64,000 bases of DNA from Gemmatimonadota bacterium (lineage in GTDB: Bacteria > Gemmatimonadota > Gemmatimonadetes > Palauibacterales > Palauibacteraceae), in NCBI GenBank assembly GCA_046757485.1, contig JBHHYJ010000002.1, positions 8,073 to 72,072 of the forward strand, in the 5' to 3' direction. Below, piece after piece: positions 1 to 64,000 of the stretch. How positions within the stretch are numbered: position 1 is the first letter of the stretch; each line of letters starts with the position of its first letter. Position numbers and translations under genes: made by a program. The notes beneath the pieces were generated by a model. The model was not told where the DNA came from, ran no database searches, and saw only the letters and a list, made by a program, of their open reading frames with translations.

Positions 1-226
1 GGAGCTCGGACTCGTGTACGACATCGAGGTGGAGGACGGGAACGCCCGGGTGACCATGACTCTGACCAGCCCCGGGTGCCCGGCCGGCGGCCAGATTCTC
101 AGCGGCGCCCAGGCCGCCGCCGCCTCCGTGACGGGAGTGGAGACGGCGGAGGTGAACCTCGTGTGGAAGCCGTTCTGGACGCCGGACCGCATCGATCCGA
201 AGGTGCGGGCCGTGATGGGCTTCTGA
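1..226 (+). CDS. DUF59/MIP18-family Fe-S cluster assembly protein (SufT/PaaD-like), C-terminal part. The gene begins upstream of the window.
   Basis: The frame is open from position 2 (ELGLVYDIEV...). Motifs TMTLTSPGCP and LVWKPFWTPDRI are typical of the DUF59 family. Stop at 224-226. Confidence 0.6.
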   Translation, partial: ELGLVYDIEVEDGNARVTMTLTSPGCPAGGQILSGAQAAAASVTGVETAEVNLVWKPFWTPDRIDPKVRAVMGF

Positions 227-278
227 GACCCGGCATGCCGACGATACGACACGCGGAGCGGGCGCCTGCGCCCCGGGA

Positions 279-698
279 GTGGAGCTGAATCCGATGCTCC
301 TCCGCCTCTTCCTGCTCTTCACCCTCGTCCCTTTGGTGGAGCTTGTCGTCCTCATCCGGCTGGGAGCGCTTTTCGGATTCGGGCCGACGCTCCTCCTGGT
401 CCTCGGGACCGGGATGGCAGGGGCGTGGCTGGCCCGAAGGGAGGGACTGCGGAGCTGGCGCGCGGTCCAGGCCGAGCTCGGAGAGGGACGGTTGCCGGGC
501 GAGGAGCTGGTACACGGCCTCCTGATCCTGGGGGCCGGCATCGTCCTCATCACCCCGGGCGTCTTCACGGACCTGGCCGGGATTCTTCTGCTCGTGCGTC
601 CCGTCCGGACGGCGCTGATTCGGCGAGTGCGGACCCGGATGGAGCGAACCCTGGAGAGCGAGGCGGCCGACCGGCGGCCTCGGATCATCGAGGTGTAG
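279..698 (+). CDS. fxsA: FxsA family cytoplasmic membrane protein
   Basis: 139 aa. Two N-terminal TM helices (LLRLFLLFTLVPLVELVVLIRLG...), a conserved GxxGxxLxTPGxxTD-like core (LITPGVFTDLAGILLLV) and a basic tail. Probable true start is M at about 294. Confidence 0.65.
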   Translation: MELNPMLLRLFLLFTLVPLVELVVLIRLGALFGFGPTLLLVLGTGMAGAWLARREGLRSWRAVQAELGEGRLPGEELVHGLLILGAGIVLITPGVFTDLAGILLLVRPVRTALIRRVRTRMERTLESEAADRRPRIIEV

Positions 699-702
699 CG
701 GG

Positions 703-1347
703 ATGACGCGATGGGCCGTCAGTCGCTCCGGATGCCCGACCCGCGCCCGGAGGGAGCGGCCGCTCGCCGCGGCTCGCGCCTCGACGCGGAAGGGCTCGGT
801 CCGACGGCTCGCCGTGGCTCCGTTCGCGCTCGCCCTGGTGGCGCTCGCTCCGGCCGACTCGCGTCTGCCGTCGGCCTCGGGCGGGACTGTCCTCTCTACG
901 CCGTCCGCCGGCCTCTGGGCCTGCCCGACCGCGGACCCACAGAGGGTGCTCCTCAAAGCCACCTCCTCCACCGGCGGGGGGTCGGGCTACGTGGAGCTCA
1001 CGATGGCCACCTCGCCGTTCGGAGTCTCCGTCTCCCCGGCCGGACACTACCTGTTCGACCTCAAGGTGGCGGTTCAGCAGCTCCGTCGGCGACCCGGCCT
1101 CTCGTATGTCGTGTGGGTCGCCACCCCCGAGCTGGACAGGGTGAGGAAGCTCGGCGTGTTGGGAGAGGGCGGGGTCGTCTCGGGCCAGGTCGACTGGAAC
1201 AAGTTCCTCGTCTTCGTGACGGCCGAAACGAGCACGGAGGTCTCGACGTGGAAGGGCCCGATCCTCCTTACCGCTCTCTCCCCGAGCGGGCTGATGCACA
1301 CGATGCGAGGACACGGGATCTTCGAGGCACACGGCATCGGCTGCTGA
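703..1347 (+). CDS. Hypothetical secreted protein with a Met/His-rich C-terminus (possible periplasmic metal-binding protein)
   Basis: Signal-peptide-like LAVAPFALALVALAPADS. C-terminal MHTMRGHGIFEAHGIGC. The protein text is non-repetitive, whereas the overlapping frame 711-1400 is Arg/Gly low-complexity. It lies directly upstream of a multicopper oxidase. True start uncertain. Confidence 0.45.
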   Translation: MTRWAVSRSGCPTRARRERPLAAARASTRKGSVRRLAVAPFALALVALAPADSRLPSASGGTVLSTPSAGLWACPTADPQRVLLKATSSTGGGSGYVELTMATSPFGVSVSPAGHYLFDLKVAVQQLRRRPGLSYVVWVATPELDRVRKLGVLGEGGVVSGQVDWNKFLVFVTAETSTEVSTWKGPILLTALSPSGLMHTMRGHGIFEAHGIGC

Positions 1348-1416
1348 AGGCGTGGGCCGCGGCACAGCCACCCGGGAGCGTCGGTACCCGCTGCTCGTGA
1401 ACCGCTTCACCTCACC

Positions 1417-3141
1417 GTGAAGAGCCCGGGAGCCGCGTCCGCCGCTCTGCTGCTCGCCGTGCTCCCGCGCGTGACCGCGGGACAGGCCGGGGAGCGCGTG
1501 GAGACGCGGTCGGCCGGACAGGCGGAAGAGGAGGCTCTGGCCGCCCGCTGGCGGATGCCCCCCATGGAGATGGCGATGCCGATGCTCCCGGGGCTGCGGG
1601 ACCTCGTGCCCGATGTCTCCCCGTTCCTTCCCGGGCTGGGGGCAGACCTGACCGAGCTCCCGGAGGCGCGCCCTCCGTCCGTCGTCCGGCTGACCGACGG
1701 AGACACGCTCGACCTCGAGGCGGCCCTCCTGCGTCGCACGCTCGGGGACCGGGCCGTCAAGCTCTACGGTTTCAACGGAGAGCAGCCCGGCCCCCTGATT
1801 CGGGTTCGCCGGGGAGCCACCATCGTCGTCCGCTTCAGGAACCGGATCGAGCTTCCCATCACGCTCCGGTGGCACGGCGTCCGGCTGGAGAACCGTTACG
1901 ACGGCGTGCCCGGCCTGACCCAGAAGCCGGTCAGCCCCGGGGAGTCCTTCGTGTACCGGGTCCGGTTCGACGATCCCGGGCTTTTCTGGTATCACCCTCA
2001 TCAGCACGGGGAGATCGCCCAGGACCTCGGCCTGTACGGAAACATCCTCGTCGAGCCCGACCGGACGGACTACTACGCCCCGGTGAACCGGGAGGCGTTC
2101 CTCCTGCTCGACGACCTGCAGGTGGATGAGAAAGGGCTGCTGCCGTACGGGTTCGAGGCGCCGAACAACGCCCTCATGGGGCGGTTCGGCAATCTCCGCC
2201 TGGTGAACGGCGAGCCGGCGTACTCCCTCGAGGTCCACAGGGGAGAGGTCGTCCGGTTCTACGTCACCAACGCCTCGAACACGCGCACCTTCAACCTTTC
2301 CATGGGCCAGGCGCCGATGAAGCTGGTGGCCGCCGACCTGAGCAAGTACGAGCGGGAGGTCCGGGTGCCGAACGTGCCGGTCGCCCCGGGGCAGCGCTAC
2401 GTGATCGATGTCCACTTCCCCACCCCGGGCCGGGTGGCGATCACCAGCCACATCCAGGCGATGAACCATTTCGCCGGCGTGTTCGAGCCGCGGGTGGACA
2501 CGCTCGGAGCGGTGGTCGTGGACGAGAAGGCGGTGCAGGAGGAGTACGCCGAGGAGTTCGAGGAGCTCCGCGAGAACGAGGATGTGCGGGCCGACGTGGA
2601 GGGCCTGCGTGATTCCTTCGATCGACCCGTGGACCGGGAGCTGGTGCTCTCCGCCCGGGTAGGGGCCCTTCCCACCGTGGTCCTCGCGGTCATGGCGATG
2701 GACACGCTCTACTACCCACCGATCGAGTGGAACGACGCCATGCCGATGATGAACTGGCTCTCCACGGGTCGGGAGGTGCGGTGGATCGTGCACGAACCCG
2801 TCGCCGGCGGAGGGACGGCGGAGCTCCGACCGGCGGTCGGCTGGCGGTTTCGGCAGCACGACATCGTGAAGCTGCGGATTCGGAACCCCGCGCGCGGGTT
2901 CCATCCGATGCAACACCCGATTCATCTGCACGGACAGCGCTTCCTCGTCCTCGAGAGGGACGGAGTGCGGCAGTCCAACTTCGTGTGGCGGGACACGGTG
3001 CTCCTTCCGGTGGGGGCCACGGTGGATCTCCTGGTGGAGATGTCGAATCCGGGCCGCTGGATGCTGAACTGCCAGATTCCCGAGCACCTGGGATCCGGGA
3101 TGGCGATCACCTTCACGGTGCTTCCCTCTCCCGCCCGGTGA
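1417..3141 (+). CDS. Multicopper oxidase family protein (three-domain, laccase/CueO-like) with a non-canonical trinuclear copper site
   Basis: 574 aa with a Sec signal peptide. Cupredoxin motifs LRWHG, WYHPHQHG, HPIHLHG and C-terminal LNCQIPEHLGSGM. The T1 ligands Cys, His and Met are present, but the flanking T3 His residues are N and Q. GTG start. Confidence 0.85.
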   Translation: MKSPGAASAALLLAVLPRVTAGQAGERVETRSAGQAEEEALAARWRMPPMEMAMPMLPGLRDLVPDVSPFLPGLGADLTELPEARPPSVVRLTDGDTLDLEAALLRRTLGDRAVKLYGFNGEQPGPLIRVRRGATIVVRFRNRIELPITLRWHGVRLENRYDGVPGLTQKPVSPGESFVYRVRFDDPGLFWYHPHQHGEIAQDLGLYGNILVEPDRTDYYAPVNREAFLLLDDLQVDEKGLLPYGFEAPNNALMGRFGNLRLVNGEPAYSLEVHRGEVVRFYVTNASNTRTFNLSMGQAPMKLVAADLSKYEREVRVPNVPVAPGQRYVIDVHFPTPGRVAITSHIQAMNHFAGVFEPRVDTLGAVVVDEKAVQEEYAEEFEELRENEDVRADVEGLRDSFDRPVDRELVLSARVGALPTVVLAVMAMDTLYYPPIEWNDAMPMMNWLSTGREVRWIVHEPVAGGGTAELRPAVGWRFRQHDIVKLRIRNPARGFHPMQHPIHLHGQRFLVLERDGVRQSNFVWRDTVLLPVGATVDLLVEMSNPGRWMLNCQIPEHLGSGMAITFTVLPSPAR

Positions 3142-3830
3142 AGGAGAGCCCGGGCGTCGGACGGAGGTCCGCTCGTCGGCTCGCCCTCGCGGCGGCCCTG
3201 TGGGCCGGGATCGCCTGGATTCCGGCGGACGTCGCCCCGGCGAGCGGGGCAGGCGGTCCGCACGAGGCCAGGGGCCGGCTCGAAGGCCGGGTCTCCTGGA
3301 GTGGCGGCCCACTCCCCGAGTGGGAGAGCGTCACCGATGTCGTCGTGTACCTCCTCGGAGGTGACCTCGAGGACGCCACGCACACTCCGGCCGTGCCGGC
3401 CGTGCTCGCGCAGAAGGACTTCACGTACGTGCCGCACGTCCTCCCGATCGCCGTGCGCGCGGCGCTCACGATCACGAACGGCGACACGGCTCTGCACAAC
3501 ATTCACACATACAGCAAGGGCCGGCGCCGGAATCCGTCCTTCAACCGCGCCCAGCGGGCCCACACCACGCTGACGACGGCGTTCCGCGCCCCCGACAGCC
3601 TCCTCGTCCTGTGCGACATCCACCCGCAGATGGAGGCCCACATCATGGTCCTCCCGAACCCGTACTTCGCGAAGCCCGACGAGAAAGGCGCTTACACGAT
3701 CACGGAGATCCCGGCCGGCCGATACGAGCTGGTGGCCTGGCATCCGAGCTACACCTCGGTGCGAGACACGGTGGAGGTCGAGGCGGGGCGCACCACGCGG
3801 ACGGACCTCGTCTTCGCGGCCCAGCCATGA
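3138..3830 (+). CDS. Cupredoxin-like (type-1 copper) protein, secreted
   Basis: GTG start at 3138 overlaps the oxidase stop as GTGA. N-terminal GRRSARRLALAAALWAGIAW signal. His (ALHNIH) plus CDIHPQM (C-x2-H-x2-M) form a blue-copper ligand set. Confidence 0.6.
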   Translation: MKESPGVGRRSARRLALAAALWAGIAWIPADVAPASGAGGPHEARGRLEGRVSWSGGPLPEWESVTDVVVYLLGGDLEDATHTPAVPAVLAQKDFTYVPHVLPIAVRAALTITNGDTALHNIHTYSKGRRRNPSFNRAQRAHTTLTTAFRAPDSLLVLCDIHPQMEAHIMVLPNPYFAKPDEKGAYTITEIPAGRYELVAWHPSYTSVRDTVEVEAGRTTRTDLVFAAQP

Positions 3831-4068
3831 TCACGCCGCCGGCTCCCACCCCGGTCGCCCTTCGGCCTCGCCGCCGGCCATCGCCCCCCGTCCAGGTGCC
3901 GCCGCCATGGCCGCCGCACACGTGCGCGGACGGACCACGGCGAAGTACCTTCCGGTGCCAGGAGCCGGTCCGAGTCATGTCGCGGCCGCGCGCAGGGGTC
4001 TTTGGGTGCGCTCAGCCGCGACCGTGGGCCTCGAGTTCATCGTGACGACGTCGCAGCAGGAGGAAGAG

Positions 4069-5487
4069 ATGAGGCGAAGATTCCCGTCGGCTAAGAACCC
4101 TTTCACCTCGGCATGTGCCGGCGCCCTCCTCGTGGCGGCGGGTCCGGCGATCCTCGCCCACCCCGCTCTCGCCCAGCCGAGCCAGCCCGTGGTGACGCGC
4201 GGGACTCCCAACATCGAGGTCCTCGGGCACCGCCCGCTCGGGCCGGCGCTCAGCGTGGCAGACCTCGACGTCGAGCAGGAGCTTTCCCGGCCGTACGCCT
4301 ACGTCGCCCGGATGGCGTTCGGCCCGACGGGCACCAAGGGCACCGACATCATCGACATCAGCGATCCCTCGAGTCCGCGGGTGGTTTACCGGTGGCGGAT
4401 CGAGAACCAGGAGCTTCACCAACGGACGGGCGGGATGGACGTGAAGCACTTCAAGTGGAAGAACCGCTACTACGTCGTCCAATCCCTCCAGTTCGGCCAG
4501 GGAGGCCCGGACACGGACCTGGGGGCGGTCGTCCTCGACGTCACCGGACTCCCCGACGCCGCGAAGGTCAAGGAGGTGGCCCGCATCCGGGAGCCGGAGC
4601 ACCCCGGGGGTTTTCACAACATCTTCATCTACCGGCACTCCGACGGGCGGGTGTACCTCTTCACCACGATCCGGGGCCCGGGCGCCAACGTCTACGATCT
4701 GGGCAACGTCGTGGAGGGAAAGCCGGAGTCCGACTGGCGGGTGGCGAACGTCCCCGTGCCGCCGAGCCCGGAGTCCGCGGCCCTGCCGGTCCCCGGCGGG
4801 TTCTACCACGACTTCTACGTCGGCTTCCACCCGGCGACCGGCCAGGACCGTTTCTACGGGGGCGGGTCGGGCGGCTACTACATCTACGACGTGACCGACC
4901 TCCAGAGCCCGACGCTCCTCACCTCGATCACCGGCGTCTCCGGCGTCCGCTGGGGCCATACCTTCACCCCGACGCCCGATGGCAACTACGCCGTCGGCGA
5001 GACGGAGTACCAGTACGCCCCGCTCCGCATCTACGATCTCCGGCCCGGCCTGAACGGCGAGGTGCCGACGATCCGCGCCCCGATCGGCGCCTGGACAGCG
5101 AACTGGAAGAACCTGGCCCACAACCACGAGGTCCGTTGGCCGTACGTCTTCGTCTCCGGCTACCTGGACGGGCTCCAGGTGTTCGACATGCAGGACCCCG
5201 CGAACCCGATCACGGTGGGCTACTACGACACGTACCTCGGACCGTCGGCCGACCCCAGCAATCCCTCCTCCATCTTCAACGGGGCGTTCGGAGTGGACGT
5301 GCGGAACGCCGACGGCCTCATCGTCGTGAGCGACATGACGACCGGCTTCTGGACCTTCCGCATGGAGGGGTTCCAGGGGTGGAACGGCCACGACTGGGGA
5401 ATGCCGAACGTCTCCAGCGCCCAGGACTGGGAGAACGGTCCAGAGGGCGCCGTCCGGATGACGACCGACGAGGACAGCGGAGACTGA
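4069..5487 (+). CDS. Secreted LVIVD-repeat beta-propeller protein, tandem paralogue 1
   Basis: ATG at 4069 preceded by AGGAGGAAG. Signal peptide MRRRFPSAKNPFTSACAGALLVAAGPAILAHPALA. It has GLIVVSD-type LVIVD repeats. About 75-80% identity to the next two ORFs. Confidence 0.7.
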   Translation: MRRRFPSAKNPFTSACAGALLVAAGPAILAHPALAQPSQPVVTRGTPNIEVLGHRPLGPALSVADLDVEQELSRPYAYVARMAFGPTGTKGTDIIDISDPSSPRVVYRWRIENQELHQRTGGMDVKHFKWKNRYYVVQSLQFGQGGPDTDLGAVVLDVTGLPDAAKVKEVARIREPEHPGGFHNIFIYRHSDGRVYLFTTIRGPGANVYDLGNVVEGKPESDWRVANVPVPPSPESAALPVPGGFYHDFYVGFHPATGQDRFYGGGSGGYYIYDVTDLQSPTLLTSITGVSGVRWGHTFTPTPDGNYAVGETEYQYAPLRIYDLRPGLNGEVPTIRAPIGAWTANWKNLAHNHEVRWPYVFVSGYLDGLQVFDMQDPANPITVGYYDTYLGPSADPSNPSSIFNGAFGVDVRNADGLIVVSDMTTGFWTFRMEGFQGWNGHDWGMPNVSSAQDWENGPEGAVRMTTDEDSGD

Positions 5488-5494
5488 GAGGACC

Positions 5495-6892
5495 ATGAGA
5501 CACGGAACGGTGCGGGCGTGGGTGCCGGTTCTCCTGGCCGGGGGCGCCCTCGGGGCGCTCCCGCCGGCTCCGCTGGGAGCCCAGCAGGCGTACCTGGAGC
5601 GCCGGGGGGGCGGCATCGAGGTTCTCGGCCACCTGCCGCTGGGACCCGCTCTCAGCGTGGCCGACGTGGAGATCGAGCAGGATCTCTCCCGGCCGTTCGC
5701 CTACGTGGCCCGCATGCAGTATCGGGACGTCGGGGAGAAGGGGCTGGACGTCATCGACATCAGCGATCCCTCGAGTCCGCGGGTGATCTACCGGTGGCGG
5801 ATCGAGAACCAGGAGCTCCACCAGCGGACGGGCGGGATGGACGTGAAGCAGTTCAAGTGGAAGAGACGCTACTACGTCGTCCAGTCCCTCCAGTTCGGCC
5901 AGGGAGGGCCGGACCCGGATCTGGGGGCGGTCGTGCTCGACGTCACCGGGCTCCCTGATCCCGCGAAGGTGAAGGAGGTGGCCCGGATCCGGGAGCCCGA
6001 GCTGCCCGGGGGCTTCCACAACATCTTCGTGTACCGGCACTCCGACGGGCGGGTCTACCTCCTCTCCACCGTCTCCGGCCCGTTCGCCCACGTCTACGAT
6101 CTGGGGAACGTCGTGGAGGGGAAGGCCCGTGAAAGCTGGCTCGCGGCGCGGGTCCCCGTGCCCCCGGCGGCGGAGGAGCAGGGGCGTCGCACGGGCCGGC
6201 TGCGCGGCTACCACGACTTCTACGTCGGCTTCCACCCGGCCAGCGGCCAGGACCGCTTCTACGGGGGCGGCACCGGGGGATACTACGTGTACGACATCAC
6301 CGACCTGCGGAGCCCTCGCCTGCTCACCTCCATCGTGGGGGTGGCCGGCGTTCGCGGCGGACACACCTTCACGCCGACGCCCGACGGCCGCTATGCGGTC
6401 GGCGAGACGGAGTACCAGTACGCCCCGCTCCGCATCTACGATCTCCAGCCCGGCCTGAACGGCGAGCTGCCCGCGATCCGTCGCTCGATCGGCGCCTGGA
6501 CGGCGGACTGGAAGCACCTGTCCCACAACCACGAGGTCCGCTGGCCGTACGTCTTCGTCTCCGGTTACGAGGACGGGCTCCAGGTCTTCAGCCTCCTGGA
6601 TCCCGCGAACCCGGTGACCGTCGGGTACTACGACACGTACCCCGGCCCTCACAAGGTCGGGGCGTGCCGGGACCGGGTCTGCAACGGGGCGTTCGGGGTG
6701 GACGTGCGGAACGCCGACGGCCTCATCGTGGTCAGCGACTCGAGCACGGGCTTCTGGAGCTTCCGCATGGAGGGGTTCCAGGGGTGGAACGGCCGCGACT
6801 GGGGAGTGCCGAACATCTCCAGCGCCCAGGATTGGGAGAACGGTCCCGAGGGGGCCACCCGGGTCGCCGACGACGAGGATGCCGGAGGCTGA
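5495..6892 (+). CDS. Secreted LVIVD-repeat beta-propeller protein, tandem paralogue 2
   Basis: 465 aa. Signal peptide MRHGTVRAWVPVLLAGGALGAL. Long blocks of identity with paralogue 1 (IEVLGHxPLGPALSVAD, YVVQSLQFGQGGPD, WPYVFVSGY, GLIVVSD). Confidence 0.7.
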   Translation: MRHGTVRAWVPVLLAGGALGALPPAPLGAQQAYLERRGGGIEVLGHLPLGPALSVADVEIEQDLSRPFAYVARMQYRDVGEKGLDVIDISDPSSPRVIYRWRIENQELHQRTGGMDVKQFKWKRRYYVVQSLQFGQGGPDPDLGAVVLDVTGLPDPAKVKEVARIREPELPGGFHNIFVYRHSDGRVYLLSTVSGPFAHVYDLGNVVEGKARESWLAARVPVPPAAEEQGRRTGRLRGYHDFYVGFHPASGQDRFYGGGTGGYYVYDITDLRSPRLLTSIVGVAGVRGGHTFTPTPDGRYAVGETEYQYAPLRIYDLQPGLNGELPAIRRSIGAWTADWKHLSHNHEVRWPYVFVSGYEDGLQVFSLLDPANPVTVGYYDTYPGPHKVGACRDRVCNGAFGVDVRNADGLIVVSDSSTGFWSFRMEGFQGWNGRDWGVPNISSAQDWENGPEGATRVADDEDAGG

Positions 6893-6936
6893 ACCGACCT
6901 CCCAACAGACCAGCTTCCGGAGCCACAGAGGAGCCG

Positions 6937-8337
6937 ATGAAGCAGACTCGCCTTCCGAGACCGATTCCGATCTCCGCCCTTGCCCTGACCGCGACGCTCG
7001 GCGCGGGCCCGATCCCCGGCCACGGGCTTCGAGCCCAGGAGCGGGAGGGGTACCTGAGGAGGGGCACCGACAACGTCGAGGTGCTCAGCCATCTGCCTCT
7101 GGGCCCGGCGCTCAGCGTGGGCGACCTCGACATCGAGCAGGAGCTCTCGCGGCCGTTCGTCTACATCGCCCGCACCGCGGTCGGCCAGGTGGGCGAGCGG
7201 GGGATGGACGTCATCGACGTCGGCGACCCGCGCCATCCGAAGGTCATCTACCGGTGGCGGATCGAGAACCAGGAGCTCCACCAGGGTCGCGGCGGTCGGG
7301 ACCAGAAGCACTTCAAGTGGAAGGGACGCTACTACCATGCGATCTCGCTGCAGTTCGGGCAGGGCGGGCCGGACGCGGACCTGGGGGCGGTGATCCTCGA
7401 CGTGACCGGGCTCCCGGACCCGAAGAAGGTAAAGGAGGTGGCTCGCATCCGGGAGCCGGAGCTGCCCGGCGGGTTCCACAACATCTTCGTCTACCGGCAC
7501 TCCGACGGCCGGGTGTATCTGTTCACCACGCTCCGGGGGCCGGGCGCCAACGTCTACGATCTGGGGAGCCTCGTCGAGGGGAGGCCCGAGGCGGAGTGGA
7601 AGGTGGCCAACGTCCCCGTCCCGCCCGGGCCGGCGACGGGGGGCGGTCCCGGACAGGCGTTCTACCACGACTTCTACGTGGGCTTTCACCCGGCCAGCGG
7701 TCAGGACCGCTTCTACGGGGGCGGAGCGGGGGGCTACTACGTCTACGACGTCACCGACCTCCGGGAGCCGAAGCTCCTCACCTCGATCACGGGCGTCGCG
7801 GGGGTCCGCTGGGGCCACACCTTCACCCCGAGCCCCGACGGACGCTACGCGGTCGGCGAGACGGAGTACCAGTACGCCCCGCTTCGCGTCTACGATCTCA
7901 AGCCGGGCCTGGACGGTGAGGTGCCGACGATCCGCTCCTCGATCGGAGCCTGGACGGCGAACTGGCGGAACCTGGCCCACAACCACGAGGTCCGCTGGCC
8001 GTACGTCTTCGTCTCCGCCTACGAGGACGGTCTCCAGGTCTTCGGCCTGATGGACCCGAAGAATCCCGTCACCGTGGGCTACTACGACACGTACATCGGC
8101 CCCCACAAGGTGGGGCTGTGCGGCGACCGGATCTGCAACGGGGCGTTCGGGGTGGACGTGCGGAACGCCGACGGCCTCATCGTGGTGGGCGACATGAGCT
8201 CGGGCTTCTGGGCGTTTCGCCTGGAGGGTTTCGACGGCTGGAACGGGCACGACTGGGGGATGCCGAACATCTCCAGCGCCCAGGACTGGGAGCACGGCCC
8301 GGAGGACGCGGCGGCCGGGATGGAGGGCGGCCGCTAA
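6937..8337 (+). CDS. Secreted LVIVD-repeat beta-propeller protein, tandem paralogue 3
   Basis: ATG at 6937 with AGGAGC upstream. Signal peptide MKQTRLPRPIPISALALTATLGA. Same conserved blocks as paralogues 1 and 2. The upstream part of track ORF 6664-8337 is a spurious extension. Confidence 0.7.
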   Translation: MKQTRLPRPIPISALALTATLGAGPIPGHGLRAQEREGYLRRGTDNVEVLSHLPLGPALSVGDLDIEQELSRPFVYIARTAVGQVGERGMDVIDVGDPRHPKVIYRWRIENQELHQGRGGRDQKHFKWKGRYYHAISLQFGQGGPDADLGAVILDVTGLPDPKKVKEVARIREPELPGGFHNIFVYRHSDGRVYLFTTLRGPGANVYDLGSLVEGRPEAEWKVANVPVPPGPATGGGPGQAFYHDFYVGFHPASGQDRFYGGGAGGYYVYDVTDLREPKLLTSITGVAGVRWGHTFTPSPDGRYAVGETEYQYAPLRVYDLKPGLDGEVPTIRSSIGAWTANWRNLAHNHEVRWPYVFVSAYEDGLQVFGLMDPKNPVTVGYYDTYIGPHKVGLCGDRICNGAFGVDVRNADGLIVVGDMSSGFWAFRLEGFDGWNGHDWGMPNISSAQDWEHGPEDAAAGMEGGR

Positions 8338-8440
8338 GCCGGTCCGGCCCGTCCGGTCTGACTTCCTCTCAACGAGCTGCACCGTAACCGACCGTCCGCG
8401 GCGTCAAGCGGAGGCGGGAACCCGCGGCGAACCGCAAGCG

Positions 8441-9148
8441 TTGACGGTCAACAACCTGGCGCCGAACGACAGCCTGGCTTCGGCGATCAACGCGGCCACC
8501 TTCGTGCTCAAAGCGGACGTGATCAGCGCCAGCTGGGGGATCGGTCCGGCACCCGACCCCGCGATCGCCCAACAGCTCGAGTGGGCCGTCAAGGACGGAC
8601 GGAAGCCCGACCTGCCCTTCTTTCCCCCTCTGGGCACGCCCGTGGTCTTCTCGGCCGGCAACACGAGGGGTTCCGTCGCCTTCCCTGCCAGCGACTCGAA
8701 CGCGATCGCTGTGAGCGGGCTGGACCGCACGGGGGCCTTGTGGGAAGACCCCGACCCAACCCGCGGCAGCAACTTCGGGGCCGAGATCGAGATCGCCGCC
8801 TTCAGCGGCAGCGGCGCGGCGTGCTTCGGGGAGATCACGACGACGGACCTCTCGGGGGCGGAGGGGTGCAACAACGGGCCGGGGGGCAACGTGAACTACA
8901 CCACAGGGTTCAGCGGGACCTCGGCAGCGGCCCCGCAGGTGGCCGGCGCCATCGCGCTGCTCCTGCAGAGCGAGCCAGGCCTCACGGTCGCACAGGTCCG
9001 CCAGCGGCTGGCGAGCTCGGCGGACAAGGGGAATACAGGCTTCTGGAACAATTCCCTCAGGTTCGGCGCGGGGAAGCTGAACGTGGGCGCCCTGCTCGGC
9101 GTGTGGCCGCCGCCCGGGAGCTGTGCCCCGAACCAGGTCGTCTGCTGA
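8441..9148 (+). pseudogene. 5'-truncated subtilisin-like serine protease (peptidase S8) remnant
   Basis: Contains the S8 oxyanion-hole region VVFSAGN and the catalytic Ser motif GTSAAAPQVAGAIALL. It lacks the N-terminal signal/propeptide, the Asp (DTG) and the His (HGT) blocks. The only start is TTG at 8441, and the frame stays open upstream into paralogue 3 without a start codon. Confidence 0.55.
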
Positions 9149-9222
9149 GGGTGGAGGCGACGCTCGAGCGCTGCCGTCGCGTGTATAGAACGCCAGCCTG
9201 TGACGGGCACGGTAGCCGGCGC

Positions 9223-10419
9223 ATGCGCTTCACCGGACGGCCTGGGTCCGGGCGAGGGAGGCTCCCTCTGACCGTGATGGTTCTCGGCCTGTCGCTTCCC
9301 GGCTGCTCGGACTCGACCGGCCCCGACGAGCCCATCGGACCCGAGGGTCCGTGGCTTTCGGTCCGCGTGGCGAAAGGCGGGGCGTTCACCTGCGGCCTGA
9401 CCGCCGAGCGGGAAGCCTTCTGTTGGGGAGGGAACGCGGATGGGCAGCTGGGGAACGGGACCCGCGAGGGAAGCCTCAGTCCGGGGCCGGTGGTCGGCGG
9501 GCTCACCTTCGAGCAGATCAGCCCGGGGATTGCGCACACCTGCGCCGTGACGCCGGAGGGGAAGGCGTTCTGCTGGGGAAGGAACGACCGCACCGGCGCG
9601 CTGGGGGACGGAACGACGATGGACCGGCTGGCGCCGACCCCCGTGGCCGGCGGGCTCAGCTTCCGACAGATCAGTGCCGGGAGCGCTCACACCTGCGCGC
9701 TGACGCCGGCGGGGGAGGCGTTCTGCTGGGGGAACGACGCGCACGGCCAGCTCGGAGATGGACAGAGCAACGGCGGCCCGAACCCGCTCCCGGCTCCGGT
9801 GGCCGGTGGCCTCACCTTCCAGCAGATCAGTGCGGGCCAGTTCGGGACCTGCGGCCTGACACGTGAGGGGAAGGCGTTCTGCTGGGGCGCCAACCACAAG
9901 GGCACGCTCGGGGACGGGACGATGACGGACCGGGCCACCCCCGGCCCCGTGGCGGGAGGTTTGAGCTTCGCCCGGATCAGCGCAGGGCTCCGCCACGTGT
10001 GTGGCGTGACCCCAGAGGGGGAAGCTTATTGCTGGGGTAGGAACAGCTTAGGTGCCCTGGGCGATGGCGCGATGGTCGATCGCCCGGTACCCACCCGCGT
10101 GGCCACCGAGCTACGGTTCCAACAGATCAGTGCGGGCGAGCAGAGCTGTGCGCTGACGCGCGAGGGTCAAGCCTTCTGCTGGGGGGACAACAGCTTCGGC
10201 GAGCTGGGCGACGGCACGACGATGCATCGGCTCACGCCGACGCCGGTGGCCGGCGGGCTCAGCTTCCACGAGATCAGCACCGGCTTCAGCAGCAGCTGTG
10301 GAGTGACCCTCGACGGAGAGGCGTTCTGTTGGGGCGCTCGTGGGCTCGTCGGTGACGGGACCAACATGGATCGCCTCGTGCCCACCCGAATCCCGCCACC
10401 GCAGACCCGGCAGGGTTAG
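9223..10419 (+). CDS. RCC1-repeat (regulator of chromosome condensation-like) beta-propeller lipoprotein
   Basis: About seven repeats of the form GxxHTCALT(x)G(x)AFCWGxNxxGQLGDG. N-terminal MRFTGRPGSGRGRLPLTVMVLGLSLPGC ends in a lipobox. The upstream part of track ORF 8581-10419 overlaps the S8 remnant in another frame and is rejected. Confidence 0.75.
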   Translation: MRFTGRPGSGRGRLPLTVMVLGLSLPGCSDSTGPDEPIGPEGPWLSVRVAKGGAFTCGLTAEREAFCWGGNADGQLGNGTREGSLSPGPVVGGLTFEQISPGIAHTCAVTPEGKAFCWGRNDRTGALGDGTTMDRLAPTPVAGGLSFRQISAGSAHTCALTPAGEAFCWGNDAHGQLGDGQSNGGPNPLPAPVAGGLTFQQISAGQFGTCGLTREGKAFCWGANHKGTLGDGTMTDRATPGPVAGGLSFARISAGLRHVCGVTPEGEAYCWGRNSLGALGDGAMVDRPVPTRVATELRFQQISAGEQSCALTREGQAFCWGDNSFGELGDGTTMHRLTPTPVAGGLSFHEISTGFSSSCGVTLDGEAFCWGARGLVGDGTNMDRLVPTRIPPPQTRQG

Positions 10420-10438
10420 GATGGCTTCGATGCGACCG

Positions 10439-12505
10439 TCATGATTTCGACGTTCTATCCCCGTCCCCGGCCGCTTCCTTCGGCTTCACCTGGATGAGCC
10501 GGTCGATGAGGAGTCGGCCGGCCCCGCTCCTTACCTCCAGGTGCAGCTCCCCGGGCCGCCGCGGCGTGATCTCGAAGTCGAACGTCTCCCCGATGCTCAC
10601 CGTCCGCTCCGCGGGCACCAGCGCTCGCTGGTGGGCCGGCAGGTCCCAGCCGTCCTCGGCCACCGGCCGCCACAGGACCGGGGCGCCGCCCCGGACGAGA
10701 CGCACCCGCAGGTTGCCGTTTCCCAACGTGATGTTCATGAGCCGCAGTCGGTAGGTCGTTCCGACCCGAAACTCCGTCGGCCCGGGCTTGGACGTCCCGT
10801 TCAACTGAGGTCCCTGGCCCGTCGGGGAGAGCCCGAGCAGCAGGATCCGATCCGTCTCGGGGTCCCACTCCTCGCCCTCGTCCAGCACCACGAAGGCCCC
10901 GTACAGCCCCGAGCCCTGCTGGCGCAGGTCGCTCACGTGGGTGTGGTACATGTAGCTTCCGGCCCTGGGCGGCGTGATCCGCATCTCGAAGGAGTCTCCC
11001 GGCATGATCGCCGGGGTCAGCTTCTTCGGGTAGCCGCTCGCCCCCGCCACCCCGTCGAAGTAGCTCTCGATCTCCAGCCCGTGCCAGTGGACCTGGGTGG
11101 GCTCCGGGGTCCGGTTGATCACCGTCACGCTGGTGGGTTCTCCCTTCCACAGGACGATGGGGGAGCCGGGCAGGCGCACGGAGTCCGGGGGCGGCTCCCG
11201 CTCCCCCTCCTGGAGGACGTAGGCGTAGCGTTTCTGGAACGGCTTCTGGAGGAACGCGCGGGTCGCGGAGTCGGCCGGCACGGAGTCCGCCTGCACGAAG
11301 AGGCGCAGCCGCCGGCGCCGCGGCTCCCGGGGAACCCATCCCTCGGGCGGCCGGATGTAGGTGAAGAGGAGGAGGCCTCCCATGCCAGTCTCCGCGTGGT
11401 GCTCGGCGTCCCCCTCGTGCCCGACGAAGATCTTCCGGAAGCGGACCGCCTCCGTCTCCTCCTCCCCCGGCCGGAGAGAGGGGTTGGGGACGACGTGGAA
11501 GCTGTTGTGGCAGTGGAAGATCCACCCTCCTGGCCGGTCCGGCGACCAGACGATCTTCATCGTGGTCCCCGGCGCCATCCGCTCGGTGACCGCCATGCGC
11601 CGCTGGGCCAGCCAGTAGATCGTGTCCCGGCCGATGTCGCCGCGGGAGTCCACCCGGTAGAAGAAGCCGTGCAGGTGCATCGGGTGGACCGCACCCGAGG
11701 CGTTGATCAGTCGCCAGCGGATCGAGTCTCCGAGCGCGTAGGTGAAGCGCTCGGTGAGCGGCCACGGCCGCCCGTTGATCGTCAGGAACTCCTTGCCGAA
11801 ATCGGGCTCGCCGTTCGGGTGCTTGCCGGGGATCCAGATCTGCATCACGAAAACGCGGTCCGTGGGCGGGCCCGCGGCGTCCGGTGGATCCACGATGAGC
11901 GCGCCGGCCAGGGGGGCGTCCTCGGCGATCCGGATCGCCGTGGGCGAGCCCTTCAGACGCCCCCGGTAGTAGTAGGTCCCCTCGGCGTCGGCCGGAAAGC
12001 GAACCTCCCGGCTCTCCCCCGGCCGCACGACGAGGCTGTCCATCGCCGCCACCCGGCGGGCCGCGAGCCCCCACACGACGAGATCCGCATCCAGCGGGTT
12101 CCGCACCGTCGCCCGGATCTCGGTCCCCAGGGGAACGCGGATCATCGGGCCGGGAATCTGGAGCTCCTTCCCGGCCTCCCCGAACGCCAGGACCTCGCCT
12201 CCCGGCTCTTCCTCGCCCAGCAGGTGCCACACGCCGCGCCGCACCTCGAGCTCCAGGGTCAGCACGCCGTCTCGTAGCGTGCCGGCCGGCGTCTGGTTGT
12301 CGTTCCACCCCACGCTCGGAAGGCGACCGACCGACGAGAGCTCGCCTCCCGCGGCGTTTCCTCGCACATCGGAGAGCGCGGGGGGCGCCGACGGCCAATC
12401 CGAGCCGGGGCCCGACGGCCCCGGGCCGGGGAGCCACACCCAGAGACCCGCGAGCCCCGCCAAGCTCAACCAGGTGAAACGCTGTCCAAGGCTTTCGCCC
12501 CTCAT
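10439..12505 (-). CDS. Multicopper oxidase family protein, four cupredoxin-like domains with unusual motif order
   Basis: 688 aa with signal peptide. HPMHLHG and HCHNSFH (T1/T3 set) at about aa 265-330 precede VHWHG and YMYHTHV (T2/T3 set) at about aa 470-520. The first and last cupredoxin-like domains lack copper ligands (LVVWGLAARR in place of HWHG). Confidence 0.85.
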   Translation of the reverse strand: MRGESLGQRFTWLSLAGLAGLWVWLPGPGPSGPGSDWPSAPPALSDVRGNAAGGELSSVGRLPSVGWNDNQTPAGTLRDGVLTLELEVRRGVWHLLGEEEPGGEVLAFGEAGKELQIPGPMIRVPLGTEIRATVRNPLDADLVVWGLAARRVAAMDSLVVRPGESREVRFPADAEGTYYYRGRLKGSPTAIRIAEDAPLAGALIVDPPDAAGPPTDRVFVMQIWIPGKHPNGEPDFGKEFLTINGRPWPLTERFTYALGDSIRWRLINASGAVHPMHLHGFFYRVDSRGDIGRDTIYWLAQRRMAVTERMAPGTTMKIVWSPDRPGGWIFHCHNSFHVVPNPSLRPGEEETEAVRFRKIFVGHEGDAEHHAETGMGGLLLFTYIRPPEGWVPREPRRRRLRLFVQADSVPADSATRAFLQKPFQKRYAYVLQEGEREPPPDSVRLPGSPIVLWKGEPTSVTVINRTPEPTQVHWHGLEIESYFDGVAGASGYPKKLTPAIMPGDSFEMRITPPRAGSYMYHTHVSDLRQQGSGLYGAFVVLDEGEEWDPETDRILLLGLSPTGQGPQLNGTSKPGPTEFRVGTTYRLRLMNITLGNGNLRVRLVRGGAPVLWRPVAEDGWDLPAHQRALVPAERTVSIGETFDFEITPRRPGELHLEVRSGAGRLLIDRLIQVKPKEAAGDGDRTSKS

Positions 12506-13110
12506 CGGTCCTCCCCCGCGCCGACGTCAGGAAGGATCATGATGTGGGAGAAGAGCTGTCCGGAGTTCATCATCCACGGCGCGCCGTCGCGTCGCTCCTT
12601 CGAGAGACCGACCGCCTCGGCCGTCGCGTACGGCGTGACGAGGATGTAGAGGCGCTCCACCTCATCGCTCAACGCGTTTGTGCCCGCGTCATAGCCGTCG
12701 GCGGGGCCGCTGAGCACGTAGAGTGCCGCCGGGCCATCCGGAAGGTCGAGGTCGCCGGCCTTCGCCTCCGCATTCAACCTGGCCGTGACGTCGCTCGCCT
12801 CCAGCCCGAGTCGCCGAAGCTCGCGCCGCCGCTCGAGGAGAGGTCGCAAGGACTCTGCATAGCACAGGGACCGAAACCGGTCATCGTCCGGATCGTCCGC
12901 CTCGCACACGATTCCGTTGGTGCCGCGCCGGAGCTCGACGAGGGGCTGGCCGTCTCGGTATCCGAGCACGGTCGCCTCCTCGCGCAGCGCCTCGGGCAGG
13001 GGAAGGACCGCCGAGGCCAGCTGTTGCGAGAGCGGCGGCTGCTGGCCCGTCAGGAGAGGAGGCAGGCAGAGCAGCAGAAAGCTCGGGATGGCAAGCGTCC
13101 ATCGTCGCAT
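12502..13110 (-). CDS. Hypothetical secreted protein, first gene of the oxidase operon
   Basis: 202 aa. Signal peptide MRRWTLAIPSFLLLCLPPLLTG. Its stop overlaps the downstream oxidase start by 4 nt. No recognisable family. Confidence 0.5.
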   Translation of the reverse strand: MRRWTLAIPSFLLLCLPPLLTGQQPPLSQQLASAVLPLPEALREEATVLGYRDGQPLVELRRGTNGIVCEADDPDDDRFRSLCYAESLRPLLERRRELRRLGLEASDVTARLNAEAKAGDLDLPDGPAALYVLSGPADGYDAGTNALSDEVERLYILVTPYATAEAVGLSKERRDGAPWMMNSGQLFSHIMILPDVGAGEDR

Positions 13111-13264
13111 GAGGTCCTCCCTATGTCCCGGTCAGCTGTCGCCCCCGGAGTGGCGGAGAACGGAGGCTACGAGGAGGTCCGCCCGCCGCGGGCGGCCGGA
13201 CGCACACCGCGGTTATCGGATCGAGCGACCTCGGCACAAGCTTGGCGAGCCGTCGTCTCCCCGT

Positions 13265-13283
13265 CGTTAGCTTCGCGCTAACG
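13265..13283. promoter_or_regulatory. Palindrome CGTTAGC-TTCGC-GCTAACG between the SARP gene 3' end and the promoter region of the hypothetical-protein/oxidase operon. An extra GCTAACG half-site lies at 13324-13330.
   Basis: Read directly from sequence. It lies about 155 nt upstream of the operon start codon (13110, minus strand). Confidence 0.5.
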
Positions 13284-13343
13284 CAGGCCGAAGCGCCTCC
13301 GACGACCCGCTCCGAGCCGGCGCGCTAACGGCTCCGGCCTGCA

Positions 13344-16300
13344 TCAGCGGAGCTCGGCCAGGCGGTGGCGGGCAGCGGCCACGGTGCTCTCGAGCTCCGG
13401 CTCGGCGGCTGTCCACAGCTCGACGAAGCGAGCGTAGTGAGTGGCGGCCTGTGGACCGTTGCCCAGCACGTCGAGGATCTGGGCGCGACGGAGGTGGGAG
13501 GGGGCCAGGAAAGGCAGATCGTGCCCGGCGGGATCCGGAAAGGTCGAGTACCAGCGCATTGCCTCGGTCGCTCGCCCCAGCTCCTGATTCACGACTCCGC
13601 GCAGGTAGCGCTCGTAGCCGCGAGGATAGTCCAGCAGGTGCTCGTAGGACGCCCGTGGAGGAAGGGGGAGGCCGTCGAGAATCACGCGGGCCTTCTCCGG
13701 ATTCCCTTCCCGCCGGGCGGCTTCCGCCCGAAGCACCCCCGCCAGCCGCCGCGCCAATCGGGACCCCGGACCTTCCTCCACCGCCAGGGTGTCGATGAGC
13801 CGGCGCGCCGTCCGCGCGTCCCCCATGCGCAGGGAGAGCAACCCCTCCAGGTAATACCGGCGAGGCCGGTACAGGCCAGGCCACAGGATCGGGGGAAACT
13901 CCGCGCTCTGCCACCAGATCGGGTCACTCCGCGGGGGGAGCGGCCGGTTCCGCTCCAGCGCGTCCAGGGCCCCCCACAGGCTGTCCCGCGACTCCAGCGA
14001 GTGGGGAGCGAGCGGAAGCACAGCCGCCATGGCTCGATACTCCAGCACCCGGGCCCTCGGCAGAGACCCCGATCTCCGCAACAGCTCCCCGGCTTCCCGA
14101 AACCGCCCCTGAGCCAGGAGGAGCTGGCCAAGGAGCAGCTGGAGCTTCGCCCGTTCCGCTCGGGGGAGCTCCCCCGCGAGCACGTAGCGGGCCATCCGGA
14201 CGGCACCTTCCAGATTGTTCGTGTTCGAGGCGACGCTCGCGAGGACGTGTCGGGCGCGAACCGGGGCCGCCGCGACAGCTCGAATCGCTCGTTCCTGCCG
14301 AGCGAGATCTCCGGAGAGAAACGCCCGCAGGGCTTCAAGCTCCAGGGCCCACCGGCCCGTGGCACGGTATGCGTGAGCGAGGAGGGTGAGAGAGTCCAGC
14401 TCGGCGACGTTCCTTTCGCGAGCCGCCAGCCGGGCCAGATGGACGATCGGCTCGACGCGCGAGGGCTCCAGGGCTACGGCCCGCTCGAGCGCCTCCCGCG
14501 CTTCCAGCGACGCATGGCCGAGGCTGGGTCCCCAGTGGAAGCGAAGCTCGCCGAGCTGTTCCCAGGCCTCCGCGTGGCTCGGTCGCAGCGTGACCGCCTC
14601 CCGATAGTACTCCTCGGCCGAGTCCACGACACCTGCCAGGTGATACCGCCACGCCGCGACGAGCAGGCTGTCGTCCCGGGAGAGCCGGTCCGCATGGCGC
14701 AGGGCCGCTCTGGCGGCGGGGACGGGGATCCCCGAGCGTCCGCCCGCGTACGCCGCGCTGCTCAGACGATAATGGGCCAGCGCGAAGGCCGAGTCCTCGC
14801 GCACGGCTTCCTGGTACTCCCGGACCGCTTCCTCGTAGCGGCCGGCGCGCAGGGCTTCCTCTCCACGCAGGAACTCCTTGAGCGCATTCAGGTTCTCGGT
14901 CGCTCGCGTCGCCCGCCGCGCGACCTGGGTGACGCTCCGCAGACCCAGGAGCTGCGCCGCGAGCCGATCGGCCAGCGTGAATACGTCAGCCGTGGAAGCT
15001 TCCACGACTGCCTCCGTGGGACCGCCGAGGCCGAAGTGGTCGCGCCCGTACAACGCGGCACGCACCCGGAGCCTGCCGCCCACCTCGGTGATCTCTCCCA
15101 GAACGAAGGAGCCGGCTCCGAACCGGCGTGCCACCGCGGCCGCGGCGTCCGGCTCCCATCGGGGCTCGGAGCCGCCATCCAGGAAGCCGAGCAGGGAGCG
15201 AGAATCCACGCTCCGAAGAGCTCCGGCTCCATCCAGGTTAGCGGACAGGAGGCCGACCATCCCCTCCCGCAGGAACGCGAACTCCTCGTCCCCCTGGTAG
15301 GCGAACGGAAAGACGGCGACCACGCCCTCGGACCACGTCTCGGAGGAAGACTCGGTCCGGCCGACCAGCAGCCCGATCGCCAGCAGAGCGAGCGCACTCG
15401 CCGACAGCCCACTCATGACGGCCCACCGGCGCAAACCCCGCCAGGATCGCCGGGCGGCTGCCCGCGGGGGTCCCGCCTCCGACTCTCGTCGGCCGGGGGA
15501 CGCCGTCCCGTCGGTCGGCACCGGGCCATCGGTCGAACCGCTCTCGGGCGACCGCGACGCCACCGAGGCCCCCGCCACGGCGGCCCCTGCCACCGGCTCC
15601 GTGGCGGCGTCACCCCGAGAGCGGAGGCCGACGCCGGCCCGGGCCCCGGCCCGGGCGGGCCCCGACCGTTTCACCTCCGCCACCACGGCCCGGGTCTGCG
15701 GTGAGGGCTCCACCCCGTACGCCGCCGAGACCCGAGCCGCGAACTCCTCGTACGCCCGGACCGCCCCCGTCCGGTCGCCGGCGCTCACGAGCAGAGAGAG
15801 CAGACGGCGCGCGACGACCTCATCGTCCCGCGACAGCACGAGGGCACGCCGAACGTAGTGTACGGCCAGATCATGGTTTCCGTCCGCCTCGGCCGCCGCC
15901 GCGAGCCGGCCGGCGACGGCCACCGCCCGGTGGCAGAGGCGACCCCGCTCCGCCTCCAACCAGCGCTCGAACTCGAACGCCTCCCCGATGAAGAAGCCCT
16001 CCAGAAGGTCTCCCCGATACAGCTCCAGGGCATCCGCCTCTCGACCCGCTTCCAGGCAGCGCTCGAACTCGACCGCGTCACACTGCACCCGGGCGAGATC
16101 CACGCGCAGTTCCCCATCGCCTCGGGAGAGGATCGTCTCGGCACCCAGGGCGCGGCGCAGGTAGTGGATCGCGTTCCGCAGCGCTCCGCGGGCGCGCGCC
16201 TCGTCCGACTCCGGCCAGAAGACGCCGAGGAGCGCGTCCCGGCGCTCCGGGCCACGGGCGCTCCGCAGCGTCAGGTAGGCGAACAGGGCCAACCGGCGCG

Positions 16301-16382
16301 GCTGCGCGAGCACGGAACGGATCTCTTGGCCGCCCAGATGACGCAACTCGACGGCACCCAGGAGGCGAAACTCGATCGTCAT
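13344..16382 (-). CDS. SARP/AfsR-family (BTAD) transcriptional regulator with a transmembrane segment and C-terminal TPR-repeat region
   Basis: 1012 aa. N-terminal OmpR-type winged helix plus bacterial transcriptional activation domain (LLGAVELRHLGGQ...LALFAYLTL..., RGDLLEGFF, ERWLEAER). One TM helix (WAVMSGLSASALALLAIGLLVG) follows, then about 600 aa of TPR-like repeats. Confidence 0.8.
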   Translation of the reverse strand: MTIEFRLLGAVELRHLGGQEIRSVLAQPRRLALFAYLTLRSARGPERRDALLGVFWPESDEARARGALRNAIHYLRRALGAETILSRGDGELRVDLARVQCDAVEFERCLEAGREADALELYRGDLLEGFFIGEAFEFERWLEAERGRLCHRAVAVAGRLAAAAEADGNHDLAVHYVRRALVLSRDDEVVARRLLSLLVSAGDRTGAVRAYEEFAARVSAAYGVEPSPQTRAVVAEVKRSGPARAGARAGVGLRSRGDAATEPVAGAAVAGASVASRSPESGSTDGPVPTDGTASPGRRESEAGPPRAAARRSWRGLRRWAVMSGLSASALALLAIGLLVGRTESSSETWSEGVVAVFPFAYQGDEEFAFLREGMVGLLSANLDGAGALRSVDSRSLLGFLDGGSEPRWEPDAAAAVARRFGAGSFVLGEITEVGGRLRVRAALYGRDHFGLGGPTEAVVEASTADVFTLADRLAAQLLGLRSVTQVARRATRATENLNALKEFLRGEEALRAGRYEEAVREYQEAVREDSAFALAHYRLSSAAYAGGRSGIPVPAARAALRHADRLSRDDSLLVAAWRYHLAGVVDSAEEYYREAVTLRPSHAEAWEQLGELRFHWGPSLGHASLEAREALERAVALEPSRVEPIVHLARLAARERNVAELDSLTLLAHAYRATGRWALELEALRAFLSGDLARQERAIRAVAAAPVRARHVLASVASNTNNLEGAVRMARYVLAGELPRAERAKLQLLLGQLLLAQGRFREAGELLRRSGSLPRARVLEYRAMAAVLPLAPHSLESRDSLWGALDALERNRPLPPRSDPIWWQSAEFPPILWPGLYRPRRYYLEGLLSLRMGDARTARRLIDTLAVEEGPGSRLARRLAGVLRAEAARREGNPEKARVILDGLPLPPRASYEHLLDYPRGYERYLRGVVNQELGRATEAMRWYSTFPDPAGHDLPFLAPSHLRRAQILDVLGNGPQAATHYARFVELWTAAEPELESTVAAARHRLAELR

Positions 16383-16413
16383 GCGAAGAGCCCGACCTCG
16401 GAAAGGAAGAGGG

Positions 16414-16432
16414 CGTTAGCTGACAGCTAACG
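16414..16432. promoter_or_regulatory. Perfect palindrome CGTTAGCTG-A-CAGCTAACG (half-site CGTTAGC, N5 spacer), about 32-50 nt upstream of the SARP regulator start
   Basis: Read directly from sequence. Same half-sites and spacing as the palindrome at 13265-13283. Confidence 0.5.
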
Positions 16433-16652
16433 ACACACAAACGGGGCCGCGGGAGATTGTCAAGCACTGGAGCGGAGGGTCTCCCTCCCCACGCGGCCGC
16501 ACCCCGGTCAGTGGCTGTTCCACTGTTATGTAGCTGACCACCTGAGGAACGGAATGTCCTCTACCTACACCGTGATCCCCCGGGGACGCCGGCCGGGTGG
16601 CCGAGTCGTCCCGTTGACCGCAGCACGACCCGAAACCGATGGAGGAGCTTCG

Positions 16653-17120
16653 ATGCGAACCGCACACCTCATCCCGACGCTCGCGTGTCTGGCCGGCCTG
16701 GCACTCCCCGCGACCCTCCGTGCCCAGGACCAGGAAGAGGCACCGCCGGAGACGCGGGTTCTCACCGTCACCACCTTCCAGCTCCCCTCGGGCGAGGACG
16801 GACAGAAGGTGATGCAGTTCATCGATCGGGTGGTTGCCCCGCAGGCTCGAAACAACCCGAACATCCTCAGCTACCGGATCGCCCAGCACTACTGGGGCTC
16901 GAACTCCGCCGAGGTGAAGATCATCGCGGAGTACGCGAACTGGGCGGCGGTCGAGGCGCCGTGCGGCACTCCGTGCCAGGAGTGGGCGGAGGCCAACACC
17001 CCGGAGGAGGGAACACCGGAGCGCGAGGAGTTCGACGACCTCGCCCAGGCGTGGCAGCGCGCCTTCTTCCAGGGACACTCGGACGAGATCTACAGCGTAA
17101 ACATGAGTCGAGCGAAGTAG
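16653..17120 (+). CDS. Hypothetical secreted protein
   Basis: ATG at 16653 preceded by GGAGGAG. Signal peptide MRTAHLIPTLACLAGLALPATLRAQ. About 155 aa with two Cys (CGTPC). No family recognised. Confidence 0.45.
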   Translation: MRTAHLIPTLACLAGLALPATLRAQDQEEAPPETRVLTVTTFQLPSGEDGQKVMQFIDRVVAPQARNNPNILSYRIAQHYWGSNSAEVKIIAEYANWAAVEAPCGTPCQEWAEANTPEEGTPEREEFDDLAQAWQRAFFQGHSDEIYSVNMSRAK

Positions 17121-17276
17121 GAGACGGCCGGAGGGACTCGGAGGGGGCCCGGCGCCCCGGAGCCCTCTCCGAAGCCCGACCTGCCGTCCGGAGGTGAGGG
17201 GGACGAGGGGCTCGAGACTCTCGTCGAGCGGGGTGGCCGGGCCATAACTTGTTCCGATGACCCAGGGACCCGCCGC

Positions 17277-18083
17277 GTGACGCCCACCTCCCGGGACCGG
17301 CCGCCGACCCGGCGGATCCCGGAGCTCACCCTGGCCGTTCTGGTGGGAGTGTACCTGGCCGTCTCCATCGTGGCCTACACGGATCATCCACGTCACGGAT
17401 CCGACCCACCGCTGACCGACCTCGAGCGACGCGGCCTCGGCGTATGGCGTAGCCACGACTGCCAGGCGTGCCACCAGCTCTACGGCTTCGGCGGATTCCT
17501 GGGCCCCGACCTCACGAATCGGGTCACCGACGGGACACCGGATGCGGAGCTCCGCTCCATCCTCGAGGAGGGGGCCCGAGCCATGCCGGCCTTCCACCTC
17601 TCGCCAGCGGAGCGGCGCGCGGTCCTCGCGTTCCTGCGGGCCGTCGACCGCACGGGCCAGTCGCAGCCCACGCCGGTCGCGGCCCGCCGCCGAGTAAACC
17701 CGACCGAGCAGCTCGAGCGCCTGGCCGGCGCATGGTTGGAGAGCGGAGCTCCGGATCTGACCCGCGGCGAGCGTCACGGGCTCCAGGCATGGAGCCGCTT
17801 CGGCTGCGGTGCCTGCCACACGCCGTTCACTCTCGGTCGGCTGAGGGCGCCGGATCTGTCGCGCGCCGCCGTGGACCGTTCCGTTTCGGGCCTGCGCCGG
17901 GTCCTCCGGCACGGACGGCGAAACATGCCCCCCTACCCTCGGGCGGCGGAGCAGGCGGAGGAGCTGAGCGCCTTCCTCACGTGGGTCTCCTTGAATCGGG
18001 CCGAGCTGAGGGCTCTGAACGACCGCATGCTGGAGCGGGAGGCGTTTTCCTGGAGTGCCGTGCCATGGTGGGAGTACCGGTGA
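17277..18083 (+). CDS. Membrane-anchored di-haem c-type cytochrome
   Basis: Two CxxCH motifs (CQACH, CGACH). N-terminal TM helix LTLAVLVGVYLAVSIV. Met residues consistent with axial ligands. Confidence 0.75.
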   Translation: MTPTSRDRPPTRRIPELTLAVLVGVYLAVSIVAYTDHPRHGSDPPLTDLERRGLGVWRSHDCQACHQLYGFGGFLGPDLTNRVTDGTPDAELRSILEEGARAMPAFHLSPAERRAVLAFLRAVDRTGQSQPTPVAARRRVNPTEQLERLAGAWLESGAPDLTRGERHGLQAWSRFGCGACHTPFTLGRLRAPDLSRAAVDRSVSGLRRVLRHGRRNMPPYPRAAEQAEELSAFLTWVSLNRAELRALNDRMLEREAFSWSAVPWWEYR

Positions 18084-19468
18084 CGGCGGCCGACGAAGGA
18101 CGCCCTCTCGCCTGGGCCGCCCTTCTGGCCCTCGGCGCGTGCGCCGGGACGCTCGTCGCCGGTGTGGGAGCCGCGCTCGCCTACACCAGGTGGGAAGCGC
18201 TCCTGCGAGGCGCTCACCTGACGTTGCCGCAGCTCCGATCCGTTCACGAATCGTTCGCCTTCGCGTGGGTGTTTCTGGGTGGCGTCGCCGTGGTGTATCT
18301 CTACCTCTTCCGCGACTGTCGCCCCCCCGCCCGGTGGGCCAGGCGACGCCTCCTGTGGCACGTGGGGCTGTGGGCGACCGCGGGCATCGGCATACTCGGG
18401 ACGCTCCTGGCGGGGCGCTTCACGGGGCGGGAGTACTTCGGCTACGACCCCGCTTTCTCCGTCCTCATCGGGCTCGGGTGGCTCTTGTTCGCCTGGAACT
18501 TCTTCGGACGGGGCGGGGCGTCCCTCCGTGGTCAGCCGGTGTACGTCTACATGTGGTCGGTGGCGATTCCGCTCTTCCTCGTCACCTTCGCGGAGGGGCA
18601 CCTCTACCTGCTGGAGCTCGTGAGCCGACGGCCGGTGCGGGATATCGCCATCCAGTGGAAGTCCAACGGCACGCTGGTCGGATCCTTCAACCTGCTCGCC
18701 TACGGCTCGTTGATGTACGTTTCCGCCTGTATCCAGGGGAGCGGGCGGTACGCTCGCTCCCGCACCGCGTTCAGCCTCTTCTTCGTCAGCCTCCTGAACA
18801 CGTTCACCAACTACGGACACCACACGTACCATCTCCCCCAGAGCTCCTGGATCCACTGGATCAGCTTCCTCGCCAGCATGCTCGAGGCGATCATCCTGGC
18901 CAAGGTGTTCCTGGATCTCATCGGGATGCTGAAGACCCGTCGAGCGGTGGCCGACCGGTCGGTGCCCGGGCGGCTCATCCGGTGGGGGACGGTATGGACG
19001 TTTCTGATGTTGCTCCTCGCGGTGGCCCTCGCGATTCCTCCTCTCAACGCGTTGGTCCACGGGACACACGTGGTCGTCGCTCATTCGATGGGGAGCATGA
19101 TCGGCATCGACTCCCTGATCCTGTGGGCCGGCCTCGCGTACCTGATCGGGCACCTGCTGGGCCCGCAACATCCCGCCCTGAACGGTGGACGGGTTCGGAT
19201 GGCGCTCCCCCTCCTCAGCGTCTGCCTCCTCGTGTTCCTGCTCGCCTACCTCGTCCGCGGCGCCGCCGCCGGGTGGGTCCGGTACATGGGACCGTCCGCC
19301 CCCGACCCTTCCCGGGTGTTCGAGCTCTTTCCCCTCGTCATGCTCGTCTCCGGCATCGGGCTGGCGGGGACCGCGCTGTGGGTCATCGGCCCATGGATGA
19401 TCGCCCTGGCGCCGGTGGCGATCGGGAGCCGTCGAGAACGCCGGCCGATACGGCCACCCGCACGGTGA
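18065..19468 (+). CDS. Haem-copper oxidase superfamily subunit I-like protein (NorB/CcoN-like, divergent)
   Basis: About 467 aa with about 12 predicted TM helices. Conserved His in helix II (SVHESF), EGH, an HH pair (NYGHHTYH), and an atypical helix-X pattern LVHGTHVVVAHSMGSM instead of HxH. The start overlaps the cytochrome c gene by 19 nt. Confidence 0.55.
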   Translation: MVGVPVTAADEGRPLAWAALLALGACAGTLVAGVGAALAYTRWEALLRGAHLTLPQLRSVHESFAFAWVFLGGVAVVYLYLFRDCRPPARWARRRLLWHVGLWATAGIGILGTLLAGRFTGREYFGYDPAFSVLIGLGWLLFAWNFFGRGGASLRGQPVYVYMWSVAIPLFLVTFAEGHLYLLELVSRRPVRDIAIQWKSNGTLVGSFNLLAYGSLMYVSACIQGSGRYARSRTAFSLFFVSLLNTFTNYGHHTYHLPQSSWIHWISFLASMLEAIILAKVFLDLIGMLKTRRAVADRSVPGRLIRWGTVWTFLMLLLAVALAIPPLNALVHGTHVVVAHSMGSMIGIDSLILWAGLAYLIGHLLGPQHPALNGGRVRMALPLLSVCLLVFLLAYLVRGAAAGWVRYMGPSAPDPSRVFELFPLVMLVSGIGLAGTALWVIGPWMIALAPVAIGSRRERRPIRPPAR

Positions 19469-19642
19469 CGAGCGCCGATCCTCTCTTCGCCACCCGCGGT
19501 TCGGAGGCACGCCGCGGTTGGGGCGTCGTGCCGCGGCACGCACCCGCAACGGGACAGGCCGAAACCGTTCCACCAGGTAGGTCGTACGGAATCCCGCTCC
19601 CGTTCCTTACAGCTTTCGCCCTCGACGCGAGGAGAGATACAG

Positions 19643-19975
19643 ATGGGGTTCCTGGTTCATATCCTGGTGACGGCGGTCCTTCTCCTGCTCATCGCCAAGC
19701 TCGTCTCCGGCTTCGAGCTGGACGGGTTCGGGGCGGCGGTGCTGGCGGCTCTCGGTCTCGGCCTGGTGAACGCCTTCCTGCGACCTCTGGCCCTCGTCCT
19801 GTCGCTCCCGGTGACCTTCCTGACCCTGGGCCTGTTCATCCTGGTCATCAACGCGCTGATGTTGTGGCTGGCCGCGGCGCTCGTCCCCGGCTTCCGGATC
19901 CGGGGCTTCGGGGCGGCGTTCACGGGCGCCCTCCTCCTCAGCGTGTTCAACTGGGTGGTGGGCCGGATCTTCTAG
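19643..19975 (+). CDS. Phage-holin-4_2 / DUF360 family small membrane protein
   Basis: 110 aa with four TM helices. Matches the DUF360 consensus ...LVNAFLRPLALVLSLPVTFLTLGLFILVINALMLWLAAALVPGF.I.GF.... Confidence 0.7.
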   Translation: MGFLVHILVTAVLLLLIAKLVSGFELDGFGAAVLAALGLGLVNAFLRPLALVLSLPVTFLTLGLFILVINALMLWLAAALVPGFRIRGFGAAFTGALLLSVFNWVVGRIF

Positions 19976-20074
19976 GAGCTCTTCCCGGGCAGCTAGAAGC
20001 CAGACGTCGCCGATCCCGGCCACGCCCGGGGTGATCGAGGTGAAGACGATCGGCACGACGGTCGCGGGCCGTCC

Positions 20075-20635
20075 TCAGACGAAGAGCCGGGCGAGCCATT
20101 CCGCCACGCGACCGAGCTCGCGCACGTCGTGCTCCGTGAAGGCGGCCGGCCGATCGCTGTCCAGGTCCAGCTGCCCGTGGATCTCCCCCGACTCGGGATC
20201 CCGGATCAGGACGACGAGCTCGGAGCGCGTCTCCAGGCTACAGGCGAGATAGTTGTCGAGCGCGCGCACGTCCGGGACGTTGATGTCGCGGCCTTCGGCG
20301 ACCGCCGTCCCGCACACCCCCACCCCTACGGGGATCCGGACGTGGTCCGTGGGCCGGCCGACGTAGTTGTGGAGGACGAGCTCCCCGGCGGGAGGCGTCG
20401 GAGGTCCGGGCCGCGGCGGCCCCCCTTCGCCCCCGACCCGCGCCGGCTCCGCTTGGCCCCCGGACCTCGTCGAGGGCTCCAGCAGGTAGACGCCCACCCA
20501 GTGGAAGCGCTCCTCGGCCGCTTCGATGAGGCAGACCGCCTCCCGCAGCAGGTCATCCCGGTCGCCTCCCGCCGCGCGCCGCGAGGCGAGCGCACGGATC
20601 ACTTCCTCCGCGCTCAGCACCGATCGATCAGCCAA
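20075..20635 (-). CDS. GAF-domain protein (free methionine-(R)-sulfoxide reductase fRMsr/MsrC-like)
   Basis: 186 aa. HWVGVYLLE...VCGTAVAEG...SELVVLIRDPESGEIHGQLDLDS is typical of single-domain GAF/fRMsr proteins. Confidence 0.65.
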   Translation of the reverse strand: MADRSVLSAEEVIRALASRRAAGGDRDDLLREAVCLIEAAEERFHWVGVYLLEPSTRSGGQAEPARVGGEGGPPRPGPPTPPAGELVLHNYVGRPTDHVRIPVGVGVCGTAVAEGRDINVPDVRALDNYLACSLETRSELVVLIRDPESGEIHGQLDLDSDRPAAFTEHDVRELGRVAEWLARLFV

Positions 20636-20659
20636 AGAGGCGTCGGCGCGGGGTACGCA

Positions 20660-21175
20660 TCATCCGCTTGAAGGCCTGTCCGGGGCCGCCCCCTGGGAGG
20701 CAGCCGACGGCCCGTCCCACGGGCCCTCCGCGGGGAGCTCCACCCCCTTCGGCTCCGCCACGGCCTCGGTTCCCCTGAGCCGATCCACCGCGGCGATCCC
20801 CGGGCCCGCGAAGACGAGGGTGAGAAGGGCGGCGATGAGCACGACGTTGAACTCCACCCCATCGTGCCCGGGGCCGATCACATACCACCCGCCGGCCGCG
20901 TGCACGAGCACGATCCCGAGGAACATCTCCACGCACAGGAGGAGCGCGATCGGGGTGACGAGGAACCCGACGATGAGGAGGAGCCCGCCGAAGAACTCCA
21001 GGACCGTGATGAGCCACGCCCAGTAGAGCGGCGCCGGGAAGCCGAGCTCGCCCAGCATCTGCGTCGTGAAGCCGACGCCGCCGATCAGCTTCGGGGCGCC
21101 ATGGGCGAGGTAGGTCACCCCGAGCACGACACGGAGAATCGCCAGCCCCAGCTGCGGATGCAGTCCTCTTCTCAT
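20660..21175 (-). CDS. DoxX family membrane protein
   Basis: 171 aa with four TM helices. LRVVLGVTYLAHGAPKL and GLLLIVGFLT match the DoxX pattern. Confidence 0.7.
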   Translation of the reverse strand: MRRGLHPQLGLAILRVVLGVTYLAHGAPKLIGGVGFTTQMLGELGFPAPLYWAWLITVLEFFGGLLLIVGFLVTPIALLLCVEMFLGIVLVHAAGGWYVIGPGHDGVEFNVVLIAALLTLVFAGPGIAAVDRLRGTEAVAEPKGVELPAEGPWDGPSAASQGAAPDRPSSG

Positions 21176-21247
21176 CGGCCGCCGTCATCGGTGAGCCCGG
21201 GCCCGAGACCGGGGCGCAACCGAGCCGCTCGACGGCCGGATCCCGCC

Positions 21248-22432
21248 TCAGGCCACGACCAACAGCGCCGTACCGTACATGAGGAGGAGGCCGAGCGCCA
21301 ATCCCCCGGCGTTCAACGGCTCGAAGATGCCCTGGGGCCACTCCCGGTGCACGAGCTTCCCGACGACCCACACGACCTGGAAGATGGCCCCCGCGCCGAG
21401 CGCCAGGAAGAGTGTGGCGGCGATCGGCGAGTACGAGAAGCCGCCGATCCACGCGCCGCCGATGGTGGGCAGGCCGGCCGTGGCGCCCATCCCGGCCAGC
21501 TTCCGAAGACCCGGTCGATCGCCCGCCACGGGCGCGACGATCGCCAGGCCCTCCGTCGTGTTGTGGAGCGCGAAGCCGATCACCAGAAAGCTCCCCAGGG
21601 CGATCTCGCCGACCGAGTACGCGGCGCCGATCGCCAGCCCTTCTCCCAGGTTGTGGAGACCGATCCCCACGGCGATCAGATAGGCGATGCGGAGCCGAGA
21701 GACGGCCCTCGTGGGCGCCCTGTCTCCCGCTTCCCCGAGAGCGCGGAGCGCGAGGACCGCCACGCTGACCCCGATCAGGGTGAGGCCCACCCCCTGAAAC
21801 GCCCCCGGGACCCGCTCCGCCGTCTCCAGCGCTTCCTCCAGGGCATCCACGCCCAGGAAGATGAGGAGCCCCAGGGTGAGACTCAGGAAGAAGTGGAGCC
21901 ACCGCCGATCCACGCGCCGGAGGAAAGGAAACCACAGGAGGCCGAGGAGAACCGGGACCACCCCGGCGTACAGGCCCAAAAGGGTGAACGTCCCCAGGTA
22001 GCGGGCGTTCGGCCGCGGCGTCAGGGTCGCCACCTCGACCACCCGGGTGAAGGTGAGCCCCGTGGAAGTCACGATGGTAACCTGGTGCGGCTCACCCTCC
22101 AGCCACGGATAGGCCACGGTGAGGGTTCTCCGCCCGAGACGTGGGATCGTGAGGCTCCCGTCGATCTCGAACAGCCGGTAGGCCACGTCCACCTGGAGCT
22201 GGGCGATGGTCGACGCTTCCGGTCCACCGTTCACGAGGTGAACCTCCATCGTGCCCGGCTCCGGGAAGGTGACCCGCTCGATCGTCAGCTCTTCGAGCGG
22301 CGGGAAAGCGGCCCGGAACGGCCCCGTCGGGTCGAACCGCACGAAGAGGCCTATCAGCCCCGCCAGCAGGAAGAGGGGCAGCAACCCCCATACCCACCGA
22401 CGCCCCGAGGCCACCCCTCGCCTCTCAGCCAT
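21248..22432 (-). CDS. ZIP family metal (Zn/Fe) transporter with an N-terminal extracytoplasmic extension
   Basis: C-terminal GLHNLGEGLAIGAAY and ALHNTTEGLAI are ZIP signature helices. The probable start is M29 of the track ORF (MAERRGVASGRRWVWGLLPLF), overlapping the upstream gene stop by 8 nt. Confidence 0.8.
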   Translation of the reverse strand: MAERRGVASGRRWVWGLLPLFLLAGLIGLFVRFDPTGPFRAAFPPLEELTIERVTFPEPGTMEVHLVNGGPEASTIAQLQVDVAYRLFEIDGSLTIPRLGRRTLTVAYPWLEGEPHQVTIVTSTGLTFTRVVEVATLTPRPNARYLGTFTLLGLYAGVVPVLLGLLWFPFLRRVDRRWLHFFLSLTLGLLIFLGVDALEEALETAERVPGAFQGVGLTLIGVSVAVLALRALGEAGDRAPTRAVSRLRIAYLIAVGIGLHNLGEGLAIGAAYSVGEIALGSFLVIGFALHNTTEGLAIVAPVAGDRPGLRKLAGMGATAGLPTIGGAWIGGFSYSPIAATLFLALGAGAIFQVVWVVGKLVHREWPQGIFEPLNAGGLALGLLLMYGTALLVVA

Positions 22433-23543
22433 ACTTGTACACCGGCACCCCGTCGTTGGCGGCCAGCGCGGGCACGGCGTCGAAGAATCCCAGCCAACCC
22501 AGCTCTGCGAACTCACTTTGGTGGGCGTGAAACAGGTGGAGGCCCGGATGCTCGAGCTCCATCTCCAGAATGTGCCGCTCGCCCTGGCAGAGCATCACGG
22601 TGTCGGTGAGCTCGTACTGGTCGGTCCGCGTGCCCGTCCGGTATACCCGGAACATCCCGGCGTGTAGGTGCAGGGAGTTCACCGGATCGAACTCGGTGAT
22701 GTTGACCAGGTAGATGCGAACAGGCTCGCCCACTCCGACCCGGATCGGGTGGGTCTGATAGTAGAAGGCCGCGGTGTTGACCGCGTACACCTCGTTCTCC
22801 TCGTCGAAATTCGTGTCGAAGCCGTTCATCACCATCACGAGCTCGCGGGCGGGTGGGCGACCCTCCGCCGGATCCACGATGAAGGCCCCGTACAGGCCTC
22901 TGTGGATGTGCCGCTTGAGGGGCAAGGTGTGGCAGTGATACAGGTGGAGGCCGAACGGCTTCGCCTCGAACTCGTAGGTGAACTTCTCCCCTGGCTCCAC
23001 GACCGGCTCCAGTCCGTCCATCTCCGGTGGGTGGGTCCCGTGGAAGTGGATCGTGTGGGGGTGGGATCCGGCGTTCACGAAGTGAACCCGCAGAAGGTCT
23101 CCCTCCGTGCAGCGGATGGTCGGGCCGGGAACCTGGCCGTTGTAGGTGTAGGCCGGAAACCATACTCCCGGGGCCACCTCGATCTCCCGGTCGAGGGCGA
23201 CCATCTGGAACTCGCGGACCGTTCGCCCACCGCCCGTGCGACTCACCTGGCCGAAGTCGAAGTCGGTGAGGAACGTCTCCGGGTCGAAGCCGTCCCGAGG
23301 CTTTCCGTCCCCGATCACTCCCATCCGGAGCTGGTGGCTCCCGGGCGAACCTCCCTGTGGCCCGCTCAGCTCGTGCAGCGCCTCCTCTTCCTGCAGGCCG
23401 GCAGTCGGGACTCCGGCCGCCGCCAAGGAGGCGGAGGCACCGCTTCGCGAAGCGAGACGCAAGACCGCCGTGCCGGAGAGCCCGGCCACACCGGCCGCCC
23501 CCAGCTTCAGCCAATCCCGTCGCGTCAGCTCCTGCGGCTTCAT
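22425..23543 (-). CDS. Two-domain multicopper oxidase (small laccase/NirK-like fold), Tat-secreted
   Basis: 372 aa. Tat motif TRRDWLKLGAAGVAG. His-rich copper motifs HPHTIHFHG, LYHCH...HIH, HLHAGM and LFHAHQ. Confidence 0.75.
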   Translation of the reverse strand: MKPQELTRRDWLKLGAAGVAGLSGTAVLRLASRSGASASLAAAGVPTAGLQEEEALHELSGPQGGSPGSHQLRMGVIGDGKPRDGFDPETFLTDFDFGQVSRTGGGRTVREFQMVALDREIEVAPGVWFPAYTYNGQVPGPTIRCTEGDLLRVHFVNAGSHPHTIHFHGTHPPEMDGLEPVVEPGEKFTYEFEAKPFGLHLYHCHTLPLKRHIHRGLYGAFIVDPAEGRPPARELVMVMNGFDTNFDEENEVYAVNTAAFYYQTHPIRVGVGEPVRIYLVNITEFDPVNSLHLHAGMFRVYRTGTRTDQYELTDTVMLCQGERHILEMELEHPGLHLFHAHQSEFAELGWLGFFDAVPALAANDGVPVYKYG

Positions 23544-23802
23544 GTCCCGCTCCGCGTGTTTTAGACTCGCCTAAAAAATCTTGCGCAATATCTCTCCCTC
23601 GTCGCCGGGCGTCAAGGGTGAGGCCCGGCGGCGTGGATGGATCCGTGCGGTTCCCGGTTCGAAACAGAGCCGCTTTCGGAGACTCCGCTCGACCGGGTAT
23701 CTTGGTGGCCGACCGTATCGAGAGGCAGCTACGACCGTGTCCGCCGCATCCCGCACCCTCCGACCGTTTCCGCGGACCTCGCCTTCCGACCTTCCCGAGC
23801 AG

Positions 23803-24486
23803 ATGGATGCGCCGGCGTGTGACCCGGCGGCGCTCTGGCGAGCGTTCGCGGTGATCACGCTCTGGAACCGCTGGTCCGGCGGTGACCGGCTTCTGTTTCG
23901 GCAGGTCGAACGGATCGTCGGAACGGGCGCACCGGGGCCGCTCCGGCTCCTGGACGTGGGGGCCGGGGCCGGCCACGCGTCGGTGCGCCTCGCGCGGAGG
24001 CTGGGGCGCGGCGGGCGGCGACCCCATCTCGTCCTGGCCGACCTCCACGAGGCCGCCCTGGAGATCGCCCGGAACCGGGCGCGAAGGAATCCGTTCTTGG
24101 TCAGGGGGGTCGAGCGCCTCGACTACGTTCGGTTGACCGGCCCCCGGCTCCCGTTCGGCGATCGGAGCTTCGACGTGGCGTTCTCCTCTACGACCCTGCA
24201 CCATATGGAGCGGCCCCAGGCGGTCGCTTTCCTCCGGGAGATGGCCCGCGTCTCCCGGCTCGGCTGGGTGGTGGCCGATCTTCGGCGTTCCCGAACGGCG
24301 TACGTTGGGGTGCGGCTGCTGGCCGCTCTCCTCCCCCGGGACGCCTTGCCTCGCCGCGACGGCCCCGTGTCGGTGCGCCGGGCGTTCACCCCGCGGGAGG
24401 TGGAGGAGCTGTGCGTGGACGCGGGGATCCGGCCCGCGACTGTCTCGAGTCGGCTGTTTCGCCTCGCCATTCGGGGCACGCCGTGA
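23803..24486 (+). CDS. Class I SAM-dependent methyltransferase
   Basis: LDVGAGAGHASVRLA (motif I) and VAFSSTTLHHM. ATG at 23803. The upstream part of the track ORF is a likely spurious extension. Confidence 0.7.
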   Translation: MDAPACDPAALWRAFAVITLWNRWSGGDRLLFRQVERIVGTGAPGPLRLLDVGAGAGHASVRLARRLGRGGRRPHLVLADLHEAALEIARNRARRNPFLVRGVERLDYVRLTGPRLPFGDRSFDVAFSSTTLHHMERPQAVAFLREMARVSRLGWVVADLRRSRTAYVGVRLLAALLPRDALPRRDGPVSVRRAFTPREVEELCVDAGIRPATVSSRLFRLAIRGTP

Positions 24487-25853
24487 CCGCGAGCGGCAGG
24501 CGCCGGGAGGTGGAGGTGGTGGTCGTGGGTGGCGGGCCCGCGGGTAGCTCGCTCGCCTGGCACCTCGCCCGACACGGGATCCCGACCCGGGTCCTCGACG
24601 CGCGCGGCTTCCCCCGCTCCAAACCGTGTGGTGATGCCCTCAGCCCGGGTGCCCAGCCGCTCCTGGAGGAGCTCGGGGTCCTCGGCGCGCTCGAGGAGGC
24701 CGGCGCCGCGCGCATCCGCGGCTGGAAGCTCCGGGCTCCGAACGGAACGTGGTTCGCCGGCACGTTCGGGCCCGGAGCGGGGAGTGGGCCGCCGTACGGC
24801 TTGTGTCTCCAGCGGGATCGGCTGGACTCCCTGCTGCTGGAGGCCGCGCTGCGGGCAGGTGCAGAGTTCCTCCCCCGCCGCCGGGTCTTCGGTCTCCTCC
24901 GCTCGACGGCCTCCCCCGGGGACACGCCGTCCGGGAGCGGAGCCCGGCGGGCGAGCGGAACCCGAGGTGCGGGCGCAGGATTGCCGGGTGGCACCGCGCG
25001 GCCCGCGGGGCGGATCGCCGGCGTGGTCGCCCGAGGGGCCGATGGGCGAGAGGAGTGCTTTCCGGCGCGCGTCGTCGTCGGCGCCGACGGGCTTCGGTCT
25101 CGCGTCGCGCGGCTGTTCGGCGGCGTCCGTCAGGGTGCCCGCGAGCGGCTGGCGCTCGTGGGTCGCTTCGAGGGAGCGGAAGGCCCCCGAGGGCTAGGAG
25201 CCATGCGGATCAGCGCCGAGGGCGTTCTGGGATGGGCGCCGATCGGGCCGGGACGGAGCAACCTCACGCTCGTCGTCCCGCGGCGGCGGGCCGGGGAGAT
25301 CGCTGCCGACCCGCGGGCGTTCTACCGATCCCGCCTACAACGCTACGGGGTGTGGGACCGCGTGGCGGGCGCCCGGCCACTCGGCGACCTCGCCGTGACC
25401 GGGCCGTTCGACGTGCGTCCCCGGCGGACGTCGGTCCCCGGCGGGATGCTGATCGGCGATGCGGCGGGCTACTTCGACCCGTTCACCGGTCAGGGGATTC
25501 ACCGCGCCCTCGCCACGGGACGCCTGGCCTCCGTCGCGATCCGGGCGTTACTCGAGCACCCCGAGGAGGAGCCCGAGATCCGGCGGGACTACGACCGGGC
25601 GCTCGCGCGGCTTCTCCGTCCGGGCCGCCGGGTCCAGCGACTCGTGGACGCCTGCATCTCCTCGCCCGCCGTCCTGAACCCGCTGGCCGGTCTTCTCGCC
25701 CGACGCCCCGGGCTCGTCGACCTTCTCCTGGAGGTGACGGGGGACCGGCTTCCGCCCGCCGCCCTGCTGGACCCGCGGCTCCTGTGGCGAGCTTTCCAGG
25801 GCAGGTCCGGGAGCTCCCCCCCGACCCGGAGCGAGGAGCATGCACACGCGTAA
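24483..25853 (+). CDS. FAD-dependent oxidoreductase, geranylgeranyl-reductase / halogenase-like family
   Basis: GTG start overlaps the methyltransferase stop as GTGA. Rossmann motif VVVVGGGPAGSSLAWHLAR. GADGLRS and GDAAG motifs. Confidence 0.75.
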   Translation: MTASGRRREVEVVVVGGGPAGSSLAWHLARHGIPTRVLDARGFPRSKPCGDALSPGAQPLLEELGVLGALEEAGAARIRGWKLRAPNGTWFAGTFGPGAGSGPPYGLCLQRDRLDSLLLEAALRAGAEFLPRRRVFGLLRSTASPGDTPSGSGARRASGTRGAGAGLPGGTARPAGRIAGVVARGADGREECFPARVVVGADGLRSRVARLFGGVRQGARERLALVGRFEGAEGPRGLGAMRISAEGVLGWAPIGPGRSNLTLVVPRRRAGEIAADPRAFYRSRLQRYGVWDRVAGARPLGDLAVTGPFDVRPRRTSVPGGMLIGDAAGYFDPFTGQGIHRALATGRLASVAIRALLEHPEEEPEIRRDYDRALARLLRPGRRVQRLVDACISSPAVLNPLAGLLARRPGLVDLLLEVTGDRLPPAALLDPRLLWRAFQGRSGSSPPTRSEEHAHA

Positions 25854-26361
25854 CGAAATCCTGATCAGAGGACCGCTGGAGACGTGTCTCCGGGCCGGAA
25901 TGGAGGTCGAGCGGTGGCCGGACATCCTTCCTCACTACCGCGAGGTCCGCTTCCTTCGCCGGGATGGTCCCGGGGCGGGGCGGGTACGGATGGCGGCCTC
26001 CCGGGACTTCGGGCCCGTTCCGTATCCCGTCTGGTGGGTCTCGGAGATGGTGACGGACGGGGCCCGGGCGGAGATTCGCTATCGACACGTGGAGGGGATC
26101 ACCCGCGGGATGGAGGTGAGCTGGCGGCTTCAGGAGGCGGGCGACGGCACTCGTATCGTCATCCTCCACGACTGGGATGGCCCCCGGTGGCCCGCCCTGG
26201 GAGGTGTGGCCGCGAGTCTCGTCATCGGGCCGGGCTTCATCCGCGTCGTCGCCGACAGAACCCTGAAGGGGATTCGCCGCCACGTCGAATCGGGCGGCCG
26301 TCCCGGCACGCGGGCGCGGGCAGCCGCCGGTGCCCTCCACGGGGAGGAGACGCGTGGCTGA
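25840..26361 (+). CDS. SRPBCC (START/Bet v1-like, polyketide cyclase/dehydrase-like) family protein
   Basis: 173 aa. Overlaps the upstream gene by 14 nt and the downstream gene by 8 nt. Helix-grip fold pattern (WPDILPHY..., ...RIVILHDW). Confidence 0.55.
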   Translation: MHTRNEILIRGPLETCLRAGMEVERWPDILPHYREVRFLRRDGPGAGRVRMAASRDFGPVPYPVWWVSEMVTDGARAEIRYRHVEGITRGMEVSWRLQEAGDGTRIVILHDWDGPRWPALGGVAASLVIGPGFIRVVADRTLKGIRRHVESGGRPGTRARAAAGALHGEETRG

Positions 26362-27601
26362 GAGACGGCGAGTCGTCGTGACCGGGATCGGCTCTGTTTC
26401 CGCCGCCGGCGAGGGGGTCGAGGGGCTGTGGAGAGGCCTGCGCCGGGGCCGCTCCGGTGTCGGCTTGATCACTCGCTTCGACGCGACGCCGTTCCGGACG
26501 AGAATCGCCGCGGAGGTCCCCGGTTTTCGCGCTGAGGAACGGCTCGGAGCCAAGCGGGCCCGCCGCGTGGACCGGTACAGTGCCCTGGCCCTCTGCTCGG
26601 CGGCGCGCGCCCTGGAGGACGCGGAGCTCCGGCCCGAGAGGGTCGACCGGGATCGGGTCGCCGTCCAGCTGGGCTCGGCGCTGGGAGGGGTGGCCTACGC
26701 GGAGGAACAGCACGCGCGCTTCGTCTCTCAGGGTCCACGCCGCGTGAACCCGATGCTGGCCCTGTCCGTCTTCGGGGGAGCGGCGAGCTGCAACCTGGCG
26801 ATCGAATTCGGCTTCACCGGGCCCAACTCCACGAACGCGATGAGTTGCGCTTCCGGAACGATCGCGATCGGCAACGCTTTCCGCCTCATTCGCGCGGGTG
26901 AGGCGGATGTGGCGCTCGCGGGCGGCGCCGAAGCCCCGCTGGCACCGCTCACCTTCGGAGCGTTCGCGCTCATCCGGGCCATGTCGACGAGGAACGCGGA
27001 TCCGGCCACCGCCTGCCGCCCGTTCGACGCGGCGCGGGACGGGTTCGTGATGGGCGAGGGCGCGGCCGTCCTGGTGCTGGAAGAGCTGGGTCACGCGTTG
27101 CGCCGGGACGCGCCGGTGTACGCCGAGCTGTGCGGTTTCGGGACGACGAACGACGCCCACCACATGACCGCTCCGCTCCCGGGAGGCGTACAGGCGGCCC
27201 GGGCCATGAGGTTGGCCCTCGCCGACGCGGGGGTCGGCTCTGGAAGCGTGGATTACGTGAACGCCCACGGCTCTTCCACGCCCCTGAACGACGCGACGGA
27301 GGCCGTGGCGATTCGGTCGATCTTCGATGGGCGGGCGGGCGAGGTCCGCGTGAGCGGCACGAAGGCGTACTACGGGCACGCACTGGGTGCGTCCGGCGCC
27401 ATCGAGACGGCGATCGCGTGCCTCGGGCTGGCGCGGGACTGGCTGGCCCCATCGCTCAACCTCGAACGCCCGGGCGAGGGGTGCGACCTGCGCTTCGTGC
27501 CGCCGCCGGGGGAGTCGTTTCAGGCGGAGTACGCCCTGAGCAACTCCTTCGGCTTCGGGGGGATCAACGCGGTGCTTCTTCTCCGGCGCTTCGACGGGTA
27601 A
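26354..27601 (+). CDS. Beta-ketoacyl-[ACP] synthase (FabF/KAS II-like)
   Basis: GGAGGAG then GTG at 26354. Active-site Cys motif (NAMSCASGTIAIG), His motifs (NAHGSSTPLNDATE, YYGHALGASGAIE) and C-terminal NSFGFGGINAVLLL. Confidence 0.85.
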   Translation: MAERRRVVVTGIGSVSAAGEGVEGLWRGLRRGRSGVGLITRFDATPFRTRIAAEVPGFRAEERLGAKRARRVDRYSALALCSAARALEDAELRPERVDRDRVAVQLGSALGGVAYAEEQHARFVSQGPRRVNPMLALSVFGGAASCNLAIEFGFTGPNSTNAMSCASGTIAIGNAFRLIRAGEADVALAGGAEAPLAPLTFGAFALIRAMSTRNADPATACRPFDAARDGFVMGEGAAVLVLEELGHALRRDAPVYAELCGFGTTNDAHHMTAPLPGGVQAARAMRLALADAGVGSGSVDYVNAHGSSTPLNDATEAVAIRSIFDGRAGEVRVSGTKAYYGHALGASGAIETAIACLGLARDWLAPSLNLERPGEGCDLRFVPPPGESFQAEYALSNSFGFGGINAVLLLRRFDG

Positions 27602-27690
27602 GCCCACGGGGACGCCGGGTGCGCAGCGGGCCGGCACGCGCCCGCGCTCGGGCCATGCGGGGCGGGCCCGGACAGGCCGCGCCGGCCAGG

Positions 27691-28800
27691 CTAGGCGGAC
27701 GCCGCGCGCTCCCGCAGCCGTTCCAGCGCCCAGGCGGCGTGCTCGCGGACGAGAGGCGACGGGTCGCGCCGAGCCCGCCGCAGCACCTCCACCGCCGCCG
27801 CGTGCCCGCTGTTCCCGAGGCCCACGCACAGGTTGCGGAGCAGCCCGTCGCGGCCCGGGCGATAGAAGACGCTCCTCCGGTAGCGGGCTCTGAAGCTGTC
27901 GGCATCGAGGCCCAGGAGCTCCTCCGCCCACTCGATCATCGTCGACGGAGCGACGGGGGACCCCGGGCGGACCCGTCCGCCCGGCGACGCGTCGTCTGGA
28001 GCGGTGGGGTCGGCGTTCCACGGGCAAACCTCCTGGCAGATGTCGCACCCGAAGATGCGGTTGCCCAGGAGGGGGCGCAGCTCCGCGGGGATCGAGCCCC
28101 GCAGCTCGATCGTCAGGTACGAGATGCACAACCGGGCGTCCAGCTCCCGGGGTCCCCGGATCGCGCCCGTGGGGCACGCCTCCAGACACCGGGTGCACGT
28201 GCCGCACCGGTCAGGCTCGAACGGGCCGTCCGGCGGCAGCTCCAGGGTCGTGAGGAGCTCCCCGAGCAGGAGGTAGGAGCCCAGCTCGGGATGAATCAAC
28301 AGGGTGTTCTTCCCGATCCAGCCGAGTCCCGCCCGCTGGGCGTGGTCGCGCTCCAGGACGGGACCGTAGTCCACGTACGGCAGCGTGCGGGTCCCGGGTG
28401 CCAGCTCCTCGATCCGCTCCGCCAGGCGGCCGAGGCGCTCCTCGAAGACCGCGTGGTAGTCCCGGTCCGCCGCGTAGCGGGCCACGACGGGAAAGAGCGG
28501 ATCGCCGGCACCCTCGGGAGCCCGACCCGCAGCCTCTGGCGCGTAGCTCAGCGACACGACGATCACGCTGCGGCACCCCGGCAGGGACTCCTGCAGCGAG
28601 AGCCGGCGGCGGACGGCATCCTCCCGGACCAGGTATCCCATCTCTCCGTGCCAGCCCCGGCGCAGCCACTCCCGATAGAACCCCGCGTGGGCCGGGGGCT
28701 CGGCGGGCGCGAACCCTACCTGGCAGAAGCCCAGCCCGAGGCCGGCGGCGCGGAGCCGCTCCCTCAGCTCAGCCGGGCCGGTATCGGGCACCGAACGCAT
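27691..28800 (-). CDS. queG: tRNA epoxyqueuosine(34) reductase QueG
   Basis: Two 4Fe-4S ferredoxin motifs, CGTCTRCLEACP and CDICQEVCPWN. HEAT-like C-terminus. Start at M51 of the track ORF (MRSVPDTGPAELRERL). Confidence 0.8.
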   Translation of the reverse strand: MRSVPDTGPAELRERLRAAGLGLGFCQVGFAPAEPPAHAGFYREWLRRGWHGEMGYLVREDAVRRRLSLQESLPGCRSVIVVSLSYAPEAAGRAPEGAGDPLFPVVARYAADRDYHAVFEERLGRLAERIEELAPGTRTLPYVDYGPVLERDHAQRAGLGWIGKNTLLIHPELGSYLLLGELLTTLELPPDGPFEPDRCGTCTRCLEACPTGAIRGPRELDARLCISYLTIELRGSIPAELRPLLGNRIFGCDICQEVCPWNADPTAPDDASPGGRVRPGSPVAPSTMIEWAEELLGLDADSFRARYRRSVFYRPGRDGLLRNLCVGLGNSGHAAAVEVLRRARRDPSPLVREHAAWALERLRERAASA

Positions 28801-29151
28801 CCAGACGGCGGAAGTGGACGGGCAACCGCGCCACGAAGCCGTCCCACGCTCGAGCGTTCGCCGGGGACCACCCGACTTCGGCGAGCGCCAGCATCCGGGA
28901 AGGAGCATGTACTCCACCTGGCTCGGCTCCGCCATGTACTCCGTCCACACGTTGCCCTGGGCACCGAGGATGTGCTTCGCCTCCCCCTGCGACAGCTCGG
29001 CCGGAACCGTGGCTCGGCGACGGAGCCGCGCACCCGGCGAGCATCGCGGCCGTCAGCGATCCGACGAACGCGGCGGGGCTTCGTCGCCTCCGGCTCGGTC
29101 TCACGCGGGCGGCCCACGGTGGTTCTTCCACGGGCCTCCAGGGCCCGTCGA

Positions 29152-29883
29152 TCAGCCGAAGCTGTGCGCGCTGGGACACAGCTCCGCCAAGGAACACCGC
29201 TCGCAGGCCGGCTTTCGCGCCGAGCACACGAGCCGCCCGTGCAGGATCAGCCGCCAGGCGAACTCCCTCCACTGCTCGCGAGGGAGGACCTCCATCAGCT
29301 CCCGCTCGATCTTCACCGGGTCCGTCTCGTCGGTGAGTCCGAGGCGGCCCGCGACCCGCCTCACGTGGGTGTCCACCACCACGCCCTCGACCTTCCCGAA
29401 TGCGTTGGAGAGCACGACGTTCGCCGTCTTCCGGGCCACCCCGGGGAGCTCGAGCAGCGCCTCCATCGTCTCCGGCACGACCCCCTCGTGCTCCTCGACG
29501 ATCTTTCGGGCCATCTCCTGAATGTGCTTCGCCTTGTTCCGGTAGAAGCCCGTGGGTCGCACGGCCTCCTCCAGCTCGGCCCGATCCGTCACGGCGTAAT
29601 CGCGCGCCGTTCGATACTGCCGGAAGAGCTCCTTCGTCACCCGATTCACCCGCTCGTCCGTACACTGCGCGGACAGGATCGTGGCCACCAGAAGCTCCAG
29701 CGGGTCGTTGAAGTTCAGGCTGATCGTCGTGTTCGGGTACTCCGCGGCCAGAATCGGGGCCAGCTTGGCGGCCCGCTCGGGGGGGTCGCCTCTCACCACG
29801 GGGCGGGTCCCGCTCACCCCGCCCCCGGCCACCGGCTCCCCGACCTCGTCCGCCGCATCTCCCGTCGGATCTCCCGCCGACAC
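29152..29883 (-). CDS. nth: Endonuclease III (DNA-(apurinic or apyrimidinic site) lyase)
   Basis: HhH-GPD motif LPGVARKTANVVL. 4Fe-4S cluster loop CSARKPACERCSLAELC. Confidence 0.85.
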   Translation of the reverse strand: MSAGDPTGDAADEVGEPVAGGGVSGTRPVVRGDPPERAAKLAPILAAEYPNTTISLNFNDPLELLVATILSAQCTDERVNRVTKELFRQYRTARDYAVTDRAELEEAVRPTGFYRNKAKHIQEMARKIVEEHEGVVPETMEALLELPGVARKTANVVLSNAFGKVEGVVVDTHVRRVAGRLGLTDETDPVKIERELMEVLPREQWREFAWRLILHGRLVCSARKPACERCSLAELCPSAHSFG

Positions 29884-29887
29884 GGGC

Positions 29888-31015
29888 TCACGTCACTCCT
29901 AGCTCGCGGGCACGCTTCACCCACTCGCCGATCTGCTCGAGAGTGAGGATCCCCACCAGCCGCCCGTCCTCCACCACCACGGCCTGCTCTTCCTTTCCGG
30001 GGCTGAGCCTCGCCAGGACCCGGTCCAGCGTCTCCCCGCGGTCGGTGACCGGCACCTCGTCCAGAGGCCGCATCACGTGCCGGACGGAGGTCGTGCGTCG
30101 CTCGACGGCCCCGAGCTTCGCCACGTCCTCCACCCCCACCAGGCCCAGCACGGCGCCGTCCTCGACGACCGGGTAAGCCCGGTGGGGATGCCCGAGGAAG
30201 TACTCCTCGATGAGCCGCTGCACCGATGTCTCCGGAGACACGGCGGGCGGTTGCGTCACCATTACCCGGGCGACGGATACCCGGGAGAGCATCTGGCGAA
30301 CCGTGAACTGCCGGTAACTCGTCGCCGCGGCGTTAGCGAGGAACCAGCCGATGAACCCGGACCACAGGCCCGGAATGAGCGCCTGGAAATGGAAGATCTC
30401 GATCGCGCCGAACGCGATGAGGAGGGCCCCGAAAGCTCGCCCTCCCATGGTGGCCCAACGGGTCGCTCTCTCCAGGTTCCCGGTGACGTACCACACGACG
30501 GAGCGGAAGATGCGCCCGCCGTCGAGCGGGAATCCCGGGAACATGTTGAAGATCGCCAGCACGAGGTTCAGCAGGGCCAGGAAGCCGAGGACGGTCCGGA
30601 CGGGGCCTGCCCAGCCGAGCGCACCCCCTACCCTGGCGAGCCCGAAGAAGGCGCCGGCCAGCAGCACGCTGGTGAGGGGGCCGGCGGCGGTGAGAAGAAA
30701 CTCGTCCGACGCCTTCTTCGCCTCCATGCGGGTCTGGGCCACCCCGCCGAACAGGAAGAGGGTGATCCCCTCCACCTCGATGCCGCGCGTGCGTGCCACC
30801 GCCGAGTGGGCAAGTTCGTGGAGGAGCACGGAGAGGAAGAAGAGAAGTCCCGCCGCCGTGCTCATCCCGTAGTAGGTCGGCGGGGCGTACCCCGGGAGCT
30901 GGTGGGAGAACTCCGCTCCGAACGTCCACACGACGAGCGCGAAGACGAGGAACCAGGAGTAGTCGATTCGGACCGGGAACCCGAACCAGCGACCGATGCC
31001 GAACCCCCCGAGCAT
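29888..31015 (-). CDS. Site-2 protease family (M50) zinc metalloprotease with tandem CBS domains
   Basis: HELAHS zinc motif. FPGFPLDGGR (LDG) motif. C-terminal CBS pair. Start at M69 of the track ORF with an AAGGGG RBS. Confidence 0.8.
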   Translation of the reverse strand: MLGGFGIGRWFGFPVRIDYSWFLVFALVVWTFGAEFSHQLPGYAPPTYYGMSTAAGLLFFLSVLLHELAHSAVARTRGIEVEGITLFLFGGVAQTRMEAKKASDEFLLTAAGPLTSVLLAGAFFGLARVGGALGWAGPVRTVLGFLALLNLVLAIFNMFPGFPLDGGRIFRSVVWYVTGNLERATRWATMGGRAFGALLIAFGAIEIFHFQALIPGLWSGFIGWFLANAAATSYRQFTVRQMLSRVSVARVMVTQPPAVSPETSVQRLIEEYFLGHPHRAYPVVEDGAVLGLVGVEDVAKLGAVERRTTSVRHVMRPLDEVPVTDRGETLDRVLARLSPGKEEQAVVVEDGRLVGILTLEQIGEWVKRARELGVT

Positions 31016-31023
31016 TCGCCCCT

Positions 31024-31722
31024 TCAGTCCGCCGGGGCCGGCAGGGCCCGGCACTCCACCTCGACGGGGGCCCGGGGGTGGGGGGCACCCCATACCTTCC
31101 ACCACGGCCGAGTCTCGCGGACGACCACCCACAGCCTTCCGTGCGCCAGGTTGCGAACCCGCACGAAGGCGCTCCGGGTGTCCCGAGGCAGCCGAAGCCC
31201 GTAGGTCTCTCCGCGCCAACCGAAGCGCGCCTCTCCACCGCGGTGCATCCGGGCCTCCACGAAGATGTCCGACTCCAGCCGCACCGTTCCGTCCGGTCCC
31301 GGCGGAACGGCCCGGTAGAAGGCGGGATCGAACGACTGGCCCGCATGGCGGCGCTGGTTCTGCTCCACCGCCCAGTCGTACTCCTCCAGGCCCCGTTCTC
31401 CCGCCGCCGCCTCACGGTGATGGAGCAGCTCGTGGAGAACCGTCTCCCACAGCTCCCGTTCCCAGTCGAAGCTCCCGTCCAGCCTCGCCAGCGCCTGGAA
31501 GGAACCGTAGTACAGGACGAGGCGGGAACGGGTCTCTCCCTGCCCCCCGTACTGGCTCGGCCACTCCTCCGTGAAGCACTCCCCCAGGGTGTGCACCCCC
31601 TTCAGTCCCGGGTGAGGCTTGACCACGTCCTCGACGGCCAGGGCCTGCACCCCCTCGCGCAGCTCCGAGGGGATCTCCTCCCACCCCTCCGCCGCGCGCT
31701 CACGAAAGCGCTCCAGCCTCAT
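31024..31722 (-). CDS. Zincin-like metallopeptidase family protein (DUF1025/Zincin_1-like) with an additional C-terminal region
   Basis: Only the last 232 codons of track ORF 31024-33627 are used. The start ATG overlaps the flavin-reductase stop as ATGA. HELLHH motif and WPSQ block. Confidence 0.5.
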   Translation of the reverse strand: MRLERFRERAAEGWEEIPSELREGVQALAVEDVVKPHPGLKGVHTLGECFTEEWPSQYGGQGETRSRLVLYYGSFQALARLDGSFDWERELWETVLHELLHHREAAAGERGLEEYDWAVEQNQRRHAGQSFDPAFYRAVPPGPDGTVRLESDIFVEARMHRGGEARFGWRGETYGLRLPRDTRSAFVRVRNLAHGRLWVVVRETRPWWKVWGAPHPRAPVEVECRALPAPAD

Positions 31723-32240
31723 GGACGAACGCTCGAGGCGCCCGGATCCGGCCCGCCTGCCAGGGTGCCGTACGCTCCCCGGAAGTGGACGAGCGGGGCT
31801 CTCGCAGGCTCCTCCGAGGCAGCGGAAGCCGCCCGCACCTGTCCCACGAAGATCGTGTGGTCGCCGGCCGGCACCGCCTGCACGACGGCGCACTCGCAGT
31901 AGGCCAGGGTCCGCGCGAGGAGCGGGGCTCCCGTGACCCCGGGGGTGGCCTCCGCTCCGTCGAACTTGGTCTCCCCCGTCTCGGCGAAGCGCCGGGCCAG
32001 GACCTCCTGCTCCCCGGCCAGCACGTTGATCGCGAAGATGCCGGAGACCTGGATCGCTCGATGGGTGTTCCGCTCGATCTCCAGGCAGGCGAGCACGAGC
32101 GGAGGTGTGAGCGACACGGAGCACACGGCCGTGGCGGTCATTCCGCACGGTACGCCGTCCCCGTCGCGGGAGGTGACCACCACCACACCCCCGGCCAGGT
32201 GGCCCAGAACGCGCCGAAAGCGCTCCGAGGAGATGGACAT
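31719..32240 (-). CDS. Flavin reductase family protein (FMN-binding split barrel)
   Basis: 173 aa. LAGGVVVVTSRDGDGVPCGMTATAVCSVSLTPPLVLACL is the classic flavin-reductase-like domain. Confidence 0.75.
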   Translation of the reverse strand: MSISSERFRRVLGHLAGGVVVVTSRDGDGVPCGMTATAVCSVSLTPPLVLACLEIERNTHRAIQVSGIFAINVLAGEQEVLARRFAETGETKFDGAEATPGVTGAPLLARTLAYCECAVVQAVPAGDHTIFVGQVRAASAASEEPARAPLVHFRGAYGTLAGGPDPGASSVRP

Positions 32241-32309
32241 GCCGCAATCTACCCAAGACGCCGGAACCGCACACGAGGCCGGGGCCTCGCCTCTCCCGGA
32301 GTCCCTCCC

Positions 32310-33776
32310 TCAGCCCGCCTCGCCCGCCTCCTCCCCCGCGGCCGCCGCCCGGCGCGCGAGCCAGCCGTTCAGGAACAGGAACGCGGCCAGGGCCAGGGTC
32401 CACTGGATGAGGACGGTGCCCACGTTGAAGGAGGAGAAGAGCGTGAAGCTCCCCGCCAGGTCGGTCCAATCCACCGCCTGCCACAACCACCATCCCATGA
32501 GGACGACCGCCTCCACGATCACGAGACGGATCGCCCAGTTCCACCAGCGGCCCACCCGGAGATCCGCCCCCTCGCCGTTGACGAGCCGTCGCCGGAAGCG
32601 ATCCACGCCGTGCTTCAGCACCAGGAAGGCGAAGAAGAACCCGCACAGCATGAGGCCCACCCCCCACACCCAGTCCTGATTCCGGAAGACCTCCATGAAG
32701 AGGGCGGACGGGAGACCGAGCAGGAACCCGAGGAGGCCCACGGCGAGAATGGCTCGCCGCCGCCCCACCCCCGCGTCCACCAGCACACGCGAGGCAAGCT
32801 CCAGCATGGCGATCAGGCTGCTCCACGCCGCGAAGACGAGCGCCAGAAAGAAGAGGACCATAAAGAACGGTCCGCCCGGCATGTGTCCGAACAGTTGGGG
32901 CACCCACACGAAGGTGAGCCCCTCGTTCCCCGCGCCCACGATCGTGTCGGCCGCGTCCGGCATCAGCGCGAAGACCGTGCACAGCACCATGATCCCGGCG
33001 AGGAGCGAGACCGAGTTGTTCCCGAAGCCGAGGAGGAAGCCGTTGAGCGTCGTGTCCTCCCGCCGACGCAGGTAGATGGCGTACGCCACGATCAGCCCCC
33101 AGCCCGCCCCCGTGTCCCAGGCGTTCTGGGTCAGAGCCTCCAGCCACACGCGGGCGGAGAGCAGATCGCGCCACTCCGGGGTGAAGAGGAACGCGAGCCC
33201 GCGGGAAGCTCCGTCCAGCGTCACGGCCCGGGCGGCCAGAACGATGACCAGAAGAAAGAGGCTGGGGATGAGTATCCGCGTGGCCCGCTCGATCCCCCGG
33301 ACCCCTCGGGCCACCACGGCGACGCCGAGCCCGATCGCGACCGCGTGCGTCCCGACCGCCCATCCGGAGCCCACGTAGCCATCCCAGAACTGCTGGGCCC
33401 GTTCCGGGGAGTGCATCGGAACGCTGCCCAGCAGGGAGCCGGCGAGGTAGCGGATCGTCCATCCCATGACGACCGAGTAGTAGAACATGATCGCGGTCGC
33501 GGTGAAGGCGATCCACGCCCCCATCCAGGCGAACCGGGGGCCCGCCAGCTTCACGAAGACCCCGATCGGGCCGGCACGCGCTCCCTTCCCGGCCGCGAAC
33601 TCGACCAGGATGAGCGGAACGGACCACAGCAGGAGGAAGACGGCCCAGGCGACGAGGAAGGAGCCGCCGCCGTTGGAGGCGGCCACCCGCGGAAACCGCC
33701 AGATGTTCCCCGTTCCCACCGCCATCCCCAGCATGGCGATCATCGTCGCCGATCGCGAAGAGAACCGTTGGCTCAT
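32310..33776 (-). CDS. Sodium-dependent transporter, SNF (neurotransmitter:sodium symporter) family
   Basis: Signature GTGNIWRFP near the N-terminus. About 12 TM helices. Start at M108 of the track ORF, overlapping the upstream stop as ATGA. Confidence 0.85.
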   Translation of the reverse strand: MSQRFSSRSATMIAMLGMAVGTGNIWRFPRVAASNGGGSFLVAWAVFLLLWSVPLILVEFAAGKGARAGPIGVFVKLAGPRFAWMGAWIAFTATAIMFYYSVVMGWTIRYLAGSLLGSVPMHSPERAQQFWDGYVGSGWAVGTHAVAIGLGVAVVARGVRGIERATRILIPSLFLLVIVLAARAVTLDGASRGLAFLFTPEWRDLLSARVWLEALTQNAWDTGAGWGLIVAYAIYLRRREDTTLNGFLLGFGNNSVSLLAGIMVLCTVFALMPDAADTIVGAGNEGLTFVWVPQLFGHMPGGPFFMVLFFLALVFAAWSSLIAMLELASRVLVDAGVGRRRAILAVGLLGFLLGLPSALFMEVFRNQDWVWGVGLMLCGFFFAFLVLKHGVDRFRRRLVNGEGADLRVGRWWNWAIRLVIVEAVVLMGWWLWQAVDWTDLAGSFTLFSSFNVGTVLIQWTLALAAFLFLNGWLARRAAAAGEEAGEAG

Positions 33777-34744
33777 GCGCTGCCCGCCTCGTTCGTAGGT
33801 ACCGAACCCGGGCTCGCCGAGAGCTTGTCGAGCCACGAGGAGAGAATCCGGTTGAACTCTTCCGACATCGAGATGTGGGCGCAGTGGCCGCCGCGGGGCA
33901 TGGGGACGTAGCGGGCTCCCGGAATCCCGGCCGCGATCTCCAGCGACCACTCCGCGGGACAGTAGCTGTCCTCCGATCCCTTGACGACCAGGGTGGGAGC
34001 GGAGATGGAACTCAGCTCCGGCCGCAGGTCCCTGCCTTTCAGGAGATTCACCCGGGCGGTGGAGACGCTCGCCGGCACGGTTCGCGGGCCCGTCCACAGC
34101 GCGTACTCCACCAGCCTCGCCCGGCCGGGAGAATCATCGTAGATCCAAACCGCGAGCCGGCTCCACACGGCCGCGGCCGCGGCGGCGAGGGAGGTGGGAA
34201 GGTAGCGGGTCGTGCCGATCGCCAGGGGCACGAGTGCCGTTCGGTTCAACCCCACGTGGTCGTACGCGACCCTCGCCAGGCTGTTGCACACCACGAGGGC
34301 CCGCACGCGCTCGGGGAAGCGGTACGCGAAGCGCAGAGCGATGGCGCCCCCCAGGCTCTGCCCGACCAGGACGACGGGGCCCGTCTCCAGCCGGTCCATG
34401 AGCTCGGCCAGATCCTCCGTCAGGCGATCGAACGTATGTGTCGGGGTGATCCGCCGTCGAAGGTCGGGGGCGACCGTTCGGTACCGGGCGGCAAAGAGGG
34501 GAAGCTGGAACCGCCACGTTTCCTTCACCCCGTCGGCGCCCGGCACCCACAGGATGGGCGTCCCCTCTCCCGCGTCCACGTAGGCGACGCGCTCTCCATC
34601 GGACAGCTCCAGCTCACCGCCGGGCAGGGGCGTGCGGTCCGCCCAAAGGACGGGCGGCGGAACCAGCGAGCGGTTGCGCCGCAGGATCGTCTTCCCGTAC
34701 GCCACGGCGCTCGCGGCGAGCGCGGCCTTCGTCCAGAGCCTCAA
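33773..34744 (-). CDS. Alpha/beta hydrolase fold protein
   Basis: Nucleophile elbow GQSLGG. The probable TTG start at 34742-34744 is preceded by GGAGG. Upstream codons of the track ORF overlap the M3-like peptidase gene and are rejected. Confidence 0.6.
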   Translation of the reverse strand: MRLWTKAALAASAVAYGKTILRRNRSLVPPPVLWADRTPLPGGELELSDGERVAYVDAGEGTPILWVPGADGVKETWRFQLPLFAARYRTVAPDLRRRITPTHTFDRLTEDLAELMDRLETGPVVLVGQSLGGAIALRFAYRFPERVRALVVCNSLARVAYDHVGLNRTALVPLAIGTTRYLPTSLAAAAAAVWSRLAVWIYDDSPGRARLVEYALWTGPRTVPASVSTARVNLLKGRDLRPELSSISAPTLVVKGSEDSYCPAEWSLEIAAGIPGARYVPMPRGGHCAHISMSEEFNRILSSWLDKLSASPGSVPTNEAGSA

Positions 34745-34752
34745 CGGGCCTC

Positions 34753-36246
34753 CTACGGCAGCCAGCGCCGTACGGCTTCGACCACCGGTTGGACGGCGAG
34801 GCGCTCCGCGCCCAGCTCCCTTGCCAGCAGGGTCGCATCCTCCCGCTGGCCTCCCGAGAAGAGCTCGAAGAGGAAGCGCCCGGCGGCGGGATTCCGGAAC
34901 CAGTCCTCGTCGAAGCGGTCCCGCACCACCCGCCACAGCGTGGCCCACAACATCCAGGCGCGCAGCTGCCGGGCCACCCAGAACCTTCGGTCCGTTCCCT
35001 CCAGATAGGTCCGGCCGTCGTACCGGAAGCCGGTCGCTTCGCTCATGATCTCGGCGTACGCGTCCGCCAGCTCCGACGGCCGGTCGCTCCTCCACACCTC
35101 CAGCTCGTACAGGAGCTTCCCGGCCTGGCGGCGGAGCTCGACGACGCGGAGCAGACCGGTCAGCAGAAGGTACTCCTCCAACTCCTCCCCCCCCAGTCGG
35201 GCCGCGCGCTGCACCCAGCAGCGCTCCTGGGAGAGGAGCTCGAAGAGGAGGGCGTACGCCTCCGTCACCGCCGTGTCGCCCAGGGCCCGGAACTCCCACG
35301 GGAGGCTTCTCTCCGTGTGGGCGAAGTGCAGCCCGTGTCCCACCTCGTGGAGCAACGCCCGGGTGTCGGGCCACCCGCCGGTGGACGAGACTCCGAGCAC
35401 GACCTCATCCGGTACGCTCAGCGGAACGCAGAAGGAGCCCGACCAGCGGAGGGGCCGCTCCTCCAGGTCGAGGCGCAGCTTCCCTCCCGCCTCGAGCGGG
35501 AGCCCCGCGGCGGCCAGATCCTCACGAACCCGCTCCAGCGTCCGGGAGAGGCCGAAGCGGCCGTTCAGCCAGGGCATCCGCCGCAGCCAGGCGGCATCGG
35601 ACCGTGCCGCCTGCTCCCGGGTCACGCCCAGGTGTCGCTCGAGCTGCCGGGCCAGATGAGCGGCGTGCGCCTCCCGCGTGGCGGCCAGGATCTCGACCGC
35701 CTGATGTTCCAGGGCGCCGACGTTCAGCCCGGAAAGCCGCCCCCGTGCCTCCACGTACGAGCCGAAGCCGAGATCGGCGATCGCCTCCCGTTCCCGATAC
35801 AACAGATCGATCTGGAGGGAGCGGGCCTCCTCGAACCGCTCGTTCCGCGCCCTCTCCAGGGCGATGCGGGTCCCGCGGTTCGGCTCGTTCTCCAGGGTGC
35901 GGGCGACCCGGCGGATCGGCAGCTCACGGCGCCCCAGCCGCACCGTCACGGTGGACTGCCAGGCGCGCAGCTCGTCCTCCAGCGGAGCCACCGCCGCCTC
36001 GACGCGCTGTTCCGCCACCCAGGCGAGTAGATACCGAAGCCGCCGCTGCTCCTCGCCCGTGGCCTGGGCCAGTTCCCGCTGGATGGCGGGGATCGCCTCC
36101 TCCCCGAGGAGAAGCTCGTGAGACGCGTATCGGTCCGAGAGGTTGGGTCGCTCCTTGAGGCCGGCCTTCGTCTCGTAGCGCTCTCGGGCGATCTCTCTCT
36201 TCAGGCGCTCGGCCCTGGCGCGAAGCTCCGGGACCCGGGGGCCCAT
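34753..36246 (-). CDS. Zinc metallopeptidase, M3-like (HExxH, oligoendopeptidase-like)
   Basis: HEVGHGLH zinc motif with a downstream Glu (TEAYALLFE). About 497 aa. Start at M45 of the track ORF. Confidence 0.5.
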   Translation of the reverse strand: MGPRVPELRARAERLKREIARERYETKAGLKERPNLSDRYASHELLLGEEAIPAIQRELAQATGEEQRRLRYLLAWVAEQRVEAAVAPLEDELRAWQSTVTVRLGRRELPIRRVARTLENEPNRGTRIALERARNERFEEARSLQIDLLYREREAIADLGFGSYVEARGRLSGLNVGALEHQAVEILAATREAHAAHLARQLERHLGVTREQAARSDAAWLRRMPWLNGRFGLSRTLERVREDLAAAGLPLEAGGKLRLDLEERPLRWSGSFCVPLSVPDEVVLGVSSTGGWPDTRALLHEVGHGLHFAHTERSLPWEFRALGDTAVTEAYALLFELLSQERCWVQRAARLGGEELEEYLLLTGLLRVVELRRQAGKLLYELEVWRSDRPSELADAYAEIMSEATGFRYDGRTYLEGTDRRFWVARQLRAWMLWATLWRVVRDRFDEDWFRNPAAGRFLFELFSGGQREDATLLARELGAERLAVQPVVEAVRRWLP

Positions 36247-36268
36247 TCCGCAACGCCCTCGCCCGCCC

Positions 36269-37636
36269 TCAGGCGGAGGAACGGGAGAGGATGGCCCCCT
36301 CCAGGTGTTCGCCGAGCTCCTCGATCGACACGCGGACCTGCTGGAGCGTGTCCCGGTCGCGCACGGTGACCGTCTCATCCTCTAGGGACTGGCCATCCAC
36401 CGTGACGCAGAACGGCGTCCCGGCCTCATCCTGGCGGCGGTAGCGACGACCGATGGAGCCGGACTCGTCGTAGAAGGCGGGCAGACGCGACCGGAGCCGC
36501 TCGACGACGCGCCGCGCCACGTCGGGCATTCCGTCCTTCTTGACCAGTGGAAAGACGGCGACCTTGATCGGCGCCAGGCGAGGCAGCAGGCGCAGCACCA
36601 CCCGCGTCTCGCCGGCCACCTCCTCCTCGTGGTAGGCGTCGGTCAGCAGAACGAGCAGCGTACGGTCGAGGCCGGCAGACGTCTCGATGACGTACGGCAC
36701 GTAGCGCTCTCCGCTCGCCGTGTCGAAGTACTCCAGCTTCTTGCCGGAGCTCTCCTGGTGGCGGGAGAGGTCGAAGTCCGTGCGGTTGTGGATTCCCTCG
36801 AACTCCTGCCAGCCGAACGGGAACCGGTACTGGATGTCGTACGCGGCCTTCGCGTAGTGGGCCAGCTCGTCGGGGCCGTGCTCGTGGAAGCGGAGGCGGT
36901 CCGGCCGGATCCCCAGTGAGAGGAGCCACTCCATGCGGCTCTGGCGCCACCGTTCGAGCCACTCCTCATCCGTGCCCGGCTTCACGAAGTACTGCATCTC
37001 CATCTGCTCGAACTCACGTGTTCGAAAGATGAAGTTCCCGGGGGTGATCTCGTTGCGGAACGCCTTGCCCACCTGCGCGATCCCGAACGGGATCTTCTGG
37101 CGGGAGCTGTCCAGCACGTTGCGGAAGTTCACGTAAATCCCCTGCGCCGTCTCGGGCCGCAGGTAGACGACCGCGGCTTCCTCCTCCACCGGTCCCATGA
37201 ACGTCCGGAACATGAGGTTGAACTGCCGGGGATCGGTGAACTGCCCCTTCGTTCCGCACACGGGGCACTGCTGCGCCGCGGTCTCTCCCGCCTCCACCTC
37301 GGGGAGATCGTCGGCGCGGAAGCGGCGGTGGCAGCTCCGACATTCCACCAACGGGTCGGAGAACCCCTCCACGTGCCCGCTGGCCTCCCAGACCCCCGGG
37401 TGCATCAGGATGCCGGCGTCCAGACCCTCCACATCCTCCCGCCGGTGGACCATCTCCTCCCACCAGGCCTTCCGGATGTTCCTCTTCAGCTCCACGCCCA
37501 GCGGACCGTAGTCGTAGACAGAGCCCAGTCCGCCGTAGATCTCGGAGGACTGGAAGGCGTACCCCCTCCGCTTGCACAGGGAGACCAGTCGTTCCATCAG
37601 GTCCGGGGGTCGCCGATCCTGGGTGTCGCCCGCCAT
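36269..37636 (-). CDS. glyQS: Glycine--tRNA ligase (class II, homodimeric GlyQS type)
   Basis: YAFQSSEIYGGLGSVYDYGPLG, FRNEITPGNFIFRTREFEQME (motif 2) and CPVCG zinc knuckle. Start at M78 of the track ORF. Confidence 0.9.
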   Translation of the reverse strand: MAGDTQDRRPPDLMERLVSLCKRRGYAFQSSEIYGGLGSVYDYGPLGVELKRNIRKAWWEEMVHRREDVEGLDAGILMHPGVWEASGHVEGFSDPLVECRSCHRRFRADDLPEVEAGETAAQQCPVCGTKGQFTDPRQFNLMFRTFMGPVEEEAAVVYLRPETAQGIYVNFRNVLDSSRQKIPFGIAQVGKAFRNEITPGNFIFRTREFEQMEMQYFVKPGTDEEWLERWRQSRMEWLLSLGIRPDRLRFHEHGPDELAHYAKAAYDIQYRFPFGWQEFEGIHNRTDFDLSRHQESSGKKLEYFDTASGERYVPYVIETSAGLDRTLLVLLTDAYHEEEVAGETRVVLRLLPRLAPIKVAVFPLVKKDGMPDVARRVVERLRSRLPAFYDESGSIGRRYRRQDEAGTPFCVTVDGQSLEDETVTVRDRDTLQQVRVSIEELGEHLEGAILSRSSA

Positions 37637-37853
37637 CGGCCGCTCACTCGCGCTCGTCTGCACGCCTCTCCTCGTCCGTCGGGTCGCGCCCGCGTGCGGA
37701 CGCCTCGGCAAGGCAAGAGCCGGAGCCTCTCCTCGGCCCCGGCCCTTGCGTACTGAAGGATAGCCCGGGGCCAGAAGAGGCGGCAACCGAGGGCCCGCCC
37801 TCGCCGGACGGCCCGACCGCCTCCTACTTTGTGGCATCCCCACGGAGGCACGC

Positions 37854-38675
37854 ATGGCGTTCGACACATCCCGAGTTCCGGAGGAGGCTTTCGGACCCGG
37901 CTCTCCCCTTCGGGTGATCGGTCACCGGGGAGCCGCCGGGGTGGCGCCCGAGAACACTCTTCTCTCCTTCCGCCGGGCCTTGGAGGCGGGCGCTCACGCC
38001 GTCGAGCTGGACGTGCACTGCACGCGCTGCGGCCACCTCGTGGTGATCCACGACGAGACGGTGGAACGCACGACCGAGGGATCCGGGCGCGTCACGGGAA
38101 TGGATCTGACGGAGCTGAAAGAGCTGGACGCCGGGTACCGCTTCACGCGGGACGGGGGGGACAGCTTCCCGTACCGGGGCCACGGGCTCCGGATCCCGAC
38201 GCTGGACGAGGTCATGGCCGACATTCCGGATCTGCCGGTGATCGTGGAGATCAAGTCCGCCCGGGCGGGAGTCTCCCTCGGGAACTGGCTGCTGGAGAGT
38301 CCCGACGCGGACCGCATTCTCGTCGGGGGGTTCAACCGGGCTCACGTCGAGCCGGCCGGGCGGCGGGCCCGGTGGCGGTGCGCCTACACGGATGAGCTCC
38401 GGAGCTACGTGCTTCTCGGCAAGCTCGGGCTCGGCTCCCTGGCCACGCCACGGGTGGATGCCGTCATGGTTCCCGAGCGACGCGGCTGGCTTCGAATCGT
38501 GACGCCGCGCTTCGTTCGGCAGGCCCACGGGGACCGGCTTGGAGTCTTCGTGTGGACGGTAAACGAGGCCCCGGAGATGCGACGCCTCCTGGAGTGGGGG
38601 GTGGACGGCCTGGTGAGCGACTACCCGGCCACGCTCCGCCGCGTCGTCGAGGAGCGGAGGGCGGAGGGACGGTGA
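37854..38675 (+). CDS. Glycerophosphodiester phosphodiesterase (GDPD family)
   Basis: VIGHRGAAGVAPENTLLSF and HCTRCGHLVVIHDET are GDPD catalytic motifs. Confidence 0.85.
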   Translation: MAFDTSRVPEEAFGPGSPLRVIGHRGAAGVAPENTLLSFRRALEAGAHAVELDVHCTRCGHLVVIHDETVERTTEGSGRVTGMDLTELKELDAGYRFTRDGGDSFPYRGHGLRIPTLDEVMADIPDLPVIVEIKSARAGVSLGNWLLESPDADRILVGGFNRAHVEPAGRRARWRCAYTDELRSYVLLGKLGLGSLATPRVDAVMVPERRGWLRIVTPRFVRQAHGDRLGVFVWTVNEAPEMRRLLEWGVDGLVSDYPATLRRVVEERRAEGR

Positions 38676-39916
38676 GCCAACCACCGTCGGCACCCCGGGC
38701 GACGACGTTCCCGGCTCGAGGGGCGGGCCGTCCGGATCGAACGATCCTCCACGTGGACATGGACGCCTTCTACGCGGCCGTGGAGGTGCGCGAGAACCCG
38801 GAGCTCCGCGGCCGGCCGGTGGTCGTGGGGGCCGATCCTCGGGAGGGTCGGGGGAGAGGGGTGGTGGCCGCTGCCAGCTACGAGGCTCGGGCGTACGGCA
38901 TCCACTCCGCGATGCCGATCTCCCAGGCGTATCGCCGGTGTCCCCGTGCCGCCTTTCTGCGACCCCGCCTTCGCCTGTACGCATCGGTCTCCGGGCGCAT
39001 CTTCGAGATCCTCCGGAGCTACACGGACCAGGTGGAGCCGCTCAGCCTCGACGAGGCGTTCCTGGACGTCACCGGGAGCCGGGAACTTTTCGGGGACGGG
39101 GCACAGATCGCCCGCGGGGTGAAGGAGGAGATCCGTCGCCGGGAGAGCCTGACCGCCTCGGTGGGCGTGGCGGCATCCAAGTTCGTGGCCAAGCTGGCAA
39201 GCGATCTCGAGAAGCCGGACGGCCTCGTGGTCGTGCCATCCGGACGCGAGCGCGAGCTCCTGGAGCCCCTGGACATCTCCCGGCTGGGGGGCGCCGGCCC
39301 CCGGACCCGGGAGAAGCTTCGCCGCATCGGAGTCCGCACGATCGGGGATGTGGCGCGTCTTCCGCTCGCGGAGCTCGTGCGAACGTTCGGGGAGCTCCGG
39401 GGGCGCTTGTTTGCCGAGCTGGCCCGGGGAATCGACGAGCGCCCGGTCATCCCGGACCGGCGGCGCAAGTCGCTGGGACGCGAAACGACCTTTCCGACCG
39501 ACGTCGGCGACCGCCGAACGGTGGAAGCGGCTCTGCTGGCCCTGTGCGACGAGGTGGCGCGGCATCTGCGGCGGAGGGGGCTCGCGGGAACGACCGTGAC
39601 CGTCAAGCTCCGCTGGGAACCGTTCGATACGGTCACCCGCCAGGCGACCCTGGCGGATCCCATCAACACGCCCGAACGCCTGTGGCCCGTGGCCCGCCGC
39701 CTGCTGGCGGAGGCGGATCGGCCGGAGCGCCGGGTCCGACTCGTCGGCGTGACGGTCTCCGGCTTCACCACCGATGCCCAGCTCTCCCTCTTCCCCGACC
39801 GGAAGTCCGCGCTCGATACCCGGGTGGCGCGAGCCATCGATGAGCTGACGGAGCGGTTCGGAGAGGGGACGATCACCCGGGCCGCGCTCCTCCAGCGCGC
39901 CGAGGCGAGCTCGTGA
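38672..39916 (+). CDS. dinB: DNA polymerase IV (Y-family translesion polymerase)
   Basis: ILHVDMDAFYAAVE, SLDEAFLDVTG and ASKFVAKLASDLEKPDG are conserved. The GTG start overlaps the GDPD stop as GTGA. Confidence 0.85.
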   Translation: MSQPPSAPRATTFPARGAGRPDRTILHVDMDAFYAAVEVRENPELRGRPVVVGADPREGRGRGVVAAASYEARAYGIHSAMPISQAYRRCPRAAFLRPRLRLYASVSGRIFEILRSYTDQVEPLSLDEAFLDVTGSRELFGDGAQIARGVKEEIRRRESLTASVGVAASKFVAKLASDLEKPDGLVVVPSGRERELLEPLDISRLGGAGPRTREKLRRIGVRTIGDVARLPLAELVRTFGELRGRLFAELARGIDERPVIPDRRRKSLGRETTFPTDVGDRRTVEAALLALCDEVARHLRRRGLAGTTVTVKLRWEPFDTVTRQATLADPINTPERLWPVARRLLAEADRPERRVRLVGVTVSGFTTDAQLSLFPDRKSALDTRVARAIDELTERFGEGTITRAALLQRAEASS

Positions 39917-39926
39917 GCCCGGCACG

Positions 39927-40970
39927 ATGAGACTCCGGCCATCGCCGCGAGCGGCCGAGGATCGCCGGGGCTCCGAAGAGGGGGGGGAGCCGCCGAACGC
40001 CGCCCCGAGTCTCCTGGACGAGGTCCGGGCCCGTTGCGCCGACGTGGCCCGCCGCGCCCGCCACGTCCGGGTGGAACCGCGGCGCGTTCCCGGATACGCC
40101 GCGGAGCTCGCCCAGGCCGCGCTCGCCGGGGGGCGGCCGGAGGTGGATCCCGACAGTCACCACCTGGACCGAGGAGAGGAGACGGTGGCCTTCTTCCTCA
40201 CCCTGGATGCCGTGAACTTCGGCTCCGGCTACTTCCCCCATCTCCGCAAGCGACCCGGTCTCTCCGGCTACTTCACCGTGGCCACCTCCCTCAAGGAGCA
40301 GTTCGAGGAGCACGGGGCGTTCACGGCGGAAGAGCTCACCCGAATCACCGCCGAGGAGTGTGGCCGGATCTTCGGTCAGGCCGGGGCCTCCGGGCCGGTG
40401 GCGGAGCTGATGCGCCTGTTCGCCAACGCTCTCAACGACCTCGGCGTCTGGCTGCTGGACGGCTTCGGGGGAGATTTCATCGGGCCGGTGGCGGCGGCGG
40501 GCGGAAGCGCGGAGCGACTCGTCGAACGCCTGATCGAGATGCCCTACTTCCGGGACGTGTCCCGCCACGACGGATCGGAGGTGCCGTTCTACAAGCGGGC
40601 CCAGATCACCGCCGCCGACCTCCACTTCGCCTTCGGGGGAGAGGGAGCGGGCGAGTTCACGGATCTGGACCGCCTCACGATCTTCGCCGACAACCTCGTC
40701 CCGCACGTGCTGCGGGTGGACGGACTGCTCACGTATGCCCCGGCGCTGGCCGCGCGGGTGGACGCGGAGGAGCTGATCCCTCCCGGGTCCTCCGAGGAGA
40801 TCGAGATCCGGGCCTGCGCGCTCCACGCGGTCGAGCTCCTCGTGCGCGAGCTCGACGGCGGGTCGGACCCTGTGAACGCCATGCGGCTCGACTACCTTCT
40901 GTGGAACCGGGGCCAGGGGGCCGGCTACAAGGCACGCCCCCGCCACCGGACGCGCACCGTCTATTACTGA
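39927..40970 (+). CDS. DUF2419-like protein (possible queuosine-salvage Qng1-family hydrolase), low-confidence family call
   Basis: 347 aa, cytoplasmic. Blocks FFLTLDAVNFGSGYFP and FYKRAQITAADLHFAF and a C-terminal ...TRTVYY recall the DUF2419 family. I cannot confirm without a search. Confidence 0.4.
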   Translation: MRLRPSPRAAEDRRGSEEGGEPPNAAPSLLDEVRARCADVARRARHVRVEPRRVPGYAAELAQAALAGGRPEVDPDSHHLDRGEETVAFFLTLDAVNFGSGYFPHLRKRPGLSGYFTVATSLKEQFEEHGAFTAEELTRITAEECGRIFGQAGASGPVAELMRLFANALNDLGVWLLDGFGGDFIGPVAAAGGSAERLVERLIEMPYFRDVSRHDGSEVPFYKRAQITAADLHFAFGGEGAGEFTDLDRLTIFADNLVPHVLRVDGLLTYAPALAARVDAEELIPPGSSEEIEIRACALHAVELLVRELDGGSDPVNAMRLDYLLWNRGQGAGYKARPRHRTRTVYY

Positions 40971-41017
40971 ATGCCGCCGAGCGGAATCGGCCGAAGATAC
41001 CACGGGGAGGAGCTCGA

Positions 41018-41623
41018 ATGTCGAAGGTCCCGTCGCGCGAGGAGGCGCTCGCCCTCGTCCACGAGTACACGGAGAGCCCGAACCTCCGGAAGCACATGTA
41101 CGCCGTGGAGGCGGCGATGCGCGCCTACGCCGAGAAGTACGGAGAGGATCCCGAGCTGTGGGGCGTGACGGGCCTGCTGCACGACTTCGACTACGAGCGC
41201 TGGCCGAACGACGAGCACCGCCCCGACGCGGAGCACCCGTCGACCGGGGTGGCGATTCTCCGCGAGCGGGGCGTCTCCGAGGGGATCTGCCGGGCGATCC
41301 TCGCTCACGCGGACTACACGGGGGTCCCCGCGGAGTCGCGCATGGCCAAGGCCCTGCGGGCGGTGGACGAGCTCACCGGCTTCCTGGTCGCCTGCTCGCT
41401 CGTGCGACCGAACGGCATCTCGGACCTGAAGCCGAAGTCGGTCAAGAAGAAGATGAAGGACCGCTCCTTCGCCGCGGCCGTCGATCGGGAGGAGATGCGG
41501 GCAGCGTGCGAGGCCCTGGGTGTGGAGTTCACCGACCACCTGGCGTTTGTCATACAGGCGATGAGGGAGATCGCCCCGGAGCTGGGGCTCGAGGGCACCG
41601 AGTCGGGCTCACCCCAAGGCTGA
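41018..41623 (+). CDS. HD-domain metal-dependent phosphohydrolase (HDIG-like)
   Basis: ATG at 41018 with GGAGG upstream. HxxxLLHD pattern (GVTGLLHDFD), HPSTGVAIL and AILAHADY. Confidence 0.7.
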   Translation: MSKVPSREEALALVHEYTESPNLRKHMYAVEAAMRAYAEKYGEDPELWGVTGLLHDFDYERWPNDEHRPDAEHPSTGVAILRERGVSEGICRAILAHADYTGVPAESRMAKALRAVDELTGFLVACSLVRPNGISDLKPKSVKKKMKDRSFAAAVDREEMRAACEALGVEFTDHLAFVIQAMREIAPELGLEGTESGSPQG

Positions 41624-41673
41624 CTCTGGCCGGAGATTCGGGGCGCCCCCGCGCCGGACCGTCGTGATCCGAG

Positions 41674-43053
41674 ATGGCTGCCATGAAGACGATCATCGAG
41701 CCGTTCCGAATCAAGAGCGTCGAGCCGATCCGCATGACCTCGCGGGAGGACCGCGAGGCGCTGATTCGTGGAGCCGATTACAACGTTTTCCGGCTGCCCG
41801 CCCGCGACGTGATCATCGACTTCCTCACCGACAGCGGCACGGGGGCGATGAGCGCCAACCAGTGGGCGGCGGTCATGCGAGGTGATGAGTCGTACGCGGG
41901 CAGCGAGAGCTTCTATCGTTTCGAGGCCGCGGTCCGGGAGATCTTCGGCTTCAAGCACGTGATCCCCACCCACCAGGGCCGGGCCGCCGAGCGGATCCTC
42001 TTCAGCACGGTGTGCCGGGCCGGCGATGTCGTCCCGAACAACACGCACTTCGACACCACGAGGGCCAACATCGAGTTCACGGGTGCGGAAGCTCTCGACC
42101 TGCCCTGCCCGGAGGCCAGGGAGATCGGAACGCCCCACCCGTTCAAGGGGAACATCGATCTGGAGGGGCTCGAGGCGACGATCCGGGAACGACGGGAGAG
42201 AATCCCGCTCGTCATGCTGACGATCACGAACAACTCCGGCGGCGGGCAGCCCGTCTCGCTGGCGAACGTCCGGGCCACGGCCGAGCTGTGTCACGCCCAC
42301 GACATCCCGCTGTACATCGACGCCTGTCGCTTCGCGGAGAACGCCTACTTCATCCGCCGGCGGGAGGACGGATACGGAGAGAAAAGCTACCTCCAAATCG
42401 CCCGGGAGATCTTCTCCCACGCGGACGGCTGCACGATGTCCGCCAAGAAGGACGGGCTGGCGAACATCGGGGGCTTCCTGGCCACCAACGACGACCGCCT
42501 GGCGCGCCGGGAGGAGGAGCTGCTCATCCTGACCGAGGGTTTCCCCACCTACGGGGGGATGGCGGGGCGCGATCTGGAGGCGATCGCCGTGGGGCTCTAC
42601 GAGGTGCTGGAGCCAGACTATCTGGAGTATCGGGCCGCCTCCTCCCACTACCTGGGACGTCACATCGCCGAGGGGGGAGTCCCGATCGTCCAACCGCCGG
42701 GCGGTCACGCCATCTACATAGACGCCGCCGCCTTCTGTCCCCAGATCCGTCCGCTCCACTTCCCCGGCATCGCGCTCACGGTGGAGCTCTACCGGGAAGC
42801 CGGAATCCGGAGCGTGGAGATCGGGAGCGTGATGTTCGGCTCGGCGGACCCGGAGACCGGGGAGGCCGTCCCGGCCCGCCAGGAGCTCGTGCGCCTGGCG
42901 ATCCCCCGCCGCGTCTACACCCAGAGCCACGTGGACTACGCCGTGGAGGCGATCCTGTCCGTGTACGGGCGCCACGACGCCCTCCGGGGCTTCCGCCTCG
43001 TGGAGGCGCCCCCGGTCCTCCGGCACTTCACCGCTCGCTTCGAGCCGCTGTAG
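41674..43053 (+). CDS. Tryptophanase / tyrosine phenol-lyase family beta-eliminating lyase (PLP-dependent)
   Basis: 459 aa, collinear with E. coli TnaA. EPFRIKSVEPI, DLLTDSGTGAMS, IPTHQGRAAE and SAKKDGLANIGGFL (PLP-Lys). Confidence 0.85.
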   Translation: MAAMKTIIEPFRIKSVEPIRMTSREDREALIRGADYNVFRLPARDVIIDFLTDSGTGAMSANQWAAVMRGDESYAGSESFYRFEAAVREIFGFKHVIPTHQGRAAERILFSTVCRAGDVVPNNTHFDTTRANIEFTGAEALDLPCPEAREIGTPHPFKGNIDLEGLEATIRERRERIPLVMLTITNNSGGGQPVSLANVRATAELCHAHDIPLYIDACRFAENAYFIRRREDGYGEKSYLQIAREIFSHADGCTMSAKKDGLANIGGFLATNDDRLARREEELLILTEGFPTYGGMAGRDLEAIAVGLYEVLEPDYLEYRAASSHYLGRHIAEGGVPIVQPPGGHAIYIDAAAFCPQIRPLHFPGIALTVELYREAGIRSVEIGSVMFGSADPETGEAVPARQELVRLAIPRRVYTQSHVDYAVEAILSVYGRHDALRGFRLVEAPPVLRHFTARFEPL

Positions 43054-43145
43054 GCCGCTTCGGGTTCGGTTGCGGCGGGGCCGCGAGTCCCATGTGGCGC
43101 CGGACCGGCCTACCAAGCGAGGGGCCTCATTCGGGGGTGCCGCCG

Positions 43146-44444
43146 TCAGCCGCGGCTCAGCGCCCCGACGACCTCGCCCAGCGCCGCCATCGCCTCCCGG
43201 AGCTGGTCGTCGCACAGATACGGCGCCGGCCCGAGACGCAGGAGCTCGCCCCGGTGATCGGTTCGGACGTCCCGCTCGCGAAGGAGCCGGGAGATCTCCG
43301 CGGCCCGGGGGCTCCGGAGGGCCAGGAAGCCGCCGAGCTCCCCGAGATCCATTGAGCGGTCGCGGCGGATGAGGCGGGGGTCGGCGTCCAGCTCATCGAA
43401 CCGCTCGGCGAGGAGCCCCACCTGGTGCTGGCTCACCTCGCGCAGGAACTCCGGTGCGAGTCCCTCCTCCTCGCAGAAGGCGAACACCTCGGCGGCCCGG
43501 TAGTGGCTCGTCGGATCGTACGTGCTCCCGGCGAACCGGTCCGGTCCGCGGCCGTACACGACGGGGGTCGGGCCCTGGTCGGCCCCCTCCTCCCGCTCCG
43601 TGCTCGTCCCGCGCTCCAGGGCGCCGTCGGGGCCGGAGGGGGGACGCCCACGGCCTGCCAGCGGCGCTCCGCGCGTCCCTTCCAGGGCGCCGAACTCGCT
43701 GAACCAGCCGGTGATCGCGGGGCGGAACTCCCGGCCGGTCGGAAAGCGGAGGAAGCAGTTCCCCTCTCCGAGCTGGCAGTACTTGTAGCCCCCGCCCACC
43801 ACGAACGCGCCCTCCAGGCCCTCCCCCCCGAGCGACAGGGGCACGGCGTTCAGGGAGTGGTAGGCGTCCATCAGCAGCTCCGCCCCCCTCCGCTCGCACG
43901 CCCGGGCGACCTCGCCCAGGCCCCGCACGATGCGGGCGTCCTCGTAGAAGACGGAGGAGACGAGGGCGGCCGCCGTCCGGTCGTCGATCCGCTCGGCGAG
44001 GCGGGTGGCGACCGTGCTTACCGGATCGCGGCTCACCCTGACCACCTCGAGGCCCTCCTCCGCCAGCCGGTCGAGCTGGCGCCGAATCGTGTGGAACTCC
44101 CCGTCCGTCGTGACGAGCCTCGGCCGCTCCCGGAGGGGGCAGGCGGAGAGGAAGCGGACCACGAGGTCGTGCGTGCTGGAGGCGAGCGCGATCCGGTCCG
44201 CCGAATCGCCCAGCAGGCGGGCGAACCCGGCGCGCACCCGGGCCGCCCGCTCGAACGCCCGCTCCCACTTCTCGTCCACGCACTCCGCCGCGTCCTCCCA
44301 TGCCCGCCGCTGGCCCTCGAACCCCCGGTCGGGCCACGCCTGGTGGGAATGGCCCGTCAGCAGCAGCCGCTCCTGCACCCGGAAGGCGGAGTAGTGGGGC
44401 GCCAGCGCGTTCGGACGCCGATAGAGATCCTCCGGGCTCCGCAC
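43146..44444 (-). CDS. kynU: Kynureninase (aminotransferase class V fold)
   Basis: Collinear with Pseudomonas kynureninase (LMDAYHSLNAVPLSL, GGYKYCQLGEG, C-terminal ...LRLGPAPY...). The GTG start at about 44444 is preceded by GAGG. The upstream 300 codons of the track ORF overlap the TDO gene and are rejected. Confidence 0.75.
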   Translation of the reverse strand: MRSPEDLYRRPNALAPHYSAFRVQERLLLTGHSHQAWPDRGFEGQRRAWEDAAECVDEKWERAFERAARVRAGFARLLGDSADRIALASSTHDLVVRFLSACPLRERPRLVTTDGEFHTIRRQLDRLAEEGLEVVRVSRDPVSTVATRLAERIDDRTAAALVSSVFYEDARIVRGLGEVARACERRGAELLMDAYHSLNAVPLSLGGEGLEGAFVVGGGYKYCQLGEGNCFLRFPTGREFRPAITGWFSEFGALEGTRGAPLAGRGRPPSGPDGALERGTSTEREEGADQGPTPVVYGRGPDRFAGSTYDPTSHYRAAEVFAFCEEEGLAPEFLREVSQHQVGLLAERFDELDADPRLIRRDRSMDLGELGGFLALRSPRAAEISRLLRERDVRTDHRGELLRLGPAPYLCDDQLREAMAALGEVVGALSRG

Positions 44445-44455
44445 GGCATCCCGCC

Positions 44456-45295
44456 TCACAGCTGGGTGCGAATCTCCCACAGGTCCGGGAAGAGGGGGCG
44501 GAAGATCCGCCTCTTCAGGTACTCGACGCCGCTCGTCCCGCCCGTTCCCCGCTTCGCGCCGATCGTCCGCTCCACCATCTTCACGTGCCGGTAGCGCCAC
44601 TCCTGAAGGCCCTCGTCCAGGTCCACCAGCCGCTCGCACAGCTCGGCGGCCGCGGGGTTCTCCCGGTACACGTCGATGAGCACGCCCTGCAAGCCGGGCG
44701 ACGGCTCGACGGGGCGGGTCACGTCGCGGCCCAGGAGCTCCTCCGGGACCGCGTACCCCTCGCCCGCCAGGTAGTGGAGGAAGGCGTCCCACAGGGTCGG
44801 CTCCTCCAAGCGGCGCTCGAGCACCGCCCGGGCCTCGCCCCCCTCGGGGTAGCGCTCGAAGACCCTCTTGTCCTTCAGGCCGAGGAGGAACTCGAGCTCC
44901 CGGAACTGCCGGGACTCCAGCCCGCTGGCCGCCTCCAGCCGCTCCCGGAAGGCGAGGAACTCCAGCGGCGTCATCGTCTCCAGGATGTCGAGCTGCGAGA
45001 CGAGGACCTTCAGGATCGTCAGGACTCGCTTCATCGTGTGGAGGGCCGGGGCCGTCGCATCCCCTTCCAGGAGGCGGCAGGCGTACTCCAGCTCGTGCAG
45101 CAGCTCCTTGAACCACAGCTCGTACACCTGATGGATCACGATGAACAGCATCTCGTCGTGATCCCGGCCTCCGGAGCGCGGCTGCTGGAGGGCGAGGAGC
45201 TCGTCCAGCTTCAGGTAGCCGGAGTAGGTCAAATACTTCGAGCCGCCTCCGCCGTCCGTCTCGTCTCGACCGGCCATCTCCGTCTCCCCGCTCAT
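44456..45295 (-). CDS. kynA: Tryptophan 2,3-dioxygenase
   Basis: YLKLDELLALQ, EMLFIVIHQVYELWFK and RLLEGD blocks. Start at M39 of the track ORF (MSGETEM...), overlapping the upstream stop by 1 nt (TGATG). Confidence 0.8.
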   Translation of the reverse strand: MSGETEMAGRDETDGGGGSKYLTYSGYLKLDELLALQQPRSGGRDHDEMLFIVIHQVYELWFKELLHELEYACRLLEGDATAPALHTMKRVLTILKVLVSQLDILETMTPLEFLAFRERLEAASGLESRQFRELEFLLGLKDKRVFERYPEGGEARAVLERRLEEPTLWDAFLHYLAGEGYAVPEELLGRDVTRPVEPSPGLQGVLIDVYRENPAAAELCERLVDLDEGLQEWRYRHVKMVERTIGAKRGTGGTSGVEYLKRRIFRPLFPDLWEIRTQL

Positions 45296-47574
45296 CAGTA
45301 TCCCCACTCGAAGCGAGGCGTGTAGTCGTCCAGCACGGAGTAGGGGAGGGGCCACGGGAGGTCGTAGCCCAGCGCGTACGCCGCATGGCGCGTCCAGTAG
45401 GGATCCCACAGGTGGGCGCGCGCCAGGCAGCAGAGGTCCGCCCGCCCGGCCGCCAGGATCGTGTTCACGTCCATGAAGGAGGAGATGTTGCCCACCGCCA
45501 TCGTGTGGATCTCCGCCTCGTGCCGGATCCGATCGCTGAACGGCGTCTGAAACTGCCGTCCGTAGCGTGGCTTCGCGTACGGTACCGTCTGGCCGGCCGA
45601 GACGTCCACGATGTCACACCCGTGCGCCTTGAGCATCCGGGCGACCTCGACCGCGTCCTCCGCCTCCATCCCACCCGGAGCCCAATCCACGGCGGAGATG
45701 CGTACGGAGAGCGGCTTGCGCGCCGGCCACACCGTCCGAACGGCGTCCAGAACCTCCAGCGGAAACCGCATCCGGTTCTCCAGGGGGCCGCCGTACTCGT
45801 CCGTGCGGATGTTGGTGAGGGGGGAGATGAAGCTCGCGAACAGGTAGCCGTGCGCGAAGTGGATCTCGACGAGATCGAAGCCCGCCTCCTCCGCCATGCG
45901 GGTGGCCCGAACGAACTCCTCCCGCACGCCCTCCATGTCGTCCCGGTCCATCTCTCGCGGAACGGGGCTGTGGGGATAGTATGGCACGGGCGAGGCGGCG
46001 ATGATCGGCCAGCCCCCTACCTCCAACGGCTCGTCGATCCCCTCCCAGGCGAGTCTCGTCGAGCCCTTCCGGCCCGCGTGCCCGAGCTGGAGGCCGATCT
46101 TGGCATAGCTGTTCTCGTGGACGAAGCCGACGATGCGGCGCCATGCTTCCACGTGCTCGGGTCGATACATGCCGGCGCACCCGGGCGAGATCCGGCCTTC
46201 CCGACTCACGTCCGTCATCTCGGTGCACACGAGGCCCGCGCCCCCGATCGCCCGGCTGGCGAGGTGGACGAAGTGCCATTCGTTCGGCAGCCCGTCCTCG
46301 GCCAGATACTGGCACATCGGCGAGACGACGACCCGGTTGGCCAGCACGAGATCCCGGAGCTTGAATGGGGTGAAGAGCGGCGGGGGCGGAGGGTTCTCGG
46401 GCCCGGCCACCCCCGTCTGCTCGCTCGCACGACGGGCCACCCACTCGTCCACGCTCGCGGTGAAGGCCGGATCCCGGAGCTGGAGGTTCGAGTGGGTGAT
46501 CCGCAGGCTGCGGGTGAGGATGTTGAAGGCGAACTGGGTCGGCTCGGTCTGCATGTAGCGCTCCGTCCCCTCGAACCACTGAAGGCTCGCGTGGGCGGCG
46601 CGCTGCAGGCTCTCCACGCCAGGCCGACGTTCCTCCTCGTAGGAGGCGAGGGCGGCCGGCACGTCGTGACGGTGTTCGGCGAGCGCCTCCGCGAGCGCGA
46701 TCGCGTCGAGCATTGCCATGCGCGTGCCGGAACCCACGGAGAAGTGCGCCGTGTGGGCCGCGTCCCCCACCAGCACGACGTTGCCGTGCGACCAGCGCTC
46801 CGTGGAGACGGTGGGAAACTGCCGCCAGATGGACCGGTTCGCGATCAGATCGTGCCCCTCGAGCTCCGCGGCGCACAGGGCCTCGCAGAAAGCGAGCGTC
46901 TCCGTCTCGTCGGCCTCGCCCAGCCCGGCCGAGCGCCACGTTTCCTCTCGAGCCTCGACGATGAGGGTGGAGCTCGCCTCCCCGTCGCGGGCCGGCTCGT
47001 ACTGGTAACAGTGCACCCGCCACAGCCCGTGGGCGTCTTCCTTGAAGTAGAAGGTGAAGGCGGGAAACGGCTTCGTAGTCCCGAGCCACACGAACCGGTT
47101 CGGCCGCCGGTCGATCACGGGCCGGAACTCCACGCGGTACAGCTCCCGAACGGCGCTGTTCACGCCGTCGGCGCCCAGGATGAGGTCCGCATCGGCAAAC
47201 GGAGCCAGCTCCGTGACCTCTGTCTCGAAACGGAGCTCGACCCCCAGCTCCTCGCACCGCCGGTTCAGAATCTCGAGCAGCGTGAGGCGCGCCAGGCCGG
47301 CGAAGCCGTGGCCCGTGGAGCTGAGCACCCGGCCCCGATAGTGGATGTCGATGTCGTCCCAGTGGTAGAACTCCCGGGTGATCGCCTCGAAGGTGGGCGA
47401 ATCCGCCTCCTTCAGCTCCTCCAGGGTGGCGTCGGAGAAGACGACCCCGAAGCCGTACGTGTCGTCCCGGGCGTTTCGCTCCAGGACGAGGATCTCGTGG
47501 GACGGGTCCGCCTTCTTCATCAGGATCGCGAAGTAGAGCCCGGCAGGCCCTCCGCCCACGCTGACGATCCTCAC
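45295..47574 (-). CDS. Bifunctional FAD-monooxygenase / Old-Yellow-Enzyme reductase fusion (2-aminobenzoyl-CoA monooxygenase/reductase-like, also annotated in databases as salicylyl-CoA 5-hydroxylase/oxidoreductase)
   Basis: 759 aa. N-terminal [18 protein letters not shown] and GDAAHT flavin-monooxygenase motifs. C-terminal OYE TIM barrel ([51 protein letters not shown]). Confidence 0.8.
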
Positions 47575-48821
47575 GGCCGCTCTCCGGCCTCCGTGCCGTC
47601 GGGGCTCTGGGGCCGAACGGTGCCACCCCGGGCAGGCTCCGTGCCTCCGGCCGCCTCGTCATCCTCCCGATCCGCGGCCGCCGCCTCGATCAGCCCCTTG
47701 GCGATGATGAGCCGCTGGATCTCCGTCGTGCCTTCGTAAATCCGGAGGGCGCGGACGGAGCGGTACAGACGGTCGAGGGGGTTCTCCTTCAGCACCCCCC
47801 TCCCCCCCAGGATCTGCACCGCGTCATCCACGATCCGCTGGGCCGCCTCCGTGGCGAACGCCTTCGCCATGGAGGCCTCCGTCGCGGTTCGGTCGGCCCC
47901 GGCGTCCGTCTCCCAGGCCGCCCTGTAGACGAGGAGACGCGCGGCGGCCAGCTCGGTGGCCATCCGTGCGAGCTTCTCCTGCACGATCTGGAAGCGGGCC
48001 AGGGGGCGGCCGAACTGCTCGCGGCGCGAGGCGTGGCGCACGGCTTCCCGCAGAGCCCGAGCCGCCATCCCGCACGCGGCGGCCCCGACGGTGGGCCGCA
48101 GGCGCTCCAGGGTGAGGATCCCGATCCCGAACCCCTCTCCCTCCGCGCCCAGCCGGTCCGAGGCAGCCACCCGGCACCCATCCAGCTCGATCTCTCCGAG
48201 AGGGTGGGGCGCGGAGAGGACCTGTGCCTTCACGAAGCGCAGACCGGGCGCGTCCGCGGGGACGACGAAGCAGGTGATGCCCCGTCGACCGTCGTCGGGG
48301 TCCGTGGTGGCGAACGTCACGTAGAAGTCGGCGATCCCGGCGTTGGAGATGAGCGTCTTCCGCCCCGAGAGAACGTACTCGTTCCCGTCGCGGCGCGCCG
48401 TCATCCGAAGAGAGGCGACGTCGGATCCGGCCTCCGGCTCCGTCATCGCGAAGGCGGCCATCAGCGTCCCCTCCAGGAGCCCGGGAAGCCAGCGGTCTCG
48501 CAGGGCTTCGTTCCCAGCCAGCAGGAGCGGCGTTCCTCCGAGGGTCTGAAGCGCGAAGACGGCGTCGGCGAGCGGCGAGGCGGCGGCCAGCGCCTCCCGG
48601 ATGAGGCAGCAGGCCCGGAAGTCCTGCTCCGCGATCGGGGCGTACCAGCCGCCCGCGCCCAGCCGGCTCAGGATCTCCCGGGCCTGGCGGCGGGCCTCGG
48701 CGTCGTCGGCCGGCTCCGGACGGCCCGCGAGCTCCTGGCTGACGAGCTCGCCGATCCGCTCCGCGAGCTCCACGTGGCGTGGCTCCAGGAAGGCGCGCAC
48801 CGGCCGGATCGAGGGAACCAC
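47571..48821 (-). CDS. Acyl-CoA dehydrogenase
   Basis: [33 protein letters not shown] and [18 protein letters not shown] start at 48819-48821 preceded by GGAAGGAG. ATGA overlap with the downstream gene. Confidence 0.85.
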
Positions 48822-48844
48822 GGACGTCTCCTTCCCGGGCGGCG

Positions 48845-49714
48845 TCAGACGAACTCCGCGTCCCGCTTCGTCACGAACGCCTCGTATGCCTCCCGGAAGT
48901 TCTGGTTCTGCATGCAGATGGCCTGGACCTGCGCCTCCGCCTCCAGGGCGCTGGCCAGATCCATCGAGGCCTCCCGGTTCAGCGCGTCCTTCGTGATCTC
49001 CAGGGCGAAGGAGGGGCCGCGGGCCAGCTTTTCCGCCAGGGACCGCGCCTCCTCCTGAAGCCGCTCCGCCGGTACCACCCGGTTGTAGAGGCCGATCCTC
49101 AGCGCCTCGGCGGCGTCGATGAAGTCGCCCGACATGAGGAGCTCCGTAGCGCGGCCCAGCCCGACGATGCGGGGGAGGAGCCAGGAGGCGCCCATGTCGG
49201 CCCCCGAGAGCCCGACGCGGGTGAACAGGTAGGCGATCTTCGCCGTCTCCGCGGCGATCCGCACGTCGCACGCCGTGGCGATCACCGCCCCCGCGCCTGC
49301 CACCGTGCCGTTCAGGGCCGCCACCACCGGGCGTCGGCAGCGGCGGATCGCGAGGATCAGGTCGCAGGTCAGCCGGGTGAACTCCAGGAGCCCCTCGTAG
49401 TCCCGCTCGAAGAGGGGGCCGATGATCTCCTCCACGTCGCCGCCGGAGCAGAACGCCCGACCCGCGCCCGTGATCACGACTGCCCGTACGCCGGGCTCCG
49501 TGTCCAGGGCGCGGAAGGTGTCCCGGAGCTCCGCGTAGACCTCGAAGGTCAGCGCGTTCAGCCGCTCCGGGCGGTTCAGGGTGATCGTCGCCACGGAGCT
49601 GTCGGGGTCCTTTTCGTACAGGAAAGAGCGGGGTGTCAGCACGTTCCCTCTCCGTTGGTTCGCCGGCTCTCTTCCGGCGCCGGCCTCTCGCGCCGGTCTC
49701 GTTCGCGTCCTCAC
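48845..49714 (-). CDS. Enoyl-CoA hydratase/isomerase (crotonase) family protein
   Basis: ITGAGRAFCSGGDV and AALNGTVAGAGAVIATACDVRIA are crotonase oxyanion-hole motifs. Confidence 0.85.
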   Translation of the reverse strand: MRTRTRPAREAGAGREPANQRRGNVLTPRSFLYEKDPDSSVATITLNRPERLNALTFEVYAELRDTFRALDTEPGVRAVVITGAGRAFCSGGDVEEIIGPLFERDYEGLLEFTRLTCDLILAIRRCRRPVVAALNGTVAGAGAVIATACDVRIAAETAKIAYLFTRVGLSGADMGASWLLPRIVGLGRATELLMSGDFIDAAEALRIGLYNRVVPAERLQEEARSLAEKLARGPSFALEITKDALNREASMDLASALEAEAQVQAICMQNQNFREAYEAFVTKRDAEFV

Positions 49715-49787
49715 GTGCCCGGCGGCCGGCGGGCCGCGTCCGCCGGGCCCTCCTCCCTCCCGGGCGAGCTGGCGAAGGACTCCGGCG

Positions 49788-50189
49788 CTACGGCACGACC
49801 GCGGTCGCCTCGATCTCCAGCAACGCCTCCTCGTCTGCCAGCCCCTTCACCTCCACGAGCGCCATGGTGGGGTAGTGCCGATCCATCAGCCGGCGGTAGG
49901 CTACGCCCAGCGCCCTGCGGTTCCCCAGGTACTCCTCCAGGTCCGTGACGTACAGCGTGAGGCGCCCGATGTCCGCCGGTTCCCCGCCCGCCTCTCGGAC
50001 GACGGCCACGACCTTCGAGAGAGCCCGCTCGAACTGCTCCACCAGGCCGAAGGTGCGGACGACGCCGTCCGCGTCGCTCGCCGTCTGCCCGGCGACGAAC
50101 AGGAGGCGCCCGGGCGCCGTCGTCAGGAGACCGTGGTTCCAGCCGCGGGGGGTCCCCAGCGGTTCCGGGTTGATGATGCGGTATCTCAC
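49788..50189 (-). CDS. RidA/YjgF family enamine/imine deaminase
   Basis: 133 aa. LLFVAGQTA...VVRTF...RLTLYVTD...VEVKGLA is the RidA fold signature. Confidence 0.8.
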   Translation of the reverse strand: MRYRIINPEPLGTPRGWNHGLLTTAPGRLLFVAGQTASDADGVVRTFGLVEQFERALSKVVAVVREAGGEPADIGRLTLYVTDLEEYLGNRRALGVAYRRLMDRHYPTMALVEVKGLADEEALLEIEATAVVP

Positions 50190-50247
50190 TCGAGCCTCGC
50201 TTCCTGGACGGGGTCTCCCGCCGGTCGACCGGGGTGACGCGGCTCCC

Positions 50248-51078
50248 TCACTCGTCCGGCGCCACCCCGCCGTCCGGTCCGGCCGCCGATCCGTCTCCCA
50301 TGACGATGGCCTCCCCGTTCGTTCGGCCGCCCTCCTCGCCGCACAGGGCGAGGACCGCCCTGGCGACCTCCGCCGGGGAGAGGAGCCGGGACTGGCCCGC
50401 GGCCCGCAGGATCGCCTCCCGCGCCTCCTCCTCCGTCCTCCCGGTCTTCCGCACGATGCGGCGGACGGACTCTCGGGTCATCTCCGTGTCCACGTAGCCC
50501 GGGCACACGGCGTTCACGGTCACCCCGGTTCCCTCGACCTCCGCCGCGGCGCAGCGCGTGAGGCCGACGACGGCGTGCTTCGAGGCGGCGTACGCCGCGA
50601 TGTAGGGCGCCCCCCCGAGACCCGCCACGGACGCCACGTTCACGATCCGCCCCCGGCCCCGCTCCACCATGCGGGGCAGGAAGGCGCGGAGGACGAGGAA
50701 CGTCCCCGTCGCGTTCACCGCGAGCGTCCGGTTCCACTCCTCGAGCGTCAGACCCGTCACCGGGGCGGAGCCCGCCACCCCGTGGCTGTTCACCAGGATC
50801 TCCACCCGGCCCACGAGCTCGGCCGCCTCCCCCGCCAGGCTCCGCACGCTGGCCGGGTCCGTCACGTCGCAGCGGACCGCCGCCGCTACGTCACCGCGCT
50901 CGCGCAGCTCGGCGGCCACCCGCTCGATCTCCTCCTCCGTGCGGGCCGCGACCACGACCGCGGCTCCGGCGCCGGCCAGCTCCCGGGCGACCGCCGCACC
51001 GATCCCCCGGCCCCCGCCGGTGACAACGGCCCCGCGCCCCGCGAGCCTCCCGTCGAGGGCTCCGCGCGCCCCGCTCAC
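50248..51078 (-). CDS. SDR family oxidoreductase (3-hydroxyacyl-CoA/3-oxoacyl reductase-like)
   Basis: TGGGRGIGAAVA (cofactor motif), NSHGV and YAASKHAV (YxxxK). ATGA overlap with the upstream gene. Confidence 0.85.
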   Translation of the reverse strand: MSGARGALDGRLAGRGAVVTGGGRGIGAAVARELAGAGAAVVVAARTEEEIERVAAELRERGDVAAAVRCDVTDPASVRSLAGEAAELVGRVEILVNSHGVAGSAPVTGLTLEEWNRTLAVNATGTFLVLRAFLPRMVERGRGRIVNVASVAGLGGAPYIAAYAASKHAVVGLTRCAAAEVEGTGVTVNAVCPGYVDTEMTRESVRRIVRKTGRTEEEAREAILRAAGQSRLLSPAEVARAVLALCGEEGGRTNGEAIVMGDGSAAGPDGGVAPDE

Positions 51079-51884
51079 GGCCCCCCTCCCGCTCCCCCCT
51101 TCCGTCTCCCTTCGCCTCCGCCTCCCACGGAACGATCGATCTCCGCCCGCACGGCCTCCGCCAGGATCTCGCCCAGCCGCTCGATCGTGCGCCGGCCCTC
51201 CGCCTCCGTGGCCTCGGCCGGAGCGCCGAAGTACGCGCGCGGGCCGCCCGCCTCCTCGAAGCTCGCCTTCCCGTCCCGAATCGCCTCGGAGAGAGAGACC
51301 GGGTTAGGGGGAAGCTCCCGGCACACCGCCTCCCGCACGAGCTCCGGCCGCCGGGCGAGGACGATCGAGGTCTCGTACCGACCGGCGTGGCAGGCTCCGC
51401 TCCGGAACTCCTCCGTCAGCCGGAGCGCCCACGGCTTCCGGGTGAGGTCGGGGAAGACGACCCGCGCTCCGGCCTCCCGCCGCGCCTCCTCGGCGCCCGT
51501 CCGGAGCGCCGCGAGGTGGGCCGGGTCCAGGTGCGCGTTGGCGATCGCCAGGTGCCCGATCCCGTGCCGGGCGAGCCCGCGGGCGACCTCGGCCACGAGG
51601 GCACTCACCGTCGCGGGGCGCGCCGAGATCGTCCCGGGGAACCCGGCGCCGAACTCCGCCGCCGTGTACGCCAGCGGGGGGAGAAGGAGCGGCTCGAATC
51701 CCTCGCCGGCCAGTCGCTCCGCCGCCGCCTCGGCCATCGCCTCGGCGATCAGGACGTCCGTGCCCAGGGGGAGGTGCGGGCCGTGGGCCTCTACCGCTCC
51801 CACGGGCAGGACCGCCACCGCCCGCGACCGATCCCGGTCCCGGAGCTCCTCCCAGGTCATCTCGAACAGCCTCGACACCGGCAT
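51075..51884 (-). CDS. Creatininase / ArfB-family amidohydrolase (candidate formamidase)
   Basis: VLPVGAVEAHGPHLPLGTDVLIAEA and GHLAIANAH..RYETS are creatinine-amidohydrolase-fold motifs. First gene of the minus-strand catabolic operon. Confidence 0.75.
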   Translation of the reverse strand: MPVSRLFEMTWEELRDRDRSRAVAVLPVGAVEAHGPHLPLGTDVLIAEAMAEAAAERLAGEGFEPLLLPPLAYTAAEFGAGFPGTISARPATVSALVAEVARGLARHGIGHLAIANAHLDPAHLAALRTGAEEARREAGARVVFPDLTRKPWALRLTEEFRSGACHAGRYETSIVLARRPELVREAVCRELPPNPVSLSEAIRDGKASFEEAGGPRAYFGAPAEATEAEGRRTIERLGEILAEAVRAEIDRSVGGGGEGRRKGGAGGGP

Positions 51885-51942
51885 CGCGCGGCCCCCGTCT
51901 CCCGTTGCCCGTCATTCTAGCCGCGGAGTATCATCCGGCACC

Positions 51943-53547
51943 ATGCCGTTCTCGCCACCCCCAGCGTTCAACATCGCCGACCACTTCCTCGACGCCCGCA
52001 TCCGCGAGGGCCGGGGCGGCCGGACGGCGATCCTGACGGACGACGGCCGCCTCACGTACGCCGACGTCCAGGCGCTCGCCCACCGGTTCGGGAACCTCCT
52101 GCGCGCGGCCGGCGTGGCCCCGGAGCAGCGGGTCCTCCTCGCCCTGCCGGACGGCCCGGCGTTCGTCGGCGCGCTTTTCGGCGCGCTGAAGATCGGCGCG
52201 GTGGCCGTGATGCTGAACCCGGAGCTCAGGCCCGCGGAGATCGAGCAAGTGTGCGGCTACACGCGGGCCGTGGCCGTGGTCACGTGGCCCGGGGGCCGGG
52301 AGGCGTTCGAGGCGGCCGCGCGCGGGTCCGGGCCGCGGACGATCCTGGTGGCGGGGGACGCCGGGTTCGAAGCCGATCTCGCTGCCGCGTCCCCCGAGCT
52401 CGAGGGCTTCCCGACCCACCGGGACGACGCGGCGATCTGGCTCTTCTCCGGCGGCACGACGGGCCGTCCCAAGGCGGTCATCCAGTCTCACGCCTCCTTC
52501 GCGAACACGACGGAATGCTACGCGAAAGGCGTGATCGGGTACGGCGAGGAGGACATCACCCTCTCCGTTCCGAAGCTGTACTTCGGCTACGCCACCGGCT
52601 CGAACCTCTTCTTCCCGTTCGCCGTCGGCGGGGCGACCGTCCTCTTTCCCGAGCGGTGCACGGCGGAAGGCCTGTTCGACAGGATCGAGCGTTTTCGGCC
52701 GACGATCCTGGTGAACGTACCGACCATGGTCCAGCGGATGGTCGGCCACCCGGACGCCGCGGGCCGCGACCTCTCCTCCCTGCGGCTGGCCACCTCCGCC
52801 GGCGAGGCGCTGGCGGCGGATCTCCACCGCCGCTGGGCGGAGACGTTCGGCGTGGAGCTCCTGGACGGGCTCGGGACGGCCGAGATGTGGCACATCTTCC
52901 TCTCCAACCGGCCGGACGAGGTCCGTCCGGGCACCCTGGGGCGGGCGGTCCCCGGCTTCGACGTGCGGGTCCGGGATGAGGAGGGGCGGGACCTCCCCCC
53001 GGGCGAGGTCGGGTGGCTGTGGGTGCGGGGCCGGTCGCGGGCCATCGGCTACTGGCAACGGATGGAGCAGACGATGGAGGCGTTCCGGGGCGAGTGGTAC
53101 GTCTCCGGCGATATGGTCCGGCGGGATGCGGACGGGTACTTCACCTACTGCGGCCGGGGGGACGACATGCTGAAGGTCTCCGGCAAGTGGCTCTCCCCCG
53201 TGGAGGTGGAGGAGTGTCTCCTCGAGCACCCGGCCGTCCGGGAGGTCGCGGTGGTCGGCGTCGTCGGTCCGGACGGGCTCACGAAGCCGCACGCCTACGT
53301 CGTCCCGGCTGTGTCGCGGGAGGAGGGCAGTGGAGCGTCGGGGGAAGCCGGAGGCGTGCGGGAGGAGGCCCGGGAGGCGCTCGAGGGGGCCGGCGCGGAG
53401 CTCGAGGAGGAGCTCCAGGCGTTCGTCAGGGAGCGATTGGCCCCGTACAAGTACCCCCGCCGGGTGATCTTCGTGGAGGCGCTCCCGCGGACCCACCTGG
53501 GCAAGGTGGACCGGGGGCGCATCCGGAGGACGGGCGGGCCGGCGTAG
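51943..53547 (+). CDS. Benzoate-CoA ligase family protein (AMP-forming; candidate 2-aminobenzoate-CoA ligase)
   Basis: ATG at 51943. N-terminal FNIADHFLD...GRTAI...TYADVQ is typical of the benzoate-CoA ligase family. AMP-binding motifs (FSGGTTGRPKAV, YRTGD-like WYVSGD, PRTHLGKV). Divergent from the catabolic operon. The upstream 660 codons of the track ORF are rejected. Confidence 0.85.
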   Translation: MPFSPPPAFNIADHFLDARIREGRGGRTAILTDDGRLTYADVQALAHRFGNLLRAAGVAPEQRVLLALPDGPAFVGALFGALKIGAVAVMLNPELRPAEIEQVCGYTRAVAVVTWPGGREAFEAAARGSGPRTILVAGDAGFEADLAAASPELEGFPTHRDDAAIWLFSGGTTGRPKAVIQSHASFANTTECYAKGVIGYGEEDITLSVPKLYFGYATGSNLFFPFAVGGATVLFPERCTAEGLFDRIERFRPTILVNVPTMVQRMVGHPDAAGRDLSSLRLATSAGEALAADLHRRWAETFGVELLDGLGTAEMWHIFLSNRPDEVRPGTLGRAVPGFDVRVRDEEGRDLPPGEVGWLWVRGRSRAIGYWQRMEQTMEAFRGEWYVSGDMVRRDADGYFTYCGRGDDMLKVSGKWLSPVEVEECLLEHPAVREVAVVGVVGPDGLTKPHAYVVPAVSREEGSGASGEAGGVREEAREALEGAGAELEEELQAFVRERLAPYKYPRRVIFVEALPRTHLGKVDRGRIRRTGGPA

Positions 53548-53690
53548 GGGGCCCCGCCGGGCATCGGGAGCGAATCGGACACCTCTGCCCTCGATGGCTG
53601 ACCACGGCCCCGGAGCTTCCGGATCCGTGCTCCCGCCCGGTCGTTCCTTTAGATTCTCCCCGCACGCGGCCCGAGCCGGAGGGAGATCCC

Positions 53691-53822
53691 GTGTCCGCCA
53701 CCGCCATCGTCGTCATGGTCATGATCCTCGCGTTCGTGTGGGGAGGCTTCCTCCTCATCCTGGCGACCGCCATGCGAAAGGAGCGGCGGAAGGGGGAACC
53801 CGCCTCGCCGGGCGGGACGTGA
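53691..53822 (+). CDS. Small single-TM membrane protein (43 aa), hypothetical
   Basis: A strong GGAGGGAG RBS lies 5 nt before GTG at 53691. Peptide VSATAIVVMVMILAFVWGGFLLILATAMRKERRKGEPASPGGT has a hydrophobic helix then a basic tail. The stop overlaps the next start as GTGA. Not called in the ORF track as an independent gene. Confidence 0.3.
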   Translation: MSATAIVVMVMILAFVWGGFLLILATAMRKERRKGEPASPGGT

Positions 53823-54439
53823 GGCGAAGCGCTCCGCCCACCCACCGCGCGCACTCGGCCCGGCCGGGACCCGCCCGGGCCGTCCGTCTCCCGTTGCTTC
53901 TTCCGGTCCTTCTGATCGCCGCTCTTTCGGCGGCCGGTTGCTTCCGCACTCCTCCCCCTCAGCCGCGGCCTCGCGGCCAGCCGGGCCAGACCGCCGAGCC
54001 AGGCCAGACCGCCGAGCCAGGCCAGACCGCCGAGACCGCCCCGGCCCGCGACGGAGCCGAGGCCGCCGGGCCCGCGAGATCCCCCGAGACGGCCCGGATC
54101 GAGGTGGAGCGCCTCAAGGCGCTCGGCCCGATCTACACCCCGTACGAGGTGAGCCCGCGTCTCCGGTGGGACGAGGACACGCAGCGGCTCCTGGTGGAGA
54201 CCCTGGCTCCCGTGCTGGAGGAGAACGAGCTTCCAGTCGGAACGCATGCGCTGGTCTGGGTGCTGATCGGGGCGGACGGAGCGGTGGCCGACGCGGTGAT
54301 CCAGACGACCTCCGAGTCGGAGGCGTTCGACGAGGCGGCCCTGAAGGTGGCGAAAGGACTCCGGTTCTTGCCGGCCGGCGTCGGCGGACAGCCCGTCGCC
54401 GTGTGGGTGATCCGGGAAATCTCCCTGACGATGGAATGA
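53819..54439 (+). CDS. TonB C-terminal-domain lipoprotein with a Pro/Gln-rich linker
   Basis: Lipobox LSAAGC. GQTAEP x3 linker. C-terminal TonB_C-like VWVLIGADGAVADAVIQTTSESEAFDEAALKVAKGLRFLPA. The GTG start is uncertain (the alternative TTG is about 55 nt downstream). Confidence 0.5.
   Translation: MRRSAPPTHRAHSARPGPARAVRLPLLLPVLLIAALSAAGCFRTPPPQPRPRGQPGQTAEPGQTAEPGQTAETAPARDGAEAAGPARSPETARIEVERLKALGPIYTPYEVSPRLRWDEDTQRLLVETLAPVLEENELPVGTHALVWVLIGADGAVADAVIQTTSESEAFDEAALKVAKGLRFLPAGVGGQPVAVWVIREISLTME
53985..54038 (+). repeat. Three tandem copies of an 18-nt unit GGCCAGACCGCCGAGCCA (encoding GQTAEP) inside the TonB-C lipoprotein gene
   Basis: Read directly from sequence. The third copy has one substitution (..GAGACC). 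Confidence 0.8.
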
Positions 54440-54455
54440 GAAAGAGGCCGGAGCG

Positions 54456-56261
54456 ATGATGAGACGACGGACCCGATCCCGGCACCGTACCGCAACCACC
54501 CCGCTCGAGGATGGGGTCGACCGCCAGGGCCGCCGGAAGGGCCGGGTGGGCTCCGCGGGAGTCCCTCTCCTCGTGGCCCTCGCCGCGTGCGGAAGCGAGC
54601 AAACCGTGAAGGAGAGCGCCCCCGGTGTGAGCCCCGGAGGAGAGGTCCAGCTCGCGGAGGGGGTCGATGCCTCCGCCCTCGCCCGACGGGTGGAGCAGTT
54701 CGCCCCGGTCACCTTGACGTTCGACGCCTCGCTGCTGGACGTGCGCCAGAAGGGCGTCCTCAAGAAGCTGGTCGAGGCCTCCGACCGCCTCCAGCGCGTC
54801 TTCCTCCGCCAGGTGTGGCGGAAGAACCCGGCCCTGGCGGACGCCCTGGCGGACGCCACGGGCCCGGGCGCGGAGCCCGCCCGCCGCTACTACGAGATCA
54901 TGGCCGGGCCGTGGGACCGGCTGGCCGAGGACGAGCCGTTCCTGGCCGTCGGCCCGAAGCCGCCCGGCGCCGGCTACTACCCGGAGGACGCGACGAAGGA
55001 GGAGATCGAGGCGTGGCTCGACGCCCGCCCCGAGGACCGGGAGGCGTTCACCTCCTACTACACGGTGATCGAGCGGACGGAGGACGGGGGGCTCCGGGCC
55101 GTCCCGTACAGCGAGGCGTACGGGGAGGAGCTGGCGGCGGCGGCCGGCCTGTTGAGGGAGGCAGCGGAGCTGGCCGAGAATCCATCGCTCAAGCTCTTCC
55201 TCGAGACCCGGGCCGACGCGCTCCTCTCCAACGACTACTTCGAGAGCGAGGTCGCCTGGATGCGCCTGAAGGAGAACCTCCTCGACCCGACGATCGGCCC
55301 GTACGAGGTGTACGAGGACAACCTCTTCGGCTACAAGGCGGCGTTCGAGTCCTTCCTAGCGATCCGAGATCCCGAGGAGAGCCGGAAGCTGGCCGCGCTC
55401 GTGAGCCACCTGCCCGAGCTCGAGCGGGCCCTGCCGATCCCCGACGAGCACAAGAACCTGGACCGCCCCTTCACCTCCCCCATCTCCGTGGTGACCGAGG
55501 TGTACACGGCCGGCGACACGCGGGCCGGGGTCCAGACGCTCGCCTTCAACCTGCCGAACGACCCCCGGGTACGGGAGCAGGAGGGCTCGAAGAAGGTGAT
55601 GCTGAAGAACGTGGTGGAGGCGAAGTTCGAGAAGATCCTCCGGCCGATCGCCGGGCAGGTGATGGACGGCGGCCAGGCCGAGGAGATCACCTTCGAGCCG
55701 TACTTCACCCGCATCGTGATGCACGAGCTGGCCCACGGGCTGGGGCCCGACTACGTGACCGGCCGGCCCGACCTCACGGTGAACAAGGCGCTCCAGGACC
55801 GCTACTCCGCCATCGAGGAGGCGAAGGCCGACGTGGTGGGCACTCACAGCCTCGGCGTGCTGGGGAAGCGGGGCGTGTACGACGCGGAGTTCGTCCGGCA
55901 GGTGCATCTCAGCCACGCGGCCGACCTCTTCCGCTGCGTGCGCTTCGGCGTGAGCGAGGCGCACGGCAAGGGCTGCCTCATGCAGTTCAACTACCTCGTG
56001 GACCGCGGGGCGCTGGAGTACGAGCCCGACGGGGGCACGTTCCGGCTGGAGGTGGAGAGGATGTCCGCGGCGATCGCGACCCTGGCCCGGGAGTTCCTCC
56101 TGCTGGAGGCCACCGGAGACTACGAGGCCACCGGCGCCTTCCTGCAGCGCTACGGGGGAGAGATCCCCGAGAGCCTCCGGGCCGCCCTCGACAAGCTCGC
56201 CTCCGTCCCGGTGGACATCGCCCCCCGCTACGCCGTCAGGGAGCTGATGTCGGAGTGGTAA
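54456..56261 (+). CDS. Zinc metallopeptidase lipoprotein, DPP III (M49)-like
   Basis: Lipobox [19 protein letters not shown] followed 28 aa later by EEAKADVVG resembles the M49 HExxGH...EExxAE arrangement. 601 aa. Confidence 0.45.
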
Positions 56262-56322
56262 GGCGCGGTGCCGGGCGCGAAGCTTCCCACTGACGATCAC
56301 GCCCGATAGCTTCCCTCCCCCG

Positions 56323-59586
<3,264 letters not shown>

Positions 59587-59779
59587 CCGGAGGCTCCGGA
59601 CGGGCTGTCGGGCCCGGCCCCGCGAGATCCCGAAGGGTGGTTGGATCGTTGCGCGGCAGGCTCGCTCAGCCGCGCGGGCGGAAGTCGGTCTCGCAACCCC
59701 TACTCGGAAGCGCTATTCTGGGGTCGTTCCTTTCGCCCCGGAGCCGCGACCGCGGCCTACTCCAGCACCGGAGGCCCCC

Positions 59780-60286
59780 ATGTGGAGAAGCATCCGAAGG
59801 CTCTCGTTCCTGTCGCTCGCCGCTGCCCCGCTCGCCGCCTGCTATGGGGAAGAAGGCGAACCGGCCGTGGACGTGGAGGCCGAGGCACAGACCATACGCA
59901 CGATTTCGCAGCAGTGGCTGGAGTACCAGCGCGCGCGCGACGCCGCCTCCATTGCGGGCCTCTTCGCCGAGGACGGAGTCGGCCTGTACCCGGACAATGA
60001 CCCGTGGGAGGGGCCGTCGGGCGTCCAGGCGGGTCAGGAGGAGGAGTTCGCCGAGTTCCCCGCCGTCGAGTGCGATTGGTCCACCGTCTCCGTGGAGGTC
60101 GACCCCGGCGGCCGAATGGCCTGGGAGCGCGGCGAGTTCACCTGCGACCCGGACGGGCCGGGGGCTCTCGGAGCCGACTCCGGCAGCTACCTCACGGTCT
60201 ACAAGAAGATCGGCGGAGAGTGGAAGGTCGCCGCCGACATCTCCACGACCCACCACCCGGGAACCCCGGCCGAGAGCGAGGGCTAG
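59780..60286 (+). CDS. NTF2-like (SnoaL/DUF4440-type) lipoprotein
   Basis: Lipobox LAACYG. IRTISQQWLEYQRARDAASIAGLFAEDGV...YLTVYKKIGGEWKVAADISTT is the DUF4440/SnoaL-like pattern. GGAGG RBS. Confidence 0.6.
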   Translation: MWRSIRRLSFLSLAAAPLAACYGEEGEPAVDVEAEAQTIRTISQQWLEYQRARDAASIAGLFAEDGVGLYPDNDPWEGPSGVQAGQEEEFAEFPAVECDWSTVSVEVDPGGRMAWERGEFTCDPDGPGALGADSGSYLTVYKKIGGEWKVAADISTTHHPGTPAESEG

Positions 60287-60448
60287 CCGCTGTTGACAAG
60301 CACGTTCCCGCCGGGCGCTCTCCGCAGGCTGGCGCCCGGCCGGTAGACGCGGGGCCCGCGCTCGATCCGTGACTCGCCGGCCCTCTCCCTGTCCCAGAGC
60401 TGCGACCTCCTGTTTTGTAAACTGTCCTTGCCAGTATGACAAGTCTGC

Positions 60449-60477
60449 TTGACATCATGTGAAGGTAGCATTACATT
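60449..60477 (+). promoter_or_regulatory. Sigma70-like promoter: TTGACA, 17-nt spacer, TACATT, in a locally AT-rich (~45% GC) intergenic stretch upstream of the membrane-protein/XRE locus
   Basis: Read directly from sequence. A second TTGACA-like copy (tgacaa) lies about 15 nt upstream, and an imperfect inverted repeat CTTGCCAgtatGACAAG is at about 60429-60445. Confidence 0.45.
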
Positions 60478-60553
60478 CCCGCTGCGGATTAAGAGAGCGG
60501 GCGACCTTCACGTCGTCCCTGCCCTGCTAGCAACGACCGGACGGAGGAGGAAG

Positions 60554-60958
60554 ATGACCGTGTGCGCGGAAGGGGACCGCCGGGCCGTCGCCGCGAGGGC
60601 GGCGCGGACGCTCGGCGCTGCCTGCGTGGCCGCCCTGATTATTCTGGTGGCCTCCTGGTTCGAGAAGGGTGAGCCGACGGGCACGACCCTGCGCTACCTC
60701 CTCGCCGGCGTCCAGATCGCGGCCGGCGTCCTGGCCGTGATCGCCATGGCGCGCTGGAGCCCGTGCGGGGATGAGCTCCAGCGCCGCATCCGGCTCGAGG
60801 CGCTCTCCTTCGCCTTCTGGAGCACGGCGGTGGCCACCTTCAGCTACAGCTTCCTGCACGACGCGGGGCTCCCGGAGGTGGACTATGCCATGATCTTCCC
60901 GGCGATGATGCTCCTCTACGCTCTGGGGACCGGGGTCGCCTGGCGGCGCTACCGATGA
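60554..60958 (+). CDS. Small integral membrane protein (DUF2975-like), paralogue A
   Basis: GGAGGAGGAAG then ATG at 60554. Four predicted TM helices. Shares DELQRRIRLEALSFAF with the ORF at 61377-61808. Confidence 0.5.
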   Translation: MTVCAEGDRRAVAARAARTLGAACVAALIILVASWFEKGEPTGTTLRYLLAGVQIAAGVLAVIAMARWSPCGDELQRRIRLEALSFAFWSTAVATFSYSFLHDAGLPEVDYAMIFPAMMLLYALGTGVAWRRYR

Positions 60959-61031
60959 GCACCGGTCCCCGACAGCGGTACGGCCGGCAGCGGCAGGGCT
61001 GCGCCGAGCAGCGGAGCGGGCGCGCCCGGCC

Positions 61032-61274
61032 ATGGAGCAGGACCTCGCGATGCCGGAGCGGGCGGCGGGGCCGGTGAAAAACCGCCTCCGAGTCCTGCGG
61101 GCGGAGAGGGAGTGGACCCAGGAGGAGCTGGCGGCGCGGCTGGGTGTCTCCCGTCAGACGGTCCACGCGATCGAGGCGCGGAAGTACGACCCGAGCCTTC
61201 CCCTGGCGTTCAAGATCGCCGAGACGTTCGAGCGGCCGATCGAGGAGATCTTCGAACCGGATCGTGCAAGGTAG
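61032..61274 (+). CDS. Short XRE-family helix-turn-helix transcriptional regulator (YozG-like)
   Basis: 80 aa. LRVLRAEREWTQEELAARLGVSRQTVHAIEARKYDPSLPLAFKIAETF is a canonical Cro/C1-type HTH. Confidence 0.8.
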   Translation: MEQDLAMPERAAGPVKNRLRVLRAEREWTQEELAARLGVSRQTVHAIEARKYDPSLPLAFKIAETFERPIEEIFEPDRAR

Positions 61275-61376
61275 CCCGCCCGCGGTCGACGACCGCGTCG
61301 ATCGCGACAGCGACCGGGACAGACGGTGCGAGACAGGGAAAGACGAGACACGGAAAAGCGACGAGGAGTTCTTCCG

Positions 61377-61808
61377 ATGCAGACCGACGCACTCGAGTCC
61401 GGCAAGCCGAGTGAGCTGCCCCTCCTGGTGGCCGCCGGAATGCTCATCGTACTGTATATGGTCGTGAAGCTGGCCATCGCAGCGGGCGATCTGCCCGGCC
61501 CGGTCCGGCTGGCGCGAGGACTGCTTCCGGCCACCGCGATAGGCCTCGGGATCCTGGCCGAGCTCCGCCTCGTCCGTCGGCTGGACGAGCTTCAGAGGCG
61601 GATCCAGCTCGAGGCGCTGGCGTTCGGATACCCGACGGCCCTGCTCATCTTCGTGGCGATCCGCTTCCTACAGGCGGACGGGTTCCTGGCCGGCTGGGAG
61701 CTCGGCGACGTGTGGCCTTTCATCCCGTTTCCGTACGCGCTCGGGCTCTGGCTGGCCGTGCGGCGATACACTCCCACCACACACGCGAACGACGAGGAAG
61801 AGAGATGA
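61377..61808 (+). CDS. Small integral membrane protein (DUF2975-like), paralogue B
   Basis: GAGGAG then ATG at 61377 (the track ORF starts at 61326 with a charged 17-aa extension). DELQRRIQLEALAFGY is shared with paralogue A. Its stop overlaps the next gene as ATGA. Confidence 0.5.
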   Translation: MQTDALESGKPSELPLLVAAGMLIVLYMVVKLAIAAGDLPGPVRLARGLLPATAIGLGILAELRLVRRLDELQRRIQLEALAFGYPTALLIFVAIRFLQADGFLAGWELGDVWPFIPFPYALGLWLAVRRYTPTTHANDEEER

Positions 61809-63388
61809 GTCAGAGGAACACGATGAAGAGGAAGTCGATGGAGCTCGCACCGGCCTCGGCGGCACGAGCGGGGCTGCTCGCCGCCGGGTGGCTGGCCGCC
61901 GCCGGGTGGCTGGCCGCTCCCGACCCTTTGGCCGCCGCCGCACTGCGTGCCGCTCCCGGCCCGCTGGCCGCCCAATCCGCCCGGGGGGCGTCCGACCAGG
62001 AGATCCCGCCGCAGATCGTCGGCACGTGGCTGGGAACGCTCACCGTCCAGGCGGGGATCGAGCTCCGAATCGTCTTCCACATCGACGCGGGGGAGGAGGA
62101 CGGCTTCACGGCCACCCTCGACAGCCCCGACCAGGGAGCCACGGGGATTCCCGTCGACAGCGTGGAGTTCGACGGAACCACCGTCCACCTCACCCTCGCC
62201 GCGATTCGCGGCGCCTACGAGGGAACTCTGCAGCCCGACGGTGAGCACCTGGAGGGAGAGTGGACCCAGGGAGGCGCTTCGCTTCCGCTGGACCTGGAGA
62301 GGGTGGAGAAGGTCGAGGCGGCCCGGCGCCCGCAGGAGCCGAAGCCTCCGTTTCCGTACGCCTCCGAGGAGGTGCGCTTCCCGAACCCGGAGGCGGGAAT
62401 CGAGCTCGCCGGCACCCTGACGCTCCCCGAGGGAGAGGGTCCGTTCCCCGCCGCCGTGCTCATCTCGGGCTCCGGACCGCAGGACCGCGACGAGGCTCTC
62501 CTCGGACACAGGCCGTTCCTCGTCCTCTCCGACTACCTCACCCGGCACGGGATCGCGGTGCTCCGGTTCGACGACCGGGGGGTGGGAGAGTCCGGCGGCC
62601 GTTTCGCGGATGCCACCACGGAGGACTTCGCCGGCGATGCGCTGGCGGCCGCCGCTCATCTCCGGAGCGTTCCGCGAGTGGACCCGGAGGGTATCGGGCT
62701 CATCGGACACAGCGAGGGAGGTCTCATCGCTCCGCTGGCTGCCGCGAGATCGGATTCCATCGCCTACGTCGTCCTGATGGCGGGGCCGGGCCTGCCGGGC
62801 GAGGAGATCCTCTACCTCCAGGGGGAGGCGATTCTCCGGGCGAACGGAGTGAGCGAAGAGATGATCGCGGGACAGCGCAGCGTACAGGAGGGGATGTTCG
62901 CCATCGTGCGGGAGGAGACGGACGCCGAGGCGCGGAACGCGCATCTCCGCGAGTACCTGGCGATGCGCCTCGCGGAGCTGACCCCGGAGGAGAAGGCCGC
63001 CGCCCAGATCCCGGATGACGTCGAGGGCTGGATCACCGCCCAGGTGGCGCGAGTGGGAACCGAGTGGTTCCGCTTCTTCCTGACCCACGACCCACGGCCG
63101 GTGCTCCGGCGGGTCGCCGTGCCGGTGCTGGCGATCAACGGCGAGCTGGACCTCCAGGTGCCGGTCGCCGAGAACCTCCCTGCCGTGGAGGCGGCGCTCC
63201 GAGACGGCGGCAATCCGGACGTCACCGCCCTCGAGCTGGAGGGCCTGAACCACCTCTTCCAGCACGCGCAAACCGGCTCGCCCGCCGAGTACGGCCGCAT
63301 CGAGGAGACGTTCGCGCCGGAGGCGATGCAGGCGATCGCCGACTGGATCTCGGCGCGCTTTGCAACCCCCGGCGCCCCCGGCTCGTAG
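61805..63388 (+). CDS. Secreted alpha/beta hydrolase (dienelactone hydrolase/S9-like)
   Basis: Signal peptide with a repeated AAGWLAA segment. Nucleophile elbow GHSEGG. Upstream codons of the track ORF are rejected. Confidence 0.75.
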   Translation: MSQRNTMKRKSMELAPASAARAGLLAAGWLAAAGWLAAPDPLAAAALRAAPGPLAAQSARGASDQEIPPQIVGTWLGTLTVQAGIELRIVFHIDAGEEDGFTATLDSPDQGATGIPVDSVEFDGTTVHLTLAAIRGAYEGTLQPDGEHLEGEWTQGGASLPLDLERVEKVEAARRPQEPKPPFPYASEEVRFPNPEAGIELAGTLTLPEGEGPFPAAVLISGSGPQDRDEALLGHRPFLVLSDYLTRHGIAVLRFDDRGVGESGGRFADATTEDFAGDALAAAAHLRSVPRVDPEGIGLIGHSEGGLIAPLAAARSDSIAYVVLMAGPGLPGEEILYLQGEAILRANGVSEEMIAGQRSVQEGMFAIVREETDAEARNAHLREYLAMRLAELTPEEKAAAQIPDDVEGWITAQVARVGTEWFRFFLTHDPRPVLRRVAVPVLAINGELDLQVPVAENLPAVEAALRDGGNPDVTALELEGLNHLFQHAQTGSPAEYGRIEETFAPEAMQAIADWISARFATPGAPGS

Positions 63389-63437
63389 GGATGCCCGTGC
63401 CGACGCCCGAAACCGATCTCCCGAACCGCGAACCCGC

Positions 63438-64000
63438 GAGGCAACCGTGAAGACCCATCGGATCCGACCAACGAAGTCCCGTCCCCCCGCGCGACCGGCG
63501 GCCCGGGTCGGGATCCTTTCCGCCCTCCCCCCGCTCGCGCTGCTCGGCGTCACCGCGTGCGGCGGAGAATCGCGCACCGACTCCGGAGAGATCGCCGAGG
63601 CGATCCCGCCCGTGATCCCGGTTCAGCAGTTCTTCGACAACCCGGAGATCGCAGGGGCCCAGATCTCGCCGGACGGCGAACGGGTCTCCTACCTGAAGCC
63701 GTACCGGGGGAAGTTGAACATCTTCCTCCGCCCCGCGGGGGGCGAGGAGGAGCGCCGCATGACGTCGGACACGATCCGGCCCGTCGTCGGCTACTTCTGG
63801 TCGGCGGACGCGAGCCGTCTGCTGTACGTACAGGACAAGGGCGGCAACGAGAACTATCACGTGTACGGCGTGCCCGTCGCCGGCTCCGAGGAGGCGCCGC
63901 AAGCGACCGACCTCACCCCGTTCGAGGGGGCGCGGGCCATCATCTTCGATGTGCCCCGGGAGACGCCGGAGAAGATCCTCATCGGCCTGAACCGGCGCGA
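63438..64000 (+). CDS. S9 family peptidase (prolyl oligopeptidase/dipeptidyl aminopeptidase-like), N-terminal beta-propeller part. The gene continues past the window end.
   Basis: GTG start at 63438. Lipoprotein-like LLGVTACGG. PVIPVQQFFDNPEIAGAQISPDGERVSYLKPYRGKLNIF is the typical start of the S9 N-terminal domain. Confidence 0.55.

Follow-up and report, generated by a model that had tools for sequence, protein, structure and literature searches.

A creatininase-family metal hydrolase as a candidate arylformamidase in a tryptophan and 2-aminobenzoyl-CoA operon of Gemmatimonadota

Two unrelated types of kynurenine formamidase are known, the cyclase-fold KynB and the alpha/beta-hydrolase Afmid, and to our knowledge many genomes with a tryptophan 2,3-dioxygenase (TDO) and a kynureninase still have no recognisable formamidase. 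Formate is also released by members of the creatininase family: BrbF of Sinorhizobium meliloti (SMc02977), a creatininase homologue, frees formate from a formylamino-pyrimidine in riboflavin biosynthesis, and ArfB is cited as its archaeal counterpart in this reaction (PMC9478397). With this proven deformylase in the family, N-formyl deformylation is chemically plausible for the creatininase fold, as the initial annotation of the locus had argued. Literature searches gave no paper that ties the creatininase family to kynurenine formamidase.

The 2-aminobenzoyl-CoA (abm) gene clusters described in Azoarcus, Paracoccus, Cupriavidus and Arthrobacter (PMC3534580, PMC8879955) have in common with the operon studied here the genes for AbmA, an SDR oxidoreductase, an enoyl-CoA hydratase (ECH) family protein, an acyl-CoA dehydrogenase (ACAD), RidA and a CoA ligase. 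However, their gene order is different and they contain an additional MarR and, usually, a thioesterase. Furthermore, they have no creatininase-family gene and rarely kynA/kynU, whereas our operon contains a creatininase-family gene, here named Crn, a TDO and a kynureninase-like (KynU-like) gene.

Organization of the operon and its formamidase gap

The window, that is, the whole 64-kb stretch of Gemmatimonadota DNA analysed, contains a tightly packed minus-strand operon of eight genes in the order Crn-SDR-RidA-ECH-ACAD-AbmA-TDO-KynU-like, with an aryl-CoA ligase running divergently. Crn heads this operon, as was initially annotated. The features are:

51943..53547, plus strand: aryl-CoA ligase, presumed anthranilate-CoA ligase (TIGR02262 benzoate-CoA ligase family, 466 bits, cut-off 375; AMP-binding, E 1.5e-75)
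51885..51942, no strand: divergent intergenic region of 58 bp between Crn and the ligase (start codons read from the sequence)
51075..51884, minus strand: Crn, creatininase-family metal hydrolase, candidate arylformamidase (PF02633, fold model, invariant metal/catalytic residues)
50248..51078, minus strand: SDR oxidoreductase (adh_short, E 1e-61; start overlaps the Crn stop in ATGA)
49788..50189, minus strand: RidA/YjgF-family protein, presumed to act on the AbmA product as enamine/imine deaminase (PF01042, E 7e-16)
48845..49642, minus strand: ECH-family protein of the PRK08258 type (NF006107, 388 bits, cut-off 330)
47571..48821, minus strand: ACAD (Acyl-CoA_dh domains; start refined to GTG 48821)
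45295..47574, minus strand: AbmA-like bifunctional FAD monooxygenase and old-yellow-enzyme reductase (NF006101, 1131 bits, cut-off 1078; FAD_binding_3 and Oxidored_FMN)
44456..45295, minus strand: TDO (PF03301, E 6e-65; E 4e-60 to PDB 2NOX)
43146..44459, minus strand: KynU-like divergent PLP enzyme, type A (profile-profile homology to KynU)

Four gene junctions have overlapping stop and start codons, namely Crn/SDR, ACAD/AbmA, AbmA/TDO (TDO start ATG 45295) and TDO/KynU-like, and the start of ECH was refined to GTG 49642, which is preceded by a GGAG-like site. A sigma-70-like site on the plus strand (51905-51934), which is weak evidence, lies between Crn and the ligase and is the sole one within 42800-53800. 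GC3-based gene calling did not tell real from shadow ORFs.

The AbmA-like protein belongs to the family of 2-aminobenzoyl-CoA monooxygenase/reductase and salicylyl-CoA 5-hydroxylase, and a RidA-family gene is also found in proteobacterial abm clusters. Five of the eight operon genes and the divergent ligase encode the abm pathway, and operon and ligase together span the route from tryptophan through anthranilate and 2-aminobenzoyl-CoA to ring reduction. The operon had been described wrongly at first because this abm part was overlooked. The TDO assignment is sustained by its match to solved TDOs, while that of kynureninase stands as homology and falls as a canonical enzyme: the KYNU_C Pfam model gives 21.8 bits, below its cut-off of 27, and single-sequence searches of NCBIfam and PDB give no kynureninase match, but hhalign aligns the KynU-like protein to canonical KynU with 98.9% probability (E 1.5e-17). 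The PLP lysine motif YKY is retained, and identity of the family to canonical kynureninase is 23-29%.

Between tryptophan and the ring-reduced CoA ester, only the formamidase reaction has no other candidate gene in the operon, and Crn is the sole hydrolase in the operon without an assigned step. All six reading frames of the 64-kb window were translated and searched with a KynB HMM, whose source sequences had been checked against PDB 4COB/4COG/4CZ1, and, by phmmer, with two bacterial alpha/beta-hydrolases of the Afmid-like type. Neither search gave a match; the reported absence of both formamidase types holds in these searches across the window. The loci with Crn or its subfamily (L001-L083, L091-L096 and L180), none of which exceeds about 21 kb, likewise showed neither a KynB nor an Afmid-like gene; the KynB HMM gave only a chance-level match to the Crn ORF (E 0.04, in L010).

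Sequence and fold of Crn

The Crn ORF starts with ATG, encodes 269 amino acid residues and fills 51075-51884 of the minus strand exactly; a deposited protein from a Gemmatimonadota MAG is identical to it. PF02633 (Creatininase) aligns to Crn over model positions 2-238 of 238, with an E-value of 9.3e-59 and 199 bits (cut-off 31.3). The AlphaFold model (pLDDT 91.2) shows a creatininase fold, and Foldseek against PDB matched it to 1Q3K and 3A6x with TM scores of 0.72-0.77 and E 1e-15, which bears out the family assignment made initially. Alignment of 32 orthologues shows that E32, H34, D43, H118, H166 and E171 are invariant. E32, H34, D43, H118 and E171 align to the metal ligands Glu34, His36, Asp45, His120 and Glu183 of P. 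putida creatininase, and H166 aligns to its catalytic His178. Crn is, therefore, confirmed as a full-length creatininase-family protein with an intact binuclear-metal site.

Of the creatinine-binding residues of P. putida creatininase, Trp154 and Trp174, which stack on creatinine, are replaced in Crn by Pro and Gly, and Tyr121 and Glu122 by Leu and Asp, respectively. Crn is also under the curated cut-offs of the NCBIfam creatininase TIGR04448 (EC 3.5.2.10; 93.1 bits, cut-off 235), the mycofactocin peptidase MftE, TIGR03964 (111 bits, cut-off 172; the operon has no mft genes), and the 3-dehydro-scyllo-inosose hydrolase IolN, NF041098 (partial match of 45 bits, cut-off 245). Crn was rejected as a true creatininase, MftE or IolN, given the cut-offs missed and the different substrate-binding residues. 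Database names for Crn-type proteins include 'creatinine amidohydrolase'.

Conservation of Crn loci and candidate reactions

The layout around Crn recurs in about 87 MAG loci that belong to Gemmatimonadota, Eisenbacteria, Acidobacteriota, Myxococcota and Planctomycetota. The steadiest neighbours of Crn are the ligase and the SDR, not TDO: 70 loci have enough upstream sequence, and in 60 of these the ligase adjoins Crn in divergent orientation, while the SDR lies directly downstream in 71 of 79. Crn is not beside the ligase in L031, L054, L057, L065, L077 and L082 (Thermoanaerobaculia, Multivoradales and Longimicrobiales), and L055 shows ligase and Crn alone. Crn-adjacent ligases form a subfamily of their own, 55-68% identical among themselves and 31-37% identical to the ligases of Crn-free proteobacterial and actinobacterial abm clusters. 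In L091, L093 and L094-96, Crn neighbours the ligase and a KynU-like gene, with no abm gene within 10 kb. L180 contains a Crn-subfamily member and a KynU-like protein in one ORF of 658 residues, directly after the ligase; its Crn domain is divergent and keeps 43 of 61 invariant residues. Both in L093 and in L180, Crn sits between the ligase and the KynU-like part, and TDO is missing from L091, L093, L094 and L180, four loci with a minimal or fused layout. In other representatives, Crn is joined to the SDR or to RidA in a single ORF; read literally, these would tie it to the lower pathway. All of these apparent Crn fusions may be artefacts, produced by assembly or gene calling where neighbouring genes overlap. 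L100, which shows the ligase, KynU-like and abm genes without visible Crn, is uninformative because its contig ends where Crn would lie.

In 33 loci AbmA is complete and the sequence continues for 2.3 kb or more past it; 32 of them have a TDO and/or KynU-like gene. However, a scan of 80 metagenome loci around KynU-like relatives gave no Crn orthologue, although TDO stands beside the KynU-like gene in 44 of them, nearly always immediately upstream. Look-ups of three proteins closely related to the window-type KynU-like placed all of them in bare TDO-KynU-like pairs lacking Crn. In P0399, a KynU-like relative is fused to TDO. Crn was accordingly discarded as a general partner of TDO-kynureninase-like pairs (0/83 KynU-like-centred loci, 80 scanned and three look-ups); its association with kynA/kynU is seen in complete operons, and the specific link proposed initially is weaker than was assumed. 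The search nevertheless brought to light a large, poorly annotated and divergent kynureninase family that partners TDO. Recurrent ORFs near KynU-like genes were discarded as alternative formamidases, with no Pfam match. The creatininase-family gene next to TDO-KynU-like in L104 keeps 26 of the 61 invariant residues, is of a different subfamily and was not counted as support. L169 has, directly upstream of KynU-like, an alpha/beta-hydrolase of the formamidase type with HGGYW and GHSAGG motifs, and no TDO nearby; therefore, formamidase genes can cluster with kynureninase alone.

The abm pathway and Crn are separable. The abm clusters of Paracoccus, Ralstonia and Phyllobacterium have neither kynA/kynU nor Crn, and no creatininase-family gene is found in these or in that of Thalassospira. 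Among 72,556 plasmids, no Crn orthologue above 37% identity was found, yet 240 records cover at least 80% of AbmA. Since abm clusters free of kyn genes are also free of Crn, and since Crn stays with the ligase and KynU-like in the absence of abm genes and shares an ORF with KynU-like in L180, the data support a role for Crn in the upper pathway, from tryptophan through anthranilate to the CoA ester, and not in the lower abm pathway.

From its gene neighbourhood, Crn is the best candidate for the missing formamidase and could plausibly deformylate N-formylkynurenine or N-formylanthranilate. Our preferred reading, to which we assign a probability of about 40%, is that Crn is a cytosolic binuclear-metal amidohydrolase that supplies the deformylation (EC 3.5.1.9-type) for a self-contained tryptophan catabolic operon; both substrate and reaction are what we infer from context. 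TDO would open the indole ring to give N-formylkynurenine, from which Crn would take off formate to give kynurenine, and the KynU-like enzyme would then produce alanine and anthranilate. The divergently transcribed ligase would convert anthranilate to anthraniloyl-CoA, and AbmA, RidA, ECH, SDR and ACAD would dearomatise and degrade the ring.

In a second and rather unlikely scheme, the order of two steps is swapped. In these bacteria, which live in soil and sea and belong to several phyla with few cultured members, the KynU-like enzyme would cleave N-formylkynurenine to alanine and N-formylanthranilate, and Crn, paired with a dedicated CoA ligase, would deformylate N-formylanthranilate for the ligase and the 2-aminobenzoyl-CoA pathway. 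This side route is long established, and the KEGG map of tryptophan metabolism shows it as EC 3.7.1.3 and then EC 3.5.1.9. The scheme fits the fact that Crn tracks the ligase, its sole partner in L055, far more than TDO, as well as the position of Crn between ligase and KynU-like in L093 and L180 and the strong divergence of the KynU-like family from canonical kynureninase. Widespread TDO-KynU-like pairs with none of the known formamidase types nearby would also agree with it, as harvest of alanine only needs no deformylation, although unlinked formamidase genes explain these bare pairs equally well. Furthermore, the preference of the KynU-like enzyme for N-formylkynurenine is an assumption, and the six loci with Crn away from the ligase go against the pairing. 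If this order were true, Crn would represent a third unrelated arylformamidase class and the formylanthranilate side route would gain a new physiological role.

It is quite unlikely that Crn cleaves another amide or lactam, such as N-acetylanthranilate, anthranilamide or an oxidised-tryptophan lactam, to give anthranilate or kynurenine, or that it has an accessory role tied to the ligase subfamily. The separate subfamily of Crn-adjacent ligases and the absence of TDO from the minimal modules are consistent with such a role; however, no recurrent gene in the loci makes such an amide, TDO is present in nearly all complete window-type operons, and N-formylkynurenine is the only amide intermediate expected from the encoded enzymes.

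A role of Crn in the lower pathway, as a hydrolase of the enamine C-N bond or of a C-C bond in a cyclic dioxo intermediate from the AbmA product, was considered because IolN, a creatininase-family enzyme, opens a cyclic diketone. It is improbable and was largely rejected: although Crn lies immediately upstream of SDR-RidA-ECH-ACAD in 71 of 79 loci, with stop/start overlap, is joined to SDR or RidA in representative ORFs and shows a weak IolN match, the proteobacterial abm clusters named above are complete without a creatininase-family gene, Crn is found with ligase and KynU-like where abm genes are absent, and deamination and ring hydrolysis are already covered by RidA and the ECH-family protein. 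Crn was likewise rejected as a substitute for the abm-cluster thioesterase, as the Phyllobacterium cluster has neither. Finally, it is very improbable that Crn is present here by chance, as a common creatininase, a peptidase of the MftE type or a deformylase of the riboflavin pathway. Generic family membership and the database names speak for this reading, but Crn is under all equivalog cut-offs with its creatinine-binding residues replaced, genes for creatine, sarcosine, mycofactocin or riboflavin are absent from the vicinity, and the neighbourhood is kept across several phyla.

If the preferred reading, deformylation of N-formylkynurenine by Crn, is correct, a third, structurally unrelated enzyme type would be added to a known reaction, and the formamidase gap would be filled for MAGs of the five phyla that contain the Crn loci. 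Thousands of 'creatinine amidohydrolase' annotations would be corrected, and the formamide-hydrolase chemistry of the creatininase fold, known from ArfB and BrbF, would reach aromatic amino-acid catabolism. It would also help to reconstruct the mineralisation of tryptophan by abundant soil bacteria via the hybrid aerobic 2-aminobenzoyl-CoA pathway.

Comparison with formamidases and creatininase-fold enzymes

The cyclase-family KynB (PDB 4COB/4COG/4CZ1) performs the reaction proposed for Crn by means of a binuclear zinc site, and its gene is frequently found in clusters with kynA/kynU. Its fold, however, is unrelated to that of Crn, and the equivalence would be functional, by non-orthologous displacement. 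In the Afmid/Bna7/Drosophila KFase type, bacterial homologues hold the genomic role proposed for Crn in Azospirillum kynU-kynA operons, in the Thalassospira abm and kyn cluster and in L169. The Thalassospira abm cluster with kynU-kynA carries an alpha/beta-hydrolase of the eukaryote-type formamidase kind; its Azospirillum orthologue (E 1e-111) is homologous to the Drosophila kynurenine formamidase 4E11 (E 5e-21). These enzymes are serine hydrolases with HGGYW and GHSAG motifs and show no similarity to Crn.

P. putida creatininase (PDB 1J2T, 1Q3K) is the solved structure nearest to Crn, with 28-30% sequence identity and the same metal ligands and catalytic His, but its creatinine-binding W154, W174, Y121 and E122 are not conserved. 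BrbF and ArfB are likened to Crn by fold and reaction type: they act on a nucleotide substrate in a riboflavin-gene context, whereas no riboflavin genes are found near the Crn operon, and they share with Crn the same fold and the hydrolysis of an N-formyl-(hetero)arylamine that is proposed for it.

Operon content and neighbourhood

Crn (51075-51884) is the head gene of a tightly packed minus-strand operon of eight genes coupled by four stop/start overlaps, with a benzoate-CoA-ligase-family gene starting divergently 58 bp upstream.

Genes of the operon and the divergent ligase gene (window coordinates)
51884-51075, minus, Crn, creatininase family, ATG start, 269 aa, operon gene 1
51078-50248, minus, SDR, operon gene 2
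50189-49788, minus, RidA, operon gene 3
49642-48845, minus, PRK08258-type enoyl-CoA hydratase (ECH), operon gene 4
48821-47571, minus, acyl-CoA dehydrogenase (ACAD), operon gene 5
47574-45295, minus, AbmA-like FAD monooxygenase/OYE reductase (NF006101, 1131 bits)
45295-44456, minus, tryptophan 2,3-dioxygenase (TDO), operon gene 7
44459-43146, minus, kynureninase-like PLP enzyme (KynU-like), operon gene 8
51943-53547, plus, benzoate-CoA-ligase-family gene

On the basis of this gene content and the divergent ligase gene, the operon is therefore read as the kynurenine route from tryptophan to anthranilate joined to the hybrid aerobic 2-aminobenzoyl-CoA (abm) pathway, described from Azoarcus, Arthrobacter and Cupriavidus (PMC3534580; PMC8879955). 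The initial annotation, which described a TDO and kynureninase operon, was right about TDO; however, the kynureninase is non-canonical, and the abm genes and the ligase had been overlooked. Convergent with the operon end, a gene at 41668-43053 (+) encodes a beta-eliminating lyase of the tryptophanase/tyrosine phenol-lyase family (PF01212, E 7e-82) and could give an additional way of degrading tryptophan alongside the operon. A DUF4440/SnoaL-like gene lies about 6 kb from the operon (59780-60286, +), and another directly adjoins KynU-like in locus L091 (6790-7254).

Crn and the kynureninase-like enzyme

The Pfam Creatininase model (PF02633) aligns to Crn over its full length (positions 2-238 of 238, E 9.3e-59). 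An identical protein was deposited from a Gemmatimonadota MAG, which agrees with the approximately 70% G+C of the window. The AlphaFold model, built on 32 orthologues, has a pLDDT of 91.2, and all its significant PDB neighbours (TM 0.67-0.77) are creatininases or, in two cases, structural-genomics entries labelled "putative creatininase". Family, fold model and gene order thus bear out the earlier description of the ORF as a creatininase-family gene heading the operon. The five metal ligands and catalytic His of Pseudomonas putida creatininase (E34, H36, D45, H120, E183; H178) correspond to E32, H34, D43, H118, E171 and H166 of Crn, all invariant across the subfamily, while the creatinine-clamping W154, W174, Y121 and E122 are replaced by P, G, L and D. 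Crn scores far below the cut-off of three NCBIfam equivalog models: creatininase (93 vs 235), MftE (111 vs 172) and IolN (45 vs 245). Since the metal-binding and catalytic residues are kept, the clamp is replaced and the equivalog scores are low, Crn is, as judged from its sequence, an active-looking member of an uncharacterised creatininase subfamily. In representative proteins P0262, P0356 and P0366, which have 525-588 aa, two creatininase domains are arranged in tandem. The Crn C-terminus (51075-51125) is a Gly/Glu/Arg-rich low-complexity tail, GGGGEGRRKGGAGGGP, absent from orthologues; similar tails or insertions, which orthologues do not have, are found in the window KynU-like (about 43560-43670, an insert of roughly 35 aa) and ligase (about 53400-53500).

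The window KynU-like scores under the Pfam KYNU_C cut-off, and its best PDB matches by sequence are cysteine desulfurases (about E 1e-4). Profile-profile comparison with three canonical KynU gave a probability of 98.9% (E 1.5e-17, 311 columns), with the YKY lysine kept. In dozens of loci a relative comes immediately after TDO, and in one case (P0399) the two are fused. The best interpretation of these proteins is a divergent family of kynureninases, comprising subtypes A and B with 33-35% identity between them. The family (window 43146-44459, minus; L097-L176 and L181-L183) is large, with members of about 395-400 aa that in most loci directly follow TDO, and it is missed by the NCBIfam kynureninase models, frequent names being cysteine desulfurase and hypothetical protein.

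Known kynurenine formamidases

A KynB HMM made from rebuilt sequences that had been verified against PDB 4COB, 4COG and 4CZ1 found nothing in the six-frame ORFs of the 64-kb window and the collected loci. For Afmid-like enzymes, we used as queries two alpha/beta-hydrolases from kynU-kynA contexts: that of Azospirillum, a homologue of the kynurenine formamidase of Drosophila (E 5e-21), and its Thalassospira orthologue (E 1e-111). Neither gave a match in the window or among the Crn loci, so the absence of both formamidase types noticed initially holds within the window. The Thalassospira abm cluster with kynU-kynA, which has the Afmid-like hydrolase alongside, is the sole such case among the sampled proteobacterial abm clusters. 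These eukaryote-type hydrolases (Azospirillum kynU-kynA-ABH operon, L090 6739-9610; Thalassospira abm-plus-kyn cluster, L085 8930-9778) carry HGGYW and GHSAGGH motifs and, although annotated only as "alpha/beta hydrolase", are probably the kynurenine formamidases of these Alphaproteobacteria.

Distribution of Crn and its candidate reaction

Metagenomes are rich in Crn orthologues (57-71% identity), and a genome scan gave 80 loci in MAGs of Gemmatimonadota, Eisenbacteria, Thermoanaerobaculia (Acidobacteriota), Myxococcota and Planctomycetota. With tblastn, the operon proteins were placed in 87 Crn loci. A divergent ligase gene adjoins Crn in 60 of the 70 loci with enough upstream sequence, SDR lies directly downstream in 71 of 79, and TDO and/or KynU-like occur in 32 of the 33 loci where AbmA is complete and the sequence continues for at least 2.3 kb past it. 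In the Planctomycetes variant L092 (288-7315), the ligase is followed by divergent Crn-SDR-RidA-MarR-ECH-ACAD-orf108-PaaA/PaaC-like-OYE, and AbmA flavin monooxygenase seems replaced by the di-iron PaaA/C-like protein and the separate OYE reductase. An extra stand-alone old-yellow-enzyme gene (484-490 aa) lies beside or in place of full-length AbmA in L002 (13915-15387) and L031 (16741-18195).

A search of 1.84 billion representative proteins gave one ORF, P0327 (658 aa), with Crn and KynU-like in one frame. Its contig (L180, 47% G+C) shows the order AbmA-SDR-ECH-ACAD-RidA-ligase-[Crn-KynU-like], and its Crn part keeps 43 of 61 subfamily-invariant residues. The adjacency is secure; the fusion is apparent and needs confirmation, because the assembly has many frameshifted genes. 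Other representative ORFs join Crn to SDR and to RidA; since these genes overlap by ATGA, all three joins may reflect mere adjacency. JGI contig L001 (10798-11964) shows another apparent fusion, with SDR and RidA predicted as a single product of 388 aa (adh_short plus Ribonuc_L-PSP).

On the simplest reading, Crn would remove the formyl group generated by TDO. Two orders of steps are conceivable, and we give a probability of about 0.4 to the one in which N-formylkynurenine is converted to kynurenine ahead of the kynureninase step. The proposal that Crn is the formamidase of this operon is partly supported, the gene itself being confirmed: its upper-pathway context agrees, whereas general pairing with TDO and KynU-like does not. 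In 80 metagenome loci centred on KynU-like (alignment A1), TDO was beside it in 44, immediately upstream in nearly all, and a Crn orthologue in none; three proteins closely related to the window-type KynU-like are all in bare TDO-KynU-like pairs. Crn therefore does not accompany TDO and kynureninase in general; it is confined to clusters in which this ligase subfamily also activates anthranilate. Those 80 loci include only one creatininase-family gene (L104 5593-6429, minus), which closely follows a TDO-KynU-like pair in convergent orientation. With 30% identity and 26 of the 61 invariant residues it falls into another subfamily, and its presence may represent coincidence or independent recruitment.

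Less probably, KynU-like cleaves N-formylkynurenine first and Crn then deformylates N-formylanthranilate just before CoA ligation, which would account for Crn tracking the ligase rather than TDO and for the bare pairs without formamidase. TDO is missing from four minimal or fused loci, and it is unlikely, somewhat more so than the N-formylanthranilate order, that Crn hydrolyses another amide feeding the ligase; the argument from missing TDO is softened by L169, where TDO is not nearby and the gene immediately upstream of KynU-like encodes a formamidase-type alpha/beta-hydrolase. A lower-pathway (abm) role is improbable. The AbmA clusters of Paracoccus, Ralstonia and Phyllobacterium, on plasmids or chromids, share AbmA, SDR, ECH, ACAD, RidA and ligase with the window operon, with or without thioesterase, but have neither kynA/kynU nor a creatininase-family gene, and 72,556 plasmids gave no Crn orthologue above 37% identity. 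Four architectures have no abm gene in view and were grouped as Crn with ligase and KynU-like: L091 (KynU-like and ligase share a strand, and Crn is divergent to both), L093 (ligase divergent from Crn, KynU-like after Crn), Planctomycetota loci L094-96, and L055 (nothing but ligase and Crn). Crn thus goes with the upper pathway, and a function unrelated to the operon is very hard to credit.

Within the literature library that was searched, no paper links the creatininase family with kynurenine formamidase. If deformylation of N-formylkynurenine by Crn were confirmed, a known reaction of known pathways would have a third type of enzyme, structurally unrelated to the other two. As initially pointed out for ArfB, the fold includes N-formyl deformylases: BrbF, which had long carried the annotation creatininase, removes the formyl group from a formylamino-pyrimidine, and archaeal ArfB does likewise (PMC9478397), and this formyl-removing chemistry on the same fold is a precedent for the reaction proposed for Crn.
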